Origin: a virus
Taxonomy: Duplodnaviria > Caudoviricetes
DNA length: 38,111 nt
Virus record (IMG/VR): IMGVR_UViG_3300031841_003139
Location: 1-38,111 of that record
Strand: one strand, 5' to 3'
In this document: piece after piece, positions 1 to 38,111 of the stretch
Position numbering within the stretch: position 1 is the first letter of the stretch
Layout of the letters: each line of letters begins with the position of its first letter
Notes under the pieces: generated by a model
What the model was told of the DNA's origin: nothing
What the model saw: only the letters and a program-made list of their open reading frames with translations
Databases searched by the model: none
Made by a program: the position numbers and the translations under genes

Positions 1-375
1 GGACTATCAATCGTTTGTGACTGATTAACTTCGTCAGGTGTCAGCGCGTGCTCTTGGGTCAGCGTCGGACTATCAATCGTTTGTGACTGATTAACTTCGT
101 CAGGTGTCAGCGCGTGCTCTTGGGTCAGCGTCGGACTATCAATCGTTTGTGACTGATTAACTTCGTCAGGTGTCAGCGCGTGCTCTTGGGTCAGCGTCGG
201 ACTATCGATCGTCTGCGACTGGCTGACACTATCCACACTTAAAGATACACCGCTGCTGATCGTTGGACTATCAATCGTCTGCGACTGGTTAACTTCATCA
301 GGCGTCAGCGTGTGGTCTTGGGTCAGCGTCGGACTGTCAACGCTCTGCGACTGATTAACTTCGTCAGGTGTAACG
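1..375. repeat. 66-bp tandem repeat: 3 perfect copies (1-66, 67-132, 133-198) plus about 2.7 degenerate copies
   Basis: Unit ggactatcaatcgtttgtgactgattaacttcgtcaggtgtcagcgcgtgctcttgggtcagcgtc read directly; encodes the 22-aa repeat on the minus strand. Confidence 0.95.
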
Positions 376-1019
376 GTTGCGCCGCCTGCTACCTCGCTTA
401 TAGCAAAAGCAAAAAGCTGTGCATCTTCCGCGCCGCCAGTATTGTCATAACCACAGGTAACATCGGCAGTACCAACAATGTCATAAGTATAAAAAGCCGA
501 GACTAAAGCGCCCATGTCACCCTCGCCACGGTCTGACCAGTTTGGCACTATCGGGCTTATGTTGGTGACTTGTGAATAACCACTTGTTAGTATCTCACCT
601 ACAAACGATTCGACGCCGCCGATTGCGAATACCGCTCTCGGGTTTGTTTCACTGCTAGAATCTATTAATTCCTCGGTTACGTTAATTTCGGTATCAGCCG
701 AGGCGGTTAACGTCATTACGACGCAATGTTTACCGGTATTAGAACTGACCGAGATCACACAGTCTTGATTTCCGGTTGGAATTCCTGACCCTAAAAAATA
801 TAAGTAGTGGACGGTATGTTCTGCGCCGGTTCCAACAAATCGAGCAACGCGGGTCATAGCGACACCGCCATAAGTCACGCCGGTTATAGTGTCGTTATCG
901 TTAGTACCTTGTGCAACACCAGCCCAAACACCCGACGGATCAGCGACGGGTGTTATGTTCATTGTTACATTGCCGCCGAACCCTGTGAAATTAGCATGAT
1001 TGTCGTACGCTACAGACAT
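1..1019 (-). CDS. Partial virion-associated/tail-fibre-like protein with 22-aa tandem repeats (runs off left edge; absent from ORF track)
   Basis: ATG at 1019 overlaps the TAA of the upstream ORF (TAATG). Open frame MSVAYDNHANFTGFGGNVTMNITP...ITGVTYGGVAMTRV... continues into (TPDEVNQSQTIDSPTLTQEHAL)n up to base 1. Beta-rich Thr/Gly/Val composition; function is inferred. Confidence 0.75.
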   Translation of the reverse strand, partial: MSVAYDNHANFTGFGGNVTMNITPVADPSGVWAGVAQGTNDNDTITGVTYGGVAMTRVARFVGTGAEHTVHYLYFLGSGIPTGNQDCVISVSSNTGKHCVVMTLTASADTEINVTEELIDSSSETNPRAVFAIGGVESFVGEILTSGYSQVTNISPIVPNWSDRGEGDMGALVSAFYTYDIVGTADVTCGYDNTGGAEDAQLFAFAISEVAGGATVTPDEVNQSQSVDSPTLTQDHTLTPDEVNQSQTIDSPTISSGVSLSVDSVSQSQTIDSPTLTQEHALTPDEVNQSQTIDSPTLTQEHALTPDEVNQSQTIDSPTLTQEHALTPDEVNQSQTIDS

Positions 1020-1873
1020 TAGTTAAGCGTTCCACTCGCTGTAATAGTAGGGCAATTAAAAACTACGGTTTGAGGATCGAAAGCGCCTGTTTCCACATTA
1101 ACGACAACTTCACCGGAATAGGTGCAAGTTTCAAATTCGTCAACCGGTGGTGGTGGCGGTGGCGGTGTGTTTGATGACTCAAAGCATTGTAATTGATCCG
1201 GCTCACCACCCGCGCACATTTGATCGCCGTTAAAATAAATAACCTCGGTGTTGATAAAAGTAACTAGATTGTTAGACGCAACCCAATTACCAAACAAATC
1301 ATATTCAACTATATTGGGTGACGATTCACACACGATCACAATATTGTCACCGTTCATTGCTAAGTCACCGCCGTTAGTGCATCCGCTTACCGAAAATAAA
1401 AAATCAGGCGTTATGGTGTTTCTATTACCGCCAGTGTCGACAAACGAGTAAATGCTTGATGATCTTTCATCTAAAACATAAACAATCCCGTTGTGAACGG
1501 TTAAACCTTCGATGCCGTCACTGCCAGTTTTGGGGATATTGACAAAAAATCGACGCTCTACGTTGCAATTACTAACGTTAATCACAGACACCCCGTTTTT
1601 AGCCTCGTTGACTGTGTAAACCCTGTGGTCGTCTAAATATTCAACCGCCTCTAAATCGCCTCCACTAGCGCATTGCGTTGGACTATCGCTAAAGCTAACC
1701 ATTCCGCTTTTGTTGTCAACGTATGTCGCGCCGTAAATAGGACTATAAGCGCCGCCCGACAAATCGGTATAACCTGCTAGATTCTGCATTTCGCCAACCG
1801 GTTGATACTCAGATACGTCAGCCGCAAGCACTGACAACGGAAACAATAATAAAATCGTTATATATTTAATCAT
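1019..1873 (-). CDS. Exported SdiA-regulated/YjiK-like beta-propeller protein with polyproline linker
   Basis: Signal peptide MIKYITILLLFPLSVLA|AD. Motifs LSGGAYSP, DLEAVEY, GIEGLT, VLDER, IVEYDLFG and GEPDQL parallel the YjiK repeats. TPPPPPPPV precedes a short C-terminal domain; many Cys. Confidence 0.6.
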   Translation of the reverse strand: MIKYITILLLFPLSVLAADVSEYQPVGEMQNLAGYTDLSGGAYSPIYGATYVDNKSGMVSFSDSPTQCASGGDLEAVEYLDDHRVYTVNEAKNGVSVINVSNCNVERRFFVNIPKTGSDGIEGLTVHNGIVYVLDERSSSIYSFVDTGGNRNTITPDFLFSVSGCTNGGDLAMNGDNIVIVCESSPNIVEYDLFGNWVASNNLVTFINTEVIYFNGDQMCAGGEPDQLQCFESSNTPPPPPPPVDEFETCTYSGEVVVNVETGAFDPQTVVFNCPTITASGTLN

Positions 1874-2288
1874 TTTGTTTTTTCACCTTTTCATTGTGTG
1901 AGCTAATACAGCGATCTTTGTGATCAGATATTAGGTTTTGTTTAATAATATAATTTAAGATTTGGCTAGTATTATCGGCCATTTTTTCATAATCACCTAG
2001 CTGTAACCCTAAAACGTTTTCGCCTGTTTTAGTTTTGGCTAAAACCCAAGTAATAGTTAACAATTCGAGCGGTTTATTTTTTGGAGTATCTAAACAGACA
2101 ACCGGTTTAGTTTGGTACTTCGTGATCATCACTGGTGGCTTTTTGTAATCGCTGGCGCATCCGTTCAGTGCCAACGTTAGCAAGCTTAACAATCCGATCA
2201 CCTTTAACTTGTAACAAACGGTCAAAGCGCCCTTTTTCTTTTTTGAAAACATTAAGATCATTTTCTTTTTGCCTCCGCAATGTATCAA
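1866..2288 (-). CDS. Outer-membrane spanin (Rz1-like lipoprotein); true start probably downstream (e.g. ATG 2252)
   Basis: Basic N-region, hydrophobic stretch and lipobox LALNG|C; overlaps the 3' end of the i-spanin in another frame; in lysis cluster. Confidence 0.75.
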   Translation of the reverse strand: MIHCGGKKKMILMFSKKKKGALTVCYKLKVIGLLSLLTLALNGCASDYKKPPVMITKYQTKPVVCLDTPKNKPLELLTITWVLAKTKTGENVLGLQLGDYEKMADNTSQILNYIIKQNLISDHKDRCISSHNEKVKKQND

Positions 2289-2607
2289 ATTCTAAATTTA
2301 TTTGATTAATTGCATTTTGTTGTTCATCAATAATTAATCGGTCTAGCTCTGTTTGCTTTTCTAAATGTTCGACTTGACCAACTAACTGTTTGTTTTGAAG
2401 ATCAAATTGCTCATTTTTAGAAAGCAGTTTAGCGTTTTCTAATTTTTGGTCGTTGTATTTATCTGTCAAATACCACACTGTGCCGCCAAACAATAAAACA
2501 CCGACGACGACCAAAAATATTTTGATCCTAGCCGGTGAACCAAACAACCAACCGATCACGGGGTTAAAAACTTTCAATAATACATCAAGCATTTTATTTC
2601 TCGTCAA
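2107..2607 (-). CDS. Inner-membrane spanin (Rz-like)
   Basis: One N-terminal TM helix (IFLVVVGVLLFGGTVWYL) then a long coiled coil; overlapped by a lipoprotein gene; downstream of the endolysin. Confidence 0.75.
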   Translation of the reverse strand: MTRNKMLDVLLKVFNPVIGWLFGSPARIKIFLVVVGVLLFGGTVWYLTDKYNDQKLENAKLLSKNEQFDLQNKQLVGQVEHLEKQTELDRLIIDEQQNAINQINLEFDTLRRQKENDLNVFKKEKGRFDRLLQVKGDRIVKLANVGTERMRQRLQKATSDDHEVPN

Positions 2608-2776
2608 TCGGTTGTTTGGTTTGTTCTCTTAACCAAATGATTATTAACCCTACAATCAAGGTTGCTAAACCGTACCCCATCTGTTCGAGATAAAGTTGTA
2701 TTAAGCCAGCCATATTGATTAACATGCCAAAATTAAAAGTTTTAGATTTCACTCGCTGTTTTATATATTTAACCAT
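2594..2776 (-). CDS. Putative holin
   Basis: 60 aa, two hydrophobic segments, basic N-terminus; between endolysin and spanins; SD GAGG upstream. Confidence 0.6.
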   Translation of the reverse strand: MVKYIKQRVKSKTFNFGMLINMAGLIQLYLEQMGYGLATLIVGLIIIWLREQTKQPIDEK

Positions 2777-2792
2777 AGGTCGATCCTCTCGT

Positions 2793-3335
2793 TTAAAAAC
2801 GCTTAGCTCTATTGATCCATCCTTTTAAAAATTTACTTTGCGTTTTGTCGTTTTTAACAATAGCGTTATAGTGCTTGATTTGATTGTCGATAATCGCATC
2901 AATCAGTTGCCCGTGGGTATTGGTAAAATCACCAAGACGATTAACGGCGTAAAAACTGCGTTGTCCTAACACCCCATCAACTTTGATTTTAGATCCACAA
3001 TCAACACATGCTTGCTGTATTATTTTAGCAGCGGCTTTACCTCTCATGTTAACAAACAGATCTAAAGCCTTTCTACCAACAATTAGATCTCTAATATTAT
3101 CAAGCTTGTAGTGTGACCAAAAATATTTTTTATAAAGACCGACAGCCCTTTCCTTAGTTAAAGCTAAAACGTCTTTTTCCGTAATATGTCCGTCGCCGTC
3201 GATATCTTCTTTAGTTAGTTTTAAAAAACGGGTCGAAATACCTAGATTTGTAGCGCCGCCCTTGTCCGCTTTATCGTCAGAATAACCGCCCTCGTTACGT
3301 AAAACAAAAAGTATTGCGTTTTTAAAATTACTCAT
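2793..3335 (-). CDS. Endolysin, glycoside hydrolase family 108 with C-terminal peptidoglycan-binding domain
   Basis: EGGYSDDKADKGGATNLGI (GH108 EGGY signature), YKKYFW, VDGVLG and FLKGWINR (PG_binding_3-type end). Confidence 0.92.
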   Translation of the reverse strand: MSNFKNAILFVLRNEGGYSDDKADKGGATNLGISTRFLKLTKEDIDGDGHITEKDVLALTKERAVGLYKKYFWSHYKLDNIRDLIVGRKALDLFVNMRGKAAAKIIQQACVDCGSKIKVDGVLGQRSFYAVNRLGDFTNTHGQLIDAIIDNQIKHYNAIVKNDKTQSKFLKGWINRAKRF

Positions 3336-3351
3336 TTTTAACAGTCCTCAA

Positions 3352-3714
3352 TTATTTGAAATAACCAGCGCCACAGTGGCCGAAATCCCAAGGCTCAATA
3401 AAGTATTTACATAGAAAATGTGCTAACTTCCATCGCCATCGGTTCTCGTCCTCAGTGATTAAAATGAACCTTAACCGACTGGTTAGCGTTAGTTTGCTTA
3501 GTTTTTTGGTATGATGCCATTGTAAAAAAATGATCGTGCCAAAAACTAAATTAAAAATAACGTCTAGCGGGTAGCCTATTATTAACGCAGGCGAAAAAAC
3601 AATTTTAACCCAAAGGGGTGCTTTTTCTAACGACATTACTATTACATAAAGCAACCAAAGAACAATAAAACTTTTAGTTCCCCACTCAAGCAACCACATT
3701 AATAAATCAATCAT
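3352..3714 (-). CDS. Phage membrane protein of unknown function (possible holin/antiholin)
   Basis: 2-3 hydrophobic segments, Trp-rich; directly upstream of the endolysin. Confidence 0.55.
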   Translation of the reverse strand: MIDLLMWLLEWGTKSFIVLWLLYVIVMSLEKAPLWVKIVFSPALIIGYPLDVIFNLVFGTIIFLQWHHTKKLSKLTLTSRLRFILITEDENRWRWKLAHFLCKYFIEPWDFGHCGAGYFK

Positions 3715-4124
3715 AGCTTAGCAATCCCGTTAGCGTTAAAAGTTAGTTCGACATCTCTCGAGGACTCTGTGACAAGGGGTAAACCGACACCCGAGTCAAT
3801 ATAGCATAATAATTCGCTCGTCGCCTCTGTAGCTTTGTGATCGTAAACAATCAACGCTTTACAGGTCGCAACGGTCGGAGTTAAAAAAGTCGGGTCGTCT
3901 GCATCGATCCAGCTAGTGCCAGAAACGCCAAAAGTAAAATTACTTAACGATGCTGTTTGCATTCTTGCCGCAACCGGCACATCGTCTAAAAATTCGTGTG
4001 TTTGATTTAGCGTGTATTCCCCATCCTCGATCATAATGATTCGCGGGTCAGTCAACGCGCCTAAATCTAGTGTGTTGTTACCTATTTTAGCAAGGCTTAA
4101 TTCATACCATACATTAGCCATCAT
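3711..4124 (-). CDS. Putative virion structural protein
   Basis: GGAG SD; acidic, beta-rich (DADDPTF, ALIVY, LLCYID, FNANGI); follows the tail-tip gene. Confidence 0.55.
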   Translation of the reverse strand: MMANVWYELSLAKIGNNTLDLGALTDPRIIMIEDGEYTLNQTHEFLDDVPVAARMQTASLSNFTFGVSGTSWIDADDPTFLTPTVATCKALIVYDHKATEATSELLCYIDSGVGLPLVTESSRDVELTFNANGIAKL

Positions 4125-4130
4125 TATCTC

Positions 4131-7100
4131 CTATTCGGGAACAGTGCCATCAGCCGTTAACCCAAACGACGCTTGACCGGTCGTGTTAGCAGGGGTTAAT
4201 ATTTCTCTAACTTCAACAGTCATGTTTGATGAAATGCTGCTTGCGCTCATATCTGAAATTGATACCAAAATATCACTAGTTAACGGCGTCCAAGCGTTTA
4301 AAGTTCCAATAACTGTCACGCCTTGACCAACACCGGCAACAGCATTTTGAGTCATAAAGTATTCGTACGATGTGGTATCCGTCGTTGCTGTCGGCTTAAA
4401 TACGCCGTTGTCAACATCATTTTGAGTTGTACCGGTTCCCGCAACAGTCCACGTGCCATCTGTTCTTAAACTAAAGCTTTTAGCTGCTATCTCGTTACCT
4501 ATCGCATCGTAAGTTCCCGTTGGTGCGGCGTTCCATGATAGCGTTTCGGCCGCTGCTGCCGCTAAACTGATTGCGTGGTCGGTCGGTATATCATTGTTAG
4601 ACGGTACAATATCGGCTGTTATTTTTAAAACGGTTGTTTCGTGAACCGGTGGCGTTAATGTGTCAGCCTCAAAAACGCTTGAGTTGTAACGCGTCATTTT
4701 TACTGATACATAGTTATCATCTTTTGGTGTTACTCTTTGAACAATATAATCTTTTAAAACGCTTGAATCGTTCGGTTTAAATAAAAATAAAGTGCCTACC
4801 TGATAACCAGCATCACCTCTAGCGCGAATTGTAAACGGTATCACGTCGGATGTAAAAAACCCGTTAAGCCCGTCGCCCCTTGGGGTTACTGTGTGCTCTG
4901 ACGTCTCTAACCCATCCTCAGATCTAAAAATAACTGTACCGTCAGCCTGACCATTAAAATCAATAGGATCGTAAGTCAAATAAGTACCCGCCGGTGTCTC
5001 GTCGTAAGCTTTAATTTCACCCGCTTGAACGTTGATGTCAGTACCGTCAGCATTCGCCACACGATCACCCGCTTGCAAATGTAAACTTTCTTTAGTGGTC
5101 ACAACTTCCACAAACTCACGGTGCAATTTTAATTTTTTAAATTCAATGTTTGCCCTGTTCCATGCTTGCTTGAAATTCATAATACCAGCGGCGTCTATTT
5201 TCTTAGGATTTAAAGCGCTTTCGTCATCGGGCAAGTGAATCGTGAACGCTTCGCCGGTGTCCTCGTAAACCCATTGTAACTCGACCCCATCAAAATCGGT
5301 CGGCCGTTGCAATTTAATCGTTTTCTTTTCAGACCTTGGTTTTTTATTTCTACCATTAAAAACTGTCGTTCGTATTGTGTTTTCTTGATCTCTACCGAAT
5401 TCGACCCTATGACCGACCTTTTTAACAAAGCACCGGCAAGAGTTAGCTATAGTAATCAATTCGTCTTTAACGCTGGCTTTATCTGAGCTAAAAGAGTAGC
5501 TAAAACGGCCTAGCACGCTGCCGTAAGTGGCATCACTGTCTAAAGCGTCTTGTATGGTGTAAAGACCTGCGTAATCTATATCGTTAACTGATTTATTACC
5601 TATTAACGGATCAGTTAAATGATTCATTAATGCATCAGCCATCTTGGTTGTCGGGTTTAACTTGGGTAATATTCTGAACTCTAGATCGACAGCCGCTTGA
5701 GCCTGCATATCCTCATCGACAGTCACAACCCAGTCACCAGAAACGTCAGCAATAGACGCAAAAGTATAAGTGCCGTCATTCTCATCAGATCCCACAATTA
5801 CGAACTTATCACCGGCGACAAGATCGTTAAAATCGGTGAAATCTGGATCGGCGGTCTGATCTACTGTAAAAGTGTTTGTTGCGATAACCGCGTTAGCGTT
5901 TATAATAATAACTTCCGACCCTTCAAACAGATCGGTAGTGGTGTTATATGTTTTTAGCTTTCGAGTAACGATAGCGTTAAACTTTCTTTCTTGCGCTTGG
6001 GTCGCTTGATCCGTTGCTCTAGTTGTTAGTAGTATCGACGTAACATTACCCTGATCAAAATTACTAATTCTTTTAACACCAACTAGTCTAGCCCACTTGA
6101 CGACATCATAATAAGACGCGTCGTTTATAGTGTTCGTTTGTCTTTCGATAGTGGCTTGATAAATAGCGCCTTGGTTGGCCGGTATGATTTTAAACGTATA
6201 AAACCTTTGGTCTAATGTGTTGTCGCTAATGACATAGGTGTAAGTTTCCGTATTGACGATATTGTCATTAGAGTCTAGCTCGTCCAAAATGACATCAAGC
6301 GTGATCGATATTTCAACCGACGAGCCGGATCGCCTATCAGCTAAACCTCTAGGTGCTATTATATCTACCCAAATTTCATTTGTATCGCCCGACACCTTGA
6401 ATGTTCCAACATTACCAAAATCGCCGACGCTCTCAAAATTAACAATAGTGTTAACCGTCTCGCTAACTGTAGGTTCCTCGACTATTATTCTGTAGGTTGT
6501 TTGACCTTCAAAATCAGGCGGCTCGGCGGGTATCGTAAATGGTGAATATTGGACAAAAGTATAAGTACCGTCGTTAGATCCGGTTCCAGTGATCGAAAAC
6601 TGTTCACCTTCTTTTAATCGGCTAAATCGGCTAAATAACGAGGAATCTGATCTGAAACTAGTACCATCGTTAAACGTCACGCCGCTAGTGCTTATGTCAA
6701 AATTAGCCACGTCGTTAGGCGCTTTTATTTCCTGACCGTTAACCTCGTTACTTGCGAACGACTCTAGCAATTCAGGTACTAATTCATAAGAATTATAGAT
6801 CGAATATTCAGCGCTAGAAATATCGTCAATTAACGTATCGGTACTTTTTAAGCTGGCTATATCGTATTCGCCGCGTCCGATAATCAAATACTCAGTGACA
6901 AACTTAATATGCTCGATATATTCGACAACTGTTCTAGTTCCTAAATCGGGGTAAACTCTGCGTCGACCGTAAATGTCAGGTATGCGCGACAGTGGTCTAG
7001 CAACGTTGGTCTGACCTGTTAGTCGGTTGTTTGGGCTTTCGCTTGTCTTGGGGAAATTTGGGTTTTCTGGTATTGGTGGCGGGTTAACATCCGGCGCTAA

Positions 7101-7397
7101 TACTATAGCAGCAACCACAGCTACGATAATAGCGACAACAACCTCAACACCTTGAGGACGATGTACGATAATAAAGTGATCGTGGTCTTTTAACTCAATG
7201 TTTACTTGTTCAAAATCGTCTAAATCTATTCGTGTTTCTTCACTAACTTCTCTACTAAAAATAGCGGTCGGCGTAACAAAACCGTCAGGATATAAATTCA
7301 TCAAAAAACCAGCTAGATTATCGCCAGTTTTAAGAAAAATTAATTCTCTTTTGTTGATCCCTTCGGGGTCATGGTAAATTGTTATTCTAGGTTGCAT
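4131..7397 (-). CDS. Tail tip / host-specificity (gpJ-like central tail) protein
   Basis: 1088 aa after NlpC/P60. N-terminal gpI-like segment (HRPQGVEVVVAIIVAVVAA), then SPNNRLTGQTNVARPLSRIPDIYG..RVYPDL and DFDGVELQWV, typical of siphophage tail-tip proteins. Confidence 0.85.
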   Translation of the reverse strand: MQPRITIYHDPEGINKRELIFLKTGDNLAGFLMNLYPDGFVTPTAIFSREVSEETRIDLDDFEQVNIELKDHDHFIIVHRPQGVEVVVAIIVAVVAAIVLAPDVNPPPIPENPNFPKTSESPNNRLTGQTNVARPLSRIPDIYGRRRVYPDLGTRTVVEYIEHIKFVTEYLIIGRGEYDIASLKSTDTLIDDISSAEYSIYNSYELVPELLESFASNEVNGQEIKAPNDVANFDISTSGVTFNDGTSFRSDSSLFSRFSRLKEGEQFSITGTGSNDGTYTFVQYSPFTIPAEPPDFEGQTTYRIIVEEPTVSETVNTIVNFESVGDFGNVGTFKVSGDTNEIWVDIIAPRGLADRRSGSSVEISITLDVILDELDSNDNIVNTETYTYVISDNTLDQRFYTFKIIPANQGAIYQATIERQTNTINDASYYDVVKWARLVGVKRISNFDQGNVTSILLTTRATDQATQAQERKFNAIVTRKLKTYNTTTDLFEGSEVIIINANAVIATNTFTVDQTADPDFTDFNDLVAGDKFVIVGSDENDGTYTFASIADVSGDWVVTVDEDMQAQAAVDLEFRILPKLNPTTKMADALMNHLTDPLIGNKSVNDIDYAGLYTIQDALDSDATYGSVLGRFSYSFSSDKASVKDELITIANSCRCFVKKVGHRVEFGRDQENTIRTTVFNGRNKKPRSEKKTIKLQRPTDFDGVELQWVYEDTGEAFTIHLPDDESALNPKKIDAAGIMNFKQAWNRANIEFKKLKLHREFVEVVTTKESLHLQAGDRVANADGTDINVQAGEIKAYDETPAGTYLTYDPIDFNGQADGTVIFRSEDGLETSEHTVTPRGDGLNGFFTSDVIPFTIRARGDAGYQVGTLFLFKPNDSSVLKDYIVQRVTPKDDNYVSVKMTRYNSSVFEADTLTPPVHETTVLKITADIVPSNNDIPTDHAISLAAAAAETLSWNAAPTGTYDAIGNEIAAKSFSLRTDGTWTVAGTGTTQNDVDNGVFKPTATTDTTSYEYFMTQNAVAGVGQGVTVIGTLNAWTPLTSDILVSISDMSASSISSNMTVEVREILTPANTTGQASFGLTADGTVPE

Positions 7398-7794
7398 AAC
7401 GATAGAAATCTAACCTTTTGAATAGTTTACTAAGGTGTTTAACACTGTGGATCTCAGATGCGCCGGATTCTCTAACTAGTGAATGTAGCACAAAACCGCC
7501 TTTTATGAAAACCCCAACATGCTCTGGCCTCAGAGTTTTTCGACTGGTCATAACAACAACGTCGCCGTCAACCGGCCTAGCAACCTTGACCCAATCGTCA
7601 GACTTGCGCTTAATGCTTTTAATTTTATCGGCGGTTTTCTCCGTGGAATTTATATCATTTGGGTTAAAATGTGATAACCTTATGCCGAACAGATCCAAAT
7701 ATACAATGCAGACAATACCCCAACAATCAGCGCCGTCTAAATCAGCTTTACCACAAACCCAAGGAATACCTACATAATCGTTATAATCAATCAT
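7387..7794 (-). CDS. NlpC/P60-family tail assembly protein
   Basis: YVGIPW, GADCWG (catalytic Cys), HVGV and VLHS motifs. Confidence 0.9.
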   Translation of the reverse strand: MIDYNDYVGIPWVCGKADLDGADCWGIVCIVYLDLFGIRLSHFNPNDINSTEKTADKIKSIKRKSDDWVKVARPVDGDVVVMTSRKTLRPEHVGVFIKGGFVLHSLVRESGASEIHSVKHLSKLFKRLDFYRYAT

Positions 7795-8312
7795 AAAGAC
7801 CTTAACCCGCTAAAACGTTCTATTAAATAAAGTTCACCGGCTCGCTTAGTTGCGAAGTCGATGTCCTCAGCCGTAAAAGTTACTTGCTCGTAACCTTTCA
7901 TTGATACATCAGCAACCGACAGTTTAACCACAATGACCGGCTCCGCTCCACCATCACCGCTGTAAAATTTACGATAGATTAGATCGATAGGTGTCAGCCG
8001 TCCCGCTTCGGTTAGCTCGTCAATAATGTTATTGACCTCACCGCCAACCCCGCCGATACTAACAGTTAAAATCTGCTCAATTTCGCCGCTCTCTTGAGGC
8101 TCTATGACTTTCATATTGATGCCAACAAAATTAACTTTAACCGAGGCGTCGCGCGGTGCGTCTGACTCTAGCGTTAAACCTTCATCAACCGACGACGCAA
8201 CAAATCTCAAAGTCGATGAGAAATCAGGATGATATAATTCGATAGTTCTGTACTCCCTTTCTGACTCGGGCATACTTGCCGCAAACTTTTTGTATTCGTC
8301 TATTGCTGCCAT
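7791..8312 (-). CDS. Minor tail protein (DUF1833-like)
   Basis: TIELYHPDF..LRFV, YRKF and C-terminal RFSGL; canonical position between the distal tail genes and NlpC/P60. Confidence 0.75.
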   Translation of the reverse strand: MAAIDEYKKFAASMPESEREYRTIELYHPDFSSTLRFVASSVDEGLTLESDAPRDASVKVNFVGINMKVIEPQESGEIEQILTVSIGGVGGEVNNIIDELTEAGRLTPIDLIYRKFYSGDGGAEPVIVVKLSVADVSMKGYEQVTFTAEDIDFATKRAGELYLIERFSGLRSL

Positions 8313-8314
8313 TT

Positions 8315-9424
8315 TTAATAATTCTCATATTCGTCTAATATTTCTGCGGGAGTCATAACCCTGTTTAGTATTTTAACTTGATCTAAAGACCCGAAAAAAT
8401 TAGATTCTGAGGCGGATGCTGACCCGCCAAGCATTAATTCTGCTGTAGGGTCGTATTGAGCCGCGAAGGGGGCAAGTTCTTCCCTTACTTCAACACCATC
8501 AACATAGGTTTTACAAGTGTCTGACACTGAATCAACAACGAACGCTATTCTATACCAAACACCGCTGTCAGGCGTCGCTGTGACTGTGTTTCCTGCCACA
8601 CTATTAAAAACAGGATCATATCTGAATTCTTTCGTACTAGCCCTATAGTAGACTGACCAATCCCAAAGGAAAGTTCCCCGTGACATCACCATTACGAATT
8701 TGGCGTTACTCGATGTACCTGTGTCATCAACTCTAGCGCTAAATATAATAGTTAAATCTTTACCTAAATCAAAATCAGAATTCGGCGCGGCCACATAACC
8801 GCTTGTTGTTCCGCCTGCGTTTCTACACTTCCATGCTGTAACACTGTTTACGCTGCCTGTTGCTGGTGACTCGAATTCTTTAGCGCCGTATTTAGATGTT
8901 AATACATGGTTAGATCCTTCCGTGCTGGTGTCAGCGGTAGGGTCTAGCGTTGCGCCGCCGTCATCATCAAATTTCCAATAAGCAATCAAACCAGCGGGTA
9001 GAACTTCCGGTGGCGGTAGTCCTTCTAGTAACGCAGCCGCCGCTTGATATGTCGCTAAATCATCGTACTGTTTAGAGACAGCATTAAGATCGCCAGTAAC
9101 CAACCATTTTTTATTTTTAAGCGCTATTTTGTAGGGTTTTTGAAAATAGCATTCGTGTGATTTAGCACCGCCACCAACGATTAGATCCATATCAAAAGAT
9201 TTAGTACCACTATCTAATACGTGAAAATACCAGCCTTCAAAAACTTGCATCTGTATATCGTCAAACAACCATCGAACCTTGACGGGCATGTTGACTGTAT
9301 CAACTTTAAATTCAAATCTAGGCGCGCCGATCTCAACGTCCACTTGTTCTACTTGGTTTGCGCTCCCTTGAGTGTAACCGGTTATCAGCGGTAACGGCAT
9401 ATTAGTAGGGTAAAGTTCAGCCAT
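8315..9424 (-). CDS. Distal-tail-like protein fused to a LamG/concanavalin A-like domain
   Basis: First ~135 aa are paralogous to 9425-9835. After a PPP linker come GLIAYWKFDD, WYRIAFV, TYVDG, LMLGG and FFGSLDQVKILNRVMTPAEI, which are Laminin_G_3-type motifs. Confidence 0.8.
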   Translation of the reverse strand: MAELYPTNMPLPLITGYTQGSANQVEQVDVEIGAPRFEFKVDTVNMPVKVRWLFDDIQMQVFEGWYFHVLDSGTKSFDMDLIVGGGAKSHECYFQKPYKIALKNKKWLVTGDLNAVSKQYDDLATYQAAAALLEGLPPPEVLPAGLIAYWKFDDDGGATLDPTADTSTEGSNHVLTSKYGAKEFESPATGSVNSVTAWKCRNAGGTTSGYVAAPNSDFDLGKDLTIIFSARVDDTGTSSNAKFVMVMSRGTFLWDWSVYYRASTKEFRYDPVFNSVAGNTVTATPDSGVWYRIAFVVDSVSDTCKTYVDGVEVREELAPFAAQYDPTAELMLGGSASASESNFFGSLDQVKILNRVMTPAEILDEYENY

Positions 9425-9835
9425 TTAAACACCCGCTAGGCTATCTCTAGCCGCTTCGTAGGTTGCTAAGTCATCATAGTTTTTATCTAAAGCTAAAAGC
9501 GACGCGTTTACTATGAATAGTTTACCTTTCATCGTGGTTATATAACTATTGGGAAAATAAAAAGTGTGCGAACTTGAGCCGCCGTTAATCTTAATATTCA
9601 TATCAAAAGATTTAGATCCATAATATAGGTCGTGTCGATACCAACCCTCAAATACTTGAAACTCTAAAGCGTTAAGCGACCATTGAGCCTTTATAACCAT
9701 CGATCCGGTGTCAGTCAATTTTCTATATTTTAAAGGCGACTGTTTAATTTTATCCTTTCTAAATTTAGTATCGTCAACAGCCGAATAACCTTTAACTAAA
9801 GGTACAGGCATATTGACAGGATAGGTGACAGGCAT
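9425..9835 (-). CDS. Distal tail (gpM/Dit-like) protein
   Basis: Directly after the tape measure; YP..MP.PL..GY and QVFEGWY...L..G.KSFDM motifs. Confidence 0.7.
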   Translation of the reverse strand: MPVTYPVNMPVPLVKGYSAVDDTKFRKDKIKQSPLKYRKLTDTGSMVIKAQWSLNALEFQVFEGWYRHDLYYGSKSFDMNIKINGGSSSHTFYFPNSYITTMKGKLFIVNASLLALDKNYDDLATYEAARDSLAGV

Positions 9836-9837
9836 TT

Positions 9838-11925
9838 TTAGATATTCCTAGTTTGCAAAAATCCGTTGCGTAACGATTCGGCGGTCGATCCTCGTTGTGT
9901 TGCTAAACTCGAGTCCACACGATCAACGGCTGTATCGATGGCGTTGTTAATTTCGATCATCATTTCGCCACGGGTAATAGTTGGTTCACTGACAACAGCG
10001 TCAGAATTATTATTAATTACCACACTCATACCGCCGCCGCCATCGCTGCCGCCTGCGCTTAATGGTACGATAGATCCGCTTTGATCCGGCAATAAAAATT
10101 GACGACCGGCGTTATTAATAAACATCTCAGGTGTGCCGCGCTCGTTTATCGGTATTGGTAAACCTGCGGTAGCTGTACCACCGTTAGCCCTGCCTGACCC
10201 GCTTAACTGTTTGCGAGCCGTGGCGATAGTAGCGAGAGCCTGAGCGATAAACGGTATAGCTTGCGGAAATCCTAATTCGCTTGTTTTACTGATTGCGGTG
10301 GCGGCGCTTATACCTATTTGCGCGGCGGCATCTGTTCTAGCGTCAATCAATCCCGCCTGTCTCAAATTACCGACAGTTTGATTAGCCGCTGCTAAATTTT
10401 TCTGTTGTTGCTCATAGTTAACCGCTTCCGTTTTGGTTTTAGTCTCAGCGTCTTTGGTGACTTGCTTGGTGACATCTCGTCTAGCTTTTATTTCCTTTCG
10501 CATTTCTTCAATGCGTTTTTTAACTTGTTTTTTTAACGCCTCTGTTTCTTCAAGCCCCATGCTGATCGCTATTTGAGAGGCTTCAATTCTTATGTTTGCC
10601 ATTTCCTCTATGGCTGCTTTTTCCTCGTTAAGTTGTTCTATTCTTAACGCTTTTTGTTCCTCGAACGCGTCAACAACAGCCTGACCGCTTGTAATGGTCG
10701 CTTCGCCGGTCATCCGTATGCTGTCAGCTATATCGTCAGCACCAAAGAAACTAAACATTTCAGCAAGTAGTTTTTGTGAATTACCAATAAAACCAGCAAA
10801 TGCCGCCCTCATTGAAGCAATAGCCAATTCAAAAGCGTTAATGAAAGTCACTTTTGTCGTTTTTGCGAATAGTTCAATATTGGTTGAAATTATTGTGAAC
10901 GCCTGATCGAAAGTACCTATTAAAATAGTAGCCATATCCTTAATATTATTAGGAATGTTAACAATTGCGTTCCATATAAACTTGATCGAGTCTTTAATTA
11001 TTCCAAACGACGCGCCCCAGTTTAAAGTTTCACCGGTTGCACTCCTAGCGCTAGCGGTTGTTTCATCCCAAAGAATAGCAATCTCTTTAAACTGTAAATA
11101 AACCTCGTCCACGGCTGGCACTAAATCGCTAGCGATCAAATCGCTAATAGTTTTCATTGTCTCGGCTAGCGATTCTGTGACACTAAACCCTTGATCTATT
11201 TCTTGCACCGCAACAGCAAAAGAATTAGCGATCATTCCGCTCGCACGGTCGACCGTTAACGGCATTTTGGCGAAGGTATCGTTAATTGATTCGGTTTGAC
11301 TTTTAAGCGCCTCGAAAACATCCTCGGATAAAACGGTTCCATCGTTAACCATTTTTCGCAAATTGCCGACGCTTGTACCTAATCCCTTAGCGATTGACTG
11401 AGCAATAACCGGCGTGTTTTCCACAATGCTATTAAATTCCTCAGCCCTGACAATACCGCCAGCCATAGACTGACCGAATTGTAGCATTGCATTACTCATT
11501 TGCTCGGACGACGACCCGCCTATTGTTCCTAGTTTATTTAAGTTATTAGTCATCAAAACTATTTCGTCACTAGTAGCCCCAATAGACTCACCGGCGATCA
11601 ATAATTGCTGTGACAATGTGGAAATAGATTGAATGGAGTTTCCAGTTTCGGCGGCAATATCTCTAACGCCTTTTCTGACTGTTTGGAATTCTTTGGCCGA
11701 TCGAGAAACATTTTTAATTTTCTGATCCAATTGAGTCATGCTGTCAGCCAACATAATTGTGCTTTTAACGGCTTGGAAACTAAGCGCGGCGGCTATTATA
11801 CCGCCTAGCTTGCTGAACGCTGTACCCATTCCGGCGGCGGTTCGTCTGACTTCTTTGTCGGCACGACGTAATGGATCGGTATTCGCTCCAATGTCTACAA
11901 ACAAACTGCCTAGTTTAAGTGCCAT
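9838..11925 (-). CDS. Tail tape measure protein
   Basis: LGSLFVDIGANT start; tape-measure N-terminal motif (QFGQSMAGGIVRAEEFNSIVENTP); Ala-rich helical body; C-terminal GRANGG...INERGTPEMF. Confidence 0.93.
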   Translation of the reverse strand: MALKLGSLFVDIGANTDPLRRADKEVRRTAAGMGTAFSKLGGIIAAALSFQAVKSTIMLADSMTQLDQKIKNVSRSAKEFQTVRKGVRDIAAETGNSIQSISTLSQQLLIAGESIGATSDEIVLMTNNLNKLGTIGGSSSEQMSNAMLQFGQSMAGGIVRAEEFNSIVENTPVIAQSIAKGLGTSVGNLRKMVNDGTVLSEDVFEALKSQTESINDTFAKMPLTVDRASGMIANSFAVAVQEIDQGFSVTESLAETMKTISDLIASDLVPAVDEVYLQFKEIAILWDETTASARSATGETLNWGASFGIIKDSIKFIWNAIVNIPNNIKDMATILIGTFDQAFTIISTNIELFAKTTKVTFINAFELAIASMRAAFAGFIGNSQKLLAEMFSFFGADDIADSIRMTGEATITSGQAVVDAFEEQKALRIEQLNEEKAAIEEMANIRIEASQIAISMGLEETEALKKQVKKRIEEMRKEIKARRDVTKQVTKDAETKTKTEAVNYEQQQKNLAAANQTVGNLRQAGLIDARTDAAAQIGISAATAISKTSELGFPQAIPFIAQALATIATARKQLSGSGRANGGTATAGLPIPINERGTPEMFINNAGRQFLLPDQSGSIVPLSAGGSDGGGGMSVVINNNSDAVVSEPTITRGEMMIEINNAIDTAVDRVDSSLATQRGSTAESLRNGFLQTRNI

Positions 11926-12495
11926 AACCGTTAGCCGCCATTAGTTCTTGTAACTCATCCCGAGAGATTTTATCCTTACTAGTACCATCCTCTCTCAGAT
12001 TATTTTTAGCGCAGTAAGCAGAATATATACGCTGAAACTGAAACATACATAAGCCCCAGAAATCGCCAGATGATACACCCATAATAAGCGCCGATTTCTC
12101 GAACTCTCCAAGAGGAAAGGTTCCGTTATTATCTGCGTCAACTTGCTCGGCGTCATGTTTCGCAGTTCGGACTTTTTTTCATCACCAACCATAGCATAAG
12201 CTAAAAGGTGACGGCATAAAATCCAGCATTCTTGTAAACCATATCGGGTGATCAATTCTTCAACTTCTTTTTTAGGCTTAAGCACCGGCTTACCGTTTTT
12301 ACTTTTAATCGACGCTAGCATAATTTCTCTGATTGCTAGCGGGTCGCTTTTACCATTCGCTAAATCGACATATACAGTCATCGGATCGGCGTGGCTTTCG
12401 TTAAGTGTGGCTAAAAAAGAAAAATCACTTTTAAACAAATAGATATCGTCGCCACACTCAATATCTATTTGTCCTAACAATTTATTAGATGACAA
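11915..12495 (-). CDS. gpGT-like chaperone made by -1 frameshift (about 193 aa)
   Basis: -1 frame after GAA AAA AAG (12180-12172) reads VRTAKHDAEQ...ALIMGVSSGDFWGLCMFQF...ISRDELQELMAANGYGT* to TAA at 11917-11915; matches the gpT-type 'G.S...FW' and 'SRDEL' patterns. Confidence 0.8.
11995..12495 (-). CDS. Tail assembly chaperone (gpG-like, 0-frame product)
   Basis: Between major tail and tape measure genes; contains an in-frame slippery A AAA AAG. Confidence 0.8.
   Translation of the reverse strand: MSSNKLLGQIDIECGDDIYLFKSDFSFLATLNESHADPMTVYVDLANGKSDPLAIREIMLASIKSKNGKPVLKPKKEVEELITRYGLQECWILCRHLLAYAMVGDEKKSELRNMTPSKLTQIITEPFLLESSRNRRLLWVYHLAISGAYVCFSFSVYILLTALKII
12172..12178 (-). other. Programmed -1 ribosomal frameshift heptamer A AAA AAG
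   Basis: X XXY YYZ heptamer in the correct frame within the tail chaperone gene; lambda G/GT paradigm. Confidence 0.8.
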
Positions 12496-12498
12496 GTT

Positions 12499-12930
12499 CT
12501 ACACTCCTGCTGTAAATGTAATAGCGCCCTCGTTTTGTAGTGCGAAATCAAACTCGACTAGCCCGTTTTGCTCGCCACCGCCAGAAAAACTAGTGATGAT
12601 AAACGTACCTTCATACGTACCGAGCGCGGCATTTTCAAGCTTTAATAGCGCTGTCGGGTCACTACCGTTAGCAGTAGCTATAAACGAATTTAAAGCCGTT
12701 AGTGATGCCGTTCTGACGTCACTAACCGCCGCTGCTGATAATGTGACGGTACTATAACCGGTATAACAAGCTTCTGTTTCATTACCGGTTGTCGCTTGGT
12801 TTGTTTCATCCGCTATCGGGTTTTCGCGCGTCAAATTTTTAGTACGAATACCGGCTATCGGGTTAAACGTTGTGCCTGAATCTGTTGAAAGAGATAGTAC
12901 ATAATCTCGATTCTTTACTGTATTTCCCAT
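12499..12930 (-). CDS. Major tail (tube) protein, TP901-1-like family
   Basis: F.PIAGIRTKNL, YEGTFIITSF..GGEQNG.V.F.FALQ..G.ITF; strong GAGG SD. Confidence 0.85.
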   Translation of the reverse strand: MGNTVKNRDYVLSLSTDSGTTFNPIAGIRTKNLTRENPIADETNQATTGNETEACYTGYSTVTLSAAAVSDVRTASLTALNSFIATANGSDPTALLKLENAALGTYEGTFIITSFSGGGEQNGLVEFDFALQNEGAITFTAGV

Positions 12931-12945
12931 GATGCGATCCTCTCG

Positions 12946-13338
12946 TTAAATAGGGTTTCTAAATGTAAAATAATTCATTGACCACACTGGGCGATCATTA
13001 TCGTCTCGACCTAACGGTGCTATACTACCTATAGGTTCAAAGCCTAAATAATCCTCACCGTTGATTTGCGTTGTCGGTTGAGCAATTAAAAACTCATGTA
13101 TTGATCTAATAGTACCATAAGCGGTGTTAAGATCACCGTTTTTGTCACCTCTAACCAATATCTGAAAAAGCGGGTTTTCGTAAACTTCTTTTAACGCGCT
13201 GTCTCTACCTGACTGATCCATAACTAAAGTTTGAGCGTCCACCCCCTCACCCCAGCCCATAGCGAACAAATCAACGCCGACTGTTCCTAGACTGTTATCA
13301 GTTAGTAATTGCATTATATCCACACTAACAGCGTTCAA
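12946..13338 (-). CDS. Tail terminator / minor capsid-3-like protein
   Basis: P.FQILVRG and LGRDDNDRPVWSMNY motifs; upstream of the major tail gene. Confidence 0.75.
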   Translation of the reverse strand: MNAVSVDIMQLLTDNSLGTVGVDLFAMGWGEGVDAQTLVMDQSGRDSALKEVYENPLFQILVRGDKNGDLNTAYGTIRSIHEFLIAQPTTQINGEDYLGFEPIGSIAPLGRDDNDRPVWSMNYFTFRNPI

Positions 13339-13694
13339 AATTGGATCCTATTTTTAATAATTCTCAAAATGTTAGCCTCGTTATTAAAAACAGCCTTAAA
13401 TAAAAACTTATTGCCTGTGTCCGGCTTGCTCCAATTAACGCTGTTAGGCATTTCGTGTACGTGCGGCGCGTATTTGGCGGTGTATCCAACTCTCAACGCC
13501 CAATCATTACCAACCCTATCAACGTGGTGGTAAGCGCTCGATACTAAAACACCTTTATCATGCGGCGTTATTTCTTTCGCTTCATTTTCAATAAAAATGC
13601 CAGCCGCCATTAAACCTAGTCGTGTATCGCCTTCTATCTTTTTTATTTCCTTATTCAAATTACCAATAACCTGCCTGACGCCTCTAACTTTCAT
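13335..13694 (-). CDS. HK97 gp10-like tail completion protein
   Basis: TPHDKGVL, VGYTAKYAPHVHE and KFL motifs. Confidence 0.8.
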   Translation of the reverse strand: MKVRGVRQVIGNLNKEIKKIEGDTRLGLMAAGIFIENEAKEITPHDKGVLVSSAYHHVDRVGNDWALRVGYTAKYAPHVHEMPNSVNWSKPDTGNKFLFKAVFNNEANILRIIKNRIQF

Positions 13695-13695
13695 T

Positions 13696-14013
13696 TTAAA
13701 CGGTCGCTAATTTAAGATCAGTCATTGAGCTATTAAGGTTCGACATCCTAACTTCTTTCGCCTCGCTACTCGGTGTCGATGCTGTTGTTTCACCCTGCAC
13801 TACATAAGCGCCTAAAGGTAATGTGGTTTTAGAATAAAATACTTTCGTCGCGTGGTGCTGCTTTCCTTCCGGTGTGTTGACTATTTTATCAACGTCAGCA
13901 ACCCTAGCGTCAACCGTTACCGGACTAGCCCAAGTTTTACCGCCTGTACCATTATTAGCTGTAGGCAACCAATAAGTCATTTTATGTGGTAGCTTCATTC
14001 GGCTTGTAATCAT
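13696..14013 (-). CDS. Head-closure (stopper)-like protein; start set at ATG 14013
   Basis: ATGA overlap with the upstream stop; neck gene position. Confidence 0.6.
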   Translation of the reverse strand: MITSRMKLPHKMTYWLPTANNGTGGKTWASPVTVDARVADVDKIVNTPEGKQHHATKVFYSKTTLPLGAYVVQGETTASTPSSEAKEVRMSNLNSSMTDLKLATV

Positions 14014-14366
14014 TGTACGAAAGTAACACATGCTAGCGGCTTGTCTAAATCAGCTAAACAACCTCTAGCCAGCATATTAGCTGTTTGTCCATATTTATCA
14101 GACATTACACCGGTTAGATCTGTTTTACCAACCATGTAAGTAATGTCTGAATTCTCGAATTTTTCTTTTGCTACAACCGGATCAATAGTGCCTACCAAAT
14201 GAGCGGCTAACCATAGTTCAATTGCGGCTAAATCATCGTCGGTAAATGTTTTACCGCTTTCAGTATTAATGCGAGTAACAACAGCATTAGCGGCCACAAT
14301 CATAGGCTCGACGTCAACGTCAGTCGGCCTGATAGCTTTAACCTCGCATGCTGTTGTTCTACTCAT
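14010..14366 (-). CDS. Head-tail adaptor protein
   Basis: IELWLAAHL and YGQTA motifs; neck gene position after the capsid gene. Confidence 0.7.
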   Translation of the reverse strand: MSRTTACEVKAIRPTDVDVEPMIVAANAVVTRINTESGKTFTDDDLAAIELWLAAHLVGTIDPVVAKEKFENSDITYMVGKTDLTGVMSDKYGQTANMLARGCLADLDKPLACVTFVQ

Positions 14367-14376
14367 TTGAATAACC

Positions 14377-14766
14377 TTACTCGGCTGGTTTACTGATTTG
14401 CTCGGTTAACTTACCGATTTGCTCTTTGAGCATTTTGTTTTCTTCACCTAGTTTGGTGTTAGCGTCGGTTAATTCTTCAATCGATGCTAAAAGCTTGTCG
14501 TTTTCTTCACCTAGTTTGGTGTTAGCGTCGGTTAATTCTTCAATCGATGCTAAAAGCTTGTCGTTTTCTTTCACCAGTTTTGCATCAGCCTTAGGCTTAT
14601 CTTCCGCTGCATGCTCGCTAGCTTTTTGTACTTTACCTACTAAACAAGCTGCTTTGTCAGATGTTAGATTGACAACCGCACCGATTTTTTCGGATTTAGT
14701 GCTTTTAGGGTCTAAACAAACGCCTGATTTAACAACGATGTATTTTTCAGTTTTGGACTTAGCCAT
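14377..14766 (-). CDS. Hypothetical coiled-coil protein with duplicated 21-aa segment; start at ATG 14766 (MAKSKT)
   Basis: GGAG SD upstream of ATG 14766; ENDKLLASIEELTDANTKLGE occurs twice. Confidence 0.65.
   Translation of the reverse strand: MAKSKTEKYIVVKSGVCLDPKSTKSEKIGAVVNLTSDKAACLVGKVQKASEHAAEDKPKADAKLVKENDKLLASIEELTDANTKLGEENDKLLASIEELTDANTKLGEENKMLKEQIGKLTEQISKPAE
14437..14570. repeat. 63-bp perfect tandem duplication
   Basis: gttttcttcacctagtttggtgttagcgtcggttaattcttcaatcgatgctaaaagcttgtc at 14437 and 14500; partial third copy at 14563. Confidence 0.95.
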
Positions 14767-14785
14767 TTTGAAATTCTCCAATGAT

Positions 14786-14819
14786 AAAACTAACCGCCCG
14801 ATTAAAGACGGTTAGTTTT
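14786..14819 (-). terminator. Intrinsic terminator after the major capsid gene
   Basis: Minus strand AAAACTAACCGTC-TTTAATCG-GGCGGTTAGTTTT hairpin with T tail. Confidence 0.8.
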
Positions 14820-14825
14820 TAGGGT

Positions 14826-15920
14826 TTAGATTGTTAGATGTCTAACGCCTGTATTACCATTTGCGTCAGCTTTGATTTTTTGAACCATAGCCGCGTAAGT
14901 GGTCATTGCTTGCGGTTGCATCGGGTTAGTTTTAGTGTGCGGGGTTACGATAATGTCACTAGCTATTGCTAGTTCTACCGCTCTGCTTCGCATTTCAACT
15001 AATACCGCTGATTTACTCGCTAGCTTTTCAGCCGGTTTAACATCTTTAATGGCCGCAATGTCTCGGAGTCTTGCTAAAATGGTTTTTGACGGCTGACCAT
15101 CAACATAATCATTTTGAAAGATCGTCCAAAAATCGTTAGACACATAAAGAACAACACTATCATTAGCCACCCCGCCTTGGTCGCTATACATAGCGCCGAC
15201 CTGCGTGATCACTTCTGAAACAATCAAATCACGATTAGTTGCGTTAAGCGTCCAATCGGTAATTGTACCAGTACCACGGTTAGGATCAGTGGTGTAACCA
15301 TAGATTGTGGAGTTTGAACCATTGTAGCTAACAGCAATATTACTATTACCATTAAACAAAGTTTCTTCTAAACGTTCTGCTGTTTGACGTAATGACTCTG
15401 CTAAACCTGCTGATCGCTTATAGTTAAAACCTTGTTGTCTCCAAGGCACATTAAACGTACTGTGTGTAATTGGATTCGGAACAAAATCCTCAGTGTAAAC
15501 GATATCGTTGTTATCAAAGTTTTGCGGGTTCATCTCTTGTTGTGCTTCGGTGAACTCGCTAATCACTTCAAAACCAACCAACTGATCACCAATGTCAGCG
15601 TTGAACGTTAGTCCAGCCGCTTTCAAATCGTTAATACCAGTTAAATCGCGTCGTCTAACCTCGACAACCATGTCACGAATAACTAAAAAATCCTCGTGTC
15701 TGACTGTACCGTTAGTGTGATGTACTAACTCAAGAGCGTCATCAGCGTTAGCGATTAATTTACCGCTCGAGTCGACAACATGATATTTACGCAAGTTATT
15801 TTCTGCGAAAACGTCTTTGTGTATCTTCTCGTACTCAGCCCAGTTATTAGCGTGTAGCGCAATATTTACCGCGTGCGCTGATCGGTCGTTACCGAATGCT
15901 GTTTTGATTAAGTTACCCAT
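14826..15920 (-). CDS. Major capsid protein
   Basis: 364 aa after protease and decoration genes and before a terminator; VPNPITHSTF, E.LEE.LFNG and IYGYTTDPNR motifs. Confidence 0.85.
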   Translation of the reverse strand: MGNLIKTAFGNDRSAHAVNIALHANNWAEYEKIHKDVFAENNLRKYHVVDSSGKLIANADDALELVHHTNGTVRHEDFLVIRDMVVEVRRRDLTGINDLKAAGLTFNADIGDQLVGFEVISEFTEAQQEMNPQNFDNNDIVYTEDFVPNPITHSTFNVPWRQQGFNYKRSAGLAESLRQTAERLEETLFNGNSNIAVSYNGSNSTIYGYTTDPNRGTGTITDWTLNATNRDLIVSEVITQVGAMYSDQGGVANDSVVLYVSNDFWTIFQNDYVDGQPSKTILARLRDIAAIKDVKPAEKLASKSAVLVEMRSRAVELAIASDIIVTPHTKTNPMQPQAMTTYAAMVQKIKADANGNTGVRHLTI

Positions 15921-16384
15921 TATGCAACCCTCACTTTGATAAACGCCTCAGTTGCACCGCCTGAATTATCAACGGCCTCAACTGCATAAGCGACCACACT
16001 GTTACGCTGTGTGTCGTCGGTTGCTGCGTCTGTGGTTAATACCCTAACAGTCCCGTCACCAGCGCTCTCAAGAGCCGCCCCGATAGTTACTGCCGTAGCT
16101 GCTGCGGCTAGTTTCATATAGGCTTTTTGGCCTGAATGAAAACAACCGTAACGCACTGTTTCACCTACTGCGTAAGCGACGTCAGTACTATTACCGTTAG
16201 CCGTGTTTGGTAAAGCAATCAGCTTTTGCGCCCCGTCTGCCGCAGTGGAGTGCCCTTGCACTTCTCCCGCTGTGGTTTCTTCGACCAAGTGACCCGCCAT
16301 AATAGCTGATCCCGCTGCTGCCTTAGCCTCGTCGACGATAGGGTTACCCGCGTCGCCGCCTGTTGCTTGAATTACTTTAGACAT
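15920..16384 (-). CDS. Head decoration / capsid cement protein
   Basis: Ala/Gly-rich 154 aa (GHLVE, LESAGDG, A.EAVDNS...IKVRV); coupled to the capsid gene. Confidence 0.7.
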   Translation of the reverse strand: MSKVIQATGGDAGNPIVDEAKAAAGSAIMAGHLVEETTAGEVQGHSTAADGAQKLIALPNTANGNSTDVAYAVGETVRYGCFHSGQKAYMKLAAAATAVTIGAALESAGDGTVRVLTTDAATDDTQRNSVVAYAVEAVDNSGGATEAFIKVRVA

Positions 16385-16396
16385 GGTAGCCCCTTG

Positions 16397-17707
16397 TTAC
16401 ATATCGTAACTGTTAGTAGACGCCACAGTTTTTGAAGGTGATTGACCCTCGCCAACTCTAACCGCGCTTTTTGATTTCTCAACAAGCCCGTTTATGGTGT
16501 CTAGTTCGTCTGACGTTTTACCTTCTAGCATTTCGACGGTATAGTCAGAATTCGCGACAATCTCAGTTTTGAGAGCGTCTAACTTCTCGTTTTCTGCTTT
16601 TAAAAATGACTCGAAAGCATCTTTATTAGCAACAAACGAATCGTAGCCTTTAAAGTCAAAACCGCTATTGGTTAAAACTTCTTTGGCTTGATTATCATCA
16701 ACCGGCGTTTCCAAAGCTTTCACTAACTCAGATTCGTTCATCGCCGTCAAGCGTTCCTTATCGTCGTTAGTGAAAGAATTGTTAACGCTAGCGATAATCG
16801 AAAGAACTAAAATTTCTTTGTTCATTTCGTCATCCTCTTGGTTAGTGGTGGTGGGTTTGAACTCTTTTTTCAATACTACTTGAGACACATCGTCTAGTAA
16901 AACGGCGTCCTCTTTACCATCAATAGTATCAACACGATAGGACTGTTTAAACAAACGATATTCACCGTCTTGGTAAACAGACCAAATAATATGTTTTGAT
17001 TCTGGGAAAATTTCAGTTATCCAAACGTCACTTTTATCAGAATTGTTTTTTCTTAACAACCCGTTAAGGTCGTCTCTCAACTCGTCAACAGACAATTCGT
17101 TTATACTTCCAACATCAAGATTAACAACGTAAATCGGGTCGTTATCATCTTCTGTGTTTAATACTAACTCAGTACCAGCGTGCTCGCCTGCTGCCTTTTC
17201 GTTTAACAATATAGCAACGTGATCGAAATTAAAACCTGATCCGGTGCGCTCATACTCAACACCTAAATCATCTTTGCCGCTAGCGTTAGTGACTTGTTGG
17301 ATATTTAAACCGGTAGAAACTCCGATTTTCTCATTTTCTTTGATCCGTCTGATAATTTCTTTGCCGTCGTCGCTAGTGTTTGCAACCGTTTCGTCGATCA
17401 CAAACTCCGCGTAAACTTCTTTGTTTTTCATCTTAGGGTTTCTAATAAACCCGCCGACGTTGAAAGCGTTCATAGCTAAAGGACTAAATGCCGTAACATG
17501 GACGCCGTTTATTTTCGGGTGACCGTTAGGCGCTGGCAAGTTGTTTAGTTGAGTGTAAGATTTTTTAACTTCGGCGTTTGGATAAAATACTTTATTCATC
17601 GAAATATCGCCAACAATAGGACGCATCGTCGTGACAATATGATTCCTACCGTTGATCGTTTCCTCGGTATATTTGCCGCTGGTTTTACTGTTAATAGAAA
17701 ATCTCAT
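16397..17707 (-). CDS. Prohead protease/scaffold (DUF2213-like)
   Basis: P.GHP, VSTG and FDHVAILLNE..AG motifs; acidic helical C-terminal scaffold. Confidence 0.8.
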   Translation of the reverse strand: MRFSINSKTSGKYTEETINGRNHIVTTMRPIVGDISMNKVFYPNAEVKKSYTQLNNLPAPNGHPKINGVHVTAFSPLAMNAFNVGGFIRNPKMKNKEVYAEFVIDETVANTSDDGKEIIRRIKENEKIGVSTGLNIQQVTNASGKDDLGVEYERTGSGFNFDHVAILLNEKAAGEHAGTELVLNTEDDNDPIYVVNLDVGSINELSVDELRDDLNGLLRKNNSDKSDVWITEIFPESKHIIWSVYQDGEYRLFKQSYRVDTIDGKEDAVLLDDVSQVVLKKEFKPTTTNQEDDEMNKEILVLSIIASVNNSFTNDDKERLTAMNESELVKALETPVDDNQAKEVLTNSGFDFKGYDSFVANKDAFESFLKAENEKLDALKTEIVANSDYTVEMLEGKTSDELDTINGLVEKSKSAVRVGEGQSPSKTVASTNSYDM

Positions 17708-17731
17708 AGTTTCGATCCTATTCTAAGTGGT

Positions 17732-18619
17732 TCAAGGTGTCAACGCCTCTAGCTGGCGTTTTTCCTTTTTAAATTTAGCTGTTTTTTCTGGCGTGTCTGA
17801 CTCTTTGATAATAGCAGACAACGCACATCGGCAATTGTAAGGACTAATAGCTATGTTTCGTCTAGCTTCTTTCTGAGTCATAATTTGCCCGTGAAAGCCC
17901 ACATGTAACGGTCTAACCTTAGCGTCTCGCCGTGTTAACCATCTTAATTTTACCGTTTCCCCAAGCTGTTCTTGTGCTAACTGTGCTTGGTTGATGGTGC
18001 CTCGCTGATAGGCTTGTATAGTTTCTGTTTGAGCAATTAACCTTGCTCTTGAACGACTAACCGCTATTCGTTCTTTAACTAACCTCACAGTCTCAGCGAC
18101 ACCTAGACCTTGCTCAACCGAATCAAAAAGTATTTGCCTTACTTGTCGACTCATTGTTGAGTTAAACCCTTCTAACGACTCAAAAGACCTAGTAAATAAA
18201 AAACTTAACGCTTCTTGGTGTATTGGGAATCGGGCAACGTCTACAGCGCTGATCCCTAAAGAACTAGTGGCGGTGAACGATTCAATTCTAGCGGCTAACT
18301 CTCGATCTGTTCGAGTGATCGCCGTTCGTGCGCCGCTCGCTCTTAATGATTGCATAGCGCGATCAATGGCTAACTCGTAAGCCCTTAATTGGTACGTGTT
18401 TTGCCAATCACCATTAAGCAACTCGTTTATTTTCTGCTGAAAAAAAGCGATATAAGCCCTTAATTGTATAGGGTCGACGTCGAAAGCGTTAACAGTAATT
18501 TGATTAACGCGCTTCAATTCGGCTATAACCTCTCGGGTAAATTGCCGCCATCGTTTGTTAATTTCACGACGCCAAGCCTTTTCTATTCCTCTAGTTTTCG
18601 TCGGATTGTCGCTTATCAT
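17732..18619 (-). CDS. Minor head morphogenesis protein (SPP1 gp7/Mu gpF family)
   Basis: RARLIAQTE, W....D.KVR..H and NCRC motifs. Confidence 0.88.
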   Translation of the reverse strand: MISDNPTKTRGIEKAWRREINKRWRQFTREVIAELKRVNQITVNAFDVDPIQLRAYIAFFQQKINELLNGDWQNTYQLRAYELAIDRAMQSLRASGARTAITRTDRELAARIESFTATSSLGISAVDVARFPIHQEALSFLFTRSFESLEGFNSTMSRQVRQILFDSVEQGLGVAETVRLVKERIAVSRSRARLIAQTETIQAYQRGTINQAQLAQEQLGETVKLRWLTRRDAKVRPLHVGFHGQIMTQKEARRNIAISPYNCRCALSAIIKESDTPEKTAKFKKEKRQLEALTP

Positions 18620-20000
18620 CGTCTAATTCTTCGTCCGGCTCAGGCTCGTTATCCAATTCGATTTTAGAATCGTCAATTTTTATATCATCAAGACCGACAG
18701 CCGCTAGAACATCGTTAGCCTTAGCCTCATCGCCGTAGGGCTTACCCATTGCTGTCACTACTTTGTCGAAAGTGTCAGCCTTGTTTTTGTTAATCTCGCT
18801 TTGCTCTTTTTCAGTTGTCGAGCGTTGCGGCGGCCATTCAGTCTCTACATTATCAGGTAAATTAATCGCACCGCAATCTGCTAGGATTTCTAACGCTCTG
18901 AATAATTTTTGATCGCAAAAGTCGTCACGACGATCCATTATTAATTGGTTCCAACTCGCTCTATCTTCCTCGCCGGTCGTCTGACCGCCACCCTTACCGG
19001 TTAAAACTCTAACAGGAATACCCGTTTGACCGCTGATCGTTTCCACACTTACATCGAATGAATCGCGAGGGCTAATGCTCGAGATTGGCAAATGATTGGC
19101 TTTCATATTTTTAAGTCTTAGCGTCGATTCCCATCCGTTATCAAACGCCTGTATATTATCGTTCAGCTTGGTTAGCGCTTCTGATCCCGCTTCTAGCTGG
19201 CTGTCTTTGTCAGCTTCTAGCGCTCGTTGCTGTCTGGCGTTTCTAAAAAATGCCTCGCCGCTACCGCCTCTAACTTTTTCAGAATCTAATAACGCGTTCC
19301 ATATAGGCTCTAGTGCGCTTTCACCCTCGATGCTGGACTCTAGCGAACCCTCAGCGAAATGAACTATGCGTGAATGGTGAACATTGATCGCCTTAAACGA
19401 CGTATCTTTTGCTTTGTCGCTGGTTACCGATGTTTGAAGTTGGTAAATTTCTGGAAGGTTAAACCGTGGGCTTGTTGGCGATTCGTCGTATTTCGTGATT
19501 GTTACGCCGTCATAGTTGTAAGCGTTGAAATACATGTTTTTAATTGATTTTTCCAGCGTACCGACTTTACCAAGCGGCTGATCCAAATCCTGACCGTCGG
19601 GTAGTCCGATCAGCAATACGCTAAAATTACCTATTCTGTTGAGAATATCAGCCTTTTGCAGTGCTGAAAAAAGACCCTTTTTTGCAAGTAATGCTATCTC
19701 ATTTTCTAGTATTTCCTGCTCACCTACTTTTAATTTAGGTTTTTCACCCCAACAGGCTCGAGCTACTTTCTTAACAACAGCATTACCCAAGCCGCCGCGC
19801 TTATACATTCCGTAAAAGTCAGAGTACGTTAAATCAGTACCGTAACCAAATAACGCGTTATAGTCTCGTTTACCATCTGGTGACACGCCAAAACCAAAAG
19901 AAGCCGACAACCGCCTGACAGCCGATTGTAGCGCGTTGATTATCACGCCTTCTTTTTTGTGCGTGTTGTTTATTTCAAAAACGTTAGCAGATTCAGACAT
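18591..20000 (-). CDS. Portal protein (DUF1073-like)
   Basis: Follows terL; RFNLPEIY, VHHSRI, GESALEP, TGIPVRVL.G...G; acidic tail. Confidence 0.85.
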   Translation of the reverse strand: MSESANVFEINNTHKKEGVIINALQSAVRRLSASFGFGVSPDGKRDYNALFGYGTDLTYSDFYGMYKRGGLGNAVVKKVARACWGEKPKLKVGEQEILENEIALLAKKGLFSALQKADILNRIGNFSVLLIGLPDGQDLDQPLGKVGTLEKSIKNMYFNAYNYDGVTITKYDESPTSPRFNLPEIYQLQTSVTSDKAKDTSFKAINVHHSRIVHFAEGSLESSIEGESALEPIWNALLDSEKVRGGSGEAFFRNARQQRALEADKDSQLEAGSEALTKLNDNIQAFDNGWESTLRLKNMKANHLPISSISPRDSFDVSVETISGQTGIPVRVLTGKGGGQTTGEEDRASWNQLIMDRRDDFCDQKLFRALEILADCGAINLPDNVETEWPPQRSTTEKEQSEINKNKADTFDKVVTAMGKPYGDEAKANDVLAAVGLDDIKIDDSKIELDNEPEPDEELDDDKRQSDEN

Positions 20001-20056
20001 TACATTTTAGAACTCGCTATTAATGTGAAAGGATAGTAAAAATACAAGTTAACGCG

Positions 20057-20086
20057 ATTATAAGACTAAAAGCCACCAGCTTGCAA
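20057..20086 (-). promoter_or_regulatory. Sigma70-like promoter upstream of the portal gene
   Basis: TTGCAA-N18-TATAAT on the minus strand. Confidence 0.5.
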
Positions 20087-21532
20087 GTTGCCTCCTGTCA
20101 GTTCTGTTAACGCCCATACTGCCCAGTCTAATCTATTAGGTGATTTTTTAGCGGTTAACGGTACATATTCCATTATTTCATCCTCAAACAGATCTAACCC
20201 TTCGGCATGATGTACTTGATTTTCTTTGCTTTCGTTCTTCTCATACAATGCCGCTATCGGTTCGGCTCGGCTGAATTTAGATTTGCTGGCATGCACGTTA
20301 ATTATGCGCCCTTTAAATTTGGCGTTACGTAATAATTCTTCAACCATCTTGCCGCCTTGGTTAGTCTCAACGACAACGGCATCAGCCTCATGTCGATTAT
20401 ATGCTTCAATTATTGCCTGTACTGCATCGGCTGGTGACATTTTACGAGTATAGTCTCCGTCGACCGAATATTTATCGTTAGCATAACTGCTTGCTGCACC
20501 TATTCCCCACTCGTCGCTGTTTTCCTCATTGGTAGTTGCTGGGTCAACACCTATGACCGTCCGCTTTTTAGCCCATGGCAACGGCATTTTGCGAGCCATA
20601 GCGATCATTGATTCAGTCCATAGTGCCCCGTCAGCATCAAACTTCTTAGGTTCCTGTAGATACTGAGCGTTCCACGTTCTCTTATGGGACATTAGCGAAC
20701 CAAGATGTTTTTTAGAATGCTTTGCTTCCCATAACCAGCCGTCAGATAGGCCATGGTCTATTGGTATGCCGTGGGTGTTCTCTTGAGGATATTTCTTGGA
20801 ATTGTCTATTTTTACTGGCAAGTTCAAATGATGCCATTTCTCACCGCTGCCGCCCCTCAGTAAATGCCCGCTTAAATCTTTATAATGGATTCTTTGCATA
20901 ATGACAATTACAGGTACATCCTCATCAGCTAATCGGCTTTTGATTGTGTCGCTATAGTTATCATTAACAGCATCGCGAATATTGTCATATAAAGCGTCGC
21001 GTGGTTTTACCGGATCATCAATAATCAATGCGCCGGTAAATCGCCATGGTTGCCCTTCCGGCGTCATTAACCCAGCACGAAAACCCGTAACTTGCCCCAT
21101 CGTACTAGCTGCGTAAACACCGCCTCCGTATTGGTTCCACCACATGTGTTTAGAGTCAGCATCATCGCGGGGCTTCATAGGCCACATGCTCTGATAGTCT
21201 TTCGACCTTACGATTGACCTAGCCGTTGATGAATTCAAAAGAGCCAATTTGTCAGAATAAGATAAATGCATGAATTTAGCATGTTCGTTAATCGCCAAAC
21301 CGCGCGCCATCAATGAAATACTGGCTATTTCTGTTTTTGTATAGCCCGGGGGAATATTGATAATTAGACGTTTTATTTCACCGTCTATAACTCGTTCGAG
21401 CGTTCTGTGAATGACAGGATGGTGACGACCGATGAGCATTTTCGCACCGGTTCTTTGTTTGAAAAAATACCGTGTGAAATAATCGTTTGATTCTTCACAC
21501 TCTAATTTGCGAGCCTCAACAATCGTCCGCAT
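20066..21532 (-). CDS. terL: Terminase large subunit
   Basis: Walker A IINIPPGYTKT, Walker B LIIDD, IMQRIH..DL.G, AQYLQEP; RNase H-like nuclease motifs GVDPA and VETNQGG. Confidence 0.95.
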   Translation of the reverse strand: MRTIVEARKLECEESNDYFTRYFFKQRTGAKMLIGRHHPVIHRTLERVIDGEIKRLIINIPPGYTKTEIASISLMARGLAINEHAKFMHLSYSDKLALLNSSTARSIVRSKDYQSMWPMKPRDDADSKHMWWNQYGGGVYAASTMGQVTGFRAGLMTPEGQPWRFTGALIIDDPVKPRDALYDNIRDAVNDNYSDTIKSRLADEDVPVIVIMQRIHYKDLSGHLLRGGSGEKWHHLNLPVKIDNSKKYPQENTHGIPIDHGLSDGWLWEAKHSKKHLGSLMSHKRTWNAQYLQEPKKFDADGALWTESMIAMARKMPLPWAKKRTVIGVDPATTNEENSDEWGIGAASSYANDKYSVDGDYTRKMSPADAVQAIIEAYNRHEADAVVVETNQGGKMVEELLRNAKFKGRIINVHASKSKFSRAEPIAALYEKNESKENQVHHAEGLDLFEDEIMEYVPLTAKKSPNRLDWAVWALTELTGGNLQAGGF

Positions 21533-21998
21533 CGAGCATTTCCTGACGTGCCTGTTTGTATTGTTCTTTCGTCAAAACTCGATGTTCAAACGCGCCACCG
21601 TTCGCACCGGTTATTTCTTTTTTCTGTGCCGCTAGATGACCGTCCATTTTGTTCAACTCGACTATTGCTGCTATTGCTGCTTTCACATCACCGGTGATGT
21701 GATGTTTATCGGTTTTCGGCGAATGCATTATTTCTAGCGATTTTTCGATAATCGTTTTCAACCATTGCTTTTTCTGCGCGACGCTCACAGAAATCAATTC
21801 TGTAGCAGCAACTTGAATTTCATATAATCTGAGGGCTATGTGCGGGCGTTTTAAAATCTTCTGCGCTTCCGTAGCGTTTAGCTGAGGACTCATATCAGAG
21901 TATTCCGCATACAGGTAGGCCGCTGTTGGCTTTCCATGAATAGAATAATGCTCAACGAATTTCTGTTCTTGTTCTGTTAGGTGTAGTTTATTGCTCAT
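21516..21998 (-). CDS. terS: Terminase small subunit
   Basis: LTEQEQKFVEHY...AY..A.YS N-terminal HTH pattern; EITGANGGA C-terminal motif; overlaps the terL start. Confidence 0.85.
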   Translation of the reverse strand: MSNKLHLTEQEQKFVEHYSIHGKPTAAYLYAEYSDMSPQLNATEAQKILKRPHIALRLYEIQVAATELISVSVAQKKQWLKTIIEKSLEIMHSPKTDKHHITGDVKAAIAAIVELNKMDGHLAAQKKEITGANGGAFEHRVLTKEQYKQARQEMLDADDC

Positions 21999-22007
21999 AG
22001 TCCCGAG

Positions 22008-22037
22008 ATTATAGCTAATAGCCTTTAGTCAGAGCAA
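22008..22037 (-). promoter_or_regulatory. Sigma70-like promoter for terS
   Basis: TTGCTC-N18-TATAAT; the -10 ends 9 nt before the terS ATG. Confidence 0.45.
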
Positions 22038-22046
22038 TTAAAATTT

Positions 22047-22372
22047 GTTTGTCTACTTATCAAAAAGCCTACAGGCTAGGTGTTGCGGGGCTTCCACGGG
22101 TTTCTGTCTAGTTTAATGCCTAGTTGTAAATGTAAGTAGACAAACGTAAGTTGCTGATAACTAAAGTCTTTTATACTATCTTGTCTACTTGTCTACTTAT
22201 AAATAAGTCTATTAGTAAATAAATAAAATAATAATAGTAATAAATAATAGTATATCTATATAAGAAGTCGGAAATAACTAGACAAGTAGGCAAACGGCGC
22301 TGTATGTTGTATCTGGTAAGGGATTGCGCGTGTCTACTACTTAGATGTCTAGTAGATCGCGCAAGTAGGCAA
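22047..22372. repeat. Iteron-like TTGTCTACTT repeats in both orientations around an AT-rich core (putative origin or packaging site)
   Basis: Copies at 22049, 22181 and 22189 (forward) and 22134, 22276, 22284 and 22363 (inverted), plus variants; core 22199-22262 is almost pure A/T. Confidence 0.8.
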
Positions 22373-22373
22373 G

Positions 22374-22619
22374 TTAAACTAAATCGTTAGCGGCAGTTTC
22401 CACAGCCTCTTTAATGTCGTTAAATGTTAATTCGTCAAAACAGGCTTTTGCTATTTCAAAACTTTTAAACCCGTCAACAGTCAAATCAATAAATTTCCCA
22501 TCGGCTATAAAGCTTATGACGATGCTATAGCGATTACACGATTTACCAATTCTCGTTAAAACCTGACCGAATGGTGCAACGTGGTAAACAACGCAAAAAT
22601 TACTCATCGTCGCTCTCAC
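22374..22619 (-). CDS. Hypothetical protein
   Basis: Last ORF of the accessory operon; overlaps the upstream ORF. Confidence 0.55.
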   Translation of the reverse strand: MRATMSNFCVVYHVAPFGQVLTRIGKSCNRYSIVISFIADGKFIDLTVDGFKSFEIAKACFDELTFNDIKEAVETAANDLV

Positions 22620-22809
22620 AGGTTAAAATAACTCTTTTTAATTCTCGTTTATATTTGGGTTTGTAGTCGCGCACTTCGACCGTTCTTGACCCGTGGATTT
22701 GATAACAATGATCTATTTGCTGCATGATCTGTTTATGCTCTCTATAAGTACCGTCACTAAGTGCTATTATAAATGCAATCGTTATTATAAAATAAAATGG
22801 TTTGTCCAT
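22600..22809 (-). CDS. Hypothetical protein with N-terminal hydrophobic segment
   Basis: GAGG SD; FYFIITIAFIIALS. Confidence 0.6.
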   Translation of the reverse strand: MDKPFYFIITIAFIIALSDGTYREHKQIMQQIDHCYQIHGSRTVEVRDYKPKYKRELKRVILTCESDDE

Positions 22810-22880
22810 AATGTTAAACCCTCGTTAATCGTTGTCTGAAAGGAAAGGTTGCACCGCTATATCAAAATCACCAGTGATGG

Positions 22881-23219
22881 CTACTGGCTCGAATAAAACT
22901 TCTTGAGCATCTTTGTAAGCATATAATACCTTTCACCAATGTGACGCCTACCTTCCTCACTACGGCTCATAGCATCAATTATCTCGCTCTTAGGTACTGA
23001 CTCGACTAACGCGTCATTACTGCGAGTTAAAGCCATGGTACATTGCCCTAATAATCTAGTTTGACTTTCAAGGTTTATTTGAGTCATACCCAAATCATAA
23101 TTAGCTTGGGCTAATTGTTTTTCGAGTTCTTTGTAATCTTCATAACTCACAAAATCACCATCGGAAGACTTAACAACGCCGTAATGCTCATCAAAATCCA
23201 GTCTAGTAAAATTAGCCAT
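22881..23219 (-). CDS. Hypothetical protein (mosaic)
   Basis: TAATG coupling; DGDFVSYEDY then coiled coil; shares SVPKSEI with the upstream gene. Confidence 0.7.
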   Translation of the reverse strand: MANFTRLDFDEHYGVVKSSDGDFVSYEDYKELEKQLAQANYDLGMTQINLESQTRLLGQCTMALTRSNDALVESVPKSEIIDAMSRSEEGRRHIGERYYMLTKMLKKFYSSQ

Positions 23220-23542
23220 TATTCGCTTTCTCCTGTGATAATATTGTTAAGGTCTTTGATAGCTACCTCAAGGTCAATCTCGCTGTCACTAAATGAATAC
23301 AAAACCCCAGAATACCTATTGATTAGTTTTTCAATCTCGCTCTTAGGTACTGACCCAGTTAACCGCTTTTCGAGTTCTTGGAATCTTTTTTTGATGGCTT
23401 GAAAGGTTTTTTCTGCTTTACCATCAATGGTGTCATGACTTCGCCCTTCAACGCCTTCTTGATAAGCAGTATTCCCATAGTCGAACAGCAACTCGTCTAA
23501 ACTTTTAACATCACTTACTTGCTCTTGCGTTAGGTTATTCAT
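23219..23542 (-). CDS. Hypothetical protein (MNNLTQEQ start)
   Basis: GGAG SD; overlaps the upstream stop. Confidence 0.7.
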   Translation of the reverse strand: MNNLTQEQVSDVKSLDELLFDYGNTAYQEGVEGRSHDTIDGKAEKTFQAIKKRFQELEKRLTGSVPKSEIEKLINRYSGVLYSFSDSEIDLEVAIKDLNNIITGESE

Positions 23543-24005
23543 TATTAGCTTTCTCCTGTAGTACTAGAAATAGACATTCAGACAACGCCCTCTGCGGCGA
23601 TTTAACAGTTTTAAAATCACTATCAAAAGTGTGAACCTCAAGTTCAAAATAACTCACGGTCAGCCCTGCTTCCGAGTATTCTTGCTCTAATTGCAGTTCA
23701 ACAACCAAAGGCATTAAATCATTCCAGTTGTTGCAGTAGTCAGGCAAATCAATATAATCACCACCAGCCGTTAAACACCTATTCTGACCAACGTAATAAA
23801 ATGCAAAAAATCTAGCTACCCTTTTGTTGAGGTCTTTATCACTCAACTCACTCACTTGCTCTTGTGTTAGTTTTGGCTGGACCTTGGTAAGCTTGTCATT
23901 CATTTCGCATTTAGCACACCAACCACCAGCAAAACCATTAGTGCGCCTTCTCCCAATATGCCCGCAATGCCCGCACTTATATTGCTCTTGTGTTAGGTTA
24001 TTCAT
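23535..24005 (-). CDS. Zn-ribbon fused to NinX/DUF2591-like domain
   Basis: CGHC...CAKC, then LSD.DLN..VA, DYCNNWNDLMPLV and PQRALSECLF, recalling the NinX-family pattern. Confidence 0.6.
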   Translation of the reverse strand: MNNLTQEQYKCGHCGHIGRRRTNGFAGGWCAKCEMNDKLTKVQPKLTQEQVSELSDKDLNKRVARFFAFYYVGQNRCLTAGGDYIDLPDYCNNWNDLMPLVVELQLEQEYSEAGLTVSYFELEVHTFDSDFKTVKSPQRALSECLFLVLQEKANNE

Positions 24006-24201
24006 TATTCAAACTACCTTCTGCAACTAATTGCACCTCAGAGCATCCAAACCCTTCATCGGTAGGCAAATTGTTTAACTCAATGATGTTGCCCATAGCC
24101 CTACGGCCGCAATCTTCCTCACACTTGCAAATATCCATACTCACAAAAATTGGCGCGTCAGGCGCTTCTAACATTCTTTTTGCTAACTCATGACTATTCA
24201 T
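23998..24201 (-). CDS. Hypothetical protein
   Basis: ATGA overlap; MNSHELAKRMLEAPD. Confidence 0.65.
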   Translation of the reverse strand: MNSHELAKRMLEAPDAPIFVSMDICKCEEDCGRRAMGNIIELNNLPTDEGFGCSEVQLVAEGSLNNE

Positions 24202-24464
24202 TGCTCGCTACCTTCCTTATGGCTGGTTAAAGATTCGGCTTCTAACAGCTTGTCAATTATTCTTTTTGCTTCATCAACCCAGCCATCACCAAATTTTTCA
24301 AGCAAATCACTCGCCCAATGGATGAAAACAGCTTGCTCATATTCCGCCTTGTTTTCTTTATCTTCATAAATCGAATGTTTTATCAGTAGTTTTGCAATAG
24401 GTGCGCATGCAAAATTTGGCTTGCCTAGTATTGAAATTTGATTATTAGATAGCTCAATCATCAT
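24198..24464 (-). CDS. Cassette gene, phage hypothetical (LGKPNFACAPIA...EQAVFIHW)
   Basis: Starts at the ATGATG of the 21-bp linker. Confidence 0.75.
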   Translation of the reverse strand: MMIELSNNQISILGKPNFACAPIAKLLIKHSIYEDKENKAEYEQAVFIHWASDLLEKFGDGWVDEAKRIIDKLLEAESLTSHKEGSEQ

Positions 24465-24481
24465 CTATTCCTTATGGTTGG

Positions 24482-24670
24482 CTAACTGTTCCACTTACTT
24501 TGGGGTGTGTTTTGAAGCTGAACTTCTTTGTAGTATTTTTTAGCCATTTGCAAGCAGCCTTCAATATGATCACGATAGATATAGCTTTCAGGCGCATTTT
24601 TTCTAAGCCACTCAATATCTTCATCTACCATTTTGTCGAAGGTTGCAGAATTAACAGGCATACTCATCAT
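24482..24670 (-). CDS. Cassette gene, hypothetical 62 aa
   Basis: Starts in the linker; stop lies just before the next linker. Confidence 0.75.
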   Translation of the reverse strand: MMSMPVNSATFDKMVDEDIEWLRKNAPESYIYRDHIEGCLQMAKKYYKEVQLQNTPQSKWNS

Positions 24671-24683
24671 CTATTCCTTATGG

Positions 24684-24893
24684 TTAAATTTCTTCGACAT
24701 AGAGCCGGAGTTGAACCCTGTATCGTTTAGGGTTTTTCATATAACGTTTAGCCTGCTCTAAGTCGGAAGGTGTTCCCCCATCGCTGTGATAGTTCAAGAG
24801 ATCTATAAGCGCAGGCATTGGTATAAATTCCGGTTCACCGTCGTAGATAGCGGCTTGCTCTACTGCTACAATTAAGCTTTCATCATTCATCAT
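24684..24893 (-). CDS. Cassette gene, hypothetical 69 aa
   Basis: Starts in the linker; its TAA overlaps the first AA of the next linker. Confidence 0.75.
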   Translation of the reverse strand: MMNDESLIVAVEQAAIYDGEPEFIPMPALIDLLNYHSDGGTPSDLEQAKRYMKNPKRYRVQLRLYVEEI

Positions 24894-24900
24894 CTATTCC

Positions 24901-25032
24901 TTATCCAAAGGTTACGCTGACATTCTTAATCAGCCATATCAAAAGCTCTATGACCGCCCACCCTATAACCGCAGAAAGAAGAATGGCTATTACCACTAAT
25001 GGTTTAAAACTAAATCTTATCGGTCCCATCAT
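24901..25032 (-). CDS. Cassette gene, 43-aa single-TM peptide (absent from ORF track)
   Basis: MMGPIRFSFKPLVVIAILLSAVIGWAVIELLIWLIKNVSVTFG*; ends at the linker TAA. Confidence 0.75.
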   Translation of the reverse strand: MMGPIRFSFKPLVVIAILLSAVIGWAVIELLIWLIKNVSVTFG

Positions 25033-25260
25033 CTATTCCTTATGGTTAATATTGCTTGTTTCGGTAAATGCAAAATGGAGCATATTGATACCAACAACGA
25101 CGTTGTTTACATTTTCATTGCCAACAACTTTTAGGTCAAAAGAGTCGTTATTTATCCCGTCGATAGTGAATATCGTACCAGTGGGCAGCGTTATGGATTC
25201 TTTGGCGTTAGAGTCGTACGCATAATTTACAGGATATTTGCATGTGTAAAATTTCATCAT
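25033..25260 (-). CDS. Cassette gene, hypothetical 75 aa
   Basis: Starts in the linker; ends ...NHKE* on the linker TAG. Confidence 0.75.
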   Translation of the reverse strand: MMKFYTCKYPVNYAYDSNAKESITLPTGTIFTIDGINNDSFDLKVVGNENVNNVVVGINMLHFAFTETSNINHKE

Positions 25261-25427
25261 CTATTCCTTATGGTTAAATAAATAGCCGGTATCAAAAAAA
25301 CTACTATTGCAATCCAATTAATAGGCCACCACCAAACAAACCATCGTTTAGTTAACAACCTATTACCAATATACAAAGGGATTCCGTCATAGCGCATTAA
25401 GGTTCCGTACTTTTCAAATTTATACAT
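25257..25427 (-). CDS. 56-aa Trp-rich membrane peptide (absent from ORF track)
   Basis: MYKFEKYGTLMRYDGIPLYIGNRLLTKRWFVWWWPINWIAIVVFLIPAIYLTIRNR*; AGGGGG SD; ends on the linker TGA. Confidence 0.7.
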   Translation of the reverse strand: MYKFEKYGTLMRYDGIPLYIGNRLLTKRWFVWWWPINWIAIVVFLIPAIYLTIRNR

Positions 25428-25430
25428 CAG

Positions 25431-25742
25431 TCAACCCCCTACGTGGTCAAAAATTCGCTTAAGCGCTTCTAGCGTTAGTATTTTTTCCATTCTGATCCCA
25501 AGGCTTTTAGATAACCCGTGGTCAGTCCCGTGAGTGTCCACATAGCCGCAATAATAACCCAAAGCATAAAACCTAAAGTCGTGCGCTATTTGCTCCAAAT
25601 CTTCTATTGATTCAGGGTCACCCAAAACTTGCTTTATTTCTAGCAGGTCGTTAGCGGTTTGATCGATTATGGTTGATCTTAACGCGTCCATTTCTTTATT
25701 TAGAAATCTGTCAAAATTGATATTTTTCGCAGCATTAGCCAT
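25431..25742 (-). CDS. Hypothetical protein
   Basis: Start lies within the 29-bp junction repeat (ACAGGT SD-like). Confidence 0.7.
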   Translation of the reverse strand: MANAAKNINFDRFLNKEMDALRSTIIDQTANDLLEIKQVLGDPESIEDLEQIAHDFRFYALGYYCGYVDTHGTDHGLSKSLGIRMEKILTLEALKRIFDHVGG

Positions 25743-25745
25743 TTG

Positions 25746-26042
25746 TTATTTACCTGTATTGTTAGCTTCGTAAGTGTCGTTACCATCCGGCATGTGAGTG
25801 CATATAATCAAGCCTTCCGACTCCAATTCTGAAAGAATAGTATGCTTTCTTAAATGGCTTATTTCTCCACCAAAATACAAACCTTTCTCTAACATTGGGC
25901 ATCTGCGACCTTTCAACCATTTTAAAAAATACTTTTTTCCTTCCTCGACACCCTTGTCAAAACGATCACGATCTACAACTTTGTCGTATTTTTGCATTTT
26001 ATCAGAAGCGTATTTGAATAAATTTTCTCTTACACTAGCCAT
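25746..26042 (-). CDS. Hypothetical protein (possible winged-helix C-terminus)
   Basis: First gene after the promoter at 26077-26105; LSELESEGLI motif. Confidence 0.65.
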   Translation of the reverse strand: MASVRENLFKYASDKMQKYDKVVDRDRFDKGVEEGKKYFLKWLKGRRCPMLEKGLYFGGEISHLRKHTILSELESEGLIICTHMPDGNDTYEANNTGK

Positions 26043-26069
26043 TTGTTATTTGCCTGTTTTGTTAACCGT

Positions 26070-26105
26070 TAAAATAATTATAATAAAACTATTTTAATAT
26101 TGCAA
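26070..26105 (-). promoter_or_regulatory. Strong sigma70-like promoter, copy 1
   Basis: TTGCAA-N17-TATAAT; 33/36 identical to 29192-29227. Confidence 0.8.
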
Positions 26106-26116
26106 GCACTTTAGAC

Positions 26117-26142
26117 AAAAAAAACCGCTAATTAAAGCGGTT
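26117..26142 (-). terminator. Intrinsic terminator
   Basis: AACCGCT-TTAATT-AGCGGTT continuing into a run of 8 T. Confidence 0.85.
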
Positions 26143-26169
26143 AATAACTACAGACACAGGAGTATTTAA

Positions 26170-26448
26170 TTAGGGGTGTTTTGTTTCTAGGCGATCTAGG
26201 CGTTTACTGTCGTTAATTAGCTGATATTCTAACCTGATGTCATTTTCTTTTAGTTGATAAATCGACTCGTTGGTTTTTTTAAGTTCGATCACAATTGAGG
26301 ACATAGCTTGATTAAGTGATTTAACCTCGTTTTTAAACGAGTCAACCTCGCCCTTGAGTACGCCCCAACTAAAGGCGATAAACATAACGTGCGCTAAAAT
26401 AGTGACTATGACGGGGATATAAGCCGTTACCCTTGACGGCTCAGACAT
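26170..26448 (-). CDS. Single-TM coiled-coil protein
   Basis: YIPVIVTILAHVMFIAFSWG then heptad repeats. Confidence 0.7.
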   Translation of the reverse strand: MSEPSRVTAYIPVIVTILAHVMFIAFSWGVLKGEVDSFKNEVKSLNQAMSSIVIELKKTNESIYQLKENDIRLEYQLINDSKRLDRLETKHP

Positions 26449-26626
26449 TACTAGTTACTTTAGCAAAAAAACAGTGCATATCCGAAACATACTTTTCTTG
26501 TCGTTCAATAAGACGTTTAGCCAGATCGGGATCTTTTTCTATCTGCTCGGCTATTTCAGCAGACGTTAACGAAGCGTTCGCCGCCTCATTACCACATATA
26601 ATAATCTTACATCTCGTTGCGCTCAT
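26441..26626 (-). CDS. Hypothetical protein
   Basis: Overlaps both neighbours; GGAG-like SD. Confidence 0.55.
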   Translation of the reverse strand: MSATRCKIIICGNEAANASLTSAEIAEQIEKDPDLAKRLIERQEKYVSDMHCFFAKVTSNV

Positions 26627-26891
26627 CGTCTCGTCTCATTTTGTCGGGGTGTGTAGCCCCTGTGGTAGAATCGCCGACCTTTTTAACGCCTTCTCTAATT
26701 AAAATAGCGTTTTGGTCTTGAACGTGCATCTGTAAAAGCCTAATCTCGGTTTTGGTTTCCTTAAAAGTATCTCGCAATGAGATTAGGCTAATTGTGACCC
26801 ACATTAACAGCAAAATAGCTGTTACTAATAGTAACACCAGCGTACCTTTACCCTCACCGCTGATCCTGATCACAATATTCCTTTGTCCCAT
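26607..26891 (-). CDS. Single-TM coiled-coil protein
   Basis: LVLLLVTAILLLMWVTISLISL then a helical segment. Confidence 0.65.
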   Translation of the reverse strand: MGQRNIVIRISGEGKGTLVLLLVTAILLLMWVTISLISLRDTFKETKTEIRLLQMHVQDQNAILIREGVKKVGDSTTGATHPDKMRRDDERNEM

Positions 26892-26944
26892 TGATAACCC
26901 GCGTTAGACCTTTTAGTAAATCGTCAAACTCTAAAAGTTGCTCG

Positions 26945-26972
26945 ATTATAACCTGAATTTTAGAAAATACAA
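26945..26972 (-). promoter_or_regulatory. Sigma70-like promoter
   Basis: TTGTAT-N16-TATAAT, directly after a terminator hairpin. Confidence 0.5.
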
Positions 26973-26993
26973 ACCCCACAGGTAGCGGGGTTT
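26965..26993 (-). terminator. Intrinsic terminator after the Cys-rich gene
   Basis: AAACCCCGC-TACCT-GTGGGGTTT followed by GTATTTT. Confidence 0.7.
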
Positions 26994-26999
26994 GGCAAG

Positions 27000-27404
27000 T
27001 TAGGCGATATTCCGCCTATTTTTATCGACAATTATTTTGCAGGTCTTGGCTTTTTTACACTTCAATTTAGCATAAGTACCGCCTGCTGTTTTCTTTTTCT
27101 TGTAGATACACTTCGAGCCGTTTTTAGTGCAAATTTTACAATGAGTGCCTGAGCCGGAACAGTCCCAAATATATTTTGCTACCTTAACATCAGGTGTCGG
27201 CATATCTAAAAAGTTCGACTTCTTTTGCTTCTTGACGATATGACATCGACCATTCATATCACAGACAACACAATGCGTTTTACCACACTCCATATAGGAT
27301 TTTGTGAACTCCGCCACCGGATCACTAACCGCCATAGCTGGTATTGCAAAAACCGCAAGCATCACGGTTAAACAGACCCAAATTTTACTGAATTGTTTTT
27401 TCAT
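27000..27404 (-). CDS. Exported Cys-rich, Lys-rich small protein
   Basis: AAGGA SD; signal peptide ending AIPAMA|VS; two repeats C..(2-4)THC..C..NG.(.)C...KK.KK. Confidence 0.75.
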   Translation of the reverse strand: MKKQFSKIWVCLTVMLAVFAIPAMAVSDPVAEFTKSYMECGKTHCVVCDMNGRCHIVKKQKKSNFLDMPTPDVKVAKYIWDCSGSGTHCKICTKNGSKCIYKKKKTAGGTYAKLKCKKAKTCKIIVDKNRRNIA

Positions 27405-27425
27405 ATTTAAATTCCTTTAGCAATT

Positions 27426-27456
27426 GCCGTCAAAACTAACCGGTGACGGCTACCGG
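27426..27456 (-). promoter_or_regulatory. Predicted H-type RNA pseudoknot in the 5' leader
   Basis: CCGGU-A-GCCGUC-ACCGG-UUAGUUUU-GACGGC: S1 5 bp, L1 a single A, S2 6 bp. Confidence 0.55.
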
Positions 27457-27461
27457 TTAAA

Positions 27462-27650
27462 CTAAACCCAAAGCAGCACTAGTAAAATAGCAGCTATCGA
27501 CGCGCTTAACACGCCTACTAGTCGCGATCTAATTGTGTTCGGCTGACCTTTGATCGACTGTTTTGGTAAACAGCTGATCAGCATGACCGCGATAAAAGCT
27601 AATAGTATCGTGCTTGCGACAATAATCAAACTGTTAATAAATATATCCAT
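27462..27650 (-). CDS. Two-TM membrane protein
   Basis: Two long hydrophobic segments; GGTGG SD. Confidence 0.65.
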   Translation of the reverse strand: MDIFINSLIIVASTILLAFIAVMLISCLPKQSIKGQPNTIRSRLVGVLSASIAAILLVLLWV

Positions 27651-27950
27651 TTAGACCACCTTTTTAAAATTAATAACAAGCGTTTCCCAAAGATCGGTTT
27701 TTAAAAACGGTAACGCTTCTGCTAAAAGCCCCTCTTGGAAGGTGGCTATTTTTATAAGCTCCCATCGGCTGACCATTAACCGGCTTTTAACGTAAAATTG
27801 TTGTCTAACTTGTTCATACCTAGTAAAAACAAACCAAAATAAAACAACCTTGTTTAACCGGTTAGATTCGTCGCAAGGTTTCTGTTGCTTTCTAGCAACA
27901 GACCATATGCCGACCGGCGAAAACAACCACAAAAAGAATAGTATTTTCAT
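27651..27950 (-). CDS. Hypothetical protein with hydrophobic N-terminus; start probably ATG 27950
   Basis: TAATG coupling with the upstream ORF. Confidence 0.55.
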   Translation of the reverse strand: MKILFFLWLFSPVGIWSVARKQQKPCDESNRLNKVVLFWFVFTRYEQVRQQFYVKSRLMVSRWELIKIATFQEGLLAEALPFLKTDLWETLVINFKKVV

Positions 27951-28132
27951 TAGAACATTCCCCAATAAGGATCAAGTCTTTTAATTTTCTTGATGATTAG
28001 TTCAATACTTATTTTATCGTCGCTTAACCCTTCCAACTCTAAAACAAGCGCTTTAATTTTAGCGCGTGTGGTGGCGGCTTCTGCTAGTTCAGCCTTCCAA
28101 CTTTCAATCGTTGCGCAATCTGGTTGAAACAT
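27950..28132 (-). CDS. Hypothetical protein
   Basis: TAATG coupling; GAGG SD. Confidence 0.65.
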   Translation of the reverse strand: MFQPDCATIESWKAELAEAATTRAKIKALVLELEGLSDDKISIELIIKKIKRLDPYWGMF

Positions 28133-28317
28133 TATAGACCCCTCGCTATAGCCAGCGCGTCACGGATACATTTAGAACATATCCCTGCGCGGTTTAACTC
28201 GTGCCCGTGAACTTGAGATTCACACTTAGCACAATAGTAAACGCCGAAATGCTCAAACGACTTTTTGTTTTTACGTTTTAACTGTCTCAAAAAATTAGCT
28301 TTCGTTTTACTTGCCAT
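28132..28317 (-). CDS. Basic Zn-finger protein; start probably MASKTK at 28317
   Basis: CAKC...CSKC. Confidence 0.6.
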   Translation of the reverse strand: MASKTKANFLRQLKRKNKKSFEHFGVYYCAKCESQVHGHELNRAGICSKCIRDALAIARGL

Positions 28318-28522
28318 CGTCGAAATACCCGTTAACGTTATAATCTTCCACTTTAACATTAGTGTACTTGCCTTTTGACTCTCGGGTTATTTCCCTTTCC
28401 AGAACTTCGACGATATCGTCATGCTCTGCGTCAACTGGCACGTCACCTAACGCCCAACCTGTACCGTTAGTATGTGTGAAAATAACACCTACTTGCGCGC
28501 GTTTCATTTGCATCAACCTCAA
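28307..28522 (-). CDS. Hypothetical protein
   Basis: Overlapping chain of ORFs; GAGG SD before MQMK. Confidence 0.55.
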   Translation of the reverse strand: MRLMQMKRAQVGVIFTHTNGTGWALGDVPVDAEHDDIVEVLEREITRESKGKYTNVKVEDYNVNGYFDDGK

Positions 28523-28721
28523 CGTTGTCAGTGATTACAATGTGTTCAACGTCGTCAGCATCTGAACTTGCTAAAGCCGTTAACACATCGGATTTTTTAC
28601 CTATTAACGGTTCCATCAATCGACCGTTAACCGTATAAGCAGCGTAATAATTATTGCCGCTCCCTTTTAGTTTTCGCATTTCTAGCATTTTTAATATTCC
28701 TCTGACATCCACACAAAACAA
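28467..28721 (-). CDS. Hypothetical protein (start uncertain)
   Basis: Part of the overlapping minus-strand ORF chain. Confidence 0.5.
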   Translation of the reverse strand: MFCVDVRGILKMLEMRKLKGSGNNYYAAYTVNGRLMEPLIGKKSDVLTALASSDADDVEHIVITDNVEVDANETRASRCYFHTY

Positions 28722-28845
28722 TTTTAAAAAGCTTTGGTTTGTTTTTATGCCAATTAATAAGAGTTTGCTGACTAACGCCCGTTAGTCGCGTTACTTGGGC
28801 TAGTGATTCTAACCCCATGTCGATCGCTTGTTCGCTTGGTGTCAT
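28651..28845 (-). CDS. Small helix-turn-helix DNA-binding protein
   Basis: SLAQVTRLTGVSQQTLINW is a canonical HTH pattern; AAGG SD. Confidence 0.75.
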   Translation of the reverse strand: MTPSEQAIDMGLESLAQVTRLTGVSQQTLINWHKNKPKLFKIVLCGCQRNIKNARNAKTKRERQ

Positions 28846-29002
28846 TTAATATTGACCTTCTAAGTTTTGCGCCTTGGTTAAATGAGTTGCGCGCTTTTTT
28901 TAAAGATATTCCCGATAAAAATAACTCTCTTTGAAATTCGCATTCCTCATTGAGATAACCGGCAATTATAAAATTTTGATGATGTTGGCGACTATTGGTC
29001 AT
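28772..29002 (-). CDS. Hypothetical protein
   Basis: GGCGG SD-like sequence; in operon chain. Confidence 0.5.
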   Translation of the reverse strand: MTNSRQHHQNFIIAGYLNEECEFQRELFLSGISLKKARNSFNQGAKLRRSILNDTKRTSDRHGVRITSPSNATNGR

Positions 29003-29165
29003 AATCGCCGCCTATTATTTCGCTCTGAACAGATTGAAACGCTTCAATTTTAGCTTCCAGCAAATCAACTTTTTTAAAATTTAAACCCTTTGCTTGTTTG
29101 ATCGACTCGTTGGTTAGATCGTTAATCTTACTTTGCAAAGCGCCTATTATTTTTTGTTTGTTCAT
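28992..29165 (-). CDS. 57-aa coiled-coil protein (absent from ORF track)
   Basis: MNKQKIIGALQSKINDLTNESIKQAKGLNFKKVDLLEAKIEAFQSVQSEIIGGDYDQ*; AAGGTG SD; first gene after the promoter. Confidence 0.7.
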   Translation of the reverse strand: MNKQKIIGALQSKINDLTNESIKQAKGLNFKKVDLLEAKIEAFQSVQSEIIGGDYDQ

Positions 29166-29191
29166 CAAATCGCACCTTTTTCTGTAGTCAG

Positions 29192-29227
29192 TAAAATAAT
29201 TATACTAAAACTATTTTAATTGTGCAA
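29192..29227 (-). promoter_or_regulatory. Strong sigma70-like promoter, copy 2, overlapping the primase stop codon
   Basis: TTGCAC-N17-TATAAT. Confidence 0.8.
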
Positions 29228-31634
29228 CCCCTTGATGATAATTATTTTCAGCCTCATAACCTTGGTCGCGCATATATTGGTTAGTGGCTTGTGTCGCATC
29301 TGCTATTTGAGATTGAATGCTACCCGATTTGACATAAAGCACTGAGCGGTTGTTGCTTTCCTGCATGATAGCCCTAGTAGCTCGCCCTTGGTTTGTTAGT
29401 GCGGGGTGCTTAATGTAACCCTCTTGTTTTAAATAAATAGCCAGCATCTTACCACTAGGCGGCTTAATACCGTATTCGTTTTGTAATATTGTTCTGAGCG
29501 CTTGAACCGATAACCAGCTTTTTAAAGTACCTGCTTTGCCGCTGCTGATAGCCTCGCTAACGGCTTGATGTGGTGCGCTTTTGGATTCGTTGATAGCTTC
29601 TAAAAAACTGCTCGTTATAGGGGCTTTATCAGCGAGTGTTGCAGGGTTAAATTCGTCGGGGATCTTATAGGTGTCTAAAAAATGTGCGGTCTTAGCCCAT
29701 CCATCTTGATTGTAAAACCAGTCAAACAAGTTGCTAAAATACTTACCGCCCCTTTGCATATCGTTTAAGGCTAGATCCTCAGTTTCTTGTTGTGCACAAA
29801 ACAAAATAGCAAACCGGCGAGTATGATCAGTAACTTTCACAGCGTCCTTGTAATTGCTCATTAGTAGCCAATTAATGCACGTTTTAATCGTTAACTGATC
29901 AACGCCTTTTGCTTGGGTTTGTATTCTTGAATTACCAATGAAACGTTTTAACGCTGCCTCTGCTTGGTTTCTTGATCCGGTTTTAATTTCCTCTAATACA
30001 GCTAGCCTGTGATTTTTAATATAACTGTTAAATTTACCGCCGCTGTTACAAAAATCCTCGGGATCAACATCTTCAACGTGATCGTCACCGATACAGTAGG
30101 TCAGCACTCTAGCAATTAAACTTTTGCCGTTACCTTCAACACCTTGGATGAACGGCGACCACAGAAACTTTTTACCGGAATACTGGACGAACGCCGCCAT
30201 CCAGCTAATTAGTATTTCAGCGTCTTGGTCGTTAGGTAACATAATTTTTATGTGATTGTAAAACGGGCTAGCATCGCCCTCGACCCGCAAGCCGTCTTGA
30301 TTGACATATTCATTAACATAGCTACGGCCGCTATCCTCGAACACTGTGCCGAACTCATATTCAGGTCGATAAGCCCTGTCGTAAACTTCCGCGCGCGTCA
30401 TATCTGGCGCTGTTACGTAAGCTTTCCACGCTTCTTTTATTGGCTTGCCGCCGAACGCCTCTAAAAATTCAACGGTCGAATACATGTTGTTATATTCGGT
30501 TTGACCCCTGACAACGCCGTCAGGACAAAAAACCTTACTGTTACACGTCATAAAATAATGACCTGCAAAAAAATTAGGCCGTTCCTCATAAGCAAGCATT
30601 CTCGATCCACCATTAGCTTTGACAGTGGTGTCGTGGACTATGTGCTGTTCTGGTTTCCACTCTTGCCTTGCCGCCTCTTTAGCGGCTATTTGTGACCCGT
30701 AGACGTCACGACAGCCGCGCACAGCGTTTAATATGGTGTCGCGTCTATAATCCTTGCGGTTTTCCCATTTGTCACGCACAAGGCCGGATTGACTCATTAA
30801 TCGCTCGATACGTTCGCAATCTTTACCCGTCCAAAACGCTAGGTGATTACATAAAGCCTGATCCGCGCTGGATCGATCAAAATCATCTTCGATGTTGGTT
30901 GGTGGGAAAACCACACCTAATTTTTCAACGTTACAATCCCATAAATCGGCGGCGCTAACTTTAGTGCCAAATACTTGAGCGGCGCTGGTTGATTCTTTCA
31001 TTCTTTTGATCAAGGCTTTATCGGTTTTTAGCGGTTTACTCTCGGGTACTGGTTCCGTTGTCCATTCTAGCGTGTTGTCGATTGTTTTAGGCGGGAAATA
31101 GTAATTAACAAACGACGGTAACAAGTGGCTAGCGTCAAAGCTGGCATCACCCATAGCGCCGATACCGGTTAAAGCAACAAAGCGATCACTCGTGTAAAAC
31201 TCTAAGCCTAATGGTATATTTTTTTTACGGTGATCAGCGTGGTAACCTGTGCCTGTACCGAAAATATGCAACCCCTTTCCGCTATGGCTAATTTCCACGG
31301 CGCAACCAGCAAAATAATTAACGAAGGATTGAGCGTCATTTGTCCAGCTTCCATCGTCGTTGGTGCAATTATCAATGTCAAAAAACCAAAACGGATCGTT
31401 ATTGGTAAACACAAAGCCAACACCAAAAGTTCGACCAAGGTTATTAGCAATTGCTAAAGCGTCAGCCGCGCTAAACCATATTTTAGGGTCATGCGCGTTA
31501 TGTGAATATAAAGTGTTTGGGTCTAATGTTATTTTATCAAATTTGTTCGGGTTTTTCTTATTAGGTACTGCCTGCCAAATTACAAACTGGTTATAGTTTG
31601 CAAGCGGCATCAAAGCCGTTGGTATTTGATTCAT
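29211..31634 (-). CDS. Primase-polymerase/SF3 helicase fusion (NrS-1 polymerase-like)
   Basis: AEP motifs FFDID, EISHSGKGLHIF and EFY...RFVALTG; helical-bundle DRSSADQALCNHLAFWTG...SGL.RDKW; P-loop GVEGNGKS, LEE and MSN. Confidence 0.88.
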   Translation of the reverse strand: MNQIPTALMPLANYNQFVIWQAVPNKKNPNKFDKITLDPNTLYSHNAHDPKIWFSAADALAIANNLGRTFGVGFVFTNNDPFWFFDIDNCTNDDGSWTNDAQSFVNYFAGCAVEISHSGKGLHIFGTGTGYHADHRKKNIPLGLEFYTSDRFVALTGIGAMGDASFDASHLLPSFVNYYFPPKTIDNTLEWTTEPVPESKPLKTDKALIKRMKESTSAAQVFGTKVSAADLWDCNVEKLGVVFPPTNIEDDFDRSSADQALCNHLAFWTGKDCERIERLMSQSGLVRDKWENRKDYRRDTILNAVRGCRDVYGSQIAAKEAARQEWKPEQHIVHDTTVKANGGSRMLAYEERPNFFAGHYFMTCNSKVFCPDGVVRGQTEYNNMYSTVEFLEAFGGKPIKEAWKAYVTAPDMTRAEVYDRAYRPEYEFGTVFEDSGRSYVNEYVNQDGLRVEGDASPFYNHIKIMLPNDQDAEILISWMAAFVQYSGKKFLWSPFIQGVEGNGKSLIARVLTYCIGDDHVEDVDPEDFCNSGGKFNSYIKNHRLAVLEEIKTGSRNQAEAALKRFIGNSRIQTQAKGVDQLTIKTCINWLLMSNYKDAVKVTDHTRRFAILFCAQQETEDLALNDMQRGGKYFSNLFDWFYNQDGWAKTAHFLDTYKIPDEFNPATLADKAPITSSFLEAINESKSAPHQAVSEAISSGKAGTLKSWLSVQALRTILQNEYGIKPPSGKMLAIYLKQEGYIKHPALTNQGRATRAIMQESNNRSVLYVKSGSIQSQIADATQATNQYMRDQGYEAENNYHQGVAQLK

Positions 31635-31635
31635 A

Positions 31636-31944
31636 TTAAACGCCTATTGATTCTAATGCTTTTTTCTTTAGAACTCGATCCGCTTTTTTAGCGATGGGAT
31701 CACCGGTCACTATACCCTCGGCTATTATCTTTAAATGCTCACGTCTCAACGCTTCTCGCATGATGGCGTTTTTGAGTTTGTTAACACTTTTAAAATAAAC
31801 GGTTATTAGCGTCGGGCTTGTTCCGCTAAACTCGGCAATGTGATCGCGGTTGAATTGATGAAAACCGTACTTTCCGGCGGCTTGTACTGCCGCATCTAAC
31901 AATTGCGTTTTCCTCGCGCTAGGCTTCATTCTTCTAGGTTTCAT
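31636..31944 (-). CDS. TetR-like HTH regulator
   Basis: RKTQLLDAA....YGF....RDHIA...GTS..LI..YFKS...L. Confidence 0.75.
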   Translation of the reverse strand: MKPRRMKPSARKTQLLDAAVQAAGKYGFHQFNRDHIAEFSGTSPTLITVYFKSVNKLKNAIMREALRREHLKIIAEGIVTGDPIAKKADRVLKKKALESIGV

Positions 31945-31978
31945 TAATTAATACTCGATTGTACTGTTATTATTCGTT

Positions 31979-32683
31979 TCATTCTAACCCCTTGTTGACA
32001 ATGGTGTCAATAACTCTAGCTTGAGCCACAGCCACAAAATGACGGTCGAGATCACAGCATTTAAACTTTCGGCCTTCCATTAGCGCGGCAACTGCTGTTG
32101 TTCCTGAGCCGACGAACGGATCAATCACGGTTTGTTTTTTTCGGCTGCTATTTCGGATCAACCTTCTGATTATTTCGAGCGGCTTAACAGTCGGGTGACC
32201 ATATAGTTTTTTATCTTTCACATTCATGGGATGCTTAAACAAAGTGCAAGCGTCTGAATGCGTTTTAGGCATGCAGTAGCCCGACTTTCTAAAATACAAG
32301 CAATACTCTTTATCACTCATCCATTTGTTATGGTACGTCGGCGGGGTGTTTGGTTTATACCACACAATAATATCGAACGAGCATTTCAATTGACCAACAA
32401 AATAATTTAAATACATTGGTATTTGCGCCTTGTTGCACCAGATATAGCAATTAATCTTGCCGCCTTGAATTCTAGGTATTTCTTGACACCAATCTAAACC
32501 GGCGCATTTGTCGATGTTTAAATCAGTTAGATCTGATTGACTTGCGTTCAACGCCAAGGCTAACGGACTGTTACCGCCCGCCTTAGTGTTTTTAATATCA
32601 TAAGGCGGATCGGTAACTATCAAATCAACGCTGTTTTTACCTAGCGATTTTAAAAATGTTATTGCGTCGTTTTGTTCAATCAT
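31979..32683 (-). CDS. Orphan N6-adenine/N4-cytosine DNA methyltransferase (beta class); start probably ATG 32683
   Basis: DLIVTDPPY precedes HPTVKP and DPFVGSGTT. Confidence 0.92.
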   Translation of the reverse strand: MIEQNDAITFLKSLGKNSVDLIVTDPPYDIKNTKAGGNSPLALALNASQSDLTDLNIDKCAGLDWCQEIPRIQGGKINCYIWCNKAQIPMYLNYFVGQLKCSFDIIVWYKPNTPPTYHNKWMSDKEYCLYFRKSGYCMPKTHSDACTLFKHPMNVKDKKLYGHPTVKPLEIIRRLIRNSSRKKQTVIDPFVGSGTTAVAALMEGRKFKCCDLDRHFVAVAQARVIDTIVNKGLE

Positions 32684-33035
32684 TGATAAACGCCCCAATG
32701 CCGCCCATTGATACAACTAGGTTAATAAAATTCAATTGCGCTTGTTCGTGCTTGTTGTTCGGTTTAAATTTCCATCCCTCTTTTTTACACTCGTAAGCAG
32801 TAAACACGCCGACAGTTTGACCTACCATGTCAGGTGTTATTAAAACGGGAGTTATGCCGATCAAATCACTTGATTTATATAGCTGGTTGACGGCTTTGGA
32901 TTCGTTACAAAGACCATAGCGAATATAGTTGCCATAGTCGTCAGAATAAGCGCCTACGTTATTACGCCAAAGCCTCGCGCCTTTTTTACTTTCTTCTAGT
33001 TGCTTTTTTTGCTGGATCGCCGCTTCACTTTTCAT
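32676..33035 (-). CDS. VRR-NUC family nuclease
   Basis: SEAAIQ, LWRNNVG, SSDLIG, ECK and Q.NFI..V...GG. Confidence 0.85.
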   Translation of the reverse strand: MKSEAAIQQKKQLEESKKGARLWRNNVGAYSDDYGNYIRYGLCNESKAVNQLYKSSDLIGITPVLITPDMVGQTVGVFTAYECKKEGWKFKPNNKHEQAQLNFINLVVSMGGIGAFIND

Positions 33036-33225
33036 TGCTTAGTTTCCTTTGTCTGATTTGCTCACATTGCACACATAACGCAGAAAAAAACTGCATGCGC
33101 TCGTAAGCTTCAAATTTTTTAAACCTGTGGACATTTAAGATCCAAGACGAACACACATTCAACTGTTCTATAGTCTCGCATGATCTTATAACACTAATGA
33201 CTTTTTTAAATCGTTCATTACTCAT
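33025..33225 (-). CDS. Hypothetical protein
   Basis: ATGA overlap; VI.SC.T.EQL. Confidence 0.6.
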   Translation of the reverse strand: MSNERFKKVISVIRSCETIEQLNVCSSWILNVHRFKKFEAYERMQFFSALCVQCEQIRQRKLSNEK

Positions 33226-33575
33226 CGTCTTTCATCCATATAACAATCATCGCAAAGATATTCACCATTATTGTTTTGCATACCAGCTTCATCATCAAAA
33301 CACTTTTGACAAGCTATTCCAAAATCAGGCTTTTCATTCTCTAACCAATACCAAACGCTATGAGATGTTGATTCCGCTAATTTCACACATCGATTAAATT
33401 TTTTACGACCATGTGTTTTAATAGCATCTTCAACTTTCGTTATCGTTTTAATATACGATAGCTCGTTAACCATCAATAAATGGCTCGCTATTGGTGATTC
33501 GCCTTTTAGCAAGCTGTGTTCAATATTTGCATCCACATTGCCAGCAAAAGGGCTTTCGATTATTACTAGTTTCAT
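33222..33575 (-). CDS. Hypothetical protein, possibly a chimeric/degenerate nucleoside-deoxyribosyltransferase-like gene
   Basis: N-terminus MKLVIIESPFAGNVDANIE...GESPIASHLL; C-terminal CQKC...CDDC. Confidence 0.5.
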   Translation of the reverse strand: MKLVIIESPFAGNVDANIEHSLLKGESPIASHLLMVNELSYIKTITKVEDAIKTHGRKKFNRCVKLAESTSHSVWYWLENEKPDFGIACQKCFDDEAGMQNNNGEYLCDDCYMDERR

Positions 33576-35200
33576 AAATAAACCTCTCTGTCTCTTAAAA
33601 AACTTTCTATTTTTTCTATTAAAATTACAGCGTCCTTTTCAACTAACGCTTGAGCGCTTAAAACGTCAATCTGAAAACGCCAGTAAAAAAACTTGTGGCT
33701 TTGTGATTTAGTGTAGCCCTGTGATGAGTGATAACCGCCGACCCATCTTATTAACTCACGAAGTTTTTTTTGCGTTTCTTGTTTTTTTGCGTGTTTGTTT
33801 AAAACACCAACTTGCGCGTTACCATTTAAACCCCGTGGCATTTTAGGCGCACCGTCTATTTTAGCGATTTCGCCGCGCATTGCCTTTAATACTTCGGGGT
33901 CAAGTTCTTGTAAATCACCGTCGACTTGCTCGGGTGTCGCTCTGCTTTGTGGCTTGTTAACTTCACCGCAATAAGGGCAAGCAATATAAAAAGCCTCATA
34001 TTTGCCCGTACAACCCGAACAAGTTTTAAGCGGTATTAAATCGGGGTCGTGCTTGTTGCGTTTTGACTTTTCGCGTCGATCAAGTGTCCACACTCTTTCC
34101 TTATCTGGCAACCCGTGACGGTCAACGTTACCAACATGATCGATAATGATCCCGTACTCTTTACCGTCCATTAATCTCAAAACTCGACCGAACTGTTGAA
34201 CGTAAAGCCCGTAACTTTGTGTTGGTCGAGCAAAGCTAACAACCTCTAGCGCTGGTAAATCAAAACCCTCGCCAAACAGATCAACGTTAACTAGCTGTAA
34301 TATTTCTCTGTTTCTAAATTGCCTTAATATTTTAGCACGTTCAGTAATTGACGTTTCGCCGGTAACTAACTTGGCCGGAACGCCAGCGTCATTATATTTT
34401 TGAGTCAGTTCTTTTGCTGTTTCTATATCGACAGCGAAAGTGATCCCTAATTTATTAGGCGCTATTCTTAAGTAGTGACTAACTACGTCGCCTAGAATTT
34501 TTGAACGCTTGAAACGCTCTTTTGTTTCTTTCGGGCTAAACTCACCCTTGCCGGTAATCTTGACGCCTTCCATATTAAGATCTGACGGCGGCGCAAAAAT
34601 TCTATAATCAGTTAAATAGCCACGGTTGATCAACTCTCTCATTGTGGCACTAACAACCATTTGGTCAAACAATCCGTCGTGATGACGACCTAAACCAAGA
34701 CCGTCAGCCCGTAACGGTGTTGCTGTAACGCCTAAACCTTTAGCGTTAGGGAAAAGATCGCACGCTCTACCCCATTCGTTACCGTCAACAATATGATGCG
34801 CCTCGTCAGTAACCCACAAAGTTACTTGCTCGCACCATGATTTTAAACTTGCTTGTCGTGACAGTAATGTTTTAACCGACGCAACAGCGCATTTTGCAAC
34901 AGGGTTATAAAATTTTCGTCCGGTTTCCTCAATGTGGGTTTTGATTATTTCGGCAATCGTTGTATTGTTAGCAATTATGTTATGCTCTACGCCGAATTTT
35001 GCTAGTGATAATGATATTTGACCGACTAACTCGTTACGATGAGCGATAGCGCAAACTTTACCAATGTGATCATTAACCACCTTACCCATTAAAACGGTTT
35101 TACCGCTACCGGTAGGTGATACTAGCAATACATTTTTAACGGCTTGCCAAGCTTTATTAATATCGTATTCGCTGGCTAGTTGGTAATCCCTTAACTGCAT
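33572..35200 (-). CDS. Superfamily II (DEAH) helicase with C-terminal Zn ribbon
   Basis: LRDYQ, SPTGSGKT, DEAHH, TATP, EGFDLP, QQFGRVLR and CSGC...CPYC. Confidence 0.93.
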   Translation of the reverse strand: MQLRDYQLASEYDINKAWQAVKNVLLVSPTGSGKTVLMGKVVNDHIGKVCAIAHRNELVGQISLSLAKFGVEHNIIANNTTIAEIIKTHIEETGRKFYNPVAKCAVASVKTLLSRQASLKSWCEQVTLWVTDEAHHIVDGNEWGRACDLFPNAKGLGVTATPLRADGLGLGRHHDGLFDQMVVSATMRELINRGYLTDYRIFAPPSDLNMEGVKITGKGEFSPKETKERFKRSKILGDVVSHYLRIAPNKLGITFAVDIETAKELTQKYNDAGVPAKLVTGETSITERAKILRQFRNREILQLVNVDLFGEGFDLPALEVVSFARPTQSYGLYVQQFGRVLRLMDGKEYGIIIDHVGNVDRHGLPDKERVWTLDRREKSKRNKHDPDLIPLKTCSGCTGKYEAFYIACPYCGEVNKPQSRATPEQVDGDLQELDPEVLKAMRGEIAKIDGAPKMPRGLNGNAQVGVLNKHAKKQETQKKLRELIRWVGGYHSSQGYTKSQSHKFFYWRFQIDVLSAQALVEKDAVILIEKIESFLRDREVYL

Positions 35201-35532
35201 TTAATATATAACTCACCGATTAATTTTTTAGCTTTGTCTAAATCGTTTTTTAAACCTGCGATTTGATTACCTTTATCAATTAAGCTACGATCAAACCGGT
35301 CATGTGCTTCATTTAGTCGATGAATTTGTCTCTCTAGTTCTTGTTTTTTCATTAAATTATTATTATAAGCCATGTTAATATCAGCCATCAAACGATCAAT
35401 TGTAACGTCGCCTTTATATACTGCCAATCTTAATTCTCCCACGGGTGTAGGTATATCTCTTAATATCAACGGCATGTGTTCTGCCATGAAATTAAACATT
35501 TCCGCGTTAACGTTCACCATCATTATATCCAC
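35191..35532 (-). CDS. Hypothetical coiled-coil protein
   Basis: First gene of the leftward replication operon. Confidence 0.6.
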   Translation of the reverse strand: MDIMMVNVNAEMFNFMAEHMPLILRDIPTPVGELRLAVYKGDVTIDRLMADINMAYNNNLMKKQELERQIHRLNEAHDRFDRSLIDKGNQIAGLKNDLDKAKKLIGELYIKCS

Positions 35533-35553
35533 TGTTATTTAATTTGAACGAAC

Positions 35554-35594
35554 ATGATATTTCTTGTTGACAACTTTGTCAATAGTGTTATTAT
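35554..35594. promoter_or_regulatory. Overlapping divergent sigma70-like promoters
   Basis: Leftward TTGACA(35582-77)-N17-TATCAT; rightward TTGACA(35567-72)-N16-TATTAT with TGn; located at the strand switch. Confidence 0.75.
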
Positions 35595-35631
35595 TTTGAT
35601 TGTCAATAACAAACCAATAGGTGAAAAAACA

Positions 35632-36315
35632 ATGAGTAACATAAGTATAACCTTACCCCTAGACAATAAAGAAGCCTTACAACGGGCTTCCGATATGTTG
35701 ATGGGATTAGCTAACGACCTAACCGGTGAAACGCTGGGAATTAAATCAACGGTTGAAGAAACAAAACCCGCCGCTAGCGTTAAAAAAGAAACTACTAGCG
35801 ATAACGACGAGTTACCTTTAGACCACATCGACACTAAAGGCTTACGATGGGATGATCGAATCCACGTAGCAAGTCGCGCTATTCTAAAAGACGGCTCTTA
35901 TCGTCTAAAAGGTAAGGCGACGCCGGAATTAATTGAGCAAGTAAAGCAAGAGCAACAGGCGATGCAAGCCGCCGCCGACGCTGCTAACGGCGAAGCTGCA
36001 CCGGAAGGCGCGCTTGAGTTTGAAATAGGCGCTAACGGCGAAGCTGCACCGGTCACCACGCAATCAAACATAGCTAGTCAGGTTTTAGGTAATAACACTA
36101 CTCAACCTGAGCCTACGCCCACTAATGACGAGCCTTTGGATTTCGCATCGCTGGTACAATCAATAACTGCTCGACAAGCACAGAAAGCCGAATTTTCCAG
36201 CATTGTCGACGCTGTTCTAGCTGAAAACAACGTTAACGGTTTAACGTCTCTTTTGAGCTATCCTGATTTAGTGCCGGTAATCGGTAAGCGTTTGGATGAG
36301 TTATGGCAAGACTAA
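35632..36315 (+). CDS. Hypothetical replication/recombination-module protein; start at ATG 35632 (MSNISI)
   Basis: AGGTG SD; D..GL.WD.RIH motif; ANGEAAP duplicated (22 bp at 35983 and 36031). Confidence 0.7.
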   Translation: MSNISITLPLDNKEALQRASDMLMGLANDLTGETLGIKSTVEETKPAASVKKETTSDNDELPLDHIDTKGLRWDDRIHVASRAILKDGSYRLKGKATPELIEQVKQEQQAMQAAADAANGEAAPEGALEFEIGANGEAAPVTTQSNIASQVLGNNTTQPEPTPTNDEPLDFASLVQSITARQAQKAEFSSIVDAVLAENNVNGLTSLLSYPDLVPVIGKRLDELWQD

Positions 36316-37469
36316 GACCAAGCGCTAGCCATACGTTTTATTACTGTGCGGCTAGCGTACAATCTCAAGAGCGACACCCTCAAGCCGACACCGACGACAC
36401 GTTGGAAGGCACGGCGGCGCACTGGGTAGGCTCCGAGTGTTTAGAATCATTTAAAGCTAATAAAGCGCAGGGTATTAAAATACCTTTCGACTTTATCGGA
36501 TCAACAGCGCCTAACGGCGTTGTAATTGACGAAGGAATGGCCGATTCTGCTGACACTTATGTTAACAGCGTTTTAATGATTTGCGGCGAGCGTGGTTTGC
36601 TCCAAAAATTAAACATTGAAAAGCATGTTAAAATACCACGGGTTCACCCGACTGAATGCGAAGGTACACCCGACGCTAATATTTGGGACGAGTCCACTTT
36701 GACGCTTGACGTTTGGGATTTTAAACACGGTCATCGAACTGTTGAAACACGATTTAACCCACAGCTAGTTTGTTACGCTGTCGGCCTAGTCGATCTTTAC
36801 ACTGGCGGCAAATTCGATCCGAATTTAGTTACAATTAATTTTAGAATAGTTCAACCCAGATCGATGCACGTTGACGGTGTAGATCGTTGCTGGTCAGTTA
36901 AACTAGTTGAAATTATACCAATGCTAGAACGATTGATCAGTCAAGGCGCTAAGGCTCTAGGTGATAATCCCGAGGCGGTAACGGGTAATCATTGCGCTGA
37001 TTGCTCCGCATTGCTTCACTGTCAGGCAGCAATTAAGGCTTCAATGAACGGTTTAGATTTTGCTGGGACTATTGGGTTTGTGGATATTGAACAACACAAT
37101 TTAAAACCTTATCGTGAACAGTTAAAACGCGCGCATGATATAATTAGAAAACAATTATCATCCGTTGAATCTGAAATTGAAGCACTGATCGAAAACGGTC
37201 AACAGGTCTACGGTTTAACGTTAGATAACAAGCGAGGATCGTTAAAATGGTCTAAACCTGAAAATGAAATTAGAGCGCTTGCTAATCTAATGAAAGTCGA
37301 TTTATTTAAAGATAAACCGATAACGCCGAACCAAGCAAAAAAGTTAATTTCACCAAAAATTATTAAGCTTTACTCTCAACCATCTGTCGGTAAAAAAATT
37401 ATTGTCGACGTTGAAACAACCCGCGCATTTAAAGTTTTTAGCGCAAAACCAAAAGGTAATACACAATGA
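36303..37469 (+). CDS. DUF2800 / Cas4-like PD-(D/E)XK exonuclease
   Basis: LRPSAS...C, EGTAAH, GTPD, WDFKHG, NPQL.CYA.G, IVQPR and HCADC...HC (1+3 Cys Fe-S pattern). Confidence 0.88.
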   Translation: MARLRPSASHTFYYCAASVQSQERHPQADTDDTLEGTAAHWVGSECLESFKANKAQGIKIPFDFIGSTAPNGVVIDEGMADSADTYVNSVLMICGERGLLQKLNIEKHVKIPRVHPTECEGTPDANIWDESTLTLDVWDFKHGHRTVETRFNPQLVCYAVGLVDLYTGGKFDPNLVTINFRIVQPRSMHVDGVDRCWSVKLVEIIPMLERLISQGAKALGDNPEAVTGNHCADCSALLHCQAAIKASMNGLDFAGTIGFVDIEQHNLKPYREQLKRAHDIIRKQLSSVESEIEALIENGQQVYGLTLDNKRGSLKWSKPENEIRALANLMKVDLFKDKPITPNQAKKLISPKIIKLYSQPSVGKKIIVDVETTRAFKVFSAKPKGNTQ

Positions 37470-38111
37470 TATACGAAGATAAATACGTTACTGTCACGGG
37501 GATCGTCGTTTGGGACGGTTTAACTAATCCTGACACTAATGATAACGGAAAGCTAAAACATTCTTGTAAAATAGTTATCCATCCACAATCACCCGAGGCA
37601 CAAGAGGCGATGCAGCTAGCGACTAACGAGCTTAACAGCGGCGAGTTTAAAGGTGTATTACCTAACGGTGGCCGGTTCGCTCTTACTACTGCTGACGCCT
37701 CTGAGTTTAACGGAATGTTCCCTAATTATTATGTGATGAACGCCGGAACATATAACGGTTTACCGCAAGTTTTTGACGCTAATGGTGCGGTAATACCCGC
37801 AATGCAGTTGAACCAAATTTTATATGCTGGTGCACAAGTTGAATTGCTTGTTCATTTTTATTCCTATAACAATAAGTCTAAAGGTGTAGCAGCAGGTTTA
37901 GACGGTGTTAAAATCATCGACTCAACAACCCCTAGATTGCAGTTAGGCGGCGGCATTGATGCGTCTAAAATTCTAGGTGCTGGTGGCGGTGGTAGTCCAG
38001 TTAATCAACAGCAAATGCCGCAACAGCAAATGCCGCAACAGCAAATGCCGCAACAGCAAATGCCGCAACAGCAAATGCCGCAACAGCAAATGCCGCAACA
38101 GCAAATGCCGC
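37466..38111 (+). CDS. Partial single-stranded DNA-binding protein (DUF2815/gp2.5-like) with (QQQMP)n tail
   Basis: ATGA overlap; ...PQVFDANG...YAGAQV...FYSYNNKSKGVAAGLDGVKII..; position after the DUF2800-like gene is typical. Confidence 0.8.
   Translation, partial: MIYEDKYVTVTGIVVWDGLTNPDTNDNGKLKHSCKIVIHPQSPEAQEAMQLATNELNSGEFKGVLPNGGRFALTTADASEFNGMFPNYYVMNAGTYNGLPQVFDANGAVIPAMQLNQILYAGAQVELLVHFYSYNNKSKGVAAGLDGVKIIDSTTPRLQLGGGIDASKILGAGGGGSPVNQQQMPQQQMPQQQMPQQQMPQQQMPQQQMPQQQMP
38006..38111 (+). repeat. 15-bp perfect tandem repeat CAACAGCAAATGCCG x7, running off the window
   Basis: Read directly from the sequence. Confidence 0.97.

Follow-up and report, generated by a model that had tools for sequence, protein, structure and literature searches.

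A conserved stop, Shine-Dalgarno and start linker joins small genes in a marine siphovirus-type phage's variable accessory region and marks where they are gained, lost and reordered

The window analyzed here is the whole 38,111-nucleotide stretch of IMG/VR record IMGVR_UViG_3300031841_003139, a 38-kb tailed phage that encodes a terminase, portal, tape measure, primase, helicase and DUF2800 exonuclease. Its region from approximately 22630 to 26060 contains at least five families of short joint between genes (A to E). One of these is the 21-mer AACCATAAGGAATAGATGATG (linker A), which is present as four exact minus-strand copies; in 100 shuffles there were no matches at up to three mismatches. 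Linker A is a conserved gene-junction linker (stop, Shine-Dalgarno (SD), start) in the variable accessory region of this marine siphovirus-type phage. IMG/VR scans yielded seven further contigs in which the linker lies in array context, referred to below as G001 to G007. The six small cargo genes of the window and the copies of linker A between them are as follows.

25257..25427, minus strand: 56-aa cargo gene; one hydrophobic stretch; starts MY; missing in G001
25255..25275, minus strand: exact copy 1 of linker A; the linker TGA is the end of the 56-aa gene
25033..25260, minus strand: 75-aa cargo gene; predicted SH3-like beta fold (a lead only); 3' end 99% identical in G002
25027..25047, minus strand: exact copy 2 of linker A; the linker TAG is the end of the 75-aa gene
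24901..25032, minus strand: 43-aa membrane-type cargo gene; also in G002, G006 and G007
24888..24904, minus strand: 17-base copy of linker A; the linker TAA is the end of the 43-aa gene
24684..24893, minus strand: 69-aa cargo gene; one other cluster found (94%)
24665..24685, minus strand: exact copy 3 of linker A; the TAA of the upstream gene overlaps linker bases 1-2
24482..24670, minus strand: 62-aa cargo gene; six other clusters at 70-78% identity
24459..24479, minus strand: exact copy 4 of linker A; the upstream gene ends on its own TAG just 5' of the linker
24198..24464, minus strand: 88-aa helical cargo gene; 98% identical DNA in G004 and G006

The first-pass annotation of this DNA had reported the four exact 21-mers, the 17-base copy at 24904 and a variant joint at 24222, with start codons spaced 228, 139, 223 and 206 bp apart, and all of these positions and spacings were reproduced. 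It had also assigned one gene starting MM to each interval. The ORFs of 56, 75, 43, 69, 62 and 88 aa do lie where it put them, but the 56-aa gene has the MY start and no linker before it. The copy at 24222 had been taken for a decayed linker; it is rather a member of a second joint family, B, which has 11 copies in eight of the nine records that carry linker A.

We verified that the linker contains TAA (position 6), TAG (13) and TGA (17) in three different frames, and that all three are used in the window, by the 43-aa, 75-aa and 56-aa ORFs respectively; the 69-aa and 62-aa genes have stops of their own, located at the linker or immediately 5' of it. Stops in all three frames are uncommon, being present in 5 of 108 other SD-bearing gene starts and in approximately 1% of random spacers. 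Across 30 linker copies in nine records, the upstream gene ends at the linker TAG in 7 cases, at the TAA in 6 and at the TGA in 2; another 12 upstream genes end on a different stop at or near the linker, and 3 are unresolved. The earlier claim that any cassette would be terminated regardless of its frame is right in that the stops are real and uncommon, but 15 of the 30 upstream genes use them and joint B lacks them. Because of this half-usage and of a sister joint without a three-frame stop, a design for frame independence is unproven. In a G001 copy, one of the 3 without an assigned stop, the TAG has become CAG, and two cassettes are read as a single 138-aa protein, the second half of which is a stand-alone gene in G005, after ninG.

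The linker also supplies the start of the next gene. Standard SD-to-start spacing favours the second of its ATG codons, and two variant copies of the linker keep one ATG only, which together make the second ATG the likely real start. Conservation is centred on the SD and start and weakens 5' of AACC. All 30 copies have a single orientation (a reversed control pattern gave 0 matches), and among the records scanned no core gene was preceded by the linker.

The other joints, the flanks of the array and the elements upstream of it are listed here.

24198..24222, minus strand: joint B; shares CCATAAGGAA (the first 11-12 bases) with linker A; encodes an HKEGxEx tail; ATGA overlap
23982..24005, minus strand: joint C, copy 1 (coding start MNNLTQEQ); opens a block 99.7% identical to G007
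23519..23542, minus strand: joint C, copy 2
23540..23558, minus strand: joint D, copy 1 (gene end QEKANNE)
23217..23235, minus strand: joint D, copy 2
26033..26064, minus strand: joint E, copy 1 (32-base direct repeat at gene start)
25733..25764, minus strand: joint E, copy 2
25746..26042, minus strand: 98-aa gene between the E copies; missing in G001, which has one E copy
25431..25742, minus strand: 103-aa gene, common to G001 (95%); fixed left flank of the array
22628..25418, minus strand: variable region replaced in G001; 2,639 of the 4,620 window bases unshared with G001
26077..26105, minus strand: sigma70-like promoter, TTGCAA-17-TATAAT, 10/12; a consensus match only
26123..26142, minus strand: terminator-like hairpin, just upstream of the promoter-like site

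A further 268 of the 4,620 unshared bases belong to the E-bounded 98-aa gene. Joint C occurs in 12 copies in eight records and lies inside coding sequence, and many unrelated proteins thus start MNNLTQEQ(V); judged from their sequences, these are chimeric genes formed at a coding repeat.

From the promoter-like site and the hairpin it is 650 bases to the first cargo gene downstream. Because the region is not enriched in promoter-like sites over shuffles (15 versus 14.1), the promoter call rests on position. Neither a promoter-like site common to the linkers nor a terminator-like site on the coding strand of the array was found, and the single upstream sigma70-like site likely drives the whole array, as read from the sequence. 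The earlier description of the array as promoterless fits the individual cassettes, but the array as a whole stands behind this one site. The promoter-like element has near-copies (78%) at 29175-29233 and 26053-26111, each heading a block of small genes, and it is kept in G001.

To identify phages that carry the linker, we scanned several collections. A 17-mer scan of IMG/VR gave 27 stretches, of which 8 came from the seven array contigs and 19 were context-less single copies that we dropped as chance or unrelated; the extra matches of a 16-mer scan were context-less single copies only. From the metagenome scan (three stretches) we tentatively kept one, L054, whereas all six single matches of the genome scan were dropped, as were 3 of the 11 stretches from a scan with joint C as matches by chance. 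A search with the 103-aa flank gene yielded no further relative. The seven partner records derive from three dataset ids.

For 88% of the window there is a counterpart in G001 (L029), the main blocks being 95-98% identical; this genome carries eight linker copies, the largest number in any genome, and none of the six window cargo genes. All six of the others (G002-G007) carry the linker and cover 0-5% of the window. The terminase, head protein and primase of the window were each matched in one of the seven records, G001. Virion genes are of siphovirus type in G007 and of podovirus type in G005. Terminal repeats are present in both G001 and G007, and each is rated 100% complete. G002-G007 share a layout of an annealing gene (often with ssb), then the array, then ninB/ninG, and four arrays open with a joint that overlaps the stop codon of ssb or of the gene in the ssb position.

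These partners have features worth recording in their own right. G002-G007 have a lambdoid-like erf/recT-ssb-nin layout without a detected tyrosine or serine integrase, near-complete records included, and their virions are of both sipho- and podovirus type. The 74-kb record G006 (L042, L076) consists of two related phages end to end, each with its own array, which differ in their annealing protein (Rad52-type versus Erf). A second landing site (L030:3311-3517, L041) lies directly after the ninG terminator and holds cassettes of the G001 array (59/60-aa and 80-aa).

Comparison of the records bears out the earlier proposal that the linker is where genes are added, dropped or put into a new order. 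In addition to the turnover of cargo in G001, window cargo is found at 89-99% nucleotide identity with new neighbours in four of the six partners (G002, G004, G006 and G007). Across four genomes, three different genes lie upstream of the 43-aa gene and two downstream of it, and across three genomes the 88-aa gene has three different neighbours on either side; the 75-aa gene is followed by the 43-aa gene in the window and by an 87-aa gene in G002. The shared blocks that cover the six cargo genes end in joint A or B, in both genomes, at 11 of 11 scorable ends (one end at a contig edge was excluded). Over all pairs, after four edge ends were excluded, joints A-D make up 13% of the zones and contain 23 of 38 block ends, and the other 15 lie outside joints, mostly in the C-D zone; the corresponding binomial value of 1e-11 overstates the case, because pairwise ends are not independent events. 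Relatives therefore do not keep the same gene content and order, breakpoints do fall at the linker, and the linker does stand beside other genes: the same linker precedes 19 unrelated protein families, genes next to it are gained, lost, replaced and reordered, and the ends of shared blocks lie in linkers.

On this evidence, homology-driven exchange, which the first-pass annotation had put forward, is the best mechanism. We think it probable that the linker-flanked genes are exchanged by short-homology recombination at the conserved linker during co-infection, and not by an integrase; the recombination enzyme and the co-infection step are what we infer. The Erf-, RecT- or Rad52-type proteins of the partners, or the gp2.5-like SSB (which binds single-stranded DNA) and exonuclease of the window, would pair two linker copies, and whole genes would be swapped, added or dropped by a further crossover, located either in another linker or in one of joints B-E. 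Entry at the linker would provide a gene with a ribosome site and place it under the one promoter upstream, and translation of a gene that had lost its 3' end would be halted whatever the frame. Because of this any-frame stop and the supplied ribosome site, most recombinants would be translatable, and we propose that the spread of the linker would be favoured as a result.

Candidate enzymes were found in part of the set. Annealing families are present in four of the eight records (ERF in G002, G005 and G006, RecT in G007, Rad52 in G006), and no match to ERF, RecT, Rad52 or Sak4-type (AAA_24) proteins was obtained in the window or G001, the holders of the longest arrays. The window does encode an Enc34-type SSB, a family with a structure like that of T7 gp2.5 (extract of PMC5686142), and gp2.5 has been counted among the phage recombinases (extract of PMC2896510).

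The length of the linker is less favourable. Linker pairs with unrelated flanks are exactly identical over a median of 17 bases, mostly 17-22; 123 of 415 pairs reach 21 bases, 38 reach 23 and 1 reaches 31. Pairing minima are given as 23-27 bp for Red-beta and 31-34 bp for RecA (extract of PMC3945230), so most linker pairs fall below the efficient minimum, and exchange events may accordingly be rare or use longer pairs. Counting against the short-homology reading, then, are the short identity of the pairs, the lack of a match to these annealing families in the window and G001, the 15 of 38 ends outside joints and the use of linker stops by 15 of 30 upstream genes. Exact linker-to-linker deletions or circles were seen in none of the listed contigs, although contigs cannot exclude them.

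Several of the same observations suit a different explanation, in which the linker is mainly a translation signal, similar to the start-associated sequences (SAS) of mycobacteriophages or to the site of a translational regulator, and illegitimate recombination followed by selection for good starts collects breakpoints there. The conserved part is exactly the SD and start, fading 5' of AACC; most linker pairs are shorter than the published pairing minima (PMC3945230, in the part available); and SAS elements have the same anatomy (extract of PMC3203893). We nevertheless consider this explanation unlikely. The linker is at the break in both partners for the 23 of 38 ends, joints C and D bound shared blocks yet lie inside coding sequence, and no core gene has the linker. 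The 5' half of the linker, moreover, encodes the C-termini of unrelated proteins (NHKE tails), and none of the 14 distant homologues (41-59%) compared with the 88-aa gene has the linker. An MM start is absent in 40 of 41 non-self homologous proteins, although gene callers may drop the first Met. Because distant homologues have no linker and MM starts are missing, the linker was likely added when the gene entered the pool.

We also asked whether the gene orders could be, in part, assembly chimeras, made by an assembler walking between co-occurring phages that share cassettes. Contigs of the seawater run X1, possibly the source of the window, break at linkers and no single one reaches across the array; two phages are joined in record G006, and the datasets are few. 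Within X1, however, pieces of the window are found with 0 differences, and the window-unique pieces have a depth of 104-117, versus 110-130 for the flanks. The listed pieces read through four of the five linkers, with 7-20 bases of flank, and leave the 62-to-88 joint uncrossed. Alternative orders appear in single Logan contigs (a G006-type order in X3, 1,453 bases, and a G001-type array in X2, 16 kb), and in the complete genomes G001 and G007. Each alternative junction is far below read length, and chimeras themselves presuppose cassettes common to several phages. We therefore regard this explanation as very unlikely.

A dedicated site-specific recombinase acting on the 21-mer in the manner of an integron or shufflon, whether supplied by the host or unrecognised, would fit promoterless cassettes behind one promoter and a repeat that is often exact. 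It is highly improbable given the profile and folding results, which agree with the earlier statement that no such enzyme or attC-like palindrome is visible: tyrosine (PF00589) and serine (PF00239) recombinases were each found in 0 of 8 records, with controls positive in 14 of 14 and 12 of 14 genomes, and PF00589 in 0 of 5 near-complete records. The five junction regions fold no better than shuffles (z-scores -0.63 to 0.78), and 22000-26300 had no Rfam match. Block ends, furthermore, are spread over linker positions -2 to +26 and over several unrelated joint families. Finally, despite similar unit sizes and identical starts, there is next to no chance that the cargo genes are diverged tandem paralogues with the linker as a duplication remnant, since they are unrelated, as previously noted (best pair within the window E=1.0 by BLASTP and 0.41 by phmmer), their predicted folds differ (88-aa helical, 75-aa SH3-like) and their homologue families are separate.

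Linker or boundary sequences in lambdoid phages were reportedly proposed by Susskind and Botstein in 1978 and by Clark et al. in 2001. As described in extracts of PMC3029335 and PMC2839356, these are short conserved junction sequences thought to direct homologous exchange, and in the former source such sequences could not be found at most mosaic boundaries. Linker A resembles them in that a short conserved junction sequence is common to different phages (30 copies, nine records), in that exchanges end within the joint (11 of 11 cargo ends, 23 of 38 overall), and in that the partner arrays lie just upstream of ninB and ninG. In contrast to them, it is tandemly repeated between single small genes and spans unrelated virion and replication modules with no detected integrase.

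Two other phage repeats invite comparison. In the PeSL cassettes of T4-type phages the repeat contains a sigma70 promoter and a stem-loop, making each cassette its own transcription unit, and mini-circles have been demonstrated; the PeSL authors likewise draw the integron comparison (extract of PMC2839356; for the cassettes see also that of PMC4122927). Both repeats precede ORFans in a hypervariable region where indels and swaps occur at the repeat without a dedicated recombinase, but linker A is a translation-only element of 17-21 bases, with stops in three frames and without promoter or stem-loop. The SAS of cluster K mycobacteriophages extend across the right half of the genome, have a 13-bp consensus and were proposed to be translation signals, and the consulted part of the source makes no gene-exchange claim for them (PMC3203893). 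Like SAS, linker A is an asymmetric, SD-bearing repeat in one orientation at the starts of non-structural genes; unlike SAS, it shows no extended inverted repeat, and its sequence differs from the cluster K consensus as given in that extract. Gene flow between distant phages was already known (extract of PMC8136500).

The first-pass annotation had likened the array to an integron. An integron is a series of single-gene cassettes that lack promoters of their own, all face the same way and stand behind one promoter, with an inter-cassette repeat, the integrase IntI and attC sites. Here, single-gene cassettes with a repeat lie in one orientation, apparently promoterless, behind one sigma70-like consensus site. 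With no IntI-type tyrosine recombinase in the eight records, no attC-like hairpin and breakpoints that are not at one base, however, the array is not an integron. What is new is a minimal, translation-only joint that is repeated between single genes and common to phages with unrelated cores. We found no publication on a phage linker with three-frame stops in a search of titles and abstract openings, mostly without subscription journals.

The array likely illustrates, cleanly and in nature, the long-standing 'linker' idea of how phages evolve, and bears on a 45-year-old question, that is, whether mosaicism is guided by conserved linkers or arises from random joining followed by selection. In this case one can see the linker, the genes that were swapped and the breakpoints alike, and this between phages without a detectable common head, terminase or primase gene. 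A laboratory phage could carry rebuilt or mutated versions of so short a sequence as the 21-mer, so that its proposed roles in pairing and in frame-proof translation would be separable. The linker also points to 19 families of mini-proteins, recently mobile and uncharacterised, as candidates for functional screening.

As for the cargo itself, the membrane-type hydrophobic stretches of the 56-aa and 43-aa ORFs agree with the two membrane peptides noted earlier. The suggestion that the cargo serves host takeover or anti-defence received no support from any search. There was one weak, unnamed PHROGs match among the six genes and no Pfam match (0 of 6); PADLOC matched 0 of 17 proteins; and the Atlas matches were unnamed. 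For the 88-aa protein, modelled at pLDDT 90, Foldseek found nothing at E<=0.001 and VIA nothing at Z>=5; the best fold lead is an uncharacterised Caulobacter phage protein. Among cultured phages, 23000-26200 had no DNA match and the 88-aa protein matched two weak records only; the closest cultured matches are mostly gammaproteobacterial phages, at 35-64%. Substitutions in shared cargo are few, a count too small for judging selection. The most likely candidate role is the tuning of infection of a shared gammaproteobacterial host, and an anti-defence role is a guess. A bolder reading, which we find doubtful, would make the 21-base joint, a stop and restart of translation in any frame, a community-wide standard part that has spread across the sipho- and podovirus-type phages of one marine host because translation never fails in its recombinants and, with its four sister joints, an enzyme-free, integron-like library of counter-defence mini-genes moved as single-cassette circles by the annealing protein of any phage.

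We note several further features of the window. Three small overlapping ORFs lie at 26170-26891, and the stretch at approximately 26570-26800 is 71-77% identical in G002, G003, G005 and G006, where, unlike in the window, it is found shortly upstream of a likely lysis enzyme gene. A 134-aa ORF at 27000-27404 has a signal-peptide-like start and many paired cysteines, and no PHROG match. The region encoding the N-terminal part of the terminase (20568-21603) is replaced in G001, while the C-terminal part is 70% identical and the flanks are 96-98% identical. Positions 1-371 hold 66-base tandem repeats, more numerous in G001, and probably represent a gene for a repeat protein that runs off the contig end. 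At the other end, the Enc34-type SSB gene finishes, at 37991-38111 and up to the end of the contig, in exact 15-base tandem repeats that encode (QQQMP)n, and not the usual acidic tail.
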